From positions 45,416 through 109,415 of the forward strand of contig JBLWVX010000006.1 in NCBI GenBank assembly GCA_048268245.1: a stretch of 64,000 nucleotides of DNA. The letters run 5' to 3'. The notes under the pieces are model-generated. The model was not told where the DNA came from and ran no database searches. It worked only from the letters and a program-made list of their open reading frames with translations. This DNA is from Arcobacteraceae bacterium. GTDB lineage: Bacteria; Campylobacterota; Campylobacteria; Campylobacterales; Arcobacteraceae. Both the position numbers and the translations under genes were made by a program. Positions 1-64,000 of the stretch are shown piece after piece (the first letter of the stretch is position 1; each line of letters opens with the position of its first letter).

Positions 1-486
1 TTTAAAGCTATTGAAAAAGGTGAATTACATAGAAATTTCCAAGGATATACAACAAAAGGTGGAGCTGATTTAATTGGAATTGGATTAACATCTATTGGAA
101 ATGGAGTTGATTACTACTCTCAGAACTTTAAAGATATTCCATCTTATGAACAAGCTTTAGATAATGGTGATTTACCTGTATTTAAAGGTTATAGATTATC
201 AGATGATGATCAATTAAGACAATTCGTAATTATGGAGCTTATGAGTAATTTCTCTTTAAATATCAAAAGAGTCGAAGAAGAGTTCAATGTTAATTTTAAT
301 GAGTATTTTAGTGATGCAATTGAAGCTTTACAAGAGTTTGTTCAAGCACAGCTTGTAGAAATCACTGATGAAAAAATTCAAGTAAGCCAAACAGGAACAA
401 TGTTAATTAGAAATATTTGTATGCCTTTTGATGCTTATTTAAATAAAATACCAGAAGATAAAAGAAGATTCTCAAAAACTATTTAG
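1..486 (+). CDS. hemN: Oxygen-independent coproporphyrinogen III oxidase, 3' part (5' end outside window)
   Basis: Frame 1 is open from base 1: FKAIEKGELHRNFQGYTTKGGADLIGIGLTSIG...LIRNICMPFDAYL; the RNFQGYTT motif and C-terminus are typical of HemN. Confidence 0.93.
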   Translation, partial: FKAIEKGELHRNFQGYTTKGGADLIGIGLTSIGNGVDYYSQNFKDIPSYEQALDNGDLPVFKGYRLSDDDQLRQFVIMELMSNFSLNIKRVEEEFNVNFNEYFSDAIEALQEFVQAQLVEITDEKIQVSQTGTMLIRNICMPFDAYLNKIPEDKRRFSKTI

Positions 487-494
487 TTTTTGAA

Positions 495-1235
495 TCACTC
501 ATAAGGGTAGTCTGTAAAGACTCCCTTAACTCCTATTTTAAATAATTCATCTATAATTTTTTTATCATTTACTGTATAAACTAAAGTTTCAATCCCTTCT
601 TTTCTTAGTTCTATAATAAGTTCTTCTTTTACTAACTCTTTATTTATATTATATGTTTGGGCATTTAAGTCTTTTAGATATGAAAGAATATTTTTTCTTT
701 TTATATCTTCATCAAGTACAGCAATTGCATATTTTTTATTATACTTATTGATAAGTTTTAAATATTTGTGATTAAAAGATGAAAAAAGTACATATTTAGT
801 ACAATTATATTTCTCAATAAGATTTATTATAATATCAATTGCTTCATTTTTATTAGTATTTTTTGACATTTGTTTTATTTCTAGATTAAAATAAATTTCT
901 TTTTTTTTAGCAATTCCTAAAAACTCTTCAAGCGTTGAGATGTTAGTGCCTTTAATATCTAGTTTTTCTATTTCATTGTAATTGAAATCTTTTATATACC
1001 AAGGCTTTAAATCTTTATAATTTTGATACATGTGTATATCAGACATTCTTTCTAATGTTTCGTCATGATGAATAATTGGCGTATAATCTTTAGTAAATTG
1101 AATATCAAGTTCAATAAAATCACTATTTTTAGAAGAGTTTATTAGTGCTTCTAATGAGTTTTCAACATAAAAGTTTCGGAAGCCTCTATGAGCAATTATT
1201 AAATTTTTATTTTTAAAGTTTTCTAAAAAGTTCAT
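495..1235 (-). CDS. Glycerophosphodiester phosphodiesterase family protein
   Basis: IIAHRG, ENSLEA, IELDIQFTKD, HDETLER, NLEIK, YTVND, GVFTDYP motifs. Confidence 0.9.
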   Translation of the reverse strand: MNFLENFKNKNLIIAHRGFRNFYVENSLEALINSSKNSDFIELDIQFTKDYTPIIHHDETLERMSDIHMYQNYKDLKPWYIKDFNYNEIEKLDIKGTNISTLEEFLGIAKKKEIYFNLEIKQMSKNTNKNEAIDIIINLIEKYNCTKYVLFSSFNHKYLKLINKYNKKYAIAVLDEDIKRKNILSYLKDLNAQTYNINKELVKEELIIELRKEGIETLVYTVNDKKIIDELFKIGVKGVFTDYPYE

Positions 1236-1449
1236 GTAAAACTCCTAATATTTCTTATTTAGATTATCAAATATATAGTTAATTTTTTATGAGAATTATC
1301 AAAATTTTAGTTAAAAAAACACACTTCAATAAAGTATTATAAATGCGACGTTGGCGCTACTATTTATGTACTCTTAACACTATTTATTGTATATTGCAAA
1401 GCTTATTATATTAAATATTATAAATTTTAAATCAAATAAGGTAATAGAA

Positions 1450-2751
1450 GTGTCAAAAATTAATAAATTTAATTATAACGCAATCGCAGACGATTGTGTT
1501 AAATGTGGTAAATGTAAACCTGTTTGTACTATTTTTAATATTAACCAAGATGAAACAACAAGTCCAAGAGGATTTATTGATTTATTAGGTGCATATGAAG
1601 ATGGTAATTTAGAACTTGATCAAAATGCAAAAGATATTTTTGAATCATGTTTTTTATGTACAAACTGTGTTGAGGCCTGTCCTAATGATTTACCTACGGA
1701 TATGGTGATTGAACAAGTAAGAAGTGATATTGCGAAAAAGTATGGTATTGCATGGTATAAAAGATTTTTCTTTTATCTTTTAAGACATAGAAAAACAATG
1801 GACTTATTATCATCTTTAGGATGGATGTTCCAAACATGTGCTTTAAAAATAGATAAAGCAAAGCAGTCTGCACTTCCTAGATTCTCACTTCCAATCGTAA
1901 AGAAAGATAGAGCTTTACCTTTTGCAGATATGAGAAGTTTTTTGAGAAAATATCCAGAGAATATTTTTGCAAAGCATAAAAAACAAGAAGATAACAAAAA
2001 AGGAAAAGTTGCAATCTTTATTGGATGTATGAGTAACTATACTTATACAAATACAGGTGATTCTTTAGTTAAAATTTTAAAGAAACTCGAACTTGATATA
2101 TTTATACCAAAAAAACAAAAGTGTTGTGGTGCCCCTGCTTATTTTACAGGAGCCTTTGATACAGTTGATTATTTAACTAAATATAATATTGAGTATTTTG
2201 AATCATGGATTGATGAAGTAGATGCTATTATTATCCCAGAAGCTACGTGTTCTGCTATGATTAATCAAGATTGGGAACATTATTTACATGACCAACCTGA
2301 ATGGAAAGCAAGAGCACAAAAAATATCTAAAAAAGTATTTATGGCTACTAAGTGGTTAGAAAACAATACAGAACTTAAATATATGCTTGCTAAATCTGAC
2401 AAAAAAATGGAAGATGTTGTAACTTATCATGATCCTTGTCATGCTAAAAAAATGCAAGGTGTTTGGCAAGAACCAAGAACACTATTAAAGCAAAATTATG
2501 TTTTAACTGAAATGAGTGATTCTAATAGATGTTGTGGATTTGGTGGAGTTACTATGCAAACTGAAAAGTATGAGTTTGCAAAAGCAGCAGGTGCTCCAAA
2601 AGCAGCAATGATTAAAGACACAAAAGCCAAAATAGTAAGTGCTGAATGTAGTGCATGTAGAATGCAAATAACAAACTCTTTACATCAAGCAGATGTACAA
2701 GAAGTAGTATTTAAAAACCCTATTGAATTAATAGCTGAGGCATTGGACTAA
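1450..2751 (+). CDS. (Fe-S)-binding oxidoreductase subunit, GlcF/LutA-like with CCG domains
   Basis: Two CxxCxxCxxxC ferredoxin motifs plus two CCG motifs and YHDPCH; GTG start at 1450 after AAGG is preferred over TTG 1387. Confidence 0.85.
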   Translation: MSKINKFNYNAIADDCVKCGKCKPVCTIFNINQDETTSPRGFIDLLGAYEDGNLELDQNAKDIFESCFLCTNCVEACPNDLPTDMVIEQVRSDIAKKYGIAWYKRFFFYLLRHRKTMDLLSSLGWMFQTCALKIDKAKQSALPRFSLPIVKKDRALPFADMRSFLRKYPENIFAKHKKQEDNKKGKVAIFIGCMSNYTYTNTGDSLVKILKKLELDIFIPKKQKCCGAPAYFTGAFDTVDYLTKYNIEYFESWIDEVDAIIIPEATCSAMINQDWEHYLHDQPEWKARAQKISKKVFMATKWLENNTELKYMLAKSDKKMEDVVTYHDPCHAKKMQGVWQEPRTLLKQNYVLTEMSDSNRCCGFGGVTMQTEKYEFAKAAGAPKAAMIKDTKAKIVSAECSACRMQITNSLHQADVQEVVFKNPIELIAEALD

Positions 2752-2753
2752 TA

Positions 2754-3575
2754 ATGCAAGAATGGCAAAATATCTACTCAAATTTTGATCCCATAGCATT
2801 TAATGTTGCGGGAATTTCTGTACACTGGTATGGAATAATGTATGCTCTTGCCCTACTTTCAGCTATTTTTGTAGCTAAGTGGTTTATAAAAAAAGATAAA
2901 CTTCCAATTTCAAATGATCTTTTTGATTCATATATTTGGTGGGTAGAAATAGGTGTTATTTTAGGAGCAAGATTAGGATACATTCTATTTTATGATCCTA
3001 ATACTTCATATTACTTAACTAACCCATGGCAAATATTTAATCCTTTTACTAATGGAGAATTTGTTGGAATTGCTGGTATGAGTTATCATGGAGCATTTAT
3101 AGGATTTATTATTGCTTCATATTTATTTACAAGAAGAAATAAAGTTTCTTTTTGGTTTTTAGCTGATATTTCAGTTTTAGGTATCTCTGCAGCTTATGTT
3201 TTTGGAAGAATCGGAAACTTTGTAAATCAAGAATTAGTAGGAAGAGTTACTGATGTTTCTTGGGGTATTTATGTTGATGGCGTTTTAAGACATCCTTCTC
3301 AATTATATGAGGCATTTTTAGAGGGAATTGTTGTATTTGCTATTTTAGTTTATTTTAGAAAAAGAAAAACATTTGATGGACAATTAGCACTAATGTATGG
3401 AATTCTTTATTCTATTATGAGAATAATAGCAGAACTTTATAGACAACCAGATATTCAATTAGGCTTCATCTATAGCAATTGGCTTACTATGGGGATGCTT
3501 ATTTCAGGGTTATTTACACTGATTTGTATAGTTATTTATGTAGTTTTAAAAAGAGACAATTTAAGTATTAAATAA
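2754..3575 (+). CDS. lgt: Prolipoprotein diacylglyceryl transferase
   Basis: WYGIMY, GARLGY, GMSYHG, GRIGNF, HPSQLYE motifs. Confidence 0.96.
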   Translation: MQEWQNIYSNFDPIAFNVAGISVHWYGIMYALALLSAIFVAKWFIKKDKLPISNDLFDSYIWWVEIGVILGARLGYILFYDPNTSYYLTNPWQIFNPFTNGEFVGIAGMSYHGAFIGFIIASYLFTRRNKVSFWFLADISVLGISAAYVFGRIGNFVNQELVGRVTDVSWGIYVDGVLRHPSQLYEAFLEGIVVFAILVYFRKRKTFDGQLALMYGILYSIMRIIAELYRQPDIQLGFIYSNWLTMGMLISGLFTLICIVIYVVLKRDNLSIK

Positions 3576-3577
3576 AA

Positions 3578-3611
3578 ATAGAAGAGAATAGTTTTAACTA
3601 TTCTCTTCTAT
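3578..3611. terminator. Bidirectional terminator-like hairpin between convergent genes
   Basis: Perfect 16-bp inverted repeat ATAGAAGAGAATAGTT-tt-AACTATTCTCTTCTAT. Confidence 0.65.
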
Positions 3612-3857
3612 ATAACCGCTTTCTATAGCTAGCTCATCTATTTTCTTCTTTAATAAATCCAATCTCCATCCATGTCTATTAGCAAAATTTTCTATTTCAG
3701 CTTCTCTTTGTTCTGGTGTACAAAATACAAATATTCTTTTTAAGAATGGTTTTGGAATTTGTATAGCTATTAATTGAAAATAGTTCTCTTTACAGCTTCT
3801 TGAACAAAAAGCTTTGCTCATAGCAATTTTCTTTTTGCAGTATGGACAATGCGACAT
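3594..3857 (-). CDS. Small Zn-ribbon protein (DUF2116-like)
   Basis: HCPYC-x9-FCSRSC at the N-terminus. Confidence 0.7.
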   Translation of the reverse strand: MSHCPYCKKKIAMSKAFCSRSCKENYFQLIAIQIPKPFLKRIFVFCTPEQREAEIENFANRHGWRLDLLKKKIDELAIESGYIEENS

Positions 3858-4054
3858 TATTTATTACCTTTTTGAATTAATTTGTAGAACTTTGCCTTGG
3901 TGACATCTTGTAAGAATTTGGGGTCAACTTCATGTAAAGCTATAATATCCACTTCCTTATCTTCCATAAGCCAGCCTTTTCCTGTATCTTTAATGGTTTC
4001 TTCCTCGAAAAGTTTAATTAACTCTTCTTTCGATACTATAAGTTCTTCATGCAT
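3857..4054 (-). CDS. Hypothetical protein
   Basis: 65-aa ORF with stop/start overlap to the downstream Zn-ribbon gene and natural amino-acid composition. Confidence 0.65.
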   Translation of the reverse strand: MHEELIVSKEELIKLFEEETIKDTGKGWLMEDKEVDIIALHEVDPKFLQDVTKAKFYKLIQKGNK

Positions 4055-4092
4055 ATTATAACTTTTTTATTAACGTTTGTAAATAGATAATC

Positions 4093-4794
4093 TTATTTTT
4101 TAAGATTATCTATAGTATAACCTTTGTTAGAATGATTTTTTACTATTTCATAATAAGTTTTTTGTCTAACTTTATTTACAATATTTCTCATAGTGTAAAT
4201 AGACATATCTTTACCTTTCCAAACAACCTCTTTAATCATATCATAATCAACGATTTCGTTTCTTTTTGCAATTAAAAGTTTTAAGAAAGATTTTTCAAGT
4301 CTAGTAAATTCAATTAGAACTCCACCAGCTTTAAAGAATTGGTCTCTGTATTCATCAAAATAAATACCATGATCAAATTCTATTTTATCCCCTCTTTTTG
4401 TTTGGTTAAGACACATAATAACTGCAAGTTTAATATCTTTAGCTCTTAAAGGCTTAGATAAAAAAGTATATGCACCATTATTTATAGCTGTAACTATGTT
4501 TTCATTTTCATCAGAATCTGAAATTACAATCTTTGGTAAAGTAGGTGCAACTTCTGATAACTCAGTACAAAGTTCAGAGAAAGATACACCTTCAATATTA
4601 GTATCAACAACAGCCATATCATAAGTACTTGAAGTAGCTAACTTTATAGCATCAACTAAATTTTTTGCAATTTTCAATTCTTTGAAATATTCATCAAATT
4701 CATTTTCTATAGTCTGATGTACATTTTCATCAGCACTAATAAAAAGTAACTTAGCGTTGTATAGTTTTCTTATATTTCTTACTGTCTTTAACAT
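4093..4794 (-). CDS. OmpR-family response regulator (receiver + winged helix)
   Basis: Receiver with VVD..., SKP; C-terminal VWKG...IVNKVRQK...GY winged-helix pattern. Confidence 0.85.
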   Translation of the reverse strand: MLKTVRNIRKLYNAKLLFISADENVHQTIENEFDEYFKELKIAKNLVDAIKLATSSTYDMAVVDTNIEGVSFSELCTELSEVAPTLPKIVISDSDENENIVTAINNGAYTFLSKPLRAKDIKLAVIMCLNQTKRGDKIEFDHGIYFDEYRDQFFKAGGVLIEFTRLEKSFLKLLIAKRNEIVDYDMIKEVVWKGKDMSIYTMRNIVNKVRQKTYYEIVKNHSNKGYTIDNLKK

Positions 4795-4898
4795 GTTATT
4801 ACTCTTTATGTATTAATTTTCAACATAATAATAACAAATATTTCTTTATATGTCAAAATAAAAGTTATAAAATGTGTTAAATTAAGTAAGAATTAAGA

Positions 4899-7580
4899 TT
4901 ATTTTAAGTCTTGCCACGACTCTCCTACGCATACTGACACTTTTAGAGGTATTTTTAATTTATAAATATTTTCCATAATTTTTTGTAAATCAGAAGTTAT
5001 TTTTTCTATTTCCTCTTTTTTTATTTCAAAAATAAGTTCATCATGTATTTGTAATAACATTCTTATGTTTTCATTATTTCCATATTTTTTAAATATTTCA
5101 AGCATTGATAGTTTAATTAAATCTGCTGCACTTCCTTGAAAAAGTGTATTTACAGACTCTCTTAAATATGCAGCTTTTTGCATTCCATTTGCTGAATTAA
5201 AATCAAATAGTCTCTTTCTTTTAATTAAAGTTTCTACAAAACCATTTTCATATGCAAAATCTTCTATTGATTTTAAATAGTTCTTTACATTTTTAAAAGC
5301 TTCAAAATATGACTCAATATATACTTTTGCTTCTTTTGATGAAATTCCTAATGTATCGCCAAGTTTTTTACTTCCCATTCCATACAACAATCCAAAGTTA
5401 ATTGATTTAGCAATTGATCTTTTTGCATCAGCCTCTTCTTCACCAAATATTTTAACAGCTGTTTGTCTGTGAATATCTAAGTTGTGATTAAAAGCTTCTA
5501 CTAAAGCATCATCTTCACTAAAGTGTGCAAGAAGTCTTAGTTCAATTTGTGAATAGTCAATACCAACTAATCTATACCCATCTTGAGGAATAAAGGCTTT
5601 TCTTATTTGGTTTCCTACTTTACTTCTTACTGGAATATTTTGTAAATTAGGGTTTTTAGAACTTAATCTTCCTGTTGCTGTACCTGTTTGTAAAAATGAA
5701 GTATGAATTTTGCTTTCTTTATTTTCCAAAGCTAGTTTTAAAAGAGGTTCTAAATATGTAGATTGTAGTTTGTATGCTTCTCTATATTCTAGTAGTAAGG
5801 GAATAATATCATGTTGGTCTTCTAGTTTATGTAATACAACTTCATTTGTACTGTATCCTGATTTTGTTTTTTTAACAACAGGAAGATCTAATGTTTCAAA
5901 TAAGATTACTCCTAACTGTTTTGGTGAATTAATATTAAATTCACTCCCAGCAAGTTCATATATCTTAGTAGTTAAATCATTAATGTGAATACTATTTTTC
6001 TCTTTTAGTTCTTTTAGAACGTCTGAATCAATTTTAACACCATTACTTTCCATATTTGCTAGTACTTTTATGAAATCAAATTCATACTTAAAAGCGATAT
6101 CTAAAAGTTTACTATTTTCTTCATCTTTAAATAACTCTAATTGTTTATTAAATAGTTTTAAAGTCATTAGTGCATCTTCTGCTGCATAATTACAAGCTTC
6201 ATTTATATTTACATTTGAGAAGTTTTCACCTTTTTTTACAACATCTTTATAAGCAATCATCTTATGGTCAAAATATTTATCTACTTGATAATCAAGTCCA
6301 ATTTTTTCAGCAGTATTTAACATCCATGATAAAATCATAGTATCAGCATATAAATTTAATTCTATACCTAAATTTTCTTTTACAATTACATAGTCATATT
6401 TGTAGTTTTGTAAAACAAGTTTAAAGTCATTTAGTTTTTCAATTGCTTTTTTTGAAGTTTCTAAACTTATTTGCTCCCCTACGCCTAAATAAAAATGTGA
6501 AATAGGTGCATAGTAAGCTTTGTTTGTTTCGTATGCAAAAGAAAAACCTACAATCTTTGCATTTTTTGCATCTACATCAGTAGTTTCTGTATCAAAAGCT
6601 ACAATAGAGTCTTTTGGAATTGAGTTAATTACTTCAAAAAGTTTAGCTTCTGTATCTAATAAAATATATTTATAATTTACTTTTACTTTTGCTTCAGGTA
6701 TTTTAGTTTTATAATTTAAACCATTTTTATTTACCCTATCTATAATTCTATTCATGTCATATTCATTTAGAATATCTGCAATTTTTAAAATAGGATTTTC
6801 TTCTGGTAATGTAAACTCTTCTAAATTATCTATACAGTGACAATTGTGACTTAATGTAACTAATTGCTTAGAAACAAATGCCATTTCTTTTCCATCAGTA
6901 AGTAGAGTTTTCCATCTTTTCTTCTCGATATTTTCTAAGTTAGCATAAATATTATCTAAAGTTCCATACTCTTTTATTAAAGCTTCTGCTGTTTTAGCAC
7001 CTACTCCTTTAACTCCAGGAACATTATCAGCACTATCCCCTAATAATGATTGATAGTCTGTAAATTGATTAGGTCTAACACCATATTTTGCATAACAGTT
7101 TTCTTCGTTGATAACAACTTTTTTAATAGGATCAAAAAGATAAATAGAGTCATCTTCTATAAGTTGGTATAAATCTTTATCGTGAGATACAATTCTAACT
7201 TCTAAATCTTTTTGTTTTGCATCATGTGCAATAGATGCAATAATATCATCTGCTTCAAAACCTGTTCTAATTGCAGTTTTAAAGCCCATTTTTTCAATCC
7301 AATCAATTGCAACTGGAAGTTGTGCTAATAAGTCTTGGGGTACATCAGGTCTGTGAGACTTATATTCAGGGTATATTTCACTTCTAAAGGTATCGCCTTT
7401 AGCATCAAGAGCGAAAACTAAGTAGTCTGTTTGAAAATCTTTACCTATATTTGATATAAAATTCATAAAACCAGTTAATAATCCTGTTGGAAAACCAGTT
7501 TTTGATTTTAGAGGTGGCAAAGCATAATAAGATCTAAATAAAAATCCAAATGTATCAATAACAGTAATAGTTTTTTTCAT
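4899..7580 (-). CDS. polA: DNA polymerase I
   Basis: 5'-3' exonuclease (EADD, GDSADNVPGV), DTETT exonuclease motif, TGRLSS, DYSQIELR, QIHDEL. Confidence 0.98.
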   Translation of the reverse strand: MKKTITVIDTFGFLFRSYYALPPLKSKTGFPTGLLTGFMNFISNIGKDFQTDYLVFALDAKGDTFRSEIYPEYKSHRPDVPQDLLAQLPVAIDWIEKMGFKTAIRTGFEADDIIASIAHDAKQKDLEVRIVSHDKDLYQLIEDDSIYLFDPIKKVVINEENCYAKYGVRPNQFTDYQSLLGDSADNVPGVKGVGAKTAEALIKEYGTLDNIYANLENIEKKRWKTLLTDGKEMAFVSKQLVTLSHNCHCIDNLEEFTLPEENPILKIADILNEYDMNRIIDRVNKNGLNYKTKIPEAKVKVNYKYILLDTEAKLFEVINSIPKDSIVAFDTETTDVDAKNAKIVGFSFAYETNKAYYAPISHFYLGVGEQISLETSKKAIEKLNDFKLVLQNYKYDYVIVKENLGIELNLYADTMILSWMLNTAEKIGLDYQVDKYFDHKMIAYKDVVKKGENFSNVNINEACNYAAEDALMTLKLFNKQLELFKDEENSKLLDIAFKYEFDFIKVLANMESNGVKIDSDVLKELKEKNSIHINDLTTKIYELAGSEFNINSPKQLGVILFETLDLPVVKKTKSGYSTNEVVLHKLEDQHDIIPLLLEYREAYKLQSTYLEPLLKLALENKESKIHTSFLQTGTATGRLSSKNPNLQNIPVRSKVGNQIRKAFIPQDGYRLVGIDYSQIELRLLAHFSEDDALVEAFNHNLDIHRQTAVKIFGEEEADAKRSIAKSINFGLLYGMGSKKLGDTLGISSKEAKVYIESYFEAFKNVKNYLKSIEDFAYENGFVETLIKRKRLFDFNSANGMQKAAYLRESVNTLFQGSAADLIKLSMLEIFKKYGNNENIRMLLQIHDELIFEIKKEEIEKITSDLQKIMENIYKLKIPLKVSVCVGESWQDLK

Positions 7581-7666
7581 TAATTTCTTCTTTCATAGTC
7601 GTATTTAAAGATAATATATTATAATATGTACACTAAAAATAAGGTTTTACAAGATAAGGAATTAAA

Positions 7667-8392
7667 ATGATTATTATACCTGCAAGATTAAACTCTAGTA
7701 GATTTGAAAATAAAATATTAGTTGATATTATGGGCTTACCAATGGTGATTAAAACAGCTAGACAAGTAAGTTCATTAGATACAGTTGTAATTGCAACTGA
7801 TTCACAAGAAGTAATTGATCTTGCAAAAGAGCATGGTTTTGATGCTGTTATGACATCAAGTGAACATCAAAGTGGAACAGATAGAATTAATGAGGCTGTA
7901 AATAAACTAAATTTAGATGAGAATGAAATTATAGTTAATGTTCAAGCAGATGAACCTTTTATAGAAACACAAGTTGTGGAGTCTGTTATAAATAGAGTAA
8001 AAGAGGTAATTGAAAATGATGAAGATGTTATGATTACTTCTTGTTATAAAAAGATTAGTTCTGAACTTGCAGATGATCCAAACCATGTTAAAGTGGTATT
8101 AGATGAGTTGGGAAATGCAATATATTTCTCTAGAGCAAAAGTACCATACCATAGAGACCACTATGATAATTCAAGTTATTATGGTCATTTAGGTATTTAT
8201 GGATTTACAAAAAAATCTTTAAACGCATTTTGTGAGTTAAATCCATCGAAATTAGAAGCTATTGAAAAGTTAGAACAATTAAGAGCAATAGATAATGGAA
8301 ATAAAATTGCTATGGTTCAAGTGGAGTCTAAATCTTTTGGTATAGATACACAGGAAGATTTAAATAACGCACTTAAGATATTTGGTAAATAA
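7667..8392 (+). CDS. kdsB: 3-deoxy-manno-octulosonate cytidylyltransferase
   Basis: IIPARLNSSRF, SGTDR, NVQADEP, YFSR, EKLEQLR. Confidence 0.96.
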   Translation: MIIIPARLNSSRFENKILVDIMGLPMVIKTARQVSSLDTVVIATDSQEVIDLAKEHGFDAVMTSSEHQSGTDRINEAVNKLNLDENEIIVNVQADEPFIETQVVESVINRVKEVIENDEDVMITSCYKKISSELADDPNHVKVVLDELGNAIYFSRAKVPYHRDHYDNSSYYGHLGIYGFTKKSLNAFCELNPSKLEAIEKLEQLRAIDNGNKIAMVQVESKSFGIDTQEDLNNALKIFGK

Positions 8393-8488
8393 TTTAAAAT
8401 TCATAGTTTTATTCGAACCACAGCTATAAAAGTGATTTTAAAGCAATTTTATGTAAAACTATTAAAAGTAATAATATTAAGGTAAAAA

Positions 8489-10450
8489 ATGCATTTTAGT
8501 GTCTTGATAGCTGATAAGAATCTTGAAGATTATTTAGGATTTAATCAGCATATTAAAAAATATACTAATGATATAACAATTAACTATTCTACAACTAGTA
8601 AAGAAGTTCTTTTTAATTTAGAGAATAAAAACTTACTTGTATTGAATACAAACATTAGTAAATATGAACAAATTACACAAAGATGTAAACAGTTAGATAT
8701 AGCAATACTATTAATTTGTGAGAATGAAATATCTAGAAAAGAGTATGATTACTTATTAACACCTATTGATTATGATGAATTATACTTCAAGCTTGAAAAC
8801 TACAATAGTTTACATGTAAAAGATATTCAAATAAAAAAAGAACAAGAGCTTTCTAGTTCTATTATAAACAATATTAATAACCCTTTATTTTTAACAGATG
8901 GCAAAAATGTTATTTTCTCTAATCAATACTTTAATCAATTAACATCTTGTCAAAATGAAGATGAGATAAATACAAAGTATAAAAAAATCTCAAATATTTT
9001 TGAGAATGAACCTGAGTGTATGCAAAAAGGCGATGACAGTTGGTTAGAGAAAACGGAAAGAGAAGACAATAAAGTTTGTATTATTGATAAGGGTAAAAAA
9101 AAATATTTCACTATACAAAAAATTTTCCTTGCTCATAATCATACAAATATTATTCTTCTAAATGATATCTCTCATGAGATAAAGTATAAAAATGATTTAT
9201 ATAATCTTCTTTATACTGATAATCTAACTTCTTTACCAAATAGAGCTAAATTAATTGATAGCTTACAACATAATAGACTAAATTTAGATGCCATTTCAAT
9301 TTTTGATATTAATTCATTTAAAGAGATAAATGACTTCTTTGGTCATAGAATTGGGGATGATATATTAAAAGGTGTTGGTGAGTTAATTTACAATTGTATT
9401 AAAGATTATAAGCAACTAAGTCTATACAAGTTTCCTGCTGATACTTATTGTATTACTAATACAAATTTAGAACAAGATAAGTTTTTAGAAATTGTTCAAA
9501 ATATTTCAGAAGAAGTTTATAAAAAAGTGTTCTATTATGAACAATATGAAATTGATGTTAGAATTACAGCTGGTATTTCTTTTTCAAATAAAAACAATAA
9601 ACTTATTACTGCAGATATTGCATTGCAAAGTGCAAAAAAAGACCATAAAGACTATTTAGTATTTTATGATGAATTAGATAAATTTCAAGAGTATGAAAAT
9701 AATATGTTGTGGTCTAAAAAACTAAAAAACGCATTTAATAATGACAAGATTGTAGTATTTTATCAACCGCTTATAAATAATAAGACAATGAAAGTTGATA
9801 AATATGAGTGTTTAGTTAGACTTATTGATGAAGACGGAAAGGTAATATCTCCATTTTTCTTCTTGGATATATCTAAAAAATCTAACCAATATATAAAACT
9901 TACGAAAATTGTAATAGAAAAGTCTTTTAAAAAGTTTTCTGATTTACCTTTTGAGTTTTCTGTTAATATATCTTATGAAGATATTGTAGACTCAGAGTTT
10001 TTAGATTTTATAAAAGAAAAAATTAAAAAATATAATGTCTCAAATAAAGTTGTATTTGAAATACTTGAAGATGAGAATGTTAAAAACTATGAGTTGTTAA
10101 TTAACTTTGTTGATGAGATAAAATCTTTAGGATGTAAAGTAGCTATTGATGATTTTGGTAGTGGGTATTCTAATTTTGAGCATTTATTAAAAATGAATGT
10201 TGATTATTTAAAAATAGATGCTTCATTGATTAAAAATATTGCAGTTGATGAAAACTCTTTTAAAATCACTAAAACTATAGTAGAATTTGCTAAGAACTTA
10301 AATCTAAAAACTATTGCAGAGTTTGTTGAGAATAAAGAGATATTTGATATTACAAAAGAGTTGGGAACTGACTTTTCACAAGGTTACTATTTTTCAGCTC
10401 CAATAGCAGAACCTAATTTGTATGAGTTTACAGGAGAGAACAATGAATAA
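8489..10450 (+). CDS. c-di-GMP phosphodiesterase: degenerate receiver, PAS-like, degenerate GGDEF, EAL
   Basis: DNLTSLPNR and FGHRIGD with FPADTY in place of GGDEF; ECL and DDFGSGYS EAL motifs intact. Confidence 0.88.
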   Translation: MHFSVLIADKNLEDYLGFNQHIKKYTNDITINYSTTSKEVLFNLENKNLLVLNTNISKYEQITQRCKQLDIAILLICENEISRKEYDYLLTPIDYDELYFKLENYNSLHVKDIQIKKEQELSSSIINNINNPLFLTDGKNVIFSNQYFNQLTSCQNEDEINTKYKKISNIFENEPECMQKGDDSWLEKTEREDNKVCIIDKGKKKYFTIQKIFLAHNHTNIILLNDISHEIKYKNDLYNLLYTDNLTSLPNRAKLIDSLQHNRLNLDAISIFDINSFKEINDFFGHRIGDDILKGVGELIYNCIKDYKQLSLYKFPADTYCITNTNLEQDKFLEIVQNISEEVYKKVFYYEQYEIDVRITAGISFSNKNNKLITADIALQSAKKDHKDYLVFYDELDKFQEYENNMLWSKKLKNAFNNDKIVVFYQPLINNKTMKVDKYECLVRLIDEDGKVISPFFFLDISKKSNQYIKLTKIVIEKSFKKFSDLPFEFSVNISYEDIVDSEFLDFIKEKIKKYNVSNKVVFEILEDENVKNYELLINFVDEIKSLGCKVAIDDFGSGYSNFEHLLKMNVDYLKIDASLIKNIAVDENSFKITKTIVEFAKNLNLKTIAEFVENKEIFDITKELGTDFSQGYYFSAPIAEPNLYEFTGENNE

Positions 10451-11762
10451 AGAGATTTTAGAGAACATCTCTGTTTTATATGTAGAAGATGAAAATGATG
10501 TAAGAGAGTTTACAGCTAAACTTTTAGGTTCATTGGTAAAAAAAGTTTATGCAGCTGCAAATGGTTTAGAAGGTTTAGAAACTTTTAAAGAAAACTCATC
10601 TGATATTGATTTGATTGTATCTGATATTAATATGCCTAAAATGGATGGCCTTGAGATGTGTACACAAATCAAGGAAATAAGCAAAGAAATCCCAATTGTA
10701 ATTACAAGTGCACATAACGACCCTAACTTTTTAAAAAGAGCTATAGATGTAGGTGTTAATACTTATGCTATGAAACCTATTGACTTATACCAGTTAGTTG
10801 AAAGTATGATAAAAGCAATTGAACCAATTTTGTTAAAAAGAGAGTTAGAGCAATTAAATATTTCATTAGAATCAAGAGTGGAACAAGAAGTTCAAAAATT
10901 AAAATCAATACTTGATGCACAAGATAACATAGTAATTGTTACAAATAATGATACTCTATCAAATGTAAATAAGAAATTCTTAGAGTTCTTTAAAGTAAGT
11001 AGTATTGAAGAATTTATCTCAAAAACAGCTAATATTTATGACTTATTCCAAGAAGAGTATGGTTTTATTACAAAAGATTTATTGCAAAAACAAGATTGCT
11101 GGATAAGTTATATTAAAAAACTTCCTGAAATAGATAGAGTTGTAAAAATAAAGAATTCAAACGATGAAGAAAGAATTTTTACTGTTAATATTGATAATTA
11201 TGATGAAAAAGACAACTATTATGTATTGTCATTGACTGATATTACTGAATTAAAAGAGAAATCAAATCTTTTAGAGTATCAAGCAAGTCATGACTCTTTA
11301 ACAGGTCTTAATAATAGAAATAAATTTAAAGAAATATATGGAAAAGAAATAAGAAGAGGTTTTAGATATAAGAATGATTTATCTTTAATAATTTTTGATT
11401 TAGACTTCTTTAAAAATATAAATGATACTTATGGCCATCAAATAGGTGACGAAGTATTAAAAGATATTTCACAAGTAGTTTTAGGAAATGTTAGAGAACA
11501 TGATATTGTTGTTAGATGGGGTGGAGAAGAGTTTTTAATTTTACTTCCAGAAACTTCATTAGAAGGCTCTTTAAATGTTGCCCAAAAGATAAGAATGGCA
11601 ATAGAAGATAAAGAGTTTAGTTCTAAGAATCTAAAATTAACTGCTAGTTTTGGTATTGCTTCTTTAAAAGATGGAGATGATGAAAGTACACTTCTTGAAA
11701 GAACTGATGAGGCTTTATATGAAGCTAAAAAATCAGGTAGAAATAAAGTAGTTGTAAACTAA
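10443..11762 (+). CDS. Response regulator diguanylate cyclase (REC-PAS-like-GGDEF)
   Basis: YVEDE, SDINMP, KP receiver; RWGGEEF; ATG 10443 follows AGGAG. Confidence 0.92.
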   Translation: MNKEILENISVLYVEDENDVREFTAKLLGSLVKKVYAAANGLEGLETFKENSSDIDLIVSDINMPKMDGLEMCTQIKEISKEIPIVITSAHNDPNFLKRAIDVGVNTYAMKPIDLYQLVESMIKAIEPILLKRELEQLNISLESRVEQEVQKLKSILDAQDNIVIVTNNDTLSNVNKKFLEFFKVSSIEEFISKTANIYDLFQEEYGFITKDLLQKQDCWISYIKKLPEIDRVVKIKNSNDEERIFTVNIDNYDEKDNYYVLSLTDITELKEKSNLLEYQASHDSLTGLNNRNKFKEIYGKEIRRGFRYKNDLSLIIFDLDFFKNINDTYGHQIGDEVLKDISQVVLGNVREHDIVVRWGGEEFLILLPETSLEGSLNVAQKIRMAIEDKEFSSKNLKLTASFGIASLKDGDDESTLLERTDEALYEAKKSGRNKVVVN

Positions 11763-11793
11763 GAAGATTTTAACATTAGAAGTTAAAATCTTC
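11763..11793. terminator. Terminator-like hairpin between convergent genes
   Basis: GAAGATTTTAAC-attagaa-GTTAAAATCTTC 12-bp inverted repeat. Confidence 0.55.
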
Positions 11794-12501
11794 ACCTAAG
11801 TAGTGTTCTCTTACTTTATCATCGTTTCTTATTTCTTCACTAGTACCACTTGAAAGAAGTGCTCCTGCTTTCATAACATATGCTCTATCACAAATCTGTA
11901 AAGTCTCTCTAACATTATGATCTGTAATTAAAACACCAATATTTATTTTTGTTAATTGTGAAATAATTTCTTGAATATCTTTTACTGCAATTGGGTCAAC
12001 CCCTGCAAAAGGTTCATCAAGTAATAAAAACTTTGGATGAGAAACTAGTGCTCTTGCAATTTCTGTTCTTCTTCTCTCCCCACCTGATAGTGATACACCT
12101 TTTCTTTGACGAATTGGTTCAATATTAAATATTTCAAGTAACTCTTCAACTCTTTTGTGTTGCTCTTCCTTATCATCAGTCACAATTTGAGCTGCTAACA
12201 TAAGATTGTCTTCTACAGATAAGTCTTTAAAAATAGATGATTCTTGAGGTAAGTAACCTATTCCTTTTAAAGCTCTTTTATGTAAAGGTAAATGAGTTAT
12301 TTCTTTGTCATCAAAATATACATCACCTGAACTTGGTTTTACTAAACCACAAACAGTATAGAATGTTGTAGTTTTACCAGCACCATTTGGACCTAATAAT
12401 CCAATAATTTCTCCAGAGTTTACTTCTAAAGAAATACCATGTAAAATTTCAGTTTTTTTAATGGTTTTTGTTATATCTTTAATATGTAGTTTATGATTCA
12501 A
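11776..12501 (-). CDS. lptB: LPS export ABC transporter ATP-binding protein
   Basis: GPNGAGKTT, GIGYLPQE, LSGGERRR, DEPFAGVDP, ITDHNVRETL, YLGEDF. Confidence 0.96.
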   Translation of the reverse strand: MNHKLHIKDITKTIKKTEILHGISLEVNSGEIIGLLGPNGAGKTTTFYTVCGLVKPSSGDVYFDDKEITHLPLHKRALKGIGYLPQESSIFKDLSVEDNLMLAAQIVTDDKEEQHKRVEELLEIFNIEPIRQRKGVSLSGGERRRTEIARALVSHPKFLLLDEPFAGVDPIAVKDIQEIISQLTKINIGVLITDHNVRETLQICDRAYVMKAGALLSSGTSEEIRNDDKVREHYLGEDFNF

Positions 12502-12907
12502 TTGTATATAACCTTTTATTGTCTTTTTTATCTATATTTATTACTAAAACTTCGTAGCCATACTCATTTAGTATTTCTTGAAGTTTTTTATCTCCCCATT
12601 CAACAAAATGAATTCCACTTTTTTCAAACTCTTCTAGCATTCCTAGTGAGATAAACTCTTCTAGTGTTTTATTGTAAACATCATAATGATATATTTTATC
12701 AGAGTAGATAGATTGTAATGAAAAGGTTGGAGAAGTTACTAAATCATCTAGTCCTAAGTTTTGTACGTAATTTTTAACAAGTGTAGTTTTACCACTTGCT
12801 AAATCACCTCTTAATATTATAATACAATCCTTATTATTTAAGATTGATTTTAAATAAGAGCATAATTCTTTTAGTTGGTTTTCTTTTAATTCAAACTCTT
12901 TAGTCAA
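12491..12907 (-). CDS. tsaE: tRNA threonylcarbamoyladenosine biosynthesis ATPase
   Basis: GDLASGKT, VTSPTF, HYDVY, VEWG. Confidence 0.93.
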   Translation of the reverse strand: MTKEFELKENQLKELCSYLKSILNNKDCIIILRGDLASGKTTLVKNYVQNLGLDDLVTSPTFSLQSIYSDKIYHYDVYNKTLEEFISLGMLEEFEKSGIHFVEWGDKKLQEILNEYGYEVLVINIDKKDNKRLYTIES

Positions 12908-12919
12908 TTTTTATTCCAC

Positions 12920-13903
12920 TTAATTTAATTGATTTGATATTTTAATAAGCTCTTCTAGCTTTTCTTTTGCTTTTCCACTTTTAATTGTATCTTTAGCAAT
13001 TTCAATACCTTCTTTTATATCTCTTGCTTTTTCATCTACTATTAAAGCAACAGCAGTATTTATAAGAACTATATCAAGTTTTGGTCCAATTATTTCATCA
13101 AATAAAATTGCTCTTGTTGTCATTGCATTTTCTTTTGCATCACCACCAACAATATACTCTTTTGGTGCTAGTTTTAAACCGAATTCTTCAGGATCAATTT
13201 CAAAGTCTTCAATTTTACCATTTATTAATGATGTAGCATAAGAAATATCAGAAATAGATACTTCATCCATTCCATCTTTTGAAGAAACAATTATTGATCT
13301 TTTTGTATCAAGCATATCTAAAGCATATGCAATTTTGTTTATATAAGTTTTGTCAAATACTCCTATAAGTTGCTTTGATACCGTTGCAGGGTTTGATAAA
13401 GGTCCTAAGATATTGAAAATAGTTCTATGTGGGATTGATTTTCTAATAGGCATGATATATTTCATAGCAGGATGATGATTTTGTGCAAACATAAAACAAA
13501 AGTTTGAATCTTCAAGCATTTTAGCTGAGTTTTCAAGTGACATTTCAAGATTTATACCTAAAGCCTCAAGCATATCAGCACTACCACTTTTACTTGTAAT
13601 ACTTCTATTTCCATGTTTTGCTACATATGAACCACTAGCAGCTAATAATATTGATACAGTTGTAGAGATATTAAAAGAGTTTGATTTATCTCCTCCTGTA
13701 CCACAATTATCGATTAGTTTTTCTTTTATACTGTAGTGAACAGGAAGAGGAATCAAATGATCTCTCATAGCACTAGCAGCTCCTGCAATCTCTGCAGCAG
13801 TTTCGCCTCTTTCATAAAGTTCAATTAAATAATCTCTTACTTCTTCTTGTGGTAATCTATTTTCAAAAATATCATCAAATTTTAATTTTGCACTATTAAA
13901 CAT
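12920..13903 (-). CDS. trpD: Anthranilate phosphoribosyltransferase
   Basis: GTGGD, FNIST, KHGNRS, SGSAD, RTIFNILGPL, DGMDE. Confidence 0.96.
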   Translation of the reverse strand: MFNSAKLKFDDIFENRLPQEEVRDYLIELYERGETAAEIAGAASAMRDHLIPLPVHYSIKEKLIDNCGTGGDKSNSFNISTTVSILLAASGSYVAKHGNRSITSKSGSADMLEALGINLEMSLENSAKMLEDSNFCFMFAQNHHPAMKYIMPIRKSIPHRTIFNILGPLSNPATVSKQLIGVFDKTYINKIAYALDMLDTKRSIIVSSKDGMDEVSISDISYATSLINGKIEDFEIDPEEFGLKLAPKEYIVGGDAKENAMTTRAILFDEIIGPKLDIVLINTAVALIVDEKARDIKEGIEIAKDTIKSGKAKEKLEELIKISNQLN

Positions 13904-13905
13904 AT

Positions 13906-14157
13906 TTATCCTTCTATTTTCTTTACGTACTCTTCCATTTTAGATTTAGGTGTAGATTTTGATGTAGGTATTTGTAGAACTTCAAATTTATCACTTCTTT
14001 CAAGATATTTAATCTCAATTAAATCCCCTACTTTTACCTCTTTTGCTTTTTTAACAGCTTGATTGTTAATAAAAACAACTTTATGTTCAAGCATATCTTC
14101 AGCAACTGCTCTTCTTTTTGTAATATTTACGGCGTTTAAAAATTTATCTATTCTCAT
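13906..14157 (-). CDS. S4-domain RNA-binding protein (Hsp15/YabO-like)
   Basis: MRIDKFL...KRRAVA...KEVKVGD. Confidence 0.88.
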   Translation of the reverse strand: MRIDKFLNAVNITKRRAVAEDMLEHKVVFINNQAVKKAKEVKVGDLIEIKYLERSDKFEVLQIPTSKSTPKSKMEEYVKKIEG

Positions 14158-14303
14158 AAGAGAGATTATATCTAATTATTATTAAAAGTGCTTTTTATAC
14201 ACTAAATATTAAGTAAAGGTTAATAATATGTTTAAATTATTTTATAGTTATATTTAGATATAATATATGCTTAAAATTTATATGAAATCATAGGATAAAT
14301 TAA

Positions 14304-15551
14304 ATGAGTAAAAAAGATGTTAAAAAAGTTGTATTAGCTTATAGTGGTGGGCTAGATACTTCTACTATTTTAAAATGGCTTCAAGACGAGTATAATGCTG
14401 AAGTTATTACTTTTACTGCTGACTTAGGTCAAGGTGAAGAAGTTGAACCTGCAAGAGAAAAAGCTTTAGCTTGTGGAATTAAACCTGAAAATATTTTTAT
14501 TTTAGATATCAAAGAAGAGTTTGTTAAAGATTACGTATTCCCAATGTTTAGAGCAAATGCAATTTATGAAGGTGAATATTTATTAGGTACGTCAATTGCT
14601 AGACCTTTAATTGCTAAAAAGCAAATTGAAATTGCAAATAAAATGGGTGCAGATGCAGTATCTCATGGTGCTACTGGAAAAGGAAATGACCAAGTAAGAT
14701 TTGAACTTGGATACTTAGGATTAAATCCTGATATTACTGTTATTGCTCCTTGGAGAGAATGGGATTTAAATTCAAGAGAAAAATTATTAGCATATGCAAG
14801 AGAGCATGGAATTGAAATTGATAAGAAACACTTAGATGAAAATGGAAATCCAGCAATTTCTCCTTATTCTATGGATGCAAACTTACTTCATATTTCTTAT
14901 GAAGGTTTATCATTAGAAAATCCAAATGCAGAACCAGAAGAATCAATGTGGTTATGGACTAATTCCCCTGAAGAAGCACCAAATGAAGCTGAATATATTA
15001 CAATTTCATATAAAAATGGTGATCCTATTGCTATTAATGGTGAAGAAATGTCACCTGCAACTATCTTAGAGACTTTAAATAAATATGGAAATAAACACGG
15101 TATTGGAAGAATCGATATCGTTGAAAATAGATATGTTGGAATGAAAGCTAGAGGTTGTTATGAAACTCCAGGTGGAACTATCATGTTAAAAGCACATAGA
15201 GCAATTGAATCAATTACATTAGATAGAGAAGCTTCTCACTTAAAAGATGAACTAATGCCTAAATATGCTAAGTTAATTTACCAAGGATATTGGTTCTCTC
15301 CTGAAAGAGAAATGATGCAAGCAGCTATTGATAAAACACAAGAAAATGTAGAAGGTACAGTAAGATTAAAACTTTATAAAGGTAATGTTATTGTAGTTGG
15401 AAGAGAATCAGAAAAATCTTTATTCTCAGAAGCACACTCTACATTTGAAGAAGATGAAGTATATAATCAAAAAGATGCAGAAGGATTTATTAGACTTAAT
15501 GCACTAAGATTTATAATTTCTGGTGAAAATAAAAAATACTATCATTTATAA
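14304..15551 (+). CDS. argG: Argininosuccinate synthase
   Basis: [42 protein letters not shown]. Confidence 0.98.
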
Positions 15552-15583
15552 AAATATAAATAAATAATATTTATATTGCTTAC

Positions 15584-15616
15584 AAAAAGGGCATTTTTTA
15601 CAAATGCCCTTTTTTT
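15584..15616 (+). terminator. Rho-independent terminator after argG
   Basis: AAAAAGGGCATTT-tttac-AAATGCCCTTTTT followed by more T. Confidence 0.85.
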
Positions 15617-15722
15617 ATTATCAATAAAACCTATACCCAAACTTTTTATAGTAGCTAAAATGTAACTTTTTTAGGATATAATATTATATGTATTTATATA
15701 ATTTAGAAAAAAGTGAAAATAA

Positions 15723-16817
15723 ATGAACTATTTAGAAGATCTTAAAAAAATAGTAAAAATCAATTCATATACTGCAAATAAAGATGGTGTAGATGAAGTT
15801 GGCTTACAAATGACACAATGGCTTGAAAATATAGGCTACTCTACAACTAAATATAAAAGAGAACTTATTGGAGATCATCTTTTATTTAAATCAAACAAAA
15901 AAAATGGAAAGAAAATATTATTATTAGGTCATAATGATACTGTGTTTCCAAAAAATTATTTTGAAGATTATACAGAAGATGAAAAATGGATTTATGGTCC
16001 TGGTGTTTGCGATATGAAGGGTGGAAATATTGTAGCACTAGAAGCTCTTAGAAATCTTTATAAAAAATATGGTCAAATTAATAATATTGATTTTTTACTA
16101 GTAAGTGATGAAGAAACTGGAAGTGATGATTCTAAAGATGTTACTTCTAGTTTAGCAAAAAATTATGATTATTGTTTTGTTTTTGAAGCTGCAGGTAAAA
16201 ATTTAGAAGTAGTAACTTCACGAAAAGGTGTTGGAAGATATATTGTTAAAATAGAAGGAAAAGCAGCTCATGCAGGTACTTCTTATGAAAAAGGAATAAA
16301 TGCAAACCTTGAAGGAGCAATTAAACTACAAAAATATAGTCAATTACTTGATTTAGATAAAGGTACTATTGTAAATGTAGGAAAATGTGAAGGTGGAATA
16401 GGAATAAATACAGTATCTCCTTTTTTTGAAATGATGTTTGAATTTAGATTTGATAAAAAAAGTGAAAAACAAAGAGTAATGAGTTGTGTTGAGGAAATAT
16501 CTAATACTAGTTTTGTTGAAGGTTCAATTTGTCATCTTGATGGAATAATTCAAAGAGATGTTATGGAAGAGAATCAAAAACAATTAGAGTATCTTAATTT
16601 TTTAGAAAAACTTACAAATCAAAAAATTCCTAAAGAACACAGAGGTGGAGTTAGTGATGCTAATATTGTTTCAAATTGTGGAACAATTACTATTGATGGT
16701 TTCGGTCCTTATGGTGATGGGGATCACACTTTAAAAGAAAGAGCACTTAAGAGTTCTTTTGAACAACGAATACAAATGATGACAAAAATTTTAGATTATT
16801 ATCAAAATAGCAATTAA
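15723..16817 (+). CDS. M20 family metallopeptidase (glutamate carboxypeptidase G2-like)
   Basis: GHNDTV, GPGVCDMKGG, DEETG, FEA, AHAG, GGVSD and a C-terminal His; no signal peptide. Confidence 0.88.
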   Translation: MNYLEDLKKIVKINSYTANKDGVDEVGLQMTQWLENIGYSTTKYKRELIGDHLLFKSNKKNGKKILLLGHNDTVFPKNYFEDYTEDEKWIYGPGVCDMKGGNIVALEALRNLYKKYGQINNIDFLLVSDEETGSDDSKDVTSSLAKNYDYCFVFEAAGKNLEVVTSRKGVGRYIVKIEGKAAHAGTSYEKGINANLEGAIKLQKYSQLLDLDKGTIVNVGKCEGGIGINTVSPFFEMMFEFRFDKKSEKQRVMSCVEEISNTSFVEGSICHLDGIIQRDVMEENQKQLEYLNFLEKLTNQKIPKEHRGGVSDANIVSNCGTITIDGFGPYGDGDHTLKERALKSSFEQRIQMMTKILDYYQNSN

Positions 16818-16839
16818 AATTATTTATAGAAGGGATAGT

Positions 16840-17742
16840 ATGGGCAATAGACAAATTGGTATGTGGTTATATCAAAATGGTGGTGGAGATAAAATCCAAG
16901 AAAAATTAATTAAACAATTAAAACAAAGAGATATTGATGTACTTGCTAATATAAATTTAAGAGATGCAATTGCAAAAAATGGGCATATCTTATACAAGGA
17001 TATTAAACTTGATAAATTAGATTTGTTCTTTTCTTATAATGCAGGAGAGCAAACACAATATCAAATGTATTTGTATAAAGCATTAAATCATGTAATACCA
17101 ATGATTAATTCTTATGATGCTTTTGAATTAACAGAAGATAAATTTCAAACATCTTTTCTTTTAAGGCACAACAAAATACAAACAGCTGATTATAAACTTT
17201 GTCATAGGGATGATACTCATCATCTTCAAGAAATAATGGAAAAGTGGACTAAGATGGTTTATAAACCAACTGATGGTTGGGGTGGAGTTGGTCTTACAAA
17301 AATAGAGAACCAAGAGACATTAGATATGTTAATTCCTTTTTTAAATCAGATGGATTTGAGATATTTTTATGTAGAAAAATTTATAGACTATGATAATACT
17401 GATTACAGAATTGATATTGTTGATGGACAGTTTGTTGGTTGTTATGGAAGAAAAGCAAGAGAAGGAAGCTGGAAAACAAATGTTACTAGTGGAGGAAGTG
17501 TTTTTCCTAGAGAGGTAAATGATGAGGTAATCAATTTGGCACTAAAAGCTGTTAAAGTTACAGGACTTGATATTGCAGGAGTTGATATTATTTATGATAG
17601 AAAAAAAGAAGAGTATATAGTTTTAGAAGTAAATGGAATTCCTGCTTTTGCAACACCAGAACAAGAAAAACTTGGACTTGATTTTAACGATAAAAAAATA
17701 GAATTAATAGCAAATTTAATTGATAAAAAAACAAAAAAATAA
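16840..17742 (+). CDS. RimK/LysX-like ATP-grasp amino acid ligase
   Basis: INS..AF...EDK, YKPTDGWGGVG, VEKFI, DYRI, WKTNVTSGG, GLDIAGVD, VLEVNGIP. Confidence 0.9.
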   Translation: MGNRQIGMWLYQNGGGDKIQEKLIKQLKQRDIDVLANINLRDAIAKNGHILYKDIKLDKLDLFFSYNAGEQTQYQMYLYKALNHVIPMINSYDAFELTEDKFQTSFLLRHNKIQTADYKLCHRDDTHHLQEIMEKWTKMVYKPTDGWGGVGLTKIENQETLDMLIPFLNQMDLRYFYVEKFIDYDNTDYRIDIVDGQFVGCYGRKAREGSWKTNVTSGGSVFPREVNDEVINLALKAVKVTGLDIAGVDIIYDRKKEEYIVLEVNGIPAFATPEQEKLGLDFNDKKIELIANLIDKKTKK

Positions 17743-17754
17743 GGGGAGAAAATA

Positions 17755-19257
17755 ATGGAAAAATTACCAAAGTTAGGATTTTTATATCTTGATTATGTTT
17801 TAAGATTCTTTGATCATTCAAATTTCAAAGGTTGGCCTGATAAAATAGAAGAAGTTGTTTATCATTGGAAAAATGATAAAGAAAGGTTTATAAAAGAGGT
17901 TAAAAGTAAAAAGATTGATATCTTAATTGGTAATATTCCAGCAACTGCTTATGATACATTTGTAGAAATATCTAAAGAGTTACCTCATGTTAGGTTTGTT
18001 CCTTCACTACAAACACAATTTTCAAATAAATCAAAAGAAAATGTAACTTTATTTTGTGAAAAAAACAATCTTAGTATCCCTAAAACAAAGATTTTTTATG
18101 ATAAGAAAAAAGGTTTTGAATATTTAAAAAACAAAGCCTCTTATCCTCAAATTATAAAAAGATCTTATGGACCATCTAATTATGGTGGATATTATGTACA
18201 TAAAGCTGATAATTATAATGAAGCAAAGAAATTATTAGAAAATAAGAAATATAATCCTATTTATACACAAAATGCAATTGATTTAAAATATTCAGGGGAT
18301 TTAAGAGTTATGTTAATTGGACATAAACCTATTTGTGCTTTCTGGAGATTTTCTGGTGATGGAGAGTGGATTACAAACACTTCGCAGGGTGGTACAATGT
18401 CATATGAAAATGTACCGATGAATGCTTTAGAGTTAGCAGTAGAAGCTAGTAAAGCTGCTAAAGCTGAGTATTGGGCTTGTGATATTGCCATTTGTGCTAA
18501 AACTGATAAACCATATATTTTAGAGTGTGCGACTGCATTTGCAGCCTTTCCTTATATTAGAGATTGGATTGGGCAATATTTAATGTGGGATTTTTCAAAT
18601 GGAAGATTTGGAATGCCTCATGTTCCTTTATATTCGTGGGAAGAATTAGGAAAAATTGATTCATCTTTACTTAGAACTATGAGACACATTGGGTTTAGTA
18701 AATATAAACCTTCTTGTGATGGTACATGGTATATAAATGATCCTAAAGATAAATTTGATATGTCTTTAACAGAAAAATCAATTGATTCAGATTTCCCTGC
18801 TTCAGTTAATCCTAAAGATTTACCAATTAAAAAAGAGTTAAATAAGCAAGCTTTAAAAGATGAGTTTGTTTTAGAAAGAATAAATTTCAATTGTGCTTCT
18901 CTAACTGATATTATGACTCTTCATGGTATGGAAGAGGAGTTAGCATTAGAAATACAAGAATATTTAAAAGATAACATTGTGACAGATGCAAGTGATTTAT
19001 TAGAACTTGAATCAATAGACGAACAACTTTTAAAAACTTGGGATGAAAATCTTGATGATATGAGAATTGATATAAATACTGCAAATGAAGAAACTCTTAA
19101 GAAAATTAAAGGAATTGGATCTAAATTAGCAAAAGTTATATTAGATTTTAGAAATACTTTTAATGATTTTAGTTCAATTGATGAGTTAAAACAAATTGAT
19201 GGTATAGGAAAAAATAAATTAACTCAATTAAAGTCTAGATTAAAAATAGGAGAATAA
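17755..19257 (+). CDS. Divergent RimK-like ATP-grasp protein fused to two ComEA-like helix-hairpin-helix domains
   Basis: ATP-grasp elements YPQIIK, DLRV, WITNTSQGG, WACD, ILEC; C-terminal RINFNCAS..IMTLHGM and RIDINTANEETLKKIKGIGSKLA..FSSIDELKQIDGIG. Confidence 0.82.
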   Translation: MEKLPKLGFLYLDYVLRFFDHSNFKGWPDKIEEVVYHWKNDKERFIKEVKSKKIDILIGNIPATAYDTFVEISKELPHVRFVPSLQTQFSNKSKENVTLFCEKNNLSIPKTKIFYDKKKGFEYLKNKASYPQIIKRSYGPSNYGGYYVHKADNYNEAKKLLENKKYNPIYTQNAIDLKYSGDLRVMLIGHKPICAFWRFSGDGEWITNTSQGGTMSYENVPMNALELAVEASKAAKAEYWACDIAICAKTDKPYILECATAFAAFPYIRDWIGQYLMWDFSNGRFGMPHVPLYSWEELGKIDSSLLRTMRHIGFSKYKPSCDGTWYINDPKDKFDMSLTEKSIDSDFPASVNPKDLPIKKELNKQALKDEFVLERINFNCASLTDIMTLHGMEEELALEIQEYLKDNIVTDASDLLELESIDEQLLKTWDENLDDMRIDINTANEETLKKIKGIGSKLAKVILDFRNTFNDFSSIDELKQIDGIGKNKLTQLKSRLKIGE

Positions 19258-19258
19258 G

Positions 19259-21844
19259 TTGAAACAACTTTATAGATCATACGCCCAGTCAACAGAAATT
19301 TTTAAAGATTTAGAAAAGAAGTATCCAAAGTACATCAAGCTTGAATCAATTGGACAAACTTGGGAAAAAAGAGATATAAATTTAATTACAATATCAAAAG
19401 ATATAGAAACAGCTTCAACTAGACCTGCCTTATTTTATACAGGAACTATTCATGCTAGAGAATGGATTGGTCATGAATTAGCAATTGAATTTGCAACTTA
19501 TATTTTAGAAAATCATGATAATGACCCCATTCTTAAGTTCTATTTAGAACATGCAACAATTTATATGGTTCCTTGTGTTAATCCTGATGGTTATGAATAT
19601 TCAAGAAATCATTTTTCTTTTTGGAGAAAAAACAGGCGTGTAAATGCTAATGGAACCTATGGAGTGGATTTAAATAGAAACTTTCCAATAGGTTTTGTAA
19701 AATCAACACTCACTACTTCAAATGTATATGGAGGTCCCGAGCCATTTAGTGAACCTGAAACTCAAGCTTTAAAAAAATTTGTTGAAAGTCATGAGAATAT
19801 AACAATAGCCTTAGATTATCATTCTCAAGGAAATGTGTTTTTCCCTGCTCATGATTTTAGACATGAGGATACTTTTGATACAACAGATATGAATACTTTA
19901 TGTGCAAATATGGCAGAAAAAATTAGAAAAATTTCAGGTCGAGAATATGGAATACATCAAGGGAAACCACCAGCTAAGCTTATTTCAGGAAGCGGTAGAG
20001 AATTTTATTATTCAAAAGGAATAATCTCTACTGTTGTTGAAGTTGGAACTAGAAATATAAGTGATTATTTAGATGATATGAGTGAACATATTAGAGAACA
20101 TATTCCTGCACTTTTAGCTGCTGTAGCAGAAGTACCAAACTATAGTGGAAACGGTCCTAAAAGAGTTAAATCTTTTGAAGTAATTGATATAGGTTCTTCC
20201 CATGTAGAACTAAAATGGAATTATGAAGATAAAGAAAATATATACTTCGAGATTTATAGAAGTTTAAAAAATAAGTCTTTTTGTAATGATAGCAATTTAA
20301 TAGTGAGAACCCAAAAATTAGAATTTAGTGATATTAATCTTTTTTCAAATAAAGATTATTATTATAATATTAGAGCTGTAAATAGTAAAACAGGTTTAAA
20401 ATCACCTTTTTGCCCACAAATTAAAATTAGAACAAATCTTGAATATGATGAATTTAGTAGAACTTATTATGCTAGTAAAAATGAAACAGGATATGTATCT
20501 GAAAATATTAATGATAATGCAAAACATTTTGGTGTTAACTCTTTGTTTGTTGGTGTTGATGAACATAAAGGTGTTTCTTATGCAGTTATCACTATTGATA
20601 TAAAGTCTTTACCCTCAAATGCATTAATAAAACATGCAGAGTTTAATTTATATCCTATTAATAGAGTATCAACAACAATTGAAAAATATGGTGAATGGAA
20701 TGTTGCTATAGTTGATCAAACCCAAATGGGGGATATTACCGATTTTGATGATGTTGATAATATGAAAATTATTAAATATATTGGAAGACCAACTCAATCT
20801 CATCAATTAACACAAGGTATATGGAGAACTTGGGAATTCTCAGCTATGGAGTGTGAATTTCTAAAAAAGTATGTTCATAATAATAAAATAGTATTAAGAG
20901 TTGAAGGTCCAAAAGAACTTAGAATTGGAAGAACTAGACAAATGATGCAATGGGACATAGGTTATGGTAAATTTGGTTTTGGTCTTACGTATAGACCAAG
21001 CTTAGAATTAACATATACATTAAAACCTGAAATAACTGCTTTATACCCTACTTCTGTTAATACAATAAGTAAAAATGAGATAAAAGATGATGAGATAACA
21101 GCTGGTTTTGATGAAAATGGATTAAAAATTTATTCAACTTTTGAATTTAATTTATCATCATTACCACCTTATGATAAGAGCATGATTACAAAAGCATATT
21201 TTGAGTTAAATTCAACAAAAATATATATTAAAGATGACATTAGATTTCATATTGAATTTGTCGATGATAATATTGAAAAAAATTACGAAAGTATCACAAA
21301 TAGAGAAGTTATACAAAATATTGGTTATGATGTTAGTGCAGCAGAGCTTAAGAATAATCAAACACAGTATTTCATGTTTGATACATTTGCTGAAAAGACT
21401 TTAAATGAAAAGGTAAAAGATAAAGAAAGTATTTCTTTTGTCTTAAAACCTACTTCTTCAAAAAAATCAATCAAAAATAAAAAAGTATCTTGGGAAATTA
21501 AAAATATATCTTTATCACCAAAATTAATTATTGAACATATACCAAAAAGAAGAGATAGTTTAGCTCAAGTAAAAAATGCAAAGCTAATTGAAGAAAATGG
21601 AAAAGTGAAATTAACTTGGGAAAACCCTATTGATATTGATTTTGTAGGTGTAAAAGTTATAAAAAATCCATTTAGAGAGCCTTATTCTTCTCAGGATGGT
21701 CAAAAGCTTTATGCAGGTAAAGATGATTATACTTATGATGATTTTGGAGCAATGGATATTGATAAGTATTATGCTATATTTACTTATGATGATGTTCCAA
21801 ATTATAGTAAGCCTATAATATTAAAATATAATGCAAATAAGTAA
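19259..21844 (+). CDS. M14 zinc carboxypeptidase with FN3 and duplicated DNRLRE-like beta domains
   Basis: IHAREW (HxxE), NPDG, WRKN, GVDLNRNF, SEPET, DYHSQG, VEVG; TTG start after AGGAG; FN3-like VELKW...YEIYR-type and YYYNIRAVN motifs. Confidence 0.88.
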   Translation: MKQLYRSYAQSTEIFKDLEKKYPKYIKLESIGQTWEKRDINLITISKDIETASTRPALFYTGTIHAREWIGHELAIEFATYILENHDNDPILKFYLEHATIYMVPCVNPDGYEYSRNHFSFWRKNRRVNANGTYGVDLNRNFPIGFVKSTLTTSNVYGGPEPFSEPETQALKKFVESHENITIALDYHSQGNVFFPAHDFRHEDTFDTTDMNTLCANMAEKIRKISGREYGIHQGKPPAKLISGSGREFYYSKGIISTVVEVGTRNISDYLDDMSEHIREHIPALLAAVAEVPNYSGNGPKRVKSFEVIDIGSSHVELKWNYEDKENIYFEIYRSLKNKSFCNDSNLIVRTQKLEFSDINLFSNKDYYYNIRAVNSKTGLKSPFCPQIKIRTNLEYDEFSRTYYASKNETGYVSENINDNAKHFGVNSLFVGVDEHKGVSYAVITIDIKSLPSNALIKHAEFNLYPINRVSTTIEKYGEWNVAIVDQTQMGDITDFDDVDNMKIIKYIGRPTQSHQLTQGIWRTWEFSAMECEFLKKYVHNNKIVLRVEGPKELRIGRTRQMMQWDIGYGKFGFGLTYRPSLELTYTLKPEITALYPTSVNTISKNEIKDDEITAGFDENGLKIYSTFEFNLSSLPPYDKSMITKAYFELNSTKIYIKDDIRFHIEFVDDNIEKNYESITNREVIQNIGYDVSAAELKNNQTQYFMFDTFAEKTLNEKVKDKESISFVLKPTSSKKSIKNKKVSWEIKNISLSPKLIIEHIPKRRDSLAQVKNAKLIEENGKVKLTWENPIDIDFVGVKVIKNPFREPYSSQDGQKLYAGKDDYTYDDFGAMDIDKYYAIFTYDDVPNYSKPIILKYNANK

Positions 21845-21860
21845 TACTTATTTGCATTTT
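21830..21860 (+). terminator. Hairpin overlapping the M14 peptidase stop codon
   Basis: Perfect 14-bp inverted repeat AATGCAAATAAGTA-a-TACTTATTTGCATT followed by TT. Confidence 0.55.
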
Positions 21861-21904
21861 TAAAAATCACAAGTTATAATAAACCTAAAAAATTAGGAAA
21901 TAAT

Positions 21905-22405
21905 ATGATTTTGAAGTTTAAAGAATTTTATCCAAAAATAGATTCAACTGCTTGGGTAGCACCTAGTGCTGATATTATAGGTGATGTTATTATCGGCGAA
22001 AACTCTTCTGTTTGGTTTCAATGTGTAATTAGATCAGATGTAAATAAAGTTAGGATTGGCAAAAATACTAATATTCAAGATTTATCTATGATACATACAG
22101 ATACTCACACATCAACTATAATTGGAGATAATGTAACAATAGGACATAAAGTTATGCTTCATGGTTGTAAAATTGAAAATAATTGTCTTATTGGAATGAG
22201 TGCTACTATTCTTGATGATGCAATAATTGGTGAAGGTTCTATTGTTGGAGCTAACTCTTTAGTGACATCAGGGAAAAAGTTTCCACCTAAAAGTTTGATT
22301 ATGGGAAGTCCGGCTAAAGTAGTAAAACAGCTAACTGACGAAGATGTAGAAGGCTTAATTAAACATGCAGGTCATTATGTAGATTATAAAAATGATTATA
22401 GCTAA
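21905..22405 (+). CDS. Gamma carbonic anhydrase / YrdA-like hexapeptide repeat protein
   Basis: IRSDVN, TNIQD..MIH, IGHKVMLHGC, MGSPAK. Confidence 0.92.
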   Translation: MILKFKEFYPKIDSTAWVAPSADIIGDVIIGENSSVWFQCVIRSDVNKVRIGKNTNIQDLSMIHTDTHTSTIIGDNVTIGHKVMLHGCKIENNCLIGMSATILDDAIIGEGSIVGANSLVTSGKKFPPKSLIMGSPAKVVKQLTDEDVEGLIKHAGHYVDYKNDYS

Positions 22406-22427
22406 AAGAGTTTTCTTTTAGCTATAA
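22396..22427. terminator. Bidirectional terminator-like hairpin
   Basis: TTATAGCTAAAAGA-gttt-TCTTTTAGCTATAA between convergent genes. Confidence 0.65.
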
Positions 22428-22428
22428 A

Positions 22429-23352
22429 TTACTTACATTGTTTATAAGACTCTTCAAGTTTAGTGTATAAAATTTCAAAGCTTACATCTTCCATATTTTC
22501 AAGATGTGAAACCATAACTACATTATCTTCTTTTCCATTCCATTCTTTGATATATGTACCTTCTTTGTATCCATTGTCTTGTCTAAATTTATTTAAACAG
22601 TTTTTTCCAATATAAAGTTTTTGTAACCAAGTAAATGATAAACCTGATACCTTACAACATCTAAAAAACTGATCAATAAATCTTTCAACACCACTAAATG
22701 ATGGCATATTATTAGTTTCAATTGCTAAAGCTATATAAGATAGTTTTTCTGCTTCTTTTACCATAAGTTTTACATCAACTTCTGATACAGCTTCATATAT
22801 ACAATGTGTATTTACTAAAGATACAGCTTTTGGTACATTTGTTTCTTGTAATATATAAGACATTAAAAAGTGCCAAATATCAACTAATTCTACATGGATA
22901 TTTTGCATATCTGGTTTTGCATTAATATTTTTCCAGTGTTTCCAAGGAGTAGAATCAATTAATTCAGCTACTTCCATATGGATACATCTAAGCCAGTTGA
23001 TTTCTTTACCAAATTTGTTTCTTCCTAACTCCCAGTTTTTGCCATTTGTTGAATCATTTAGTTCTTTTTGTAATAAAAACATTTCTTCTAATTTGTGAGG
23101 AAATGAAGATGCTTCTTCTAACAATTCTGCTAAAGGTAAACACTCTTCTACTAAGTTATCTAATGTAGCATTATTTGGTAATTCTTTCTCACCTTTAAGT
23201 AAATGAATAATTAAAGAAATAGTATAAGGAACTTCATCTTTTTCTTCCCATTCTAAAACATCAGATGGTGTCACTCCAATGTATTGCACAAAATCTTCAA
23301 TTGATAAAAATCCTAATGATTTTATGCTGTCTTTTAAGTCTTTGTATAACAA
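22429..23352 (-). CDS. dut: Dimeric (all-alpha) dUTPase with N-terminal HTH-like extension
   Basis: LQKELND, MEVAELIDS.PWKHWK, VELVDIWHF, KNCLNKFRQDNGYK, EDN: Campylobacter/trypanosome-type dUTPase motifs. Confidence 0.88.
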   Translation of the reverse strand: MLYKDLKDSIKSLGFLSIEDFVQYIGVTPSDVLEWEEKDEVPYTISLIIHLLKGEKELPNNATLDNLVEECLPLAELLEEASSFPHKLEEMFLLQKELNDSTNGKNWELGRNKFGKEINWLRCIHMEVAELIDSTPWKHWKNINAKPDMQNIHVELVDIWHFLMSYILQETNVPKAVSLVNTHCIYEAVSEVDVKLMVKEAEKLSYIALAIETNNMPSFSGVERFIDQFFRCCKVSGLSFTWLQKLYIGKNCLNKFRQDNGYKEGTYIKEWNGKEDNVVMVSHLENMEDVSFEILYTKLEESYKQCK

Positions 23353-23726
23353 ACTTGTCTCCTAATAACATATAGTTGTATTTATTTTCGTAATAGTATC
23401 TAAAATTCCATGAATAATAGATTTTATATAAAAAGTATAATGTAACGTTATTTATATGGTTATAAACAGTTACTTAAAGTTTTTTTGTTGATAAAAATTA
23501 CATTCAAAACCACTTGAGTTCTTTACAACTCTGGAAGGTATAATTTTAGACTTAAAGCCATAAGCCTTACAACCATGGGGTCTGCCCTGCTCCCATGTAA
23601 CAAAATAATTCACACACTTTTGACAAATAATTCTTTTTTCCATGTAAGTATTTTATCAAATGTTTACTATAATAAGATTAAAGTAAAAAATAACAAATTA
23701 ATAAGTGAAAAAAAAGGCAAAAAATA

Positions 23727-25124
23727 ATGTTTACAAATATGAGCATCACTAAAAGACTTTGGGTTAATATGATTTTAACTCAAATAGGATTTGCATTTAT
23801 AAGTATAATGGCAATTTATATAGCATCCGATATTATAGCAATTATATCGATAAACATTGTTTTTGGGTTATTGATTTTTTATACAACTACAGCAGCAAGA
23901 AATAGAATACTTGGTGGTATAAACAGATTTAAAAAGTATATGAATGAAATTGTAAGTTTTACTTTTATGAGATCAAATAGTGTTGAAAAAGCAAAATTTA
24001 TCAAAAATGATGAAATTGGTCTTATTCTTCATGAAATGAATGACTACTATGACACTTTTGACAAGATGAGAAAAGAAGATATGAAAGTATTAGGAGAAAT
24101 AATTTTAACTCTTAATAAAGTAGAACAAGGTATCTTTAAATGTAGAGTTAAGTCTGATTCTGAAAACTTTATGGTTAGTGCTTTAAGAAAATCTTTAAAT
24201 CAAACACTTGATGTTTTAGAAAGAAATATGAATAATATTAAAGATACTACTACATCTTATGCAAATGATGACTTTACTAAAAAGATTGATATACCATTTG
24301 ACATTAGAGATAATATGCTTGAAGTAATGACTAGTATTAACGCTTTAGGTGATACCTTATCTGTACATGCTCAAACAAACCTAGAAAACGGACAAAGATT
24401 AGAGCAAAATGCATCAATCATGAGAAACTCTATGCATAACCTTTCAACAAAAGCAAATGAACAAGCAGCTTCTCTAGAACAAACTTCTGCTTCTTTAGAA
24501 GAAATCACTTCTATTACTAGAAATAATGCTGATAATGCTTCTAAAATGTCTAATTTAGGTAATACTGTTAGAAGTGCTGTTTCTAATGGTAGAACATTAG
24601 CTTCTCAAACTGCTGAATCTATAGAGGAGATTAATACAAAAGTATCTTCTATTAATGAAGCTATTACTATTATTGACCAAATTGCATTCCAAACAAATAT
24701 CTTATCTTTAAATGCCGCGGTTGAAGCTGCTACTGCTGGTGAAGCTGGTAAAGGTTTTGCTGTTGTTGCTCAAGAAGTTAGAAATCTAGCTTCAAGAAGT
24801 GCTGAAGCTGCTAAAGATATTAAAGATTTAGTTGAAGATGCAAATGAAAAAGCAAATGCAGGTAAAAAGATTTCAGATGAAATGATTAATGGATATGAGA
24901 CATTAAACAATCATATTAATGAGACTATTTCTATTATTGAAGATGTAAGTAACTCTTCAAAAGAACAAATGAGTGGAATTGAGCAGATTAATGATGCAGT
25001 AACAATGCTTGATAGAGTTACACAAGATAATGCGAATGAAGCGAATCATACAACAAGTATTTCAAATGAAGTATCACAAATGGCTAATTTATTAGTTGAA
25101 GATGCTAAGAGCAAAAAGTTTTAA
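23727..25124 (+). CDS. Methyl-accepting chemotaxis protein, CetA-like (two adjacent TM helices, no periplasmic domain)
   Basis: [37 protein letters not shown] signalling hairpin; N-terminal hydrophobic hairpin; DEIG HAMP-like motif. Confidence 0.93.
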
Positions 25125-25134
25125 AGGATTAAAA

Positions 25135-25542
25135 ATGGCAGCAGGACAAGAGACAATATTAGATGATTATGCATTTTTAGTAAGTGAAACAGATGCAAAT
25201 GGAATAATAAGATTTGCGAACAATGATTTTTGTAGTATAGCAGAGTATTCAATAAATGAATTATTAGGACAACCACATAGTATAGTAAGACATAAAGATA
25301 TGCCGAAAAAAGCATTTAAATCATTATGGGACACAGTACAAAGAGGAGAGATTTGGACAGGATATGTAAAGAATGCTACAAAATCAGGAGGGTATTATTG
25401 GGTATATGCAACAGTATATCCATTTGAGTCATGTGATGGATCTAAAGGTTACCTGTCTTGTAGAAGAAAAGCTTCTCCTAAAGAAATCACAGCATCTGAA
25501 GAACTTTATGCTACCTGGAACAAAGAGGAAGGAAAATTTTAA
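25135..25542 (+). CDS. Stand-alone PAS sensor, Aer/CetB-like
   Basis: LVSETD, FAN..F, GQPHSIVRHKDMP, LWDTVQ, W.GYVKN, YYWV; ATG 25135 after AAGGA. Confidence 0.88.
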   Translation: MAAGQETILDDYAFLVSETDANGIIRFANNDFCSIAEYSINELLGQPHSIVRHKDMPKKAFKSLWDTVQRGEIWTGYVKNATKSGGYYWVYATVYPFESCDGSKGYLSCRRKASPKEITASEELYATWNKEEGKF

Positions 25543-26111
25543 ACCTCTACTCTACTTTGTATAGCTTTTGATAGAGATAAGATATCTACATTCTCTAGAC
25601 TAACACCTGTTGGAACACCTTGAGCTATTTTTGAAAACTGAATGTTCTTATCTTTTAACTTATCTTCTATAAATAAGATAAAAGCATCATTTGCAATTGA
25701 AGGTGTTATAGCAAATAAAACCATTTGAACTTCATTTTCAACAACAAATCTATTTAAAGCATCAATAGCTTCTTGGTCTAATTCTTCAATTACAAAATAT
25801 TTCCCATCAAACTGTTTAGAGTCTTCGATAATAAATATATCTTTCGCACTTTGAACAATACATAATTTTGTATTATCTCTTGAGTCATCTAAACAAAACT
25901 CACATATTTCATGTTCACTCATAGAGCCACATTTTACACATTTCGTTATATTTTTTAAAGCATTTTCAATACTATGAGCAATTTTAATACCGCAGTAATT
26001 GTCATTCATTACTACATGATATGCCAATCTTAGTGCAGACTTTTTACCAATAGTTGGTAGAGACTCAAAAGCCTCAACTAATTCATAAAATTTTTCTAAT
26101 CCTTTTTTCAT
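25539..26111 (-). CDS. recR: Recombination mediator RecR
   Basis: LPTIGKKSALRLA HhH, CxxC-x8-CxxC, IAQGVP.G. Confidence 0.95.
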   Translation of the reverse strand: MKKGLEKFYELVEAFESLPTIGKKSALRLAYHVVMNDNYCGIKIAHSIENALKNITKCVKCGSMSEHEICEFCLDDSRDNTKLCIVQSAKDIFIIEDSKQFDGKYFVIEELDQEAIDALNRFVVENEVQMVLFAITPSIANDAFILFIEDKLKDKNIQFSKIAQGVPTGVSLENVDILSLSKAIQSRVEV

Positions 26112-26197
26112 GGGTGGATTATATCTTATTTTTATAATATTTTAGATAAAATCGCGTAAATTAAACAAATATAAAAAATTATTTAGGAGATATTTAA

Positions 26198-27316
26198 TTG
26201 ACTGAATTAGATTATTACGAAGTATTAGAAGTAAGTAGAGATGCACAAAAAAGTGAAATTAAAAAAGCTTACAGAAAAATGGCGATGAAGTATCACCCAG
26301 ATAAAAACCCTGATGATCATGAAGCTGAAGAAAAATTTAAATCAGTAAATGAAGCATACCAGGTTTTAAGTGATGAAGAAAAAAGATCAATTTATGATAG
26401 ATATGGTAAGCAAGGCTTAGAAGGTCATGGACAAGGTGGAGGTTTCTCTGGTGGTTTCGATGATTTAAGTTCTGTATTTGAAGAGATGTTCGGTTCTGCA
26501 TTTGGTGGAGGTGGCTCTAGAAGACAAAGAAAAACATACAATTATAATTTAGATATCGCAGTTGAAGTTAAACTAGAATTTAATGAAGCTGTATTTGGAT
26601 GTAATAAAGAGATAGACTATACTTATAAAAGAGCATGTAAATCTTGTAAGGGTACAGGTGCAAAAGATGGAAAGCTATCTACTTGTAAAACTTGTGCTGG
26701 TCAAGGTCAAGTTCATACAAGACAAGGTTTTATGACTTTTGCTCAAACATGTCCAACTTGTCAAGGAACTGGTCAAGCACCTAGTGCTTCATGTAAGTCA
26801 TGTAGTGGTACTGGATATGATGAAGTTAAAGACTCATTTAAAGTTGATATACCTGAGGGTGTAAATGATGGAATGAGAATTAGAGTTTCAAATAAGGGGA
26901 ATATTGCACCAGATGGTTCAAGAGGTGACTTATATTTACAAGTAAATGTAAAAGAAGATTCTCACTTTGTTAGAAATGATGATGATATTTATCTTGAAGC
27001 GCCTATTTTCTTCACACAAGTAGCTCTTGGAGATAAAATAAAAGTTCCAGGACTTAGAGGTGAATTAGAATTAGAAATACCAGCAGGAGCTAAAGATAAG
27101 CAACAGTTTAGATTTAGAGGTGAAGGTGTTAAGTCTGTTCAAGGATATGGACAAGGAGATTTAATCGTACAAATTAAGATTGAGTATCCAAAAGCTTTAA
27201 ATGCTGAGCAAAAAGAACTACTTGAAAAATTACAAGAGAGTTTTGGTGTTGAAAGTAAACCCCATGAGTCAAGCTTTGAAAATATGTTTGACAAAGTTAA
27301 GAAGTGGTTTAGCTAA
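26198..27316 (+). CDS. dnaJ: Chaperone DnaJ
   Basis: J domain with HPD, G/F region, four CxxCxGxG repeats; TTG start after AGGAG. Confidence 0.97.
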
Positions 27317-27390
27317 AATATAAAACACTTACTTTATTATAAACCTTGTTATAGTATAATAGATTATTATTACTATAATAAGGCTATTTA

Positions 27391-30300
27391 ATGTATAAAT
27401 ACATTTTTTTATTTTTTATTTCTATAACTACCCTATTTTCTCACTATATTGAACTTTCTACTGTTTATGATAAAACTCTTATTTTTAACAAAGAAGAGTT
27501 AAATTATATAAAAAATCATCCAATAATTGATGTTGGAGTTGAAGAAGACTGGCCACCCTTTGATTTTGTAGAAAATAGTGTTTATAAAGGAATAGCAAAA
27601 GATTATTTGGATCTAATTGAGAAAAAAAGTGGACTTAAATTTAGATATAACTATGGATATAGTTGGAGTGAACTATTAGATTTAGCAAAAAATAAGAAAA
27701 TAGATTTATTACCTATTTTATTTAAAAATAAAAAAAGAGAAGAATTTCTAGAGTTTACACAAAAAAGTTATATAAATATAAGAGATTATTTATATAGTAC
27801 TAAAAAATTTGCTTCAATAGAAAAATTAAATGGAAAAAAAATAGCAATACCTAAAGGTTATGCCCAAGAGATCTTCATAAAAAACAACTATCCTGATATT
27901 AAAATCTATTATGTTAAAGATATTTTAGAAGCAATGGATGCAGTAATTTTAAATAAAGCTGATGCTTTTATTTCTAATATTGCATTAGTTCAGTATTTAA
28001 TCAAAAAGCATAATATTAGTGGTATAAAAGCACAGTTTTTGATTAATAAGCAGAATAAACTTTATATGGCAACCCCAAAAGACTCTTTTATTTTAAAATC
28101 TATAATTGATAAATCATTAAATTTAATAAGCACTTCTGAAAAAAATTTAATTTATTCAAAATGGATAGAAAATAATAAACATATCCAAGTTAGCTTTTTT
28201 ACAAATCAAGAAGAGAGTTTTATAAATAAAAATAAAAAAATATATATTGCAAATGAATTATGCTGGATTCCCTATGATTACTATGAAAATGGCAAACCAA
28301 AAGGATTTGTTGTTGACTATATAAAACTTTTATTTTCCAAAATAGGAATTGAGCCTATTTTTGTAACTGATAAGTGGTCTGCCTTAATGGAAAAGTTCAA
28401 AAATAAAGAGATAGACCTTCTTCCTGTAGTAGCACATAACAAAAAAAGAGAAGAGTTTTTATCTTATACAAAAGAGTATTTAAAGCAAGAATTTATTTTA
28501 ATTACAAATAACTACACTAGTGATATTGTGAATATTGATGATTTAGATGGAAAAAAAGTGGCACTGGTAAAAGGTTGGACTTTAACTTCGATTATTAAAA
28601 AATATTTTCCAAGTATTGAATTAATTGAAGTTGATACTTTAAAAGATGTTTTTGATGCTGTAAAAAATAACATTGCAAATGCAACAATACAAAATAAGTT
28701 AATAGGAACTTACTATATAAATAAACACTATTCTTTAAATTTAAAAGCTGTTTCAGAAGTAAAATTAAAAGATTATAACAATAAGCTTTTTATGGGAGTA
28801 AATAAAGAGAAAGAAGAATTAGTAAATATTATAAACAAGTCAATGGACTTAATTTCTAAAAGTGAACTAGATGCTTTAAACGAAAAATGGTTAAGTATTT
28901 CCAAAGATATAAATTTTACTAGAGAAGAACAAGATTTTATAGATAATAAAATAGTTAATGTAGCATACACTGATAACTGGGCTCCAATAAGTTATGAAGA
29001 AAATGGTCAAGCATATGGTTTAGGTTTTGATTTTTGGGAATACATAGTAAAAAAGTCAAAATTAAAAGTAAATCTAAACTTCAAAAGTAATTTTACTGAA
29101 GCATTAGATGATATAAAAAACAAAAGAAATGATATCATCATAACAACTTCACAAACTAGTGATAGACAAAAGTATTCGATATTTACTGATGTATACTTTA
29201 AAGCACCATTAGGAATAGCTACTTTACAAAATAGTAACTATATTCCAGATGGTTCATATTTACTTGATAAAAGAGTTGGTGTTGGAAAGAATTATACAGC
29301 TCATAAACTATTAAAAGAAGCCTACCCTAATATGAACTTTGTATTACTTAAAAATGTACAACATGGATTTGAACTTTTATCTAATGGGAAAATAGATGCA
29401 TTAGTTGAATCAATGCCTATTTTAGCTCATAATATAAGAAAATACGCATATAGTAATATAAAAATATCAGGAAGTATAGGAATTAATTTTGATTTACAAA
29501 TGATGATAAGAGATGATTATGAAGTTCTTCAATCAATCATAAATAAAGTTTTAAATACAATGACTCCTGATGAAAAAAGAAAAATATATGAAAAATGGTC
29601 AAAGTTAGAGCATACACAAGCATTTGATTATTCTGTTTTATGGAAATACTTTTTACCATTTTTTGTAATAATATTGATTATACTTTATAAAAATAGACAA
29701 CTTTTAAATTATCAAAATAGTTTAAAGAAAACTCAAAAAGAACTTGAAAATACTGTAGAAAACTTTAGAGCTTTGATTAATCTTACTATTGAAGGAATAT
29801 TTATTATTAAAGGTAATAAGATTCTATTTTCAAATATAGAAGCTTTAATAATGTTTAATATAAATAAAAAATATTTACACAATATAGACTTTAATTCACT
29901 TTTTAAATTTAATGATGAAAAAAGTTTAACAAACATAATAAGTGAGGCAAAAACGAAAACTTACGAATTAACAGCAGTAAAAAGAAACAATAAAACTTTT
30001 CCTATTTTACTTAAGTCAAAAACGATTCTTTTTAAAGGAGAGAATTGTGATATTATTTCTGTTATTGATATGAGTGAAATTAAAGATAAAGAACAGCTTA
30101 TTATTCAACAGTCAAAAATGGCAAGTTTAGGTGAGATGATTGGAAATATTGCACATCAATGGAGACAACCTTTGAGTTTTATTTCTACAGCAGCAACTGG
30201 TATGAAATTGCAAAAAGAGTTTGATCAACTTGATGATAAAACTTTTAATGACACAATTGATAATATCGCTCAAACAACAATGTTTTTATCACAAACTATT

Positions 30301-30819
30301 GATGACTTTCAAAACTATTTAAAAACAGATAAGACAAAGATGCAATTTAATCTGAGTTCTAGTATAGAAAAACTTTTAAATATTGTAAAAAGTTCATTTA
30401 CAAATAACTTTATTGATATTGAACTTAGTTTGGATAAGCAAATTAATTTAAACTCTTTTGAAAACGAACTAAATCAAGCCTTATTAAATATAATCAATAA
30501 TTCAAAAGATGCTTTAAAAGAAAAAGATTTTGATGATAGATTTATAAAAATAAATACCTTTAAAAAAGCAAACAGTGCTATTATAGAAATAATTGATAAT
30601 GCAGGAGGTATTAATCCTGAAATAATTGATAGAATCTTTGAACCATACTTTACAACAAAACATAAAAGCCAAGGTACAGGCCTTGGACTATATATGACTC
30701 ATAAAATTGTTAGTGAGAGTTTAAAGGGTGAAATTAAAGTTCAAAATTTATCTTATGTTTTCCAAGAAAGAAATTTTGATAAATGTACAAAAGTAACCAT
30801 TATACTTCCACTTTCATAA
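27391..30819 (+). CDS. Sensor histidine kinase with three periplasmic substrate-binding (family 3) domains and a PAS-like domain
   Basis: Three repeats starting DWPPF / CWIPY / NWAPI; TM helix; IAHQWRQP H-box; NSKDA, DNAGG, PYFTTK, GTGLGL. Confidence 0.92.
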   Translation: MYKYIFLFFISITTLFSHYIELSTVYDKTLIFNKEELNYIKNHPIIDVGVEEDWPPFDFVENSVYKGIAKDYLDLIEKKSGLKFRYNYGYSWSELLDLAKNKKIDLLPILFKNKKREEFLEFTQKSYINIRDYLYSTKKFASIEKLNGKKIAIPKGYAQEIFIKNNYPDIKIYYVKDILEAMDAVILNKADAFISNIALVQYLIKKHNISGIKAQFLINKQNKLYMATPKDSFILKSIIDKSLNLISTSEKNLIYSKWIENNKHIQVSFFTNQEESFINKNKKIYIANELCWIPYDYYENGKPKGFVVDYIKLLFSKIGIEPIFVTDKWSALMEKFKNKEIDLLPVVAHNKKREEFLSYTKEYLKQEFILITNNYTSDIVNIDDLDGKKVALVKGWTLTSIIKKYFPSIELIEVDTLKDVFDAVKNNIANATIQNKLIGTYYINKHYSLNLKAVSEVKLKDYNNKLFMGVNKEKEELVNIINKSMDLISKSELDALNEKWLSISKDINFTREEQDFIDNKIVNVAYTDNWAPISYEENGQAYGLGFDFWEYIVKKSKLKVNLNFKSNFTEALDDIKNKRNDIIITTSQTSDRQKYSIFTDVYFKAPLGIATLQNSNYIPDGSYLLDKRVGVGKNYTAHKLLKEAYPNMNFVLLKNVQHGFELLSNGKIDALVESMPILAHNIRKYAYSNIKISGSIGINFDLQMMIRDDYEVLQSIINKVLNTMTPDEKRKIYEKWSKLEHTQAFDYSVLWKYFLPFFVIILIILYKNRQLLNYQNSLKKTQKELENTVENFRALINLTIEGIFIIKGNKILFSNIEALIMFNINKKYLHNIDFNSLFKFNDEKSLTNIISEAKTKTYELTAVKRNNKTFPILLKSKTILFKGENCDIISVIDMSEIKDKEQLIIQQSKMASLGEMIGNIAHQWRQPLSFISTAATGMKLQKEFDQLDDKTFNDTIDNIAQTTMFLSQTIDDFQNYLKTDKTKMQFNLSSSIEKLLNIVKSSFTNNFIDIELSLDKQINLNSFENELNQALLNIINNSKDALKEKDFDDRFIKINTFKKANSAIIEIIDNAGGINPEIIDRIFEPYFTTKHKSQGTGLGLYMTHKIVSESLKGEIKVQNLSYVFQERNFDKCTKVTIILPLS

Positions 30820-30890
30820 GAGATTAAAAACTTATAGAATATAATGTTTGCCATTTTATTACGGTTATTAAAGACAAAAGGAAGCAATTT

Positions 30891-32108
30891 ATGGGTAAAT
30901 CTTATTTAGAATCATATCCTGATGAAAATGGTTACTTTGGAAAATTTGGTGGGTCATTTATTCCTCCAATGTTAGAAAAACCATTTGCAGATATCACAAA
31001 AGCATATGAAGAGATTAAAAACTCTCCTGAATTTATTGAAGAGTTAAAATATGTTAGAAAGCATTTTCAAGGAAGACCAACTCCTATAACTTATGCTAAA
31101 AATTTAACAGCACACTGTGGCGGAGCTAAGATTTATTTGAAAAGAGAGGATTTAAATCATTCAGGTGCACACAAATTAAATCATTGTATGGCAGAAGTTA
31201 TCTTAGCTAAACATATGGGCTTCAAAAAAGTAATTGCAGAAACTGGTGCTGGGCAACATGGAGTAGCTTTAGCAACTGCTGCTGCTTATTTTGGCTTAGA
31301 GTGTGAAATACATATGGGTGAAGTTGATATTGCAAAAGAGCATCCAAATGTAGTTAGGATGAAAATTTTAGGTGCAAAAGTTGTTCCTGCAACTCATGGT
31401 TTAAAAACACTTAAAGAAGCAGTTGATTCTGCCTTTGAATCTTATGTATCTCAGGCTGATACTGCAATTTATTGTATTGGTTCTGTTGTAGGTCCACATC
31501 CTTTCCCAATGATGGTTAGAGATTTCCAAAGTATTATAGGAATAGAATCTCGTGAGCAATTCTTTGAACATGAAGATAATCTACCTAATAATGTAGTTGC
31601 TTGTGTTGGTGGTGGATCAAATGCTATGGGTATTTTTGCTGGTTTTATTGATGATAAAGAAGTAGAACTTTATGGAGTTGAACCAATGGGTAGAGGTAAA
31701 GAACTTGGTGAACATGCAGCTACTTTAACATATGGTACTGAGGGTGTAATGCATGGATTTAACTCTGTTATGCTAAAAGATGAAAATGGTGAACCTGCAC
31801 CTGTATATTCAATTGGTTCGGGTATTGATTACCCATCAGTTGGTCCTGAACATGCATACTTAAAAGAAACTGGTAGAACTAAAATAGGTCTTTGTAATGA
31901 CAAAGAAGCTGTTGATGCTTTTTATAAATTATCTCAATTAGAAGGTATTATTCCCGCTTTAGAATCTGCACATGCAGTTGGATTTGCTATGAAGTTAGCT
32001 AAAGAGCTTCCTTCAAGTGAAACAATCTTAGTTAATCTTAGTGGTAGAGGTGACAAGGATATTGATTTTGTTATTGAAAACCACCCTATTCCAAACGCTA
32101 AATTCTAG
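30891..32108 (+). CDS. trpB: Tryptophan synthase beta subunit
   Basis: [54 protein letters not shown]. Confidence 0.96.
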
Positions 32109-32111
32109 TAT

Positions 32112-32149
32112 ATAAAAAAGGAAAATATTTTTTTCCTTTTTTATTTTTT
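32112..32149 (+). terminator. Rho-independent terminator after trpB
   Basis: ATAAAAAAGGAAAA...TTTTCCTTTTTTAT inverted repeat followed by a T run. Confidence 0.7.
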
Positions 32150-32287
32150 AATCTCATAAATATCTAAATATAAGTAATAATTTCTTCCTATTTATGATAA
32201 GCGTAATACCTATGTTTTTAATGTGGCTTAAAATATTGTTTTGTGCTATTAGTGGTTTAGTTATGATATTTATAAGGGTAACTTTAC

Positions 32288-33184
32288 TTATGAGTTTTTT
32301 CTTTCATGGCTTATAAGATATAAACCAGAGAAGATAACAATAATAGCTCCTATAATTGTTAGCATATCTGGGATATGTTTGAAAATAAGCCAACCTAAAA
32401 TTGAAGCACTTATAATCTCTAAATATTGAAATGAGGCTAAACTTGAAGCTTTAGAGTGATAGAAAGCTTTCGAAACTAATAATTGAACTATTGTTGTTAT
32501 CACACCTAAAAGAAGTACCAACCACCAATCATTGAAATCTATTTGGTTAAAACCAAATGAATCAATATTTAAAAGCTCACAAACAACTATAATAATACTT
32601 AAAAGAATAGTTGAAACTAAACCAATATAAAATTGCAAACTTTTACTATTTGTTTTAGTAGAAACCTGTCTTAAACTAATTAAATATAAGGCATAAAAAA
32701 TAGCTGATACAATGGGAAAAATTGAAGCCATACCATAAGCAGACCAGTTTGGTCTTATAATAATTAAAGTACCAATAAGTCCAATAATTACAGCAATTAT
32801 ATGATTTTTCTGAAGTTTTTCTTTAAGTATAATTACACTTAAGAGTGTAAGTACAAGAGGTTCTATAAAAAATAGTGCTATATTATTTGCTAAAGGAAGA
32901 TACTTTAATCCCCAAAATAGGAAAACAATTGAACAACTTATGTATATACTTACTAAGATATATTTTTTATTAAAAGTAGATATCTTATATTTTAAACTGT
33001 TAGATAATATTATAAGTATAATAGCTTGTATAAGAAATCTCAACCAAGCTATTTGTAAAGTAGTATAAGAACTTGACAACCATTTTGCAATAGCATCACT
33101 AAAAGGTAGAAGCAATACAGCTAATACCATAAATATAATACCTTTAAAATTTTCTTGATTTTGATTTGTGAAAGTTTTTTGCAT
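32288..33184 (-). CDS. DMT/EamA family transporter
   Basis: About 10 hydrophobic helices, LKEKL, IIRP, two-fold EamA pattern. Confidence 0.88.
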   Translation of the reverse strand: MQKTFTNQNQENFKGIIFMVLAVLLLPFSDAIAKWLSSSYTTLQIAWLRFLIQAIILIILSNSLKYKISTFNKKYILVSIYISCSIVFLFWGLKYLPLANNIALFFIEPLVLTLLSVIILKEKLQKNHIIAVIIGLIGTLIIIRPNWSAYGMASIFPIVSAIFYALYLISLRQVSTKTNSKSLQFYIGLVSTILLSIIIVVCELLNIDSFGFNQIDFNDWWLVLLLGVITTIVQLLVSKAFYHSKASSLASFQYLEIISASILGWLIFKHIPDMLTIIGAIIVIFSGLYLISHERKNS

Positions 33185-33261
33185 TAGAGAATTATAACAA
33201 AATATAATTTTATTAAGCTTTTATTTTTATTTGATAAAATTAAGTAATACAAGGAATTAAT

Positions 33262-33864
33262 ATGAAACTAGAATATGCAGGATTAAAACCAATTATTAGT
33301 GAACATGGTATTACCTTTAAAGATGGTAAAGAAGATAAGTTTAAGTACTTAAAATACGCAGCAGAACTTTTAGAAGCTTTTGATCATGAATATAAAAGAA
33401 AAACAAACTATACCCATGAGCTTAAAGAGCAAAGATTATCGTCTAATGAGATGTTAAAACTTATATTAAAATTTCATCCTAATATCGAAAGTAGTATGCA
33501 AACTGAAATTAATTCATATTTAAAACACTTGGATGAAGAAGAAAATGATGTACAAAATAGAAGTTTATTAAATGAGCTTGAAAAAGAAGCTTTTATAAAT
33601 AATCTAAAAATAATGAGAGAATATAAAATACAAAGAGCTAGAAATAAGATTTTTTATTTTCATTGTATTGAGACAATAGTTGAACTTATTATTGAACATG
33701 AGATAAAACATATTGAAGTTCCTTTTAATGAAAGATTTTGGCATGTTCTACAAACTTTACAAGGTAAGCTTTCAGAACATAAAATATCAAGTGATATATC
33801 TACAACTAAAAATGACGAAGCATTAAAAGCCATTTTAAAAGTGGCAATCTTTCCTTCAAAATAG
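33262..33864 (+). CDS. Hypothetical protein
   Basis: 200-aa ORF with AAGGA RBS; no motif recognised. Confidence 0.75.
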   Translation: MKLEYAGLKPIISEHGITFKDGKEDKFKYLKYAAELLEAFDHEYKRKTNYTHELKEQRLSSNEMLKLILKFHPNIESSMQTEINSYLKHLDEEENDVQNRSLLNELEKEAFINNLKIMREYKIQRARNKIFYFHCIETIVELIIEHEIKHIEVPFNERFWHVLQTLQGKLSEHKISSDISTTKNDEALKAILKVAIFPSK

Positions 33865-33966
33865 TAAGTAAATAAAACTTACTATTTTATCAACTAACAA
33901 ATTACAAATACAAAAAATTAAATTATAAAGCTAAACTAACAATATATAATACAAAAAGGATTCAAT

Positions 33967-34734
33967 ATGAATACTATTTTATCAATTGCTGGTAGTGATA
34001 GTGGTGGAGGTGCTGGAATACAAGCAGATATAAAAAGTTCCTTATATCACAATGGTTTTATGACAACTGCTATTACAACTATTACAGCTCAAAATACCTT
34101 AGGTGTTCAAGGAGTAGTTCCTTTAAATCCTAGCTTTGTAAAACAACAAATAGACTCTGTAATAACAGACTTTGATGTAAAAGCTGTAAAAATAGGTATG
34201 TTAGGCTCACAAGATTTAATAGAAGTTGTAAAAGATTATATAAAGCATTTAAATATTCCAGTAGTTTTAGACCCTGTAGCAATATCAAGAGCAAATTCAA
34301 AACTTTTAGATGATGATTGTATTGAGAGTTTAAAGCAACTTTTTTCACTCGCTACACTTATCACTCCAAATAGATATGAAGCTAAAGAGTTTTTTAAAGT
34401 TGAGCATATTGAAGATATTTTATCTTGCGATAATTATGATACTAACATTTTATTCAAAGATATTGAAGATAATGAAGACTTTGCAGTTGATGTATTAAAA
34501 ACAAGTGATGGAAAACTTGAATATTTTCAAACTAAAAGAGCTAGTGATTTAAATACTCATGGTACAGGATGTTCATACAGTGCAGCAATTGCAACGCTAT
34601 TGTCTTATGATGATGATTTAAAAGCTGTAATAAAAGAAGCAAAAGAGTATATATATGAAGCAATTGTAAATGCACCTAATTTAGGGAGTGGAAATGGACC
34701 TATAAAACATAATTTAAAAGGTTTAAAATGCTAA
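33967..34734 (+). CDS. thiD: Hydroxymethylpyrimidine/phosphomethylpyrimidine kinase
   Basis: IAGSDSGGGAGIQAD, TAQNT, VKIGML, LDPV, ITPN, THGTGC. Confidence 0.96.
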   Translation: MNTILSIAGSDSGGGAGIQADIKSSLYHNGFMTTAITTITAQNTLGVQGVVPLNPSFVKQQIDSVITDFDVKAVKIGMLGSQDLIEVVKDYIKHLNIPVVLDPVAISRANSKLLDDDCIESLKQLFSLATLITPNRYEAKEFFKVEHIEDILSCDNYDTNILFKDIEDNEDFAVDVLKTSDGKLEYFQTKRASDLNTHGTGCSYSAAIATLLSYDDDLKAVIKEAKEYIYEAIVNAPNLGSGNGPIKHNLKGLKC

Positions 34735-34850
34735 AAGGTTTATACGTTATTAGTGATGATACACTAACTCCTGATGAAACTATTTATGATGATATTAAAA
34801 AAGATTTAGTTGTAAATAAAGCTGCTTATTATACAAGTCTTTTTAAATAA
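34728..34850 (+). pseudogene. thiE: Thiamine-phosphate synthase remnant with large in-frame internal deletion
   Basis: 40-aa ORF missed by the ORF track, MLKGLYVISDDTLTPDETIYDDIKKDLVVNKAAYYTSLFK, overlapping the thiD stop; 'LKGLYVI.D' is the typical ThiE N-terminus. Confidence 0.75.
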
Positions 34851-34860
34851 AGGATTTATT

Positions 34861-35616
34861 ATGTCTAAAAATATATGGATAATTGGTGCTAGTAGTGGTA
34901 TTGGCTATGAGCTTACAAAATTATATTTGCAAAATGGCTATACCGTAGTAGCAAGTTCAAGAAATGCAAAAGAGTCATACGAGTTAAATAGTTTAAAATC
35001 ATCTTTTAAACAAACTTTATATTTAAAAGACGTGGATGTTCAAAGTAGTTCATCTATAAGTGAAGCTGCTTTATTTGTATGGAAGAAATTAAATTACCTT
35101 GATGTATGTATTTTTAATGCAGGAGTTTATGAAGTCTCACCACTAAATAGTTTAAATATAGATGAGTTTGAAAAAATGACAGATATAAACTATCTTGGGG
35201 CTGTTAGACTTACAAATATTATCACAGCAAAGTTTGAAAATCAAGGTTTTGGAAAATTAGTTTTTAATGCTAGTTTATCTAGTTATTTTGGTTTACCAAA
35301 TGCAGGTGCTTATGGTGCTAGTAAAGCAGCACTTGTAAATTTTGCACAAGCTATTCAGCCAGAACTTCTAAAGAAAAATATTGAACTTCAAATAATAAAC
35401 CATGGCTTTGTAAAAACAAGACTTACAAATAAAAACAGTTTTGATATGCCTCAATTAATGAGTAGTAAAACAGCTGCAATTGAAATCTTTCATAATCTAA
35501 ACAAAGAGTATCAATTTGAAATAAAATTTCCATTTAAGCTTTCATTTTTCTTGTATTTATTAAATGTATTGCCATATAAAATCTCTTTAGCAATTACAAA
35601 AGGATTGTTAAAATGA
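34861..35616 (+). CDS. Short-chain dehydrogenase/reductase
   Basis: IGASSGIG, NAG, YGASK, GFVKT. Confidence 0.92.
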   Translation: MSKNIWIIGASSGIGYELTKLYLQNGYTVVASSRNAKESYELNSLKSSFKQTLYLKDVDVQSSSSISEAALFVWKKLNYLDVCIFNAGVYEVSPLNSLNIDEFEKMTDINYLGAVRLTNIITAKFENQGFGKLVFNASLSSYFGLPNAGAYGASKAALVNFAQAIQPELLKKNIELQIINHGFVKTRLTNKNSFDMPQLMSSKTAAIEIFHNLNKEYQFEIKFPFKLSFFLYLLNVLPYKISLAITKGLLK

Positions 35617-36044
35617 ATTATTCAAAATATATACAAAACTACGCTTTGTTTTTTGAGAATTTAAACAAAGATATATCTATACAAGAATATGAAAACATAT
35701 TTAGTAAAGATATATATTTTGAAGACCCTTTTCAAAAAACAAAAGGAATAAACTCAATATATAATATTTTTGACCATATGTATAAATCTTTAGATGAGCC
35801 AAGATTTATAGTAAAAGAGATAATTGAAAATGAGAATATTGCTTATTTACAATGGAACTTTATCTTTAAATACAAAAATAGTAAAAATATAGAAAGTTTT
35901 ACAGGAGTTAGTAGAATTGAGTTGAATGAAGACTTAAAAGTTGTATCACATATTGATTATTGGGATGCAGCTTCAAATATCTATGAAAAAGTGCCAGTAT
36001 TAAAGTCAATTTTACGTTTTATAAAAAATAAGATAAAAGCATGA
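35613..36044 (+). CDS. SnoaL/NTF2-like protein
   Basis: FEDPF..G, F..MY, G.S, HIDYWD motifs. Confidence 0.88.
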   Translation: MNYSKYIQNYALFFENLNKDISIQEYENIFSKDIYFEDPFQKTKGINSIYNIFDHMYKSLDEPRFIVKEIIENENIAYLQWNFIFKYKNSKNIESFTGVSRIELNEDLKVVSHIDYWDAASNIYEKVPVLKSILRFIKNKIKA

Positions 36045-37275
36045 ATAATAAAAGGGTTCTAATATATGGTAGTTTAGCTATTCCAATAGCAATATTAGGA
36101 ATGCCTTTATATATTTATCTTCCTACATATTACGTTGAATCAATAGGATTAAATACAGCAACTGTAGGAATAACCCTATTTATTGCAAGAGTGTTAGATG
36201 TGATAGCTGATCCATTTATTGGAAGAGCTTGTGATAGATATTTTAGTAAAAAAAGTCTTATTTTGATTGGCTCATTGCTTTAACTTTTGGCTTTTATTTT
36301 CTAATAAACCCTTTTGAAAATTATCCTACTTTATCTTTGATTTTGTTTTCTGTTATTACTTATATTGCTTGGAGTTTATTAAATATTCCTTATCTTGCAT
36401 TAAATGCAGTATTAGGAAAGAGTAGTTTTGATAATTCCAAACTATCTTTTAGTAGAGAAATTTTTGCTATTGTAGGTGTATTGCTAGTTTTATTACTTCC
36501 TTTTTTATTAGGAGTTTCTGATGATTCACAAAAAAGTTTAGAGCTTATATTTTATTTACTTGTGTTTTTGCTACCTTGTATATTAGCTATTTTTCTATCA
36601 CAAATAAAAGAGCCAACATTACAGTTGAATAATATTAGTTTTTTTAACTCTTTAAAGCTTTTTTACAATGAATTTAAAGAAGCTAAAAGACTATTTTTAG
36701 CATTTTTGATAAATAATCTAGCGAATGCAATTCCAGCAACACTCTTTTTGTTTTATGTACAGTATTATTTGCAAACACCAAAGTTTACAGGAGCTCTACT
36801 ACTTTTATATTTTATAAGTGCAATTATTGCTGTTCCTTTTTGGCTTAATTTATCAAAAAAAATGACTAAAAAGAAAACATGGGTCATATCTATGATAGTA
36901 GCTTCATTTTTCTTTTGTTTTACACCATTTATAAATGAGGGTGAATATATAAAATTTGCATTTATCACTTTTTTTACAGGTATATGCTTGGGAGCTGATA
37001 TGGCTTTGCCCTCTTCTATTCAAGCAGACTTAGCTCAAAGTTCAAAAAAAATAGGAAATGAAATATCAGGTACACTTTTTGGGTTTTGGGCTATGTTTAC
37101 AAAATTAGCCTTAGCTTTAAGTGTGGCTATTACTTTTATATGTTTAGAGTTAGTCTCTTTTGACACTGCTAATCCAAGTAGTTTTTCATTAACTGTTTTA
37201 GCTTTACTTTACTCAATTTTACCAGTACTTCTTAAAATAGTAGCTATTACACTTCTCTTAAAATATAAAAAATAA
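36041..37275 (+). pseudogene. MFS (GPH/MelB-like) transporter, frameshifted near 36280
   Basis: N-terminal part (ARVLDVIADPFIG) stops at 36283; adding one T to the CTTT run at 36278-36281 joins it in frame to the 36337-37275 ORF; could also be a homopolymer sequencing error. Confidence 0.8.
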
Positions 37276-37362
37276 CAGTTTTTTATAAAATGACAAAAAA
37301 CAGCTATTAAAAGTAATTAATAGTTGTTATTATTACTTTACTAAAACATTTAGGTGTCAATT

Positions 37363-37881
37363 ATGAGTGTAAAATTATTTATTATTTTAGCTATGTTCTC
37401 ATTATTACATTCAAAGCCTTTAAAGTCAGTCCAATTTGTTGACCCTAAATTTTTTAGTGGAATTTGGTATGAGCATGCTCGTACATTTAACAGTTTCCAA
37501 CAAAACTGTGTAGCCTCAACTGTTGAGTACTCTTTAATAGATACTAACAAATATAAAGTATTCAACAGATGTTTTGAAAACGAAATAGGTGGAAAATTAA
37601 TTGAGTATTCAGGAACTGCAAAAGCCTTGAGTAATAACTCAATGTCTAGTATGAAAATGACCTATTTTTGGATTTTTTCAAAGAAATACAATGTTATTTA
37701 TCTAAACGATTATAAAACTGCAGTTGTTGCAGATGATGATTTAGAAAACTTATGGATTATGAGTAGAAAACCTACCATGCCAAAAAAAGAACAGAAGAAA
37801 ATCATAAGTTTTTTAAGTGATTATATCGATGTAAATAGTCTAATTTATACAAAACAAGATAAAGAAGGAAGATACAAATGA
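37363..37881 (+). CDS. Lipocalin family protein
   Basis: GIWYEHAR, C...Y, V.NRC, LWIMSRKP; N-terminal signal peptide. Confidence 0.88.
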   Translation: MSVKLFIILAMFSLLHSKPLKSVQFVDPKFFSGIWYEHARTFNSFQQNCVASTVEYSLIDTNKYKVFNRCFENEIGGKLIEYSGTAKALSNNSMSSMKMTYFWIFSKKYNVIYLNDYKTAVVADDDLENLWIMSRKPTMPKKEQKKIISFLSDYIDVNSLIYTKQDKEGRYK

Positions 37882-38813
37882 AAATAGCAGTACTAGGAGC
37901 AGGAATTAGTGGTTTAGGTAGTGCTTATCTTCTAAGCAAAAGACATCAAGTAGATTTATATGAAAAAGATAGCAGACTTGGTGGGCATGCAAGAACTACA
38001 CTAGTTGAAGAAAATGGTAAAAAGTTTGGTGTTGATACAGGTTTTTTAGTTTTTAATCATGAAACATATCCTTTTTTAACAAAACTTTTTGAAAAGCTTG
38101 ATGTTAAAATAGAAAAAAGTGATATGAGTTTTGGTTTTTGGGATAAAGATGAAAATATAGCTTATAATGGAAACTCAATAGGTGGTCTATTTTTTCAGAA
38201 AAAAAACCTTTTTAATCTTTCTCATTATTCTATGATAAATGATATTATGAAGTTTAACAAAAAAGCCAATAATGATTTAGAAACTAATAGCAAAGATTTA
38301 GATAAAGATTTAGAAGGTGAATATGATGCAATCATTGCAGTTGAGATGTTTGAGGCCGTTGGGAAGGAGTATTTTGATATATTCTTCAAAAAATGTGAAG
38401 AGCTTTTAAAACCAAGTGGGGTTTTAGCTTTACAGATTATTACAATGCCTGATAATAGATATGAGTCTTATTCTAAAGGAACTGATTTTATTCAAAAATA
38501 TATCTTCCCAGGTGGTCACCTTCCAAGTGTATCAAGAATACTTAAAAGTACAAGTTCAAATACAAGATTAAATCTTTTACATATGGAAGAGTTTACAGAA
38601 GATTATGCAAAAACTTTAAATATTTGGTATGAAAATTTCAATGCAAGAATTAAAGAGATTAAAGCTTTAGGCTTTGATGATTACTTTATTAGAATGTGGA
38701 AAATGTATCTAAATTATTGTGAAGCAGCTTTTTTAACAAGAAATGTAAATCTAGTTCAAGTTGTATTTACAAGAGATCAAAATATGCACCTAAATAAAGG
38801 TTTGGTTGCATGA
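37878..38813 (+). pseudogene. Deletion chimera: N-terminus of FAD-dependent amine-oxidase-family oxidoreductase fused to C-terminus of cyclopropane-fatty-acyl-phospholipid synthase family methyltransferase
   Basis: aa 1-~140 GAGISGL, RLGGHA, VDTGFLVFN; aa ~143-311 EMFEAVG, DFIQKYIFPGGHLP, F.RMW.MYL.YCEAAF; both halves are much shorter than the full-length families. Confidence 0.85.
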
Positions 38814-39346
38814 AAACAAAAAATCTATTAGTTGTACTATTTATTGTACTTCTTTTTACAGGATGTGGAGCTATGAAACTTGAAGATTTTAATAATACAA
38901 GTCCTAAGTTTGTTGTAAAAGATTATTTCAATGGTGAACTTAAGGCATATGGTTTAGTAAAAGATAGAAGTGGTAAGATAATCAAATCTTTTAAAGCAAA
39001 AATGATTGGCTCTTGGGATGAGAATGGAGTTGGAACCTTAGATGAGTATTTTGTTTATAATAATGGAGAAACACAAAGAAGAGTTTGGACTTTAATTCCT
39101 TCAAAAAATAAAAATGAGTATATTGGAACAGCCTCTGATATAATAGGTCAAGGTATACTTAAGTCAAATGGTAATACAGTAATGATTGATTATACAATGG
39201 AAGTTCCATATAATGATTCTACTATTAATATAGATGTTAAAGATTGGTTACATTTACAAGAAGATGGTGTAATTATAAACCATTCAAAAATGAAAAAGTT
39301 TGGTTTTACTGTAGGTGAGTTAGTAATTACTATAATTAAACAATAA
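38810..39346 (+). CDS. DUF3833-like lipoprotein
   Basis: Lipobox FTGC; YFNG.L.AYG, LDEYF.Y..GE...RVW, DWL, KFG. Confidence 0.82.
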   Translation: MKTKNLLVVLFIVLLFTGCGAMKLEDFNNTSPKFVVKDYFNGELKAYGLVKDRSGKIIKSFKAKMIGSWDENGVGTLDEYFVYNNGETQRRVWTLIPSKNKNEYIGTASDIIGQGILKSNGNTVMIDYTMEVPYNDSTINIDVKDWLHLQEDGVIINHSKMKKFGFTVGELVITIIKQ

Positions 39347-39355
39347 AGGTTAGTT

Positions 39356-39997
39356 ATGTTTGATTTATCAAAAATGAGACAAGAGTATATGACAAAGGGC
39401 TTAGATTTCAAAGATTTAGATGAGTGTCCTTTTAAACAGTTCGAGCTTTGGTTTAACCAAGCAATAGATGCAAAACTTATAGAGCCAAATGCTATGAGTT
39501 TAGCAACTGTTGGTAATGATATGAAACCATCAATTAGAACTGTTTTACTTAAAACTTTTGATACAGACGGTTTTGTCTTCTTTTCAAACTATAAAAGTAA
39601 AAAAGCAAAACAAATAGATGAAAATCCATATGCAGCTATTCACTTTGCTTGGTTAGGCTTAGAGCGACAAGTAAAGATGGAAGGTAGAATTGAAAAAATC
39701 AGTAAAACTGATTCTATGAAATATTTTTTATCAAGACCAAAAGGCAGTCAACTTGGAGCTTGGGTATCACATCAAAGTGAAGTTATTAGTTCAAGAAGTT
39801 TACTTGAAGCAAAGTTTGATGAAATAAAAAATAAGTTTTCAAAAGGTGAAGTACCCTTCCCTTCTTTTTGGGGTGGTTATAAAGTAGTGCCCCAAACAAT
39901 AGAGTTTTGGCAAGGTGGGAAAAATAGACTTCATGATAGATTTGAATATAAAAGAAATGAAGATAATACTTGGGAAATAAACAGACTAGCACCATAA
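39356..39997 (+). CDS. pdxH: Pyridoxamine 5'-phosphate oxidase
   Basis: EPNAMSLAT, RTVLLK, YFLSRP, EFWQG, RLHDR, RLAP. Confidence 0.96.
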   Translation: MFDLSKMRQEYMTKGLDFKDLDECPFKQFELWFNQAIDAKLIEPNAMSLATVGNDMKPSIRTVLLKTFDTDGFVFFSNYKSKKAKQIDENPYAAIHFAWLGLERQVKMEGRIEKISKTDSMKYFLSRPKGSQLGAWVSHQSEVISSRSLLEAKFDEIKNKFSKGEVPFPSFWGGYKVVPQTIEFWQGGKNRLHDRFEYKRNEDNTWEINRLAP

Positions 39998-40006
39998 GGA
40001 TAAATA

Positions 40007-41062
40007 ATGAGTTGTAAATGTAATGAAAATTTTTGTATTAAAAATGAAAAAGCAACAATACACTTTATAACAGTAGTTCCAGAGTTATTAAATAAGTGTA
40101 GAATAGTTCTAAAAGATATGAATAATTTAAGATTTAAAGAACATATTTGTAGTATTGACGTAAATGATGTTAGAACTTTTTTTGAGAATCAAATAGAGTT
40201 TTTTGATGAAAACTTTACACAATTTGAACAAAATGAGATAAAAATTTTTGTTGAAACATCAAATGAACTTTTATCTATTACTTCTGTATTAAAAGCGAAA
40301 CCTTTAAATATTTATTTAAACTTTATAAAAGACAATAGTTTTTTTGAGATTCTAGAGAGTGAAAGTTTAACTACACATTTTCAGCCAATAATTGATATAC
40401 AAACTAATAGTATTTATGCTTATGAGTGTTTAACAAGAGGTGTTCTACCAAATGGTGATTTGATGTATCCAAATGACCTTTTTGAAAAATCAAATAGAAA
40501 TGATACAAACTTTAGGCTTGATAAACTTTGTCGTGAGTCTGCTCTCAAAACTGCTGCTGTAAAAAAAATAAACTCAAAAGTATTTATAAACTTTTTACCT
40601 ACAGCTATTTATGATCCCAATTTTTGTTTACAAAGTACTGTAAGATGGGCAAATCAACTTGAACTTGATCCTAGAAATATTGTTTTTGAAGTAGTAGAAA
40701 CTGAAAATGTACAAGATAAAGTGCACTTAAAACAAATCTTAAACCACTATAGAGAACAAGGTTTTAAAATAGCTTTAGATGATGTTGGAGAGGGATACTC
40801 TTCTTTAAATATGATTATAGATATAAAACCTGATATTATAAAAGTAGATAGAAATATAATAGATGGAATTGATACAAACGAGTTAAAACAATCTGTTTAT
40901 AGAGCATTAAAATCAATTTGCATTGATAATAATATACAAATATTAGCTGAGGGTGTTGAAACACAAGAGGAGCTAAGTATGGTTAAAAAACTAGGTGTTG
41001 ATTTTGCACAAGGTTACTACTTTGCTAAGCCATACTCTGAGCCTATAAGAAGAATATTTTAA
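40007..41062 (+). CDS. EAL domain protein
   Basis: FQPI, YECLTRG, FINF, FEVVETE, DDVGEGYS, IKVDR, AEGVET, QGYYF. Confidence 0.92.
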   Translation: MSCKCNENFCIKNEKATIHFITVVPELLNKCRIVLKDMNNLRFKEHICSIDVNDVRTFFENQIEFFDENFTQFEQNEIKIFVETSNELLSITSVLKAKPLNIYLNFIKDNSFFEILESESLTTHFQPIIDIQTNSIYAYECLTRGVLPNGDLMYPNDLFEKSNRNDTNFRLDKLCRESALKTAAVKKINSKVFINFLPTAIYDPNFCLQSTVRWANQLELDPRNIVFEVVETENVQDKVHLKQILNHYREQGFKIALDDVGEGYSSLNMIIDIKPDIIKVDRNIIDGIDTNELKQSVYRALKSICIDNNIQILAEGVETQEELSMVKKLGVDFAQGYYFAKPYSEPIRRIF

Positions 41063-42042
41063 TGACAGTTTTTTTAATCTATCTACATCAACTATTTGAA
41101 GATATTACTGTTTTTAAAAACAAAAAAGTAGTTTTAATAGAAGAGCCTTTATATGGAAAATATAGTTTTGATAGTGACAATAGAAAAAAGCTTCCAAAAG
41201 ATATATTTATTCCAGCAGCTCTATCTTATGAAAATGATTATATAAATGAAGCAAAAGAGTATTGTAAAAAGTTTGATAACTTTGGAAACTATCAAGATGC
41301 TATTACAAAAGATACTAATCTTATATATCTTTTTCACTCAAATATTTCAAGTAGTTTAAATGTAGGTTTACTTAATTTAAACTATGTAATTGAAAAAATA
41401 AAAAATGCACATGCCCCTTATAATGCCAAAGAAGGATTTATAAGACAGATTATTGGTTGGAGAGATTTTATGCTAAAAATCTATGAAGATGATGGCGTGA
41501 GACTGCGAAACTCTAATTTTTTTGAATTTAAAAACTCAATGCCAAAAGCAATTATAGAAGGTAAAAGTGGCATAGATATACTTGATGATGTAATAAAAAA
41601 AGTAGATAAAACAGCATATGCTCATCATATAGAAAGACTTATGATTTTAGGTAATATCTTTTTATTATTAGAAATAAAACCAGATGATGTTTATGAATAC
41701 TTTATGCAAAACTATATAGATGCCTACGATTGGGTAATGGTTGGAAATGTGTATGGAATGAGTGGCTTTAGTGATGGAGGAAGTATAACTACAAAACCAT
41801 ATATTGCAAGTTCGAACTATCTAATAAAGATGAGTGATTACTCAAAAAAAGATTCTTGGTGTAAAATAGTTGATGCTTTATACTGGAGATTTTTATATAA
41901 ATACTCATATCTTTTCAAAGATAATCCACGAATGAAAATGCAAATATCACTTTTAAACAAAATGTCAGAAGAAAAATTACAAAATCATTTAAAAACAGCG
42001 GAAGAATACTTAAAAACCATTTTTATGAATAAAAGTTCATAA
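41062..42042 (+). pseudogene. Cryptochrome/photolyase family protein (PhrB/CryB-like), apparently with in-frame internal deletions
   Basis: HQLF, EEPL, SFD.DNRK, FG.YQDA, LFHS.IS, EGFIRQIIGWR, YAHHIERLM, DAYDWV, TKPY; only 326 aa, with normally distant motifs directly adjacent. Confidence 0.75.
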
Positions 42043-42062
42043 GCTATTCATATTTAATTCAT
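42036..42062 (+). promoter_or_regulatory. Candidate OmpR-family operator: three TTCAT direct repeats at 11-bp period
   Basis: TTCAT at 42036, 42047 and 42058, just upstream of TATAAT and the 42100 start. Confidence 0.55.
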
Positions 42063-42099
42063 TAGTTACAGCTATATTTTCTATAATAAAAGGAGATAT

Positions 42100-43179
42100 A
42101 TGCGAACTGCTTTAAAAGCTTTAAAAGCTAATAAACTTAAAACCTTACTAATATTATTTAGTTTAACCCTTAGTATTTGTTCTATTTTTTTAATTAGTTC
42201 AATCTCAAATGGTGTTATTTATATGTACTCTTCTATGCTTAAAAATGATGGAGATATTATAATAACTCAAGCAAAGATTTCTGATACATTTTTTTCAAAT
42301 GTAGATATAAATCTTATTAATAAAATAAAAGAGTTTGATGGAGTAAAAAAAGTATCAGCTGTCATTGTAGGGGCAAGTCCTGTTGAAGAGTTACCAATTG
42401 TGGCTGTATATGGTATAACAAAAAATAGATTTTCAAACTATACACTAATTAAAGGTTCATATCCAAAAGATAATGAAGTTTTAGTAGGAAAATCTATATA
42501 TGATTCTTTAAAATATAAAAACAGTATTCAAATTTCAAAAGATACATACAAAATTTCTGGAGTATTTAAGAGTGAAATTGGTTTTGAAAATGGTGGAGTT
42601 GTATTAAATATAAATCAAGCTTCTAAAATCTTCAATAAATCAGCTTCATTTCTTTTAGTAAATACAAATATTCAAAAAGATATAGATTTCATAATAAAAA
42701 ATACACAAGACTTATCAAATGATATTGAAGTTAAATCTACAAATAGCTTTGTAGATAATTATAACCAATTTGAAATTATCAGAACATCTTCTAAACTTAT
42801 TTCCTCTGTTGCTTTTTGTATGGGACTTTTAAGTGTTGTAAGTATTATGAGTATTACTGTAAATCAAAGAAAAAGTGAATTTGGGATAAAAAAAGCTATT
42901 GGAATTTCTACAGGAAAAATTATTAATCAAATAGTTTTAGAAACAGCCATTTTGGGCTTTATTAGTTTTCTTTGTGCATTTTTTATAGCAAATATATTTC
43001 TTCTGATGATTGAAAAATTTGAGCTATTTCATGGATATATAAATGCACATTTAAGTAGTACTTTAAGCCTTACACTATTTATCTGTTCAATTTTAATGGC
43101 TGTAATTGGCTCAATAATTCCTGCTTTAAATGTATCAAAAATTGATCCAATAATTTTAATGCAAGGAGATAAAATATGA
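42100..43179 (+). CDS. ABC transporter permease, MacB/FtsX family
   Basis: N-terminal TM, periplasmic loop, RKSEFGIKKAIG, PA...SKIDP. Confidence 0.9.
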   Translation: MRTALKALKANKLKTLLILFSLTLSICSIFLISSISNGVIYMYSSMLKNDGDIIITQAKISDTFFSNVDINLINKIKEFDGVKKVSAVIVGASPVEELPIVAVYGITKNRFSNYTLIKGSYPKDNEVLVGKSIYDSLKYKNSIQISKDTYKISGVFKSEIGFENGGVVLNINQASKIFNKSASFLLVNTNIQKDIDFIIKNTQDLSNDIEVKSTNSFVDNYNQFEIIRTSSKLISSVAFCMGLLSVVSIMSITVNQRKSEFGIKKAIGISTGKIINQIVLETAILGFISFLCAFFIANIFLLMIEKFELFHGYINAHLSSTLSLTLFICSILMAVIGSIIPALNVSKIDPIILMQGDKI

Positions 43180-43802
43180 TAATAGAAGCAAAAAACTTGT
43201 CTCATGACTATAATGGAGACCTAGCCTTAAAAAATATAAATCTAAGTATAAAAAAAGGTGAGTTTATATCTATTATTGGTGAGAGTGGAAGTGGTAAGAC
43301 TACCCTACTTTCAATTTTATCAACACTTTTAAAACAAAAAGATGGGGAACTATTTTTTGAAAATAAAAAATATAAAGATATTAAAAATATAGATAAATTT
43401 AGAAAAGATAACATTGGCTTTATTTTCCAATTTCATTATTTAATAAACTACCTTACAAATGCTGAAAATGTAAAGATTGCAAATGAAAAAGTCTTAGATA
43501 AAGATGTAATAGAACTTTTTAATTTATTAGATATTAGTGAGCTTCTAAATAAATTTCCAAATGAAATATCAGGAGGACAAAGACAAAGAGTAGCAATAGC
43601 AAGAGCACTTATAAATAAACCAAAAGTTCTTTTTGCTGATGAACCAACTGGCAATTTAGATTCAAAAAACTCTTTAAAAGTTTTTAAACTATTTCAACAG
43701 TTATCAAAAGAAGGAATCACAGTAATAGTTGCAACACATGATAAGAGTCTTGCACAATTAGCAAATAGAATAATTGAGGTTAAAGATGGACAAATTCAAT
43801 AG
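43176..43802 (+). CDS. ABC transporter ATP-binding protein, LolD/MacB-like
   Basis: GESGSGKTT, IGFIFQ, ISGGQRQR, ADEPTGNLD, ATHD. Confidence 0.93.
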   Translation: MIIEAKNLSHDYNGDLALKNINLSIKKGEFISIIGESGSGKTTLLSILSTLLKQKDGELFFENKKYKDIKNIDKFRKDNIGFIFQFHYLINYLTNAENVKIANEKVLDKDVIELFNLLDISELLNKFPNEISGGQRQRVAIARALINKPKVLFADEPTGNLDSKNSLKVFKLFQQLSKEGITVIVATHDKSLAQLANRIIEVKDGQIQ

Positions 43803-45351
43803 TTTCATAAATCAAAATTTTAAAATCTCTTTGATTTTTCTTTTTTTAGGGATATTTTTTGGAATAATCTATTCCATTAATTTATTAGGTTTCTCTATTA
43901 ATTCTAATACTTTATTACCATCAAATATAAGATCATTACATATTTCATTGATGTTATATGGTTTTATTCCTTTAATGCTTTCTTATTTACCATTTTTACT
44001 TATAAATAAAGATGGAATTAAAAGTGATAAAGGACTTAGATATTTAGAGCTTTACTCAATCTTTTGGTATATTTTCTTAGTTTTTATGATAAATAGTTTA
44101 GTTTTAGGGAATACTAGAGGTTTAGCTTTTTATGACTTCCCTTATGAACTAAACTTTATCTTGGCTCTAAGCGGAGTTTTTTATGCTTTAGCTTTATATG
44201 AATACATAAAACTATATGAAGTTAAACCATTATGGATAAAAATATCACTTGCTATTGTAGTAATTGCACCTTTTAGCCTTTTGATATTAATGAACCCAGT
44301 GATTGGGCAAGTCGAAAGTACTATAAGTGGCCCACATGGTGATAATACTTTAGGTATGAGTTTTGCTTTAATTCCTATTTATTATCTTATCATCAAACTT
44401 CTTCATAAAGATAATTTTAATGCAAAATGGCATATTTTTTGGATAATTCCATTTGTTTTTTATATTTTATCTGTACTTTATAGAAGTTTTATTGATTCAT
44501 TAACATATGAGCAAGAATGGTTTTTACAATATTTAACACTTTTATATATACCTTTACTTTATAGATGGTTTAAAGATGCAAATATATCTAAAACTCCTAA
44601 ATATGTTTTATTGATATCTATATTAGCCTTTTTGTTTGTGGATATTGAAGGAAATATTCTTTTTATTCCTGAGTTTAGATGGTTATTTCATAGAAATGAT
44701 TTGATTGTAGCTCATGCCCATGTTGCAATGGGAATCTCAATTTTATTTATGACTTTTGCAATTTTAGTAAATCATATAAATAGTTTAAAAGATATTAAAT
44801 TTTACAACTATTATTTATTTGGAATTTTAGGAATTTTTTTAGTTTTAAGTATCTCTGGATTTATACAAGCAGGTGTTATTAAAGGTGATATAGAAATATT
44901 ATGGAGTTTAAGAACTCTATTTGGAATAGTAGTATTTATATCTTTTTTTAAACTAATAAAACTAGATTTAAAACTAAATTCTTTACAAAAATATAATCTA
45001 TTTGGGGCTTTAAGTGATGGCTCAACCGGAATTATTTTAATTTTTCTTGGAAGTTATTTATATCCATTGTTAGGTTTTAAATTTACAAATAGTTATGAAT
45101 ATATAGTATTTGTTTTTGTTTTTACTACAGGAGTAATGCACTATTTTGCTTTTACCTCTAAAAGCTCACAGTATGAGTTTACTTTACTTACTGCACTAAT
45201 TAGAGTTTTTGTTAGCTCAATGTTTTTTGCTTTATATTTAAATGGTAGTTTATCTTATGAAGCACTTTTTATTACAGTTTATGATTTATCTTTTTCAATT
45301 CTGTTTTTCTTAATTTTTTGCAAAAGGGAGTTAAAATGTTACCAAAACTAG
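43786..45351 (+). CDS. Polytopic membrane protein, divergent heme-copper oxidase subunit I (CcoN/NorB)-like
   Basis: Many TM helices; RSLH...YGF, RGLAFYDFP, DLIVAHAHVAMG; ATG 43786 after GAGG. Confidence 0.6.
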   Translation: MDKFNSFINQNFKISLIFLFLGIFFGIIYSINLLGFSINSNTLLPSNIRSLHISLMLYGFIPLMLSYLPFLLINKDGIKSDKGLRYLELYSIFWYIFLVFMINSLVLGNTRGLAFYDFPYELNFILALSGVFYALALYEYIKLYEVKPLWIKISLAIVVIAPFSLLILMNPVIGQVESTISGPHGDNTLGMSFALIPIYYLIIKLLHKDNFNAKWHIFWIIPFVFYILSVLYRSFIDSLTYEQEWFLQYLTLLYIPLLYRWFKDANISKTPKYVLLISILAFLFVDIEGNILFIPEFRWLFHRNDLIVAHAHVAMGISILFMTFAILVNHINSLKDIKFYNYYLFGILGIFLVLSISGFIQAGVIKGDIEILWSLRTLFGIVVFISFFKLIKLDLKLNSLQKYNLFGALSDGSTGIILIFLGSYLYPLLGFKFTNSYEYIVFVFVFTTGVMHYFAFTSKSSQYEFTLLTALIRVFVSSMFFALYLNGSLSYEALFITVYDLSFSILFFLIFCKRELKCYQN

Positions 45352-46310
45352 CTTTACTAATATTTATATCTTTTGAACTATGCTTTTATTTATTGATTGC
45401 ACAAACAGGAATTGTTGAGTATCTTTCATCTAATATCTTTGCTATTTCACCAATAGCTATTGGTGGGATTGTAGGTTCAATACTAGTTTATTTTATTAAG
45501 TTGTCTTCTAAAAATAAAATAGTTCTACTTTTGTTATTACAATTTTGTGTAAGCCTGGCATATCCAGATTTTTCAAAACTTTTACTTTTCTTATTAGGTT
45601 TAAGTGTAGGAGGATTAGCTCCTTTAATAATTGAAAAAATAAAAGAGAGTTCAGTTATACAATTAGCAAGTGCTTTGGCTTTATCATATGCTTTAGGAAC
45701 TGCACTTTTTGTAATAGAACCTGCTAGTAGACAATTTATAGCACTTAGTTTTTCTTTAATATGCTTAATAAGTGTACTGCTACTTAAAAATACTGAGAGA
45801 AGTAAAAGTTTATCAAGCTACTCATACTCACTTTTTTCAATGGTTTTATGGGTTTTCTTAGACTCTGCATTATTTGAAACTCTATCAAGAGACATATCTA
45901 TTTCTATTTGGAGAGATGGCTTTACTTTAGAAATAATTGTTTTTCATATAGTAGGTGTTTTGGCTGCTTTTGCATTTAAATTTGAGAAATTTGAGAATGA
46001 GATATTAATAATCTTACTTTTTGCCTTAAGTTATCTTTTTTATTTTTTACAAGAAGCTGCAATATTAGCTTTAGTTTATCCTTTTGTGATTTCATTTTAC
46101 AATGTGACTATTTTAAGAAGTATTATAAAAAAAGATTTTAAAACAATTTGTATTTACATGGTTTTTATAGGTTGGATAGCTTCAGGTGCTGGATTATTTG
46201 TAGCTTTAGAAAATCTAACTTTATATGTTCCAATAATATTTTTGATTTCAATAATAAAAATTTTAAGCACACATAATTTATCAATAAAGGAGAAAAAATG
46301 TATAAATTAA
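45336..46310 (+). CDS. Uncharacterised polytopic membrane protein (possibly MFS-like)
   Basis: Almost entirely hydrophobic; ATG 45336 after GGAG. Confidence 0.7.
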   Translation: MLPKLALLIFISFELCFYLLIAQTGIVEYLSSNIFAISPIAIGGIVGSILVYFIKLSSKNKIVLLLLLQFCVSLAYPDFSKLLLFLLGLSVGGLAPLIIEKIKESSVIQLASALALSYALGTALFVIEPASRQFIALSFSLICLISVLLLKNTERSKSLSSYSYSLFSMVLWVFLDSALFETLSRDISISIWRDGFTLEIIVFHIVGVLAAFAFKFEKFENEILIILLFALSYLFYFLQEAAILALVYPFVISFYNVTILRSIIKKDFKTICIYMVFIGWIASGAGLFVALENLTLYVPIIFLISIIKILSTHNLSIKEKKCIN

Positions 46311-46828
46311 TATTTATGATTATTTGTATTTTAAGTACTTTAAATGCAAGTAATTTAGTTTTAAAAGAAGGAAAGATTGAAGCTCATACTGAAGTTTTTG
46401 GTGATAGTAATATTGATCCTTACACTACAAATATAAGCTCTAATATAGAGTTTGATAATACTATTTCAAACATAAAAGGAGCTATTTGGTTTGATAGTAT
46501 CAAATTAATTAGTGATAATCTTGATAGAGATAAAAATATGCATGAGTTATTAAAGTCCGAGATAAATCCAAAAATTAGTTTTGATTTTATAAGTATCAAA
46601 AAAATTGATGAACAAAACTATGAGATAGAAGGATACTTGTCTTTAAATAAAGTAAGTAGAAAAGTAAAGAGTATGACAAAAATAAAAAAAGAAAAAGAGG
46701 ATATTATATTTGATGGGACATTTAATATAAATCTAACTGATTTTAATTTAGAACCACCTACACTATTGTTTTTAACTGTTAGAGATAGAATTGATATTAA
46801 ATATATATTAGATTTCAAGGCAATGTAA
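46298..46828 (+). CDS. YceI family lipid/isoprenoid-binding secreted protein
   Basis: Signal peptide; SDNLDRDKNM, P.I.F, G.LSLN.V, I..TDF...PP. Confidence 0.85.
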   Translation: MYKLIFMIICILSTLNASNLVLKEGKIEAHTEVFGDSNIDPYTTNISSNIEFDNTISNIKGAIWFDSIKLISDNLDRDKNMHELLKSEINPKISFDFISIKKIDEQNYEIEGYLSLNKVSRKVKSMTKIKKEKEDIIFDGTFNINLTDFNLEPPTLLFLTVRDRIDIKYILDFKAM

Positions 46829-46829
46829 T

Positions 46830-47294
46830 ATGAAAAAATTTGCAATAATAGTCTCTATATTATTTGTTAGTTATTCCTTTTGTAATACCTATGAAGTAAG
46901 TAAAAAAATTGACAAGTTCTCTTTGTTTAATCAGTTTGATAAAAAAGTCACAATTGATGAAAATATAAAATATATGCTTGTTTCTTTTGGGAAAAATAGC
47001 TCTGAGACAATAAATGATTTTATTGAGGAGAATCAAAGGGTCTTAACAAAGAATAATATAGTATTTATTGCAAATATCTCAAAAATGCCTTCAATCATTA
47101 TAAAAATGTTTGCTATTCCTAAAATGAGAAGTTTTAAACATAATATCTTACTAGTATATGATGAGAACAACAATAACTTCAAAGAAAAGCAAAACTATAT
47201 AACATTATATAAGTTAGATAAATTAGTGGTTAAAAAGATTGACTTTTTAGAATCAAAAGAGGATTTACAAAGAGTTTTCAATGAAAATCGATGA
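46830..47294 (+). CDS. Secreted hypothetical protein
   Basis: Signal-peptide-like N-terminus; sits within the operon. Confidence 0.7.
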   Translation: MKKFAIIVSILFVSYSFCNTYEVSKKIDKFSLFNQFDKKVTIDENIKYMLVSFGKNSSETINDFIEENQRVLTKNNIVFIANISKMPSIIIKMFAIPKMRSFKHNILLVYDENNNNFKEKQNYITLYKLDKLVVKKIDFLESKEDLQRVFNENR

Positions 47295-48000
47295 TATAAA
47301 TAATTTAAATATTTCAGTAAGAAAATCATGTTTAGATAAATTTAAAATACTTCATATAAGTGATTTACATATAAATAAAAAGACAAATATTTTATCAATA
47401 AAAAAGCTTATAAATTTATGTGAAAATATAGACTATGATATTTTGGTAATTACAGGAGATATTATAGACTGTAAAGCTATTGTTATTAAAGATAAACTAA
47501 CACTATTAAATAGCTTAAAAAATGCATATTATATAAGTGGGAATCATGATTTATTTTATGGATTAAAAGATTTAAAAGACATATTAAATGGGATAGTTTT
47601 CCTAGATAATAAAATCGAGTTTTTAGAGTTTAACAATAAAAAAATAGCACTTGCAGGTCTAGGTGATAGATTTTCTAAGTTTTTTAGAATTAAAAGAAAT
47701 GAAAAATCTTTATTAGATTTATTAGTAAAATATGAAAACACCATTTTACTTGCTCATCAGCCAAAAGATTATACATATGCAGTAAATAATGATATAGATA
47801 TTTTTTTATGTGGACATACACATGGTGGGCAAATTTATCCTTTCCACTATATAGTAAAATTATTTCAACCTTTTTTATATGGACTTCACTATGTAAATAA
47901 AACAGCAATTTATGTAAACAAAGGAATTGGCACTTGGGGTATAGATTTCAGATATAAAGCAAACAGTGAAATAACTCTTTTAAATCTGGTTTATAAGTAG
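47281..48000 (+). CDS. Metallophosphoesterase (calcineurin-like, YkuE/YaeI type)
   Basis: SDLH, TGD, GNHD, AHQP, GHTHGGQ. Confidence 0.92.
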   Translation: MKIDDINNLNISVRKSCLDKFKILHISDLHINKKTNILSIKKLINLCENIDYDILVITGDIIDCKAIVIKDKLTLLNSLKNAYYISGNHDLFYGLKDLKDILNGIVFLDNKIEFLEFNNKKIALAGLGDRFSKFFRIKRNEKSLLDLLVKYENTILLAHQPKDYTYAVNNDIDIFLCGHTHGGQIYPFHYIVKLFQPFLYGLHYVNKTAIYVNKGIGTWGIDFRYKANSEITLLNLVYK

Positions 48001-48002
48001 TA

Positions 48003-48018
48003 TTCATTTTAAATTCAT
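48003..48018 (+). promoter_or_regulatory. Candidate OmpR-family operator: two TTCAT direct repeats at 11-bp period
   Basis: TTCAT at 48003 and 48014, upstream of TATAAT and the response regulator start. Confidence 0.5.
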
Positions 48019-48062
48019 ATTTTTATAATATAATTTTTATAACTTATAAGAATAGGATATTT

Positions 48063-48734
48063 ATGAAAGTTTTGATAATTGAAGATGATATAAAAATTAT
48101 AAACTTTTTAAAAAAAGGCTTAGAAGAAGAGTCATATAGTGTTGATTTTAGCTTAGATGGTGATGAAGGTTTCTATCTTGCTAGCGTAAATGAGTATGAT
48201 GTAATTTTATTAGATATCATGCTTCCAATAAAAGATGGTATTGAAGTCTGCAAAAGTTTAAGAACTCAAAATATAAATACTCCTATTATAATGCTTACAG
48301 CAAAAAATAGTACAGAAGATACTATAAGAGGGCTTGATATAGGTGCAAATGACTATCTTGCAAAACCTTTTTCATTTAATGAGCTTTTAGCAAGAATAAG
48401 AGTTCAATTAAGAGTTAAAAGTGAAAATCAAACAACAATTTTAAAAATTGATGACTTACAATTAGACTTATTAACAAAAACTGCACAAAGAGCAAATCAA
48501 AAAATAGAACTAACAGCAAAAGAGTTTTCTCTACTTGAATACTTAGTTCGAAATAAAAATAAAGTTTTATCAGAAAGTGTTATTTTATCTTCATTAAGTA
48601 ATATGGAAGATAGTAATATAAGCAACATAATAAATGTATATATTTATAGATTAAGAAATAAAATAGATAAACCTTTTGAAAAAAAGCTTATTAAAACAGT
48701 TCGAGGAATGGGGTTTAAAATAAGTGAAGACTAA
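48063..48734 (+). CDS. OmpR/CusR-like response regulator
   Basis: IEDD, LDIMLP, MLTA, DYLAKPF, YIYRLR.KI, TVRG.G. Confidence 0.95.
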   Translation: MKVLIIEDDIKIINFLKKGLEEESYSVDFSLDGDEGFYLASVNEYDVILLDIMLPIKDGIEVCKSLRTQNINTPIIMLTAKNSTEDTIRGLDIGANDYLAKPFSFNELLARIRVQLRVKSENQTTILKIDDLQLDLLTKTAQRANQKIELTAKEFSLLEYLVRNKNKVLSESVILSSLSNMEDSNISNIINVYIYRLRNKIDKPFEKKLIKTVRGMGFKISED

Positions 48735-50085
48735 TATATCAATAAAGAAAAAACTTTTAATTTACAATATTCTTATTCAGTTTATTATATTGATAATCTT
48801 ATCTTTTTCAATATATAAAACACTTAAAATTTCTACTTTAGATAAAATGCAAACATCATTAAAAGTCATTATTTTAGATGTGGTAGATGATATTTTAGAT
48901 TACAAATCAAATCTTCATTTTGATTTATATAATGAAGAAAAAGAGTATAACTTTTCTCCTTTATATATAAGACTTGTTGAAAATAATAAAGAGAAAAAAG
49001 TTATAAATAGTACAAACTTTCCTTTGGAAATATCAATAAATGATAAAGAAAAAAAGAAAAATAGTGTCTTTTTTAATGAATTAGATGATTATATTGTTGG
49101 GAATATCATATTTGATATAGACAAAAAAGAGTATATAGTTCAAGTTGTAACAGACTATAAAATACTTAACTCAACCCTTGAAAATCTATTTTATATACTA
49201 CTTTTTATAATACCTATAGTATTGATTTTTTCAATTACTGGGGGTTACTTTTTGATTTATAAATCCTTTAAACCAATTGAAGAGATTTTAAGCAGCTTAA
49301 AACTTATCAATGCTTCTGACTTATCACAAAGAGTTAAAAAACTACATAGTAATGATGAAGTAGATTTATTGATTGATGAAATAAATAACCTACTTCAAAG
49401 ATTAGAGATTTCATTTAAAAAAATAAATCAATTCAGTAGTGATGCATCACATGAGTTAAAAACACCATTAACTATAATAAGAGGTGAGATAGAAATTGCC
49501 CTTAGAAAAGATAGAGAGAACCATGAATACAAAAATAGTTTAGAAGTGTGTTTAGATGAAGTACTTAGAATTCAAAATACTATAGATGATTTACTTTTCT
49601 TAGCAAAAAATGATACAAACACTTCTGATAACTATACGGATATTTATTTAGATGAAATAACTTTAGAATCAGCATCTGAACTAAAATCTTATGCATTATC
49701 TAAAGAAATAACACTAGAAACAAACATTAAAGATATGAGTCAAATTAAAGGTTACCCTTCTTTATTAAAAGTGGCTATTAAAAACCTGATCAAAAATGCT
49801 ATTGATTTTAGTTTTGAAAATAGTAAGGTTAAAATTAGTTGTTACAAGGAAAATGACCTAACTGTAATTAGTGTAGAAGACACTGGAATTGGTATTGCTA
49901 AAGAAGAACAAGATAGGATTTTTGAAGAGTTTTATAGAACAGATAAAAGCAGAAATAAAAATTCAGGTGGAACAGGACTTGGTATGGCTATTTGTAATAA
50001 AATAGTAAAAAATCACAATGGAAGTATTAAATTAACTAGTGAAATAAATACAGGAACAATAGTTAAAATATATTTTAAGCGTTAA
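48724..50085 (+). CDS. Sensor histidine kinase (CusS-like; HAMP-HisKA-HATPase)
   Basis: Two TMs, DEV HAMP, DASHELKTPL, NLIKNA, DTGIG, FYR, GTGLG; GTG start overlapping the regulator. Confidence 0.94.
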   Translation: MKTNISIKKKLLIYNILIQFIILIILSFSIYKTLKISTLDKMQTSLKVIILDVVDDILDYKSNLHFDLYNEEKEYNFSPLYIRLVENNKEKKVINSTNFPLEISINDKEKKKNSVFFNELDDYIVGNIIFDIDKKEYIVQVVTDYKILNSTLENLFYILLFIIPIVLIFSITGGYFLIYKSFKPIEEILSSLKLINASDLSQRVKKLHSNDEVDLLIDEINNLLQRLEISFKKINQFSSDASHELKTPLTIIRGEIEIALRKDRENHEYKNSLEVCLDEVLRIQNTIDDLLFLAKNDTNTSDNYTDIYLDEITLESASELKSYALSKEITLETNIKDMSQIKGYPSLLKVAIKNLIKNAIDFSFENSKVKISCYKENDLTVISVEDTGIGIAKEEQDRIFEEFYRTDKSRNKNSGGTGLGMAICNKIVKNHNGSIKLTSEINTGTIVKIYFKR

Positions 50086-50088
50086 TTG

Positions 50089-51290
50089 ATGAATATAAAA
50101 GAAAAAGTAAAGTTTATTTTTTTAGTAATTGTTTTCTCAATAATAGTGATATTTGTGATTAATAGCTTAACTTTATATCAAGTTAAAGAAAATAATGAAA
50201 CAAAAAGCAATATTTCTAATTTAGTTTATACTTAACATAAAATGAATAGTTTAGTAAAAGACTTACTAAATACAAAAACTATAAATGAAATCAATAACAT
50301 CAAAAAAGAGTTTGTTAGCTTTGAACAGCAATTTGAAAAGATACTAGATATATTTGAAAATGATACTACTAAGGACTTTATAGATAACTTTATAAAAGAT
50401 ATTCATAAATATGATGAGATAAAAATGAACCTTGAAAAATATTTACAAAATGAAATATTTTCTATTGTAAATAAAAATACAAAGTTTTTAAATGAAACTA
50501 AAAATAATATAGATAGATTGTCTGAAAATTTTATTGATAAGTTTTACTATACAGTATTATTTATTTTAGTTCTTACTGTAGTGTTCATTTTAATTTTATC
50601 AATAAAAGTTAACAAAAATGTAGTAATGAGTTTTGAACAAATTGAAGATGAAGTAAATAAAGGCTTAGAAGAGATAAGAAGTTTAAATAATGAAATCGAA
50701 AATACGCAAAAAGAAGTTGTTTTTACAATGGGCTCAATTGGTGAGAATAGAAGTAAAGAAACAGGTAATCATGTAAAAAGAGTTGCTGAATATTCTAAAT
50801 TATTAGCTTTAAAATATGGATTAGATAAAAAAGAAGCTGAATTGTTAAAACAAGCAAGCCCTATGCATGATATAGGAAAAGTTGCTATCCCTGATTCTAT
50901 TTTAAATAAACCTGGTAGATTTGATGATAATGAAAGAAAATAATGAATACTCATGCAAAACTAGGCTATGATATGTTAAAACATTCATCAAGACCTCTTT
51001 TAAAAACAGCTACTATAGTATCTTTAGAACATCATGAAAAGTGGGATGGTACAGGCTATCCTAATGGTTTAAAAGGTGACGAAATACATATTTATGGAAG
51101 AATTACAGCTTTAGCAGATGTATTTGATGCATTAGGTAGTGATAGGTGCTATAAAAAAGCTTGGGAAGATGAAAAGATATTTAAATTATTTAAAGAAGAA
51201 AAAGGTAAACATTTCGATCCAAAACTAATAGATATTTTCTTTGATAATTTAAATGATTTTCTAAAAATTAGAGATACTTTTAAGGATTAG
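50089..51290 (+). pseudogene. Membrane-anchored HD-GYP phosphodiesterase, disrupted
   Basis: ORF from ATG 50089 (MNIKEKVKFIFLVIVFSII) with in-frame TAA at 50233, then a frameshift at the A run 50937-50940 between HDIGK and HHEKWDGTGYP. Confidence 0.85.
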
Positions 51291-51299
51291 TTTTTATAA

Positions 51300-52166
51300 A
51301 TGAATAAAGAAATATTACAAGAAGCAAATAAACTTATTAAAAATGAGTTAATAAATCAAACAAATATAAATAGTGTAAAACTTTTTAAGACAAGTGATTA
51401 TTCAAAAAGACAACCTTTAACTTATGAGTTTTGTTTGATTTTAGTACTGCAAGGTAAGAAACTTGGATATTTACCAAATAAGGATTTTGAGTACAACAAA
51501 GATAACTATTTAGTAGTTCCTATTAGTCTTCCTTTTGAGTGTGAGACATATGCTTCAAAAGAAGAGCCTTTTATTTGCTTAGCTATTGATATTGATAAAA
51601 AGATGATGTTTGATATTATTTCATCTTTAAGTAATCAAGAAGCCAAAAAGTGTAAAAAAATACAAATGGGAGTATTTCAAGATAGTGTAACACCTCAAAT
51701 AGAAGATATAGTTTTAAGGCTTTTAAAAACCCTTAGCTCAAAAGAAGAATCAGCTATTTTAGGTGAGTCAATTTTAAAAGAGTTATATTACAGAATCGCA
51801 ACAAATAGTAATTCTCACTTTTTATATAAAATGTTTTTAAAACAAAAACAAGAAGCAAAAATAGCTAAAGCTTTAAAAAGTATCCATGATAATTTTAATC
51901 AACCTTTAGACATCCCTACTTTAGCAAAACAAGAGGATATGAGTGTATCATCTTTTCATACACATTTTAAAAATATCACTTCATATTCACCTTTACAGTA
52001 TATAAAAAAGATTAGATTAAATAAAGCAAAAGATTTTATAGAACAGAAAAATATGCAAGTTAACAATACAGCTTATGCAGTAGGATATGAGTCAGTGTCA
52101 CAGTTTTCAAAAGATTTTAAAAAATACTTTGGTTACCCACCTAAAGAGGCTAAAATAGCCCTTTAG
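51300..52166 (+). CDS. AraC family transcriptional regulator (YqhC-like)
   Basis: AraC_N-type LQGKK N-terminus; MSVSSFH..FK, SPLQY.K..RL, VGYES.SQFS. Confidence 0.9.
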   Translation: MNKEILQEANKLIKNELINQTNINSVKLFKTSDYSKRQPLTYEFCLILVLQGKKLGYLPNKDFEYNKDNYLVVPISLPFECETYASKEEPFICLAIDIDKKMMFDIISSLSNQEAKKCKKIQMGVFQDSVTPQIEDIVLRLLKTLSSKEESAILGESILKELYYRIATNSNSHFLYKMFLKQKQEAKIAKALKSIHDNFNQPLDIPTLAKQEDMSVSSFHTHFKNITSYSPLQYIKKIRLNKAKDFIEQKNMQVNNTAYAVGYESVSQFSKDFKKYFGYPPKEAKIAL

Positions 52167-52181
52167 GTAAAAATATTCTGT

Positions 52182-53324
52182 TTATTTCATTGAAAGTTTT
52201 AGAATTTTTTCACTAGTTTCTAGTGTAATATTAGCATTTTCACCAATAGCTGTCATACCATGTATTTTTAATCCTGATAAAACATTTTCAATTACTTTAT
52301 CATCAATTTCATAATCATTTAGGTTTGTTGAAATCCCTACTTTCTCATATAAATTTTCAATAGCTTTAATTACAGCTTCTTCATCTTCATTTATATTAAA
52401 TACTTCTGTTCCCATTTGAAGAAGTTTTTCTTTTTTATCTTCTTTTAACACTCTTAAAAGTGATGGTTGAACAATTGCAAGTGTTCTTGCATGATCTATT
52501 CCATAGTAAGCAGTTAATTCATGCCCTATGAAGTGTGTAGCCCAGTCTTGTGTAACACCAGTTCCGATAAAGCCATTTAAGGCTTGGTTTGCAAGAAGCA
52601 TTAAATTTTCTAACCATACATCTTCTCTTCTATTTTCCCAATCATCAGCAAGTTTTGATAAACCTTTTAAAATAGTTTGTGCATATCCATCATGTAAAAG
52701 TGATGTGTTTGTTTTTGTAATATACTGTTCACATGTATGAACAAAAGCATCAACTAAACCATTTGCTAGTTGTCTATCACTTAATGAGCTCATAACAGTA
52801 GGATCTAAAACTGCAAATTTTGGAAATGATAAAACTGAGTGGAAAAATCTTTTTTCATTTGTTTCTTTTTTTGTAAGAACTGCACCTGTATTTGACTCAC
52901 TTCCAGTTGCTGCTAAAGTTAAAACAACACCTAAAGGTAAAGCTTTTTCAACTTGTGCGCTTCCATCTAAAAAGTCCCATGCATCACCTTCATATAAAGA
53001 TGCTGCTATTAAGTATTTACAACCATCGATAACAGAACCACCACCAACAGCAAGTACAAAATCAATGTTATTTTCTTTTACTACTTCAACAGCTTTGTTC
53101 ATAGTCTCATAAGTTGGATTTGCTTCAACTCCACTAAACTCAATCCAGTCATAACCTTCAAGTGCAGCTGCAACTTGGTCATAAACTCCATTTTTCTTAA
53201 TAGAACCACCACCATAAACAACTAAAACTTTTTGCTCTTTTGGTATATGTTGTGTGATTGATTTAATTTTTCCTTTTCCAAAATAAATAGTTGTTGGGTT
53301 ATAATAATCGTATGTAAAACTCAT
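52182..53324 (-). CDS. Iron-containing alcohol dehydrogenase (YqhD/BdhA-like)
   Basis: YGGGSIKKNG, VGGGSVID, ATGSE, DAFVH..E, DWATH.IGH, DHA. Confidence 0.92.
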   Translation of the reverse strand: MSFTYDYYNPTTIYFGKGKIKSITQHIPKEQKVLVVYGGGSIKKNGVYDQVAAALEGYDWIEFSGVEANPTYETMNKAVEVVKENNIDFVLAVGGGSVIDGCKYLIAASLYEGDAWDFLDGSAQVEKALPLGVVLTLAATGSESNTGAVLTKKETNEKRFFHSVLSFPKFAVLDPTVMSSLSDRQLANGLVDAFVHTCEQYITKTNTSLLHDGYAQTILKGLSKLADDWENRREDVWLENLMLLANQALNGFIGTGVTQDWATHFIGHELTAYYGIDHARTLAIVQPSLLRVLKEDKKEKLLQMGTEVFNINEDEEAVIKAIENLYEKVGISTNLNDYEIDDKVIENVLSGLKIHGMTAIGENANITLETSEKILKLSMK

Positions 53325-53429
53325 TGAAAATTCCTTTAATTTTTTAATTTATGTATTATAGAATAAAACTTAAAGATAATAAATAGTAAAACTTACAAAT
53401 TTCATGTCAATTTCTACAAATAAGCTAAA

Positions 53430-53451
53430 TGTCAAGAAAGTGTTAAGAAAG
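53430..53451 (+). promoter_or_regulatory. Candidate OmpR-family operator: tandem 11-bp direct repeat
   Basis: TGTCAAGAAAG TGTTAAGAAAG (10/11 identical) upstream of the cytochrome operon. Confidence 0.55.
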
Positions 53452-53510
53452 AATTTTTAGATATTGAATCTTTTCATTTATAATTCTCTTATAAATAAAA
53501 AAGGAGCAAT

Positions 53511-53912
53511 ATGAGACTTATATTACTAATAACACTTTTAGTATCATCTGTGTTCTCAAATGATATTCAAAACTATATGAATACCTTAGAACAAGAAGTA
53601 AAAAGGAATAATCCAAATTTTGAAGGCTTTGATTTCAAAAGAGGTGAACTAATATTTACTTCAAAACATATAGGAAAAAAAGGTAAAGAAATTTCTTGTA
53701 CATCTTGTCATGGAATTGATTTGACAAAACCACATAAAAACTTTTTTACGGGTAAGCAAATAAAGCCTTTATCTCCTAATGTAAATAATAAAAGACTTAG
53801 AAATATTAAAGATGTAAGAAAATGGCTTAGAAGAAATTTTAAAGATGTATACAATAGAGTTGGAACAGCACAAGAAAAAGGTGATGTTTTAACTTATATT
53901 ATGAATAAATAG
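53511..53912 (+). CDS. Monoheme cytochrome c, SHP/DUF1924-like
   Basis: Signal peptide, CTSCH, TGK.I.PL.P..N..R, KW..RN..DV..R..T..EKGD. Confidence 0.85.
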   Translation: MRLILLITLLVSSVFSNDIQNYMNTLEQEVKRNNPNFEGFDFKRGELIFTSKHIGKKGKEISCTSCHGIDLTKPHKNFFTGKQIKPLSPNVNNKRLRNIKDVRKWLRRNFKDVYNRVGTAQEKGDVLTYIMNK

Positions 53913-53922
53913 GAGGTGTAAT

Positions 53923-54438
53923 ATGAAATATTTATTTATAATATTATCTTTATTCAATTTTGTTATGGCAGATAATGACTACTATCTAAAAAAAGGTGTT
54001 AAGCCTGTAACTAATAAACTTTATATAAATGAATGTTCTGCTTGTCACTTTGCTTATCAACCTGGGCTATTACATGAAAAATCATGGATAAAACTTATGA
54101 ACAATTTAGAAAGTCATTTTGGTGTTGATGCTTCACTTTTAGAAGAGGATTTAGTTACTTTAACTAAATATTTAAAAGATAATAGTGCAGAAAAAAATAT
54201 GGATTATAAAAGAAGCAGAAGGATTATAAATAGTTTAAATGGTTTTGATCCATACCCTATTGCTATTACTAAAGTTCCATATATCATCAAAAAACATGAT
54301 GAGATTCCAAATAAATATATAAAACAAAAAGAAGTAAAAGCTTTGTTTAATTGTAATGCTTGTCATACGACAGCAAAAAAAGGTATATATAGTGAAAGAG
54401 ATATTTATATACCAAACTACGGAAAATGGGATGATTAG
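53923..54438 (+). CDS. Diheme cytochrome c (DHC)
   Basis: ECSACHFAY.PGLL...SW...M..L..HFG.DA; second site CNACH. Confidence 0.9.
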   Translation: MKYLFIILSLFNFVMADNDYYLKKGVKPVTNKLYINECSACHFAYQPGLLHEKSWIKLMNNLESHFGVDASLLEEDLVTLTKYLKDNSAEKNMDYKRSRRIINSLNGFDPYPIAITKVPYIIKKHDEIPNKYIKQKEVKALFNCNACHTTAKKGIYSERDIYIPNYGKWDD

Positions 54439-54447
54439 GAGTTTATT

Positions 54448-55563
54448 ATGAAATCATATATATGGAGTTTACCAACTAGAGTTTTTCATTGGTTATTAGC
54501 TTTATTTGTTACTCTTGCATTTTTAACTGAGGATGATGATTTGATTACATATCATGTTGCAATTGGTTATGCTCTTTTAATTCTTATTCTTTTTAGAATT
54601 GCTTGGGGTATTTTTGGCCCTAAGTATTCAAAATTTTCTGATTTTACTTTTAGTATTAGTAAGAGTAAGGAGTATCTAAAAAATATCTTAGATACAAAAC
54701 AAAAATTTATTGGACATAATCCTTTAGCTTCTTTTGTTATGTTATCTATGTTATTAGTTATTTTTTTTACTATTATATCAGGGGTACTTACTTTAGGGAT
54801 ACAAGAAGGGAAAGGTATATTATCTTTTTTAAATAGTGATTTTTTTAAAGAGATGGACTTATTTGAAGATGTACATGAGTTATTTGCTAATTTACTTTTA
54901 TTTCTTATTGGTTTACATTTAGTTGGTGTATTTAGTGATAAACTTCTTCATCCAAAACATAAAACATTAAATTCTATTTTTACAGGTTTTAAATCAACAA
55001 AAGAAAATATGAGTATACAGCTTAATATATATCAAAAACTTATTGCTTTTTTCTTCTTTGTATCATTGATATATTTCTTTGTTTATTGGATTGAGAATGA
55101 TAAAAATAATATCTTTATAGCTTCAAAGTTTCAAGCAAAAGATTATAAGCAAGAACATGCACTTTTTTTTAAAGAGTGTTCTTCTTGTCATATAATATAT
55201 CCACCTGAAGCATTACCTAAAAAATCATGGAAAGTACTAATGTCACAATTAGAAAATCATTTTGGTGATGATGCTTGGATTCCTAATGAAGACAATCAAA
55301 ATATATTAGCTTATTTGCTAAAAAATAGTGCTGAAAATAGTACTAAGAAGTATAGTGTTAAAATTTTGAATTCTATAAAAAATCAAGATATAATAGCTAT
55401 AAGTCAAACTAACTATTGGAAAAAAGTGCATAGAAAAATACCTAAAAAAGCTTTTTCCCATGAAGATGTAAAAAGTAAGGCAAATTGTAAAGCTTGTCAT
55501 AATGATATTGAAAAAGGTTTAATAGACAATGGTAATATTAAGAGTATTGATAGTTTTATTTAG
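54448..55563 (+). CDS. Cytochrome b (Ni-hydrogenase CytB type) fused to diheme cytochrome c
   Basis: W.LPTRVFHW, H...GY, GHNPL, HE..AN, H..GV; C-terminal CSSCH and CKACH. Confidence 0.9.
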   Translation: MKSYIWSLPTRVFHWLLALFVTLAFLTEDDDLITYHVAIGYALLILILFRIAWGIFGPKYSKFSDFTFSISKSKEYLKNILDTKQKFIGHNPLASFVMLSMLLVIFFTIISGVLTLGIQEGKGILSFLNSDFFKEMDLFEDVHELFANLLLFLIGLHLVGVFSDKLLHPKHKTLNSIFTGFKSTKENMSIQLNIYQKLIAFFFFVSLIYFFVYWIENDKNNIFIASKFQAKDYKQEHALFFKECSSCHIIYPPEALPKKSWKVLMSQLENHFGDDAWIPNEDNQNILAYLLKNSAENSTKKYSVKILNSIKNQDIIAISQTNYWKKVHRKIPKKAFSHEDVKSKANCKACHNDIEKGLIDNGNIKSIDSFI

Positions 55564-55915
55564 TCTGTTTTTTTATTTAAATGCTTCTGATAATTCAAAT
55601 AAATACCATATATATAAAAACTTAGATTATTTAGATTTAAGTACAAATCAGGTTGATAAACTAAAAGAAGTTTTAATTAAATATCAAATAGATTACAAAA
55701 AATATCATAAAAAGAAGAAAAAAGAAGAAAAAAAATTAAAAGAGTTAATTTTAAAAGATAAATTTAATGATGATAATTATGAAGAGAGTTTAGAAGAAAT
55801 ATATGAAGAATTGATAGAATTAGAAACAAATTTTATTGAGAATATTCATTCAATTTTAACTCCAATTCAAAGAAGAAAATTTTCAAAACATTTTAGGGAG
55901 TGGAGAGTTGACTAG
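55529..55915 (+). CDS. Spy/CpxP-like periplasmic protein
   Basis: Signal peptide; LSTNQ and ILTPIQR (LTxxQ) motifs. Confidence 0.7.
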   Translation: MVILRVLIVLFSLFFYLNASDNSNKYHIYKNLDYLDLSTNQVDKLKEVLIKYQIDYKKYHKKKKKEEKKLKELILKDKFNDDNYEESLEEIYEELIELETNFIENIHSILTPIQRRKFSKHFREWRVD

Positions 55916-56573
55916 AAAAGTATTATTAATTGAAGATGATTTACAAATGCAAGAGTTTATAAAAGAATACCTTGAAGATTATGATTTTGAATGTACTTGT
56001 TTTAGTGACCCTAAAGAAGTTATAAGTCACCTTAAACTTGATAAAGATTATTCGATAATTATTTTAGATTTGATGTTGCCAAATATGGATGGTTTTGATT
56101 TATTAAAAAAGATAAAACTTATTACTAATACGCCTATAATAATATCTTCTGCTAGAGGTGATATTGGAAATAAGATACATGGATTTGAACTTGGAGTAAA
56201 TGATTATTTAGCAAAACCTTATGAACCAAGAGAACTAGTTCTTAGAATAGAAAACATACTAAAAAACTTCACAAAAGATAATATTAAAATATCTGATTTT
56301 ACAATCGATAAAGCAAATATGGAAGTATCTATTGATGATTACCCAATTTTATTTACCAAAATAGAGTTTGAAATTTTTATTTTTTTAATAGAGAATTTAA
56401 ATAATATCACATCAAGAGAACAAATATTAAATGCCACTTCATTAGATGAAAGTACTAAAAACAGGTCAATTGACACTCATATTTCTAATATAAGAAGTAA
56501 AATTGGTGATGATTCTAAAAAACCCAAATATATTAAATCTGTTTGGGGTATTGGCTATAAATTTGTTGGATAA
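55908..56573 (+). CDS. OmpR-family response regulator
   Basis: IEDD, LDLMLP, SSAR, DYLAKPY, RSID.HISNIR, SVWGIGY. Confidence 0.95.
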   Translation: MTRKVLLIEDDLQMQEFIKEYLEDYDFECTCFSDPKEVISHLKLDKDYSIIILDLMLPNMDGFDLLKKIKLITNTPIIISSARGDIGNKIHGFELGVNDYLAKPYEPRELVLRIENILKNFTKDNIKISDFTIDKANMEVSIDDYPILFTKIEFEIFIFLIENLNNITSREQILNATSLDESTKNRSIDTHISNIRSKIGDDSKKPKYIKSVWGIGYKFVG

Positions 56574-56583
56574 AGAGTAGATT

Positions 56584-57774
56584 TTGGATATTAGAAAAAA
56601 AATAAGTATTCTATTTCTCATCAGTTTAATTTTGATGACAATAATTGGTATATGGATAGATGATATAAATTCACAACGAATTAATAAACTTGTAAAAGAT
56701 AAATATATTGATATTGCAAATAAAATTGTTTTAGATATAGAAAACACAGATAAAACACATCAACTTATAAAACAATATGATTTAAAAATATTAGATGATA
56801 TATCAAATAAGAATATAAAAACTTTATATCATCAAAAACATACATTTGGATTTATACATATTTTTCAAAAAGAGTTTGATGATGAGTTTATTTTACATAT
56901 AAAATACTTGAATACTGAATACATACTAGAGACAGCTGATGAAGAAAATATAAATGATAGAAGAGTATTAAACCTCTTAGTTATCTTAGATATTTTATTG
57001 CTAATTGGGATATTTTTATATATATTTAAACTAATATATCCATTGAAGAAAATTACTGATAACATAGATAACTTTGCTAAAGGTGAATATAATAGTAGAG
57101 TTGATATAACATCGAATGATGAAATTGGAACATTAGCTAAAACTTACAATAAAATGGCAAGTGAAATAGAAGATTTGATAAAAACAAGAGAAAATTTATT
57201 GAGAGATATTGGTCATGAGTTAAGAACTCCAATTGCAAAAGGTAATTTTGTTTTAGAAAAAATAGAAGATAAATCACAAAAGCAAATTTTGAAAAAAATT
57301 TTTAAAGATTTGGAAGAGTTGACAAGTGAGCTTATTGAATTAGAAAAGTTAAACTCTACAAAATTAAATATTTCAACTTTTGATGCAGAAACTCTTATAA
57401 TACAGTCTTTAAATAAATTATATATTGATAATGAAGAAAATATTGAATTGCTAATTGAAAATAATTTTAATATTAAAGGTGATTTGGATTATTTATCAAT
57501 TGTTTTCAAAAATCTTATTGATAATGCTTTAAAATACACTACCAAAAATCCAATATTTATAGAGATTAAAAATAAAGAAATTATAGTCAAAAATTCAGGT
57601 TTAGAATTAAAGAAAGATATTTCTCATTATATAAAACCCTTCGTTCAAGAATTACCACAAAGAGATGGTTTTGGGTTGGGATTAAGTATAGTAAATAAAA
57701 TTCTTTATAAGCATAACTTGTTTTTACATTATGAATATAAAGATAAAATGAATTGTTTTAAAGTAAAATTTTAA
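56584..57774 (+). CDS. Sensor histidine kinase (ArsS-like)
   Basis: Two TMs, DEIG HAMP, IGHELRTP, NLIDNALKY, GFGLGL. Confidence 0.92.
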   Translation: MDIRKKISILFLISLILMTIIGIWIDDINSQRINKLVKDKYIDIANKIVLDIENTDKTHQLIKQYDLKILDDISNKNIKTLYHQKHTFGFIHIFQKEFDDEFILHIKYLNTEYILETADEENINDRRVLNLLVILDILLLIGIFLYIFKLIYPLKKITDNIDNFAKGEYNSRVDITSNDEIGTLAKTYNKMASEIEDLIKTRENLLRDIGHELRTPIAKGNFVLEKIEDKSQKQILKKIFKDLEELTSELIELEKLNSTKLNISTFDAETLIIQSLNKLYIDNEENIELLIENNFNIKGDLDYLSIVFKNLIDNALKYTTKNPIFIEIKNKEIIVKNSGLELKKDISHYIKPFVQELPQRDGFGLGLSIVNKILYKHNLFLHYEYKDKMNCFKVKF

Positions 57775-57831
57775 ATATTACAATTTGAAATATTTTTAAG
57801 TGTATATGATTTTTTATACTAAAATTACAAA

Positions 57832-59073
57832 ATGAAAAATAGTATATACAAAAAGATGGAAGTCTTAGCAGACTCAGCAAAATATGATGTTTCATGTAGT
57901 TCAAGTGGAAGTGATAGCAACTATAAAACAGGCGAATTAGGAGCTACACATAAAAGCGGAATTTGTCATACTTATACAGCTGATGGAAGATGTGTATCAT
58001 TACTGAAAGTCTTATTTACAAATCATTGTATTTATGATTGTTCATATTGTATAAATAGAAAATCAAATGATATAAGAAGAGAAGCTTTTACTCCAAGACA
58101 ACTTGCAGATATAACTATAAACTTTTATAAAAGAAACTATATAGAAGGTCTTTTTTTAAGCTCAGGTATCGTAAAAGATGAAGACCATACTATGAACTTG
58201 ATACTTAGAGCTTTAAAAATACTAAGACATGAGTATAAGTTTAATGGTTATATCCATGTGAAACTAATTCCTGGTTCTTGTGATGAGCTAATACGTGAAG
58301 TAGTAGCATTAGCAAATAGAGTAAGTTCAAATATAGAACTACCAAGTAATAAATCTTTGAAACTTTTAGCTCCAAATAAAACAAAAGAAAAAGTACTACA
58401 ACCCCTAAAATATGCCAGAGATATAAGTTTAGAAAAAGAGACAAAACCTATTGGAATGAGTACACAACTTATAGTAGGTGCTACCCCTGAGAGTGATAAA
58501 GATATATTAAAACTAAGCTCAGTTTTATATGATAAAGCATTATTAAAAAGAGTTTATTATAGTGCTTATATTCCTGTAAATGATGATAAAAATCTTCCTG
58601 CTATTATTACAAAACCACCATTGCTTAGGGAACATAGGCTTTATCAAGCTGATTGGCTTTTGAGATTTTATGACTTTACTTGGGATGAGATAGTAGATGA
58701 AGAAAATCCAAATTTGGATGAAGATGTTGATCCAAAAACATTTTGGGCACTTCAAAATTTACAATACTTTCCAATGGAAATAAACAAAGTAAGTAAGGAC
58801 GAGCTTTTAAGAATACCAGGGATTGGCGTAAGAGGTGTATTTAAAATACTAAAGGCTAGAAGATTTAAAAGTTTAGATTTTGAAGATTTAAAAAAGCTAA
58901 AAATATCACTAAAAAGAGCAAGATATTTTATCACTTGCAAAGGAAAATATCAAAAAGATGTGGCATTTTACAAAGAAGATATAAAACAAGCAATAGTAAA
59001 ACCAGCTCAAAAAAAGATAATTCAACCAAGTTTATTTGATATGGATTATAGTGCAATAACAGGTGAGATATAA
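57832..59073 (+). CDS. Putative DNA modification/repair radical SAM protein (TIGR03916-like)
   Basis: AKYDVSC.SSG, GICH...DGRC.SLLK, CIYDCSYC, REHRLYQADWLLRFY, HhH LLRIPGIG. Confidence 0.92.
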   Translation: MKNSIYKKMEVLADSAKYDVSCSSSGSDSNYKTGELGATHKSGICHTYTADGRCVSLLKVLFTNHCIYDCSYCINRKSNDIRREAFTPRQLADITINFYKRNYIEGLFLSSGIVKDEDHTMNLILRALKILRHEYKFNGYIHVKLIPGSCDELIREVVALANRVSSNIELPSNKSLKLLAPNKTKEKVLQPLKYARDISLEKETKPIGMSTQLIVGATPESDKDILKLSSVLYDKALLKRVYYSAYIPVNDDKNLPAIITKPPLLREHRLYQADWLLRFYDFTWDEIVDEENPNLDEDVDPKTFWALQNLQYFPMEINKVSKDELLRIPGIGVRGVFKILKARRFKSLDFEDLKKLKISLKRARYFITCKGKYQKDVAFYKEDIKQAIVKPAQKKIIQPSLFDMDYSAITGEI

Positions 59074-59074
59074 A

Positions 59075-59803
59075 ATGATTTTACAATATGATGGAAGTTT
59101 CGAAGGCTTTTTAAGTTTAGTATATGAGGTGTTTTATAAGAAGCATAAGCCAACTATGATTTTAAGAAGTGAACCTAAAACATTGGTTTTAGAAGAGATA
59201 AAACTTATAAAAACAGATGAAGAAAATGCCCTAAAAGTACTAAAAGCAATTGAAGAAAAATTTGATAAAAAATCTTATGAAAAAATTATTAATACTTTTA
59301 TGTGTGATTCAAAAGAGTTTGAATTAGAGCTTTTATCTTTTATTATTTATGGGTTCAAAGATAAAAGTGAGCTTCTTAATATAAACAATTCTTGTGTTTT
59401 TTATATAGATAATCTACAAAAAGAATTATTTAGACATGTGCATAAAATGACTGGTTTTACGAGGTTTGAAGAGCTTGAGGATGGAAGTTTATATGCCAAA
59501 ATTGAGACAAAATTTAATGTAGTATATTTTCTAGGAAAACATTTTTTTAAAAGACTAAATAATCAAAAATACATAATACATGATATAAACAGAAAAGTTG
59601 CTTTTATAAAAAATGATTATTATCTTGGAGTAAAAGAGGTCTTAGATTTTGAAGAACCAAAGGTCTCTGATGATGAACAGATGTTTCAAAATTTATGGAA
59701 TACCTTTTTTAAAGCCGTAAGTATAGATGAGAGAAAAAATGAAAAGTGTCAAAAAAACTATGTTCCCCTACTTTATAGAAAATATATGACCGAATTTATT
59801 TAA
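59075..59803 (+). CDS. Putative DNA metabolism protein (TIGR03915/DUF4130-like)
   Basis: YDGSFEGFL, HKM.GF.RF, HF..R, IHD..R, LW..FF....I.ER.N; directly follows the radical SAM gene. Confidence 0.88.
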   Translation: MILQYDGSFEGFLSLVYEVFYKKHKPTMILRSEPKTLVLEEIKLIKTDEENALKVLKAIEEKFDKKSYEKIINTFMCDSKEFELELLSFIIYGFKDKSELLNINNSCVFYIDNLQKELFRHVHKMTGFTRFEELEDGSLYAKIETKFNVVYFLGKHFFKRLNNQKYIIHDINRKVAFIKNDYYLGVKEVLDFEEPKVSDDEQMFQNLWNTFFKAVSIDERKNEKCQKNYVPLLYRKYMTEFI

Positions 59804-59810
59804 GACTTAT

Positions 59811-60479
59811 TTAGAACTGATTTATAAGATTTGCATTTTGATTTTGCATATTTTTATACTCTTGTTTTAGCTGCTCATATTGTAAATAATAGTCATTATA
59901 TAAAAACGAATAATCACTATTTTCATCTTTGTATGTATCATATTGATTTTTATAAGAGCTACTTAATGTATCTAAAAAAGAAAAAGAGTTAATTTCAAGT
60001 AAAATTTCATCAAGTTGTTCTTGTGGTATTTGGTCTGTTGTTTTCATGTTTTCATTATTTATTTTATAGTTTGCACTTTTATGTAGTAAATCACTTAGAC
60101 TATTATTTGAATTTTGTGATGAAAAATAGTTATGTTTGTCTTCATATTTAGTTGATAAAAAATTGTATCCAAGATTAAAAGGTTTTCCTAATACTGTATT
60201 AAACATGGCTTTACTTAAGTTTTCATCATTTGTAAAAAGTGTAGCTAATCTTAAATTTTTTGCTATTTGTTTATCTTCTTCATTTGTAAAAAGATATTCT
60301 ATTTCTTCAAGACTTATATTTTTGATGTTTTCAAAAGTAAGACTGTTTGTCTTATCTGTTTTAAAATCTTTATCTATAGAAGTTTTAATTTCTTTCAAAA
60401 ACTCTTGGTTTTTAGTACTGATATTATCTTTTTTAATATTTGCTAAGAAATTTAGCTCATTTATATTTGAAGTAAACAA
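59811..60479 (-). CDS. Hypothetical protein
   Basis: 222-aa Asn/Lys-rich ORF with TTG start after AAGG; no motif recognised. Confidence 0.65.
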   Translation of the reverse strand: MFTSNINELNFLANIKKDNISTKNQEFLKEIKTSIDKDFKTDKTNSLTFENIKNISLEEIEYLFTNEEDKQIAKNLRLATLFTNDENLSKAMFNTVLGKPFNLGYNFLSTKYEDKHNYFSSQNSNNSLSDLLHKSANYKINNENMKTTDQIPQEQLDEILLEINSFSFLDTLSSSYKNQYDTYKDENSDYSFLYNDYYLQYEQLKQEYKNMQNQNANLINQF

Positions 60480-60693
60480 AACACAACCTTTTTATAGTTT
60501 AAAATACTAATAAAACATAGTAAAAACTCATATTTGCTCATAAAAGCTTTTTTGCGATTTTGAACGTGCGATTACACTACTAAAACAAACCTCGTCCAAA
60601 TATAGAGTTAAGTTTATTTTAAGATATTAACTTACATTTAGACCCTACTAAAGAGTTTATATATTATATAAAATAAAAACAAAAAGGACAAGT

Positions 60694-61206
60694 ATGAAAA
60701 ACATTATTCTTCTTTTAGTTACTGCATTTTTATTTTTTGGATGTAGCTCAAAAAATCCTCCTTTAGAAACAGTAAATAAAGTTGATGTTCAAAAATATCT
60801 TGGTACTTGGTATGAAATAGCAAGGTTTGAACATAGATTTGAGGAAGGATGTAAAAATGTGACTGCAAACTATTCTTTAAAAGATAATGGTGATATAAAA
60901 GTTATAAACTCTTGTACTCAAATAAAAACAGGAGAAAAAACACAAGCAACTGGTGTTGCATATGCAGTTGACGAAACAAATAGTAAGCTTAAAGTTAGTT
61001 TTTTTAGACCATTTTATGGGGACTATTGGATTTTAATGCTTGATGAAGAGTATAAATATGCACTTGTTGGCTCACCAAATAGAGAATATTTATGGATTTT
61101 ATCTAGAACAAAAACTATAACTGAAGAAACAAAAAATAGTATCTTAGCAAAACTTCCATCTTTAAAATTTGATGCATCAAAATTTATATGGACTATTCAG
61201 GATTAA
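60694..61206 (+). CDS. blc: Outer-membrane lipocalin lipoprotein (Blc-like)
   Basis: Lipobox FFGC; YLGTWYEIARF, LKVSFF.PF.GDYW, YLWILSR. Confidence 0.9.
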   Translation: MKNIILLLVTAFLFFGCSSKNPPLETVNKVDVQKYLGTWYEIARFEHRFEEGCKNVTANYSLKDNGDIKVINSCTQIKTGEKTQATGVAYAVDETNSKLKVSFFRPFYGDYWILMLDEEYKYALVGSPNREYLWILSRTKTITEETKNSILAKLPSLKFDASKFIWTIQD

Positions 61207-61210
61207 ATAT

Positions 61211-61495
61211 ATGTATTATAAAAAGCTACACAAACCTAAAAAGCCAAAAGAATTAGAAAATGATATGCAAGAGTTTGATGATAATAGACTAATCGAAATG
61301 GCTTGGCAAGACAGAACAACTTTTGATGCTATATACCTTCAATACGGACTTACAGAAAATCAAGTTAAAAAAAGAATGAAAAAATTACTAAGCAAAGATG
61401 GGTTTAAAAGATGGAGAAAAAGAGTTCATGGTAGAGCAACAAAACATAAAAATAAAGTTTACCATAAAGCAAATAGGTTTCAAGGTCCATGGTAA
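61211..61495 (+). CDS. TIGR03643/DUF2805-like protein
   Basis: RLIEMAWQDRT.FDAI..QYGL.E..V, F..WRKRV.GR.TKH. Confidence 0.85.
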   Translation: MYYKKLHKPKKPKELENDMQEFDDNRLIEMAWQDRTTFDAIYLQYGLTENQVKKRMKKLLSKDGFKRWRKRVHGRATKHKNKVYHKANRFQGPW

Positions 61496-61574
61496 TCTTC
61501 TATTCATGAAATGACAATTTTTTTATACTAAAGGCGCTGCTTTTAGTATAAAATAAATAAAAAAAGGACTTAAG

Positions 61575-61838
61575 ATGTTAAAAGAGTTAATTTTTACAGG
61601 TTTAGGTGCAACTGCTGTTATAAAGGACAAAGTTGAAGATGAACTTAAGAAGTTAGAAGAAAAAGGTAAAATTGATTCTTCAGATGTAAAAGGCTTTATA
61701 GAATCTTTGGAGAAGAAGGGGCAAGACGAAGAAGAAAGACTTAAAAAGCATATCAAAGATAGTTTAAAAGAAGCTATTAATGAGCTTGGTCTTGCAACTA
61801 AAAAAGATTTAGAGAAATTAAAAAAGGATCTAAAATAG
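61575..61838 (+). CDS. Phasin-like small coiled-coil protein
   Basis: L...GLGA, L.EKGKI, LGLATKKDL pattern; AAGGA RBS. Confidence 0.75.
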   Translation: MLKELIFTGLGATAVIKDKVEDELKKLEEKGKIDSSDVKGFIESLEKKGQDEEERLKKHIKDSLKEAINELGLATKKDLEKLKKDLK

Positions 61839-61903
61839 AAACTTTTTTCTCTAAACTGAAACTCTACTCACCTAAAAGAGTCTATAAAGTCTTTAGGTTT
61901 TTA

Positions 61904-63391
61904 ATGACTGTTTATTTAGTTATTAAGAAAAAAGAGAGTTTTATGTGGATTAAACCTCTTGACCCTAAAGGCTTAAAAAACACTACAATACAATTGGGTG
62001 CTAGTTTCATAAAATTAGCTCAAGTGCTGGCAACACGGGCTGATTTTTTTAGTGAAGATTACTTAGGTGAATTAAGACAACTTCACGACCAACTTCCAAC
62101 AATGTCAAATGACAGTTTCCAAAGGGTATTTGAAAGAGCATTTTCAAATACTCCTTTTAAAAAGTTTGAAAAAAAAGCTATTGCTTCTGCATCTATAGGT
62201 CAAGTACATATTGCCAAACTAAAAGATGGACAAAAAGTAGCTGTAAAACTAAGACGTGAGGGAATAAAACAAAGAGTTATAGCAGATATAAATATAATCT
62301 CTTTTTTTAATAAAATATTCAAACCCCTATTTTCACACTATACAAAAAACTCAATTGAAGCTGTAATTGTTGAGTTTTCATCTATGATTAGACAAGAGGT
62401 TAGCTTAACAACTGAACTTCAAAATCTTAAAAAGTTTTCCTCTACTTATAAAGATGAAGATATAAATTTCCCAATACCTTATGAGCAATACTGTAGTGAT
62501 GATGCTCTTGTTATGAGCTATGAAGAAGGTTTTAGATTTGATGATAAGGAATCAATACTTAAATACAATATAGATTTTAACAAGATTATTTCAAATTTAG
62601 TTAGTTTTTATACTACTCAAATGCTAATAAAAGGTTATTTTCATGCTGATCCTCATCCTGGAAATATACTTATCACAAAAGAAGGAAATATAACTATGCT
62701 TGATTTTGGTATGGTAAAAACTGTACCAAATGATAAAAGAGTAGCAATAATTGAACTTATAAAAGCTGCAAATGAACAAGACTATGAACTATATATTAGT
62801 GCTAGTAAAAGACTTGGAACTATTGCTTATGAAGCCCCTACTAGCGAGCTTGCAGAGTTTACAAGTAAAATGTTTGATATATTTTCAAATGATAATCTTG
62901 ATAGTGAATCTATGCAAAAATTAGCTTTTGAAGTATTGGAGAGTACTAGAAATATGCCTTTTAAATTACCAAGTGATGCTATATATATTTTAAGAGTTAG
63001 TGCAATCATAGAAGGACTAGGTACAACATATATTGAAAACTTCAATGGTGTAAAAGACATCTTGCCAATACTAAAAGACAATCTTCCAAAAGCTCTTGGA
63101 GCGAAAGACTCAATAGTTGAGACTATAATAGATGAGATAAAAGACATACCTTTTACAATCAAAGATTTAAAGTCAACTTTAAAACAAGCAAGTGAAGGTG
63201 ACCTTGAAGTTCAGATTTCGCAAAATCAGTTGGAGTACTTAACTAAAGAAGTTAAAGAGTACTTAAAGCCTAAGTTTGTATCTTTGTCTTTGATGATAAG
63301 TTCAATTTTCATTTTGCTTTTAGACAAAGAGTATAAAGAAATAGCAATAGGACTTTTTGTTTTTGCTCTTGCTAGAATAATATATAAATAA
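61904..63391 (+). CDS. AarF/UbiB (ABC1) atypical kinase; true start probably upstream of 61904
   Basis: LGASFIKLAQ..TR.D, ASASIGQVH, VAVK, FHADPHPGN, LDFGM; frame stays open back to about 61802. Confidence 0.92.
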   Translation: MTVYLVIKKKESFMWIKPLDPKGLKNTTIQLGASFIKLAQVLATRADFFSEDYLGELRQLHDQLPTMSNDSFQRVFERAFSNTPFKKFEKKAIASASIGQVHIAKLKDGQKVAVKLRREGIKQRVIADINIISFFNKIFKPLFSHYTKNSIEAVIVEFSSMIRQEVSLTTELQNLKKFSSTYKDEDINFPIPYEQYCSDDALVMSYEEGFRFDDKESILKYNIDFNKIISNLVSFYTTQMLIKGYFHADPHPGNILITKEGNITMLDFGMVKTVPNDKRVAIIELIKAANEQDYELYISASKRLGTIAYEAPTSELAEFTSKMFDIFSNDNLDSESMQKLAFEVLESTRNMPFKLPSDAIYILRVSAIIEGLGTTYIENFNGVKDILPILKDNLPKALGAKDSIVETIIDEIKDIPFTIKDLKSTLKQASEGDLEVQISQNQLEYLTKEVKEYLKPKFVSLSLMISSIFILLLDKEYKEIAIGLFVFALARIIYK

Positions 63392-63400
63392 GGAAATATT

Positions 63401-64000
63401 ATGAACATAGCTATAATTGGTGCAGGCTTTAGTGGATGCTATTTATATAATAGATTAAAAAATGAAAATCATGATATCAAAATCTTTGAAAAATCAAGAG
63501 GATGTGGAGGAAGACTAAGTACAAAATATATAGATGATAAATTTGTAGATCATGGAACACCCTACTTTGAGACTAAAGAGCCTGATTTTATCTATTTTGC
63601 AAATAGATTTGAAAGAAAAGGTATATTAAGAAAAGAAAAAAATAAATATTTCCCAACAAATGGTATAAATAAATTTTGCTCTTCAATGATAGATAAAAAA
63701 GATTTAGTAAAACAAACAAAAATAATAAAGTGTATAAAAAAAGAGTCATTATGGTACTTATATGATGAAAAGTCTAAGTGTTACGATGGTTTTGATTTAC
63801 TTGTTGTAACTATTCCAGCACCACAAATTTTAGAAATGGATATACAAATAGATGAAAAAATAGCCCAAGATTTAGCAGACGTAAAATACAACTCAATAGC
63901 AACACTTATACTTTACGATGATAAAGAGTTTAAAGTAAATGAAGATTTATTTAGCTCACAGTTTTTCAAAAAAGTAGTAGATAATAGTGCTAAATATGAC
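63401..64000 (+). CDS. Renalase-like NAD(P)/FAD-dependent oxidoreductase, 5' part (runs off window)
   Basis: MNIAIIGAGFSG...FEKSRGCGGRLST...DHG.PYF...TIPAPQ; AAGGA RBS; absent from the ORF track. Confidence 0.88.
   Translation, partial: MNIAIIGAGFSGCYLYNRLKNENHDIKIFEKSRGCGGRLSTKYIDDKFVDHGTPYFETKEPDFIYFANRFERKGILRKEKNKYFPTNGINKFCSSMIDKKDLVKQTKIIKCIKKESLWYLYDEKSKCYDGFDLLVVTIPAPQILEMDIQIDEKIAQDLADVKYNSIATLILYDDKEFKVNEDLFSSQFFKKVVDNSAKYD

Follow-up and report, generated by a model that had tools for sequence, protein, structure and literature searches.

A cassette of four genes, encoding an M20 peptidase, a RimK-like ligase, a second ATP-grasp ligase with a helix-hairpin-helix (HhH) tail (hereinafter AGH) and an M14 carboxypeptidase, in this order, is found in the genome of an Arcobacteraceae bacterium; marine sulfur bacteria share it as a conserved, co-transferred block. 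Judging from the homology of its products, the cassette, on balance, probably constitutes a self-contained cytoplasmic, reversible add-and-trim system for acidic residues, most likely glutamate. Literature searches found no publication on this architecture, in line with the earlier note on this DNA, which knew of no characterised system of this kind; the cassette is uncharacterised.

The features of the cassette and its surroundings within the window (the whole stretch of 64,000 nucleotides that was analysed) are listed in Table 1. All four open reading frames are encoded on the forward strand with intergenic gaps of 22, 12 and 1 nt, and the co-orientation and tight spacing reported in the earlier note are borne out by the ORF coordinates (15723-21844). 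The two boundaries given in that note, the argG terminator and a hairpin at 21830, are both present; in the terminator scan the palindrome is terminator-like on the minus strand only, its plus-strand tail being too poor in T. The upstream gene is argG (NF001770, 638 bits). The leader contains a -10-like box, GGATATAAT, approximately 40 nt 5′ of the start codon, and no riboswitch was detected in it (Rfam scan of positions 14000-23500 at E≤1, no relevant match). At the M14 gene, the open frame reaches just 3 codons upstream of the start. As the earlier note had claimed for signal peptides, no signal-peptide-like or membrane-spanning hydrophobic stretch was found in any of the four proteins by Kyte-Doolittle hydropathy in a 19-residue window (highest mean, 1.40), and from their sequences all four look cytoplasmic.

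Table 1. Coordinates of the cassette, its protein domains and its boundaries in the window.
Feature	Position	Strand	Evidence or remark
argG terminator-like hairpin	15584..15614	+	13 pairs, then T run; upstream boundary of the cassette
A+T-rich leader, 108 nt	15615..15722	+	sequence read
M20 metallopeptidase, CPG2-like (P0001, 364 aa)	15723..16817	+	Pfam Peptidase_M20 and M20_dimer
RimK-like ATP-grasp ligase (P0002, 300 aa)	16840..17742	+	Pfam RimK ATP-grasp
AGH (P0003, 500 aa), whole ORF	17755..19257	+	Pfam RimK ATP-grasp and HHH_3
AGH aa 1-335, ATP-grasp core, RimK/LysX clade	17755..18759	+	Foldseek, hhalign; net charge +8 (basic)
AGH aa 336-375, linker	18760..18879	+	pLDDT <50 at 343-346 and 348-376
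AGH aa 376-500, HhH-like tail	18880..19254	+	Pfam HHH_3 83.8 bits; two stretches, best 437-496
M14 protein (P0004, 861 aa), TTG start	19259..21844	+	Pfam Peptidase_M14; NCBIfam DNRLRE domain
M14 aa 1-296, carboxypeptidase A/B/T-like catalytic domain	19259..20146	+	Pfam aa 14-265, 207.9 bits
M14 aa 297-395, FN3-like	20147..20443	+	VIA FN3 matches Z 12-13, rmsd ~2, 86-95 residues
M14 aa 396-590, first CBM96-like beta-sandwich	20444..21028	+	VIA, Atlas features
M14 aa 591-766, second CBM96/DNRLRE-like beta-sandwich	21029..21556	+	NCBIfam DNRLRE
M14 aa 767-861, C-terminal FN3-like	21557..21841	+	VIA Z 12.6, rmsd 2.1
Perfect palindrome, 13 bp	21830..21858	.	overlaps the M14 stop codon; downstream boundary of the cassette
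Gamma-carbonic-anhydrase-like gene, next after the cassette	21905-22405		own promoter-like site 21851-21880

The gene-neighbourhood search proposed in the earlier note recovered all four functions in the same order at 64 of 80 related loci from genome contigs: 58 have exactly M20, RimK, AGH and M14, five have the four genes with either an additional RimK-like copy or M14 in split form, and in one M20 is fused to RimK. Fourteen loci are interrupted by contig ends or lie on short contigs, and two have no adjacent M20. The order is likewise kept at 17 of 20 loci of relatives, and an AGH relative is encoded by 560 stretches of the collection. Across 61 genomes, the complete set is present in 26, absent from 31 and partial in four. 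The partial sets (genomes G012, G032 and G045) comprise AGH and M14 only, M20, RimK and M14 without AGH, or M20 and RimK only; because such cassettes exist, the four enzymes need not all work on one molecule, and together with the M20-RimK fusion they point to two pairs, each of a ligase and a peptidase, more than to a strictly linear pathway. Further carriers of the cassette are Thiomicrorhabdus, Desulfuromonadales, Desulfuromusa and Photobacterium (locus GC content 53%). Sequences from the first two of these nest within a Campylobacterota clade of the AGH tree (support 99/98). Record titles place most named hosts in marine, sediment or vent samples. The flanks vary by lineage, with argG and the gamma-carbonic anhydrase in Arcobacteraceae, rimM-trmD-rplS in Sulfurimonas-type loci and unrelated genes elsewhere; argH adjoins the cassette at locus L011 and proC at L092, pheA/tyrA are among the neighbours in some lineages, and the argG neighbourhood is lost outside Arcobacteraceae. 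Among the compared loci there is no conserved fifth gene, be it a transporter, regulator or precursor, which agrees with the self-contained unit envisaged in the earlier note. Two metatranscriptome runs from a single study contain short contigs that match portions of each of the four genes, with 0 to 3 letter differences among the listed pieces that cover them, which is a hint of expression.

The M20 peptidase contains the dimerisation domain and intact metal-binding motifs (Pfam M20, 64.7 bits; M20_dimer, 45.4 bits); GHxD[TV]V, GxxD[MD]K[GS]G and [ST]DEExG[SG] are found in 88 of 88 homologues. It remains under every NCBIfam cut-off (PRK07338, 193/357; PRK06133, 164/349), and its closest solved relative and best PDB match is the glutamate-releasing carboxypeptidase G2 (CPG2; E = 2.4e-29), an enzyme that cleaves Glu off non-peptide acyl groups. 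The RimK-like protein matches Pfam RimK (83.2 bits) and RimK in the PDB (E = 5e-15), scoring just below the RimK-family cut-off (TIGR00768, 137.7 bits vs 143.4) and far below the RimK equivalog (61 vs 331). Its canonical E-x-N Mg site, E263 and N265, is invariant in the homologue alignment, the motif being found in at least 96 of 98 homologues. Pfam, NCBIfam and PDB matches for this protein and Foldseek matches for AGH place both ligases in the RimK/LysX clade, as previously proposed. Characterised members of this clade join Glu or 2-aminoadipate to a Glu carboxylate.

The core of AGH has ArgX, LysX and RimK as its top Foldseek matches (E from 3e-12 to 1e-10) and aligns with the RimK-like profile at an hhalign probability of 97.2. 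In this alignment (ILEC--ATAF to VLEVNGIPAF), AGH has lost the Asn-Gly of the E-x-N-G motif and has E257-C258-A259 (nt 18523-18531) at the site; [LI]ECATAFAA is present in 95 of 95 homologues. The Asn is a near-universal catalytic residue, and since all 95 homologues lack it, AGH may not be a conventional ligase. A doubtful but serious alternative is that AGH is a catalytically impaired paralogue, an adaptor or regulator that would recognise a substrate or partner via its basic core, acidic linker and HhH-like tail, with the RimK-like enzyme performing all ligation. Such a role is favoured, besides the deletion, by genomes in which the cassette genes co-occur but AGH is unlinked (G050, G047) or AGH is not found (G032, 97% complete) and M20, RimK and M14 stay together, and by the narrowness of the family: of the 8726 matches at E≤0.001 in a search of 1.84 billion representatives, the best 150 include about five near-full-length clusters that span the core, and most of the others among these 150 align to the HhH tail only. 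However, the other ATP-grasp features (the Lys of IIKRSYG, the SYGPSNYGG loop, Arg184, TNTSQGG, Asp243 and Glu257) are invariant or nearly so across phyla, some ATP-grasp enzymes of other clades use different Mg ligands, and G012 (locus L024) keeps AGH and M14 in the absence of a RimK-like gene.

In the AGH linker there is an acidic-hydrophobic-Pro motif, which reads DSDFPAS in this protein and takes the form EEWPSE, DDIPEP or DDVPEP in other subtypes. The first unit of the tail (~381-433), degenerate, acidic and HhH-like, is retained in the forms inspected; the second (437-496) is a canonical, lineage-specific ComEA-type HhH that is absent from a large subgroup. The tail scores 49.1 against TIGR00426 (cut-off 53.1). 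The link to nucleic acid, one of the targets considered in the earlier note, finds little support: Pfam HhH went undetected in five of seven further AGH forms tested, the five shorter ones, and the tail has a net charge of -11.

The identification of the fourth product as an M14 carboxypeptidase holds for its catalytic domain, but two thirds of the protein form a conserved FN3/CBM-like/CBM-like/FN3 tail; conservation extends along the whole length (mean column identity 64%). The catalytic domain, devoid of a pro-domain and signal peptide, is closest to procarboxypeptidase B (VIA Z 27.2) and CPT (26.6). Zinc and catalytic motifs are present in 87 of 87 homologues; the equivalent of CPA Tyr248 is not conserved. 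In the CPA4 alignment, Arg247 (nt 19997-19999) matches CPA specificity residue 255, a placement taken from sequence rather than from the model because the active-site loops are modelled at low confidence (pLDDT <50 at 111-160, 189-205, 234-244 and 262-271). The pocket thus holds Arg in the cassette enzyme, Ile in CPA and Asp in CPB. Arg255 confers CPO specificity for acidic C-terminal residues, according to an excerpt of PMC9925722. Because this position is Arg in 86 of 87 homologues (Lys in one), the M14 enzyme is predicted to remove acidic C-terminal residues. The first CBM-like module resembles a chondroitin-sulfate-binding CBM (8wab_B; VIA Z 18.1, 170 aligned, rmsd 3.4) and the alginate-binding CBM96 (7vbo_A; Z 15.0, 166 aligned), with Atlas feature matches to CBM96 clusters (0.93). 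The founding CBM96 is described in an excerpt of PMC9971899 as a type B module with a groove that holds an internal alginate chain. The second module, beta-rich and modelled with high pLDDT, contains a DNRLRE domain (aa 611-758, 36.1 bits vs cut-off 34). The CBM-like modules are near neutral, with net charges of about -4 to +5 and -10 to +3 over 20 homologues, and the HhH tail is acidic, so charge does not support polyanion binding by either.

In the add-and-trim system, the RimK-like ligase, and probably also AGH, would use ATP to couple the amino group of Glu to an acceptor carboxylate and then extend the growing chain with further Glu. The M14 enzyme would trim acidic residues from the free C-terminal end and would stay tethered to its substrate, long or macromolecular, through both FN3 domains and the pair of CBM96-like groove modules; the M20 enzyme would take the last Glu off the acceptor or split a small released product. 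From homology we infer glutamate as the added residue, the direction of each step and a chain-like substrate. Candidate acceptors are a protein tail or a free poly-acidic peptide; ribosomal protein S6 is probably not the acceptor, since this genome encodes a separate RimB-RimK pair (G000 C13:35038-36389), in which a RimB-like retropepsin lies upstream of a RimK that scores 360.6 bits against a cut-off of 331.

Other readings of the whole cassette fit less well. The AGH matches to ArgX and LysX, the M20 enzyme in the operon and the neighbouring argG, argH and proC could point to a LysW-type module linked to arginine synthesis, in which a LysX/ArgX-like ligase loads Glu or 2-aminoadipate on a carrier and a LysK-like M20 enzyme releases it. 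This reading is already disfavoured and exceedingly improbable: a search that detected LysW in four control genomes did not find it in this 99.3%-complete genome, the LysX equivalog scores 102 and 55 bits (cut-off 275.6) and the LysK-type model 48.8 (163), the cassette lacks LysZ, LysY and LysJ genes, the argG neighbourhood is confined to Arcobacteraceae, and the M14 protein is left without a role. It is also very improbable that the peptidases degrade murein or other peptides, in the manner of MpaA, Csd4 and dipeptidases, with the ligases reusing the pieces. Many M20 enzymes are dipeptidases and the M14 fold also resembles MpaA (VIA Z 14.5) and Csd4 (Z 14.2), but far less than CPB/CPT; the surroundings of the cassette contain no conserved gene for a Mur ligase, epimerase, transporter or amidase, and the ligases are of the RimK/LysX clade, not of the Ddl type (Ddl models 34 bits vs cut-off 243).

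A small-molecule substrate is unlikely but deserves more weight; here the ligases would make a Glu-containing dipeptide or attach a short run of Glu to a metabolite, osmolyte or cofactor, and both peptidases would recycle the product. One operon with making and degrading genes is typical of metabolite pools, the M20 enzyme has CPG2 as its best match of solved structure, amino-acid genes adjoin the cassette in some lineages, the named hosts are largely from the marine, sediment or vent samples mentioned above, and the MptN (156 bits) and CofF (71 bits) models score on the RimK-like protein on par with RimK. Nevertheless, these specific families stay below their cut-offs (350 and 300, respectively), as does NAGGN synthetase (24/569), neither a transporter nor a further biosynthetic gene is conserved nearby, and the M14 protein, with 861 aa conserved from end to end and a tail of FN3 domains and two CBM-like modules of the groove type, is ill-suited to a dipeptide-sized substrate. 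The known systems that would serve as models are NAAG or beta-citrylglutamate, NAGGN and the polyglutamate tail of methylofuran; in the last of these, according to an excerpt of PMC8141765, MyfA and MyfB act on a coenzyme one after the other, each as a glutamate ligase, which counts in favour of a small-molecule substrate.

The cassette comprises four co-oriented genes in the order M20 peptidase, RimK-like ligase, AGH and M14 carboxypeptidase, where AGH denotes an ATP-grasp protein with a core (aa 1-335), a linker (aa 336-375) and an HhH-type tail. The intergenic gaps are 22, 12 and 1 nt, the G+C content of the window is about 28%, and the open frame of the M14 gene reaches merely 3 codons 5' of its start. 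The ORF and hairpin positions bear out the tight operon, bounded by the argG terminator and a hairpin at 21830, that was described in the earlier note, and Pfam and NCBIfam searches support the four gene assignments made there. No hydrophobic N-terminus or membrane segment was detected in any of the four proteins, in line with the previously reported lack of an obvious signal peptide. The downstream neighbor is a gene for a gamma-carbonic-anhydrase-like hexapeptide protein with a promoter-like site of its own. An Rfam scan of positions 14000-23500 found no riboswitch or leader, the sole match being a chance-level sRNA located elsewhere (E 0.57), and a PADLOC search with all four proteins (E<=0.001) returned 0 families, that is, no known anti-phage defense system.

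Features of the cassette, its borders and the tail of the M14 protein (nucleotide positions in the window; aa, residues of the M14 protein)
Feature	Location	Strand	Remarks
argG	upstream of the cassette		NF001770, 638 bits
Terminator-like hairpin	15584-15614		between argG and the cassette
M20 ORF	15723-16817	+	364 aa
RimK-like ORF	16840-17742	+	300 aa
AGH ORF	17755-19257	+	500 aa
M14 ORF	19259-21844	+	861 aa, TTG start
13-bp palindrome	21830-21858		overlaps the stop codon of the M14 gene
FN3	aa 297-395		
Beta-sandwich	aa 396-587		Z 18.1 to the chondroitin-sulfate-binding CBM 8wab_B; Z 15.0 to the CBM96 founder 7vbo_A (alginate-binding)
Second module, CBM96/DNRLRE-type	aa 611-758		NF033679, 36.1 bits vs cut-off 34, passed
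FN3	aa 767-861		

Two further reading frames lie in or near the cassette. A dUTPase of the dimeric type (PF08761, aa 87-262), whose N-terminus is extended by about 85 aa, is encoded at 22429-23352 on the minus strand and scores below the NCBIfam equivalog cut-off (205.9 vs 300 bits). Within the AGH gene, there is a 90-aa antisense ORF (18618-18890, minus strand), the likeness of which in two relatives (loci L009 and L016) is that expected opposite a conserved gene; no sequence evidence points to this ORF being a gene.

Strong matches to AGH (E below 1e-150) are present in 27 of 61 related genomes, and 17 of the 20 loci fetched from relatives contain all four genes in the same order, even with unrelated flanking genes. 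A scan of one genome per species identified 560 stretches encoding a relative of AGH. The co-occurrence of the four genes across genomes, proposed as a check in the earlier note, was assessed on the best 80 of these loci, and the genes turn out to be conserved as a unit: 58 loci show exactly the order M20>RimK-like>AGH>M14, five contain all four genes along with an extra RimK-like copy or a split M14, one carries a fusion of M20 with the RimK-like protein in a single 671-aa frame, 14 are short contigs or are cut by contig ends, and two have no adjacent M20. The fusion (L035:7486-9501, from the complete chromosome record of an Arcobacter sp. MAG) combines the M20 (aa 66-358) and RimK (aa 466-656) domains and may be either real or the result of a stop codon lost in assembly. 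Extra RimK-like paralogs occur inside or beside the cassette at L028:12702-14068 (the same place as L077:13226-14592), L016:5173-6123, L103:5812-6762, L066:8059-8985 and L086:8031-8972. When three genes on each side of 97 loci were clustered, no conserved fifth gene emerged among the flanks, the neighbors being lineage-specific throughout, for example argG and the gamma-carbonic anhydrase gene in Arcobacteraceae and rimM-trmD-rplS in Sulfurimonas-type loci; this agrees with the previous observation that the cassette includes no precursor peptide, transporter or regulator.

Judging by record names, the hosts are mostly Campylobacterota (Arcobacteraceae, Sulfurimonas, Sulfurospirillum, Nitratifractor and Hydrogenimonas), and the complete cassette is also found in Thiomicrorhabdus, a Desulfuromonadales MAG, Desulfuromusa and Photobacterium, in the latter case on a 2.1-Mb replicon with a locus G+C of 53%. 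In the maximum-likelihood tree, which covers the AGH core alone of the four genes, Thiomicrorhabdus and Desulfuromonadales are lodged within a campylobacterotal clade (support 99/98), and Photobacterium forms a long branch of unsure placement. The cassette appears to move between lineages as a unit. Its proteins are about 50-90% identical across three phyla, and the alignments point to strong purifying selection.

When each of the cassette proteins was searched in the same 61 genomes, all four genes were detected in 26, none in 31, and partial sets in the remaining four, which indicates that the co-inheritance of the cassette is strong, albeit not absolute. One genome (G012) encodes AGH and M14 alone; another (G045) has M20 and the RimK-like gene on a 4.2-kb contig, the other cassette genes not having been found; a third, 83% complete (G037), has M20 and M14; and in the fourth (G032), M20 is followed by an inserted ORF6N gene, the RimK-like gene and M14, AGH not having been found. 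In the latter locus (L110:4771-9670), M14 follows the RimK-like gene after about 20 nt, with AGH absent between the two, and the insert encodes a 103-aa ORF6N-domain (KilA-N-like) protein. In two additional genomes (G050 and G047), all four genes are present and unlinked. Together with the M20-RimK-like fusion, the partial sets point tentatively to a pairing of each ligase with one peptidase, M20 going with the RimK-like protein and M14 with AGH.

The RimK-like protein scores above the gathering cut-off of Pfam PF08443 (83.2 vs 21 bits), matches the solved RimK structures (E 5e-15), and has a complete Mg-binding triad, D249, E263 and N265, that is invariant in the alignment. It falls just under the curated cut-off of TIGR00768 (137.7 vs 143.4 bits) and below the equivalog cut-offs for the S6 ligase (NF007764, 61 vs 331 bits) and LysX (102.1 vs 275.6 bits), as well as those for cyanophycin synthetase (46.6 vs 850), NAGGN synthetase (24.4 vs 569), MptN (156.3 vs 350) and CofF (71.3 vs 300). 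With the curated equivalog models far below cut-off, the latter four identities were rejected, and no mapping of the cassette onto a described pathway was found, cyanophycin metabolism, named in the earlier note as a possible match, included. Neither cassette ligase has a Pfam match to Rimk_N, the pre-ATP-grasp domain (PF18030). The M20 enzyme contains the metal-binding motifs in 88 of 88 homologs; its best solved relative is carboxypeptidase G2 (CPG2; E 2.4e-29), and it passes the Pfam cut-offs for both the M20 (64.7 vs 24.6 bits) and the dimerization (45.4 vs 21) domains and is under all NCBIfam cut-offs (PRK06133, 164 vs 349; PRK07338, 193 vs 357).

The core of AGH also has an ATP-grasp domain of the RimK-like type. 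It exceeds the PF08443 cut-off (56.8 vs 21 bits) and stays below TIGR00768 (64.8 vs 143.4), NF007764 (15.9 vs 331) and the LysX equivalog (54.9 vs 275.6); the nearest solved folds to the structural model (mean pLDDT 79) are ArgX, LysX and RimK (E 3e-12 to 1e-10), and the profile-profile alignment with the RimK-like family (hhalign) has a probability of 97.2. In this alignment, AGH keeps the Lys, Arg, Asp and Glu positions, including Asp243 and Glu257, and the TNxxxGG loop, and the Asn-Gly of E-x-N-G is deleted (ILEC--ATAF opposite VLEVNGIPAF), so that the ATP-grasp Mg triad (acidic residue plus E-x-N) is incomplete. The signature [LI]ECATAFAA was found in 95 of 95 non-identical AGH homologs of the loci. 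A search of 1.84 billion representatives gave 8726 hits at E<=0.001; among the best 150 of these, the core is covered by about five near-full-length clusters (56-67% identity), many fragments and one 287-aa protein with 43% identity, and most of the others match the HhH tail only. AGH is a narrow family.

The tail of AGH in the window consists of a degenerate, acidic HhH-like unit (approximately aa 381-433) followed by a canonical ComEA-type unit (aa 437-496), with scores of 83.8 bits for HHH_3 (cut-off 27) and 49.1 for TIGR00426 (cut-off 53.1). The ATP-grasp-HhH fusion proposed in the earlier note accordingly stands for the window, but the canonical HhH is not a family-wide feature, with no such domain detected in five of the seven other forms tested. 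Forms of 440-453 aa account for 28 of the 95 homologs, including the Sulfurimonas-type, Thiomicrorhabdus and Desulfuromonadales proteins. Of eight shorter forms inspected, the seven of 440-449 aa retain the degenerate unit only, the eighth being the 482-aa Photobacterium form; no Pfam HhH domain was detected in the four 440-449-aa forms tested nor in the Photobacterium one, and the 471-484-aa forms (three tested) contain one HHH_5 or HHH_3 unit. Given these missing units and the acidic character of the tail in the window (net charge -11), DNA binding is neither general to the family nor assured in the window. At L028/L077, M14 is followed by a RimK-like paralog and then by a free-standing HhH protein of 145 aa with 44% identity to the AGH tail, which shows that the tail is a separable accessory. 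The disordered linker (window 18760-18879) includes a short acidic-hydrophobic-Pro motif in every subtype seen, namely DSDFPAS in the window, EEWPSExWN[YF]Q in the 471-484-aa forms and DD[IV]PEP in the 440-450-aa forms; the motif may serve for docking or be a site of modification.

The fourth gene encodes an M14 carboxypeptidase, as previously assigned, but the assignment applies to the first third of the protein alone, the whole being a multi-domain protein. The M14 domain (Pfam, 207.9 bits vs cut-off 21.6) starts at residue 14, leaving no secretion signal, hydrophobic N-terminus or activation pro-domain, and aligns with carboxypeptidases A4, A2, A1, O, B and T (E 1e-28 to 1e-23; 1.9e-25 for the carboxypeptidase O (CPO) structure 5mrv). 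The closest structures are those of carboxypeptidases B and T (CPB and CPT; Z 27.2 and 26.6), followed by CCP5 (19.0), MpaA (14.5) and Csd4 (14.2). The residues diagnostic of A/B/T-like enzymes are, in carboxypeptidase A (CPA) numbering, the zinc ligands H69/E72/H196, R127, N144/R145 and the catalytic E270. The motifs HAREW, WRKNRR, NRNF and YHSQGN align with the catalytic and zinc-binding residues of carboxypeptidase A4 (CPA4) in the HMMER alignment, which ends before Glu270, so that this residue is assigned by motif only; all four motifs and the presumed Glu270 strand, [VTA][VI/A]EVG, were found in 87 of 87 homologs. The equivalent of Tyr248 is not conserved, and the active-site loops are of low confidence in the model.

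In CPA-like enzymes, residue 255, at the base of the pocket, is described as setting specificity, being hydrophobic in CPA, Asp in CPB and Arg in CPO, with Arg255 conferring specificity for acidic C-terminal residues (PMC9925722). The HMMER alignment pairs SGSGREFYY of the cassette enzyme with SGSSIDWAY of CPA4 and so places Arg247 at this position, opposite Ile255; Arg247 is invariant in 20 of 20 aligned sequences, and among the 87 homologs the position is occupied by Arg in 86 and by Lys in one. The cassette enzyme accordingly has the basic residue typical of CPO and is predicted to act on acidic C-termini. The protein is conserved over its full length (mean column identity 64%), and the post-catalytic part, modeled at high confidence, is composed of two FN3 domains and two CBM96/DNRLRE-like modules, the first assigned by fold in the model and the second by domain score. 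CBM96 is characterized as a type B module that binds an internal stretch of the chain in a groove lined with Lys and Arg (PMC9971899). The modules of the cassette protein are near neutral in charge, which limits the prediction to an extended or macromolecular ligand. Binding of a polyanion or DNA by these modules and the HhH tail is unsupported by net charge and is at most conceivable.

Taken together, these features modestly favor an ATP-driven system that adds and trims acidic residues, most likely Glu. Under this add-and-trim scheme, ligases of the RimK/LysX clade would extend a carboxylate, M14 would trim acidic residues from the C-terminal end of a substrate that is long or macromolecular, and the CPG2-like M20 would take off the last residue or split the released product. 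The acceptor may be a protein or a free chain. The list of proteins with acidic C-termini encoded in the genome that contains the window is long and does not discriminate among targets, and ribosomal protein L19, whose gene lies immediately upstream in 16 fetched loci, was discarded as a target because its C-terminus is basic. With a free chain, the cassette might make and degrade a new cytoplasmic poly-acidic polymer resembling poly-alpha-glutamate, possibly branched by the second ligase and used as a reserve or an ionic-osmotic buffer, which we regard as an unlikely outcome. In marine sulfur bacteria, such a polymer would be comparable to cyanophycin: the two ligases would act as the polymerase, M14 as an exo-depolymerase that works processively while its two groove-type CBM96-like modules keep it on the chain, and M20 would clear the last fragment, with the HhH-type tail tethering the machinery in some lineages.

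A role of the cassette in small-molecule metabolism is improbable to a similar extent and is harder to reconcile with an M14 protein of this size and domain number. That AGH, with its incomplete triad, is an impaired paralog acting as an adaptor is a possibility to which we assign a rather low probability, and it is compatible with the add-and-trim scheme. Complex prediction for the RimK-like protein with AGH 1-335, run without controls, scored 0.00, which speaks neither for nor against a complex. The biosynthesis of amino acids on a carrier protein is disfavored and highly improbable: membership in the LysX/ArgX-LysW system was rejected given that both ligases are below the equivalog cut-off and LysW (TIGR01206) was not found in the genome containing the window (99.3% complete), the same search having recovered LysW in 4 control genomes. 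Recycling of murein peptides is likewise disfavored and very unlikely. Outside the window, this genome encodes a RimB-like retropepsin directly upstream of a true RimK (contig C13:35038-36389; L115:2039-3387). The retropepsin belongs to PF05618 and is below the cut-off of the RimB model (64.9 vs 200 bits), and RimK exceeds that of NF007764 (360.6 vs 331 bits) and contains Rimk_N (122.8 bits). The separate pair indicates that S6 glutamylation has its own machinery besides the cassette.

For Nitratiruptor sp. SB155-2, mild induction by Cd (log2 fold change 1.03) and Cu (1.29) is listed (PMC10092412) for NIS_RS04835, annotated as an "ATP-grasp domain-containing protein", which may or may not be an ortholog of AGH or the RimK-like protein. 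Two metatranscriptome runs of one study contain short contigs over parts of all four cassette genes, with 0 to 3 differing letters in the pieces listed; the coverage is patchy, no contig bridges a gene junction by at least 31 letters on both sides, and carry-over of DNA is possible, so that these contigs provide only a hint that the cassette is expressed. In the RNA libraries of both runs, contigs also join window position 14847 to 17916, with 31 unrelated letters between and 22 letters fitting one side; most likely, this joint comes from a contig of another organism or is a chimera.

In eukaryotes, reversible glutamylation serves as a major regulatory code, and in bacteria RimK/S6 is, to our knowledge, the only understood case. 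If the add-and-trim scheme is correct, the cassette would be a second, larger bacterial system of this kind; with a protein acceptor, it would constitute a new bacterial post-translational code, and with a free chain, it would stand for a new polymer inside cells and offer enzymes with which poly-alpha-glutamate could be made and trimmed. The scheme predicts a Glu-dependent ATPase, a preference for acidic C-termini that depends on Arg247, and +129 Da ladders when the peptidases are absent.

In the eukaryotic TTLL/CCP system, ATP-grasp ligases build the Glu chains and zinc carboxypeptidases of the M14 family take acidic residues off the C-terminus, the work being divided among several ligases and several peptidases. 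The cassette shares this logic, but its ligases are of the RimK/LysX rather than the TTL type, and an M20 enzyme is added. The cassette M14 is closer to the A/B/T enzymes (Z 26-27) than to CCP5 and, with its domain starting at residue 14, has no CCP-type N-terminal beta-sandwich domain; membership in M14D (CCP/Nna1) was rejected on this basis and because the closest folds are CPB and CPT. In the cyanophycin system, the synthase and the depolymerase are co-encoded, an ATP-grasp domain lengthens the poly-amino-acid backbone, and the dipeptide set free is cleaved by a second hydrolase, whereas the cassette has neither a Mur-ligase-like domain nor an S51 cyanophycinase. In the LysX/ArgX-LysW-LysK system, too, an ATP-grasp ligase is paired with an M20 hydrolase, and ArgX and LysX are the best structural matches of AGH, but the cassette has M14 in addition and no enzymes for modification between the loading and release steps.

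The RimK/RimB systems (RimABK of Pseudomonas, RimK of E. coli), in which an alpha-L-glutamate ligase is described beside a Glu-tail-trimming peptidase and ribosomal protein S6 is polyglutamylated (PMC11957791), are likewise cytoplasmic writer/eraser pairs with an ATP-grasp ligase, but the eraser is a small retropepsin-like aspartic protease in place of M14 and M20, and there is one ligase instead of two. CPO (M14A) shares with the cassette M14 the subfamily by sequence, the Arg at position 255 and the reported lack of a pro-domain (PMC9925722, PMC6214572); unlike the bacterial, cytoplasmic cassette enzyme with its FN3/CBM-like tail of about 565 aa, it is an extracellular or GPI-anchored animal digestive enzyme with a single catalytic domain. 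MyfA and MyfB of Methylorubrum are presented as successive Glu ligases that act on methylofuran, with first additions followed by long-chain elongation (PMC8141765); compared by that description, the acceptor is a coenzyme of methylotrophs and the set includes no peptidases. The view of the earlier note that no system of this architecture has been characterized is consistent with a full-text literature search, with most subscription journals outside its reach, in which no description of the cassette was found. The logic of the cassette is that of RimK/RimB, TTLL/CCP, MyfA/MyfB or cyanophycin metabolism, but the combination matches none of these. Of the two RimK/LysX-type ligases, one lacks the catalytic Asn; they are joined by an M14 that is CPO-like and has a CBM96-like tail, and by an M20 resembling CPG2.
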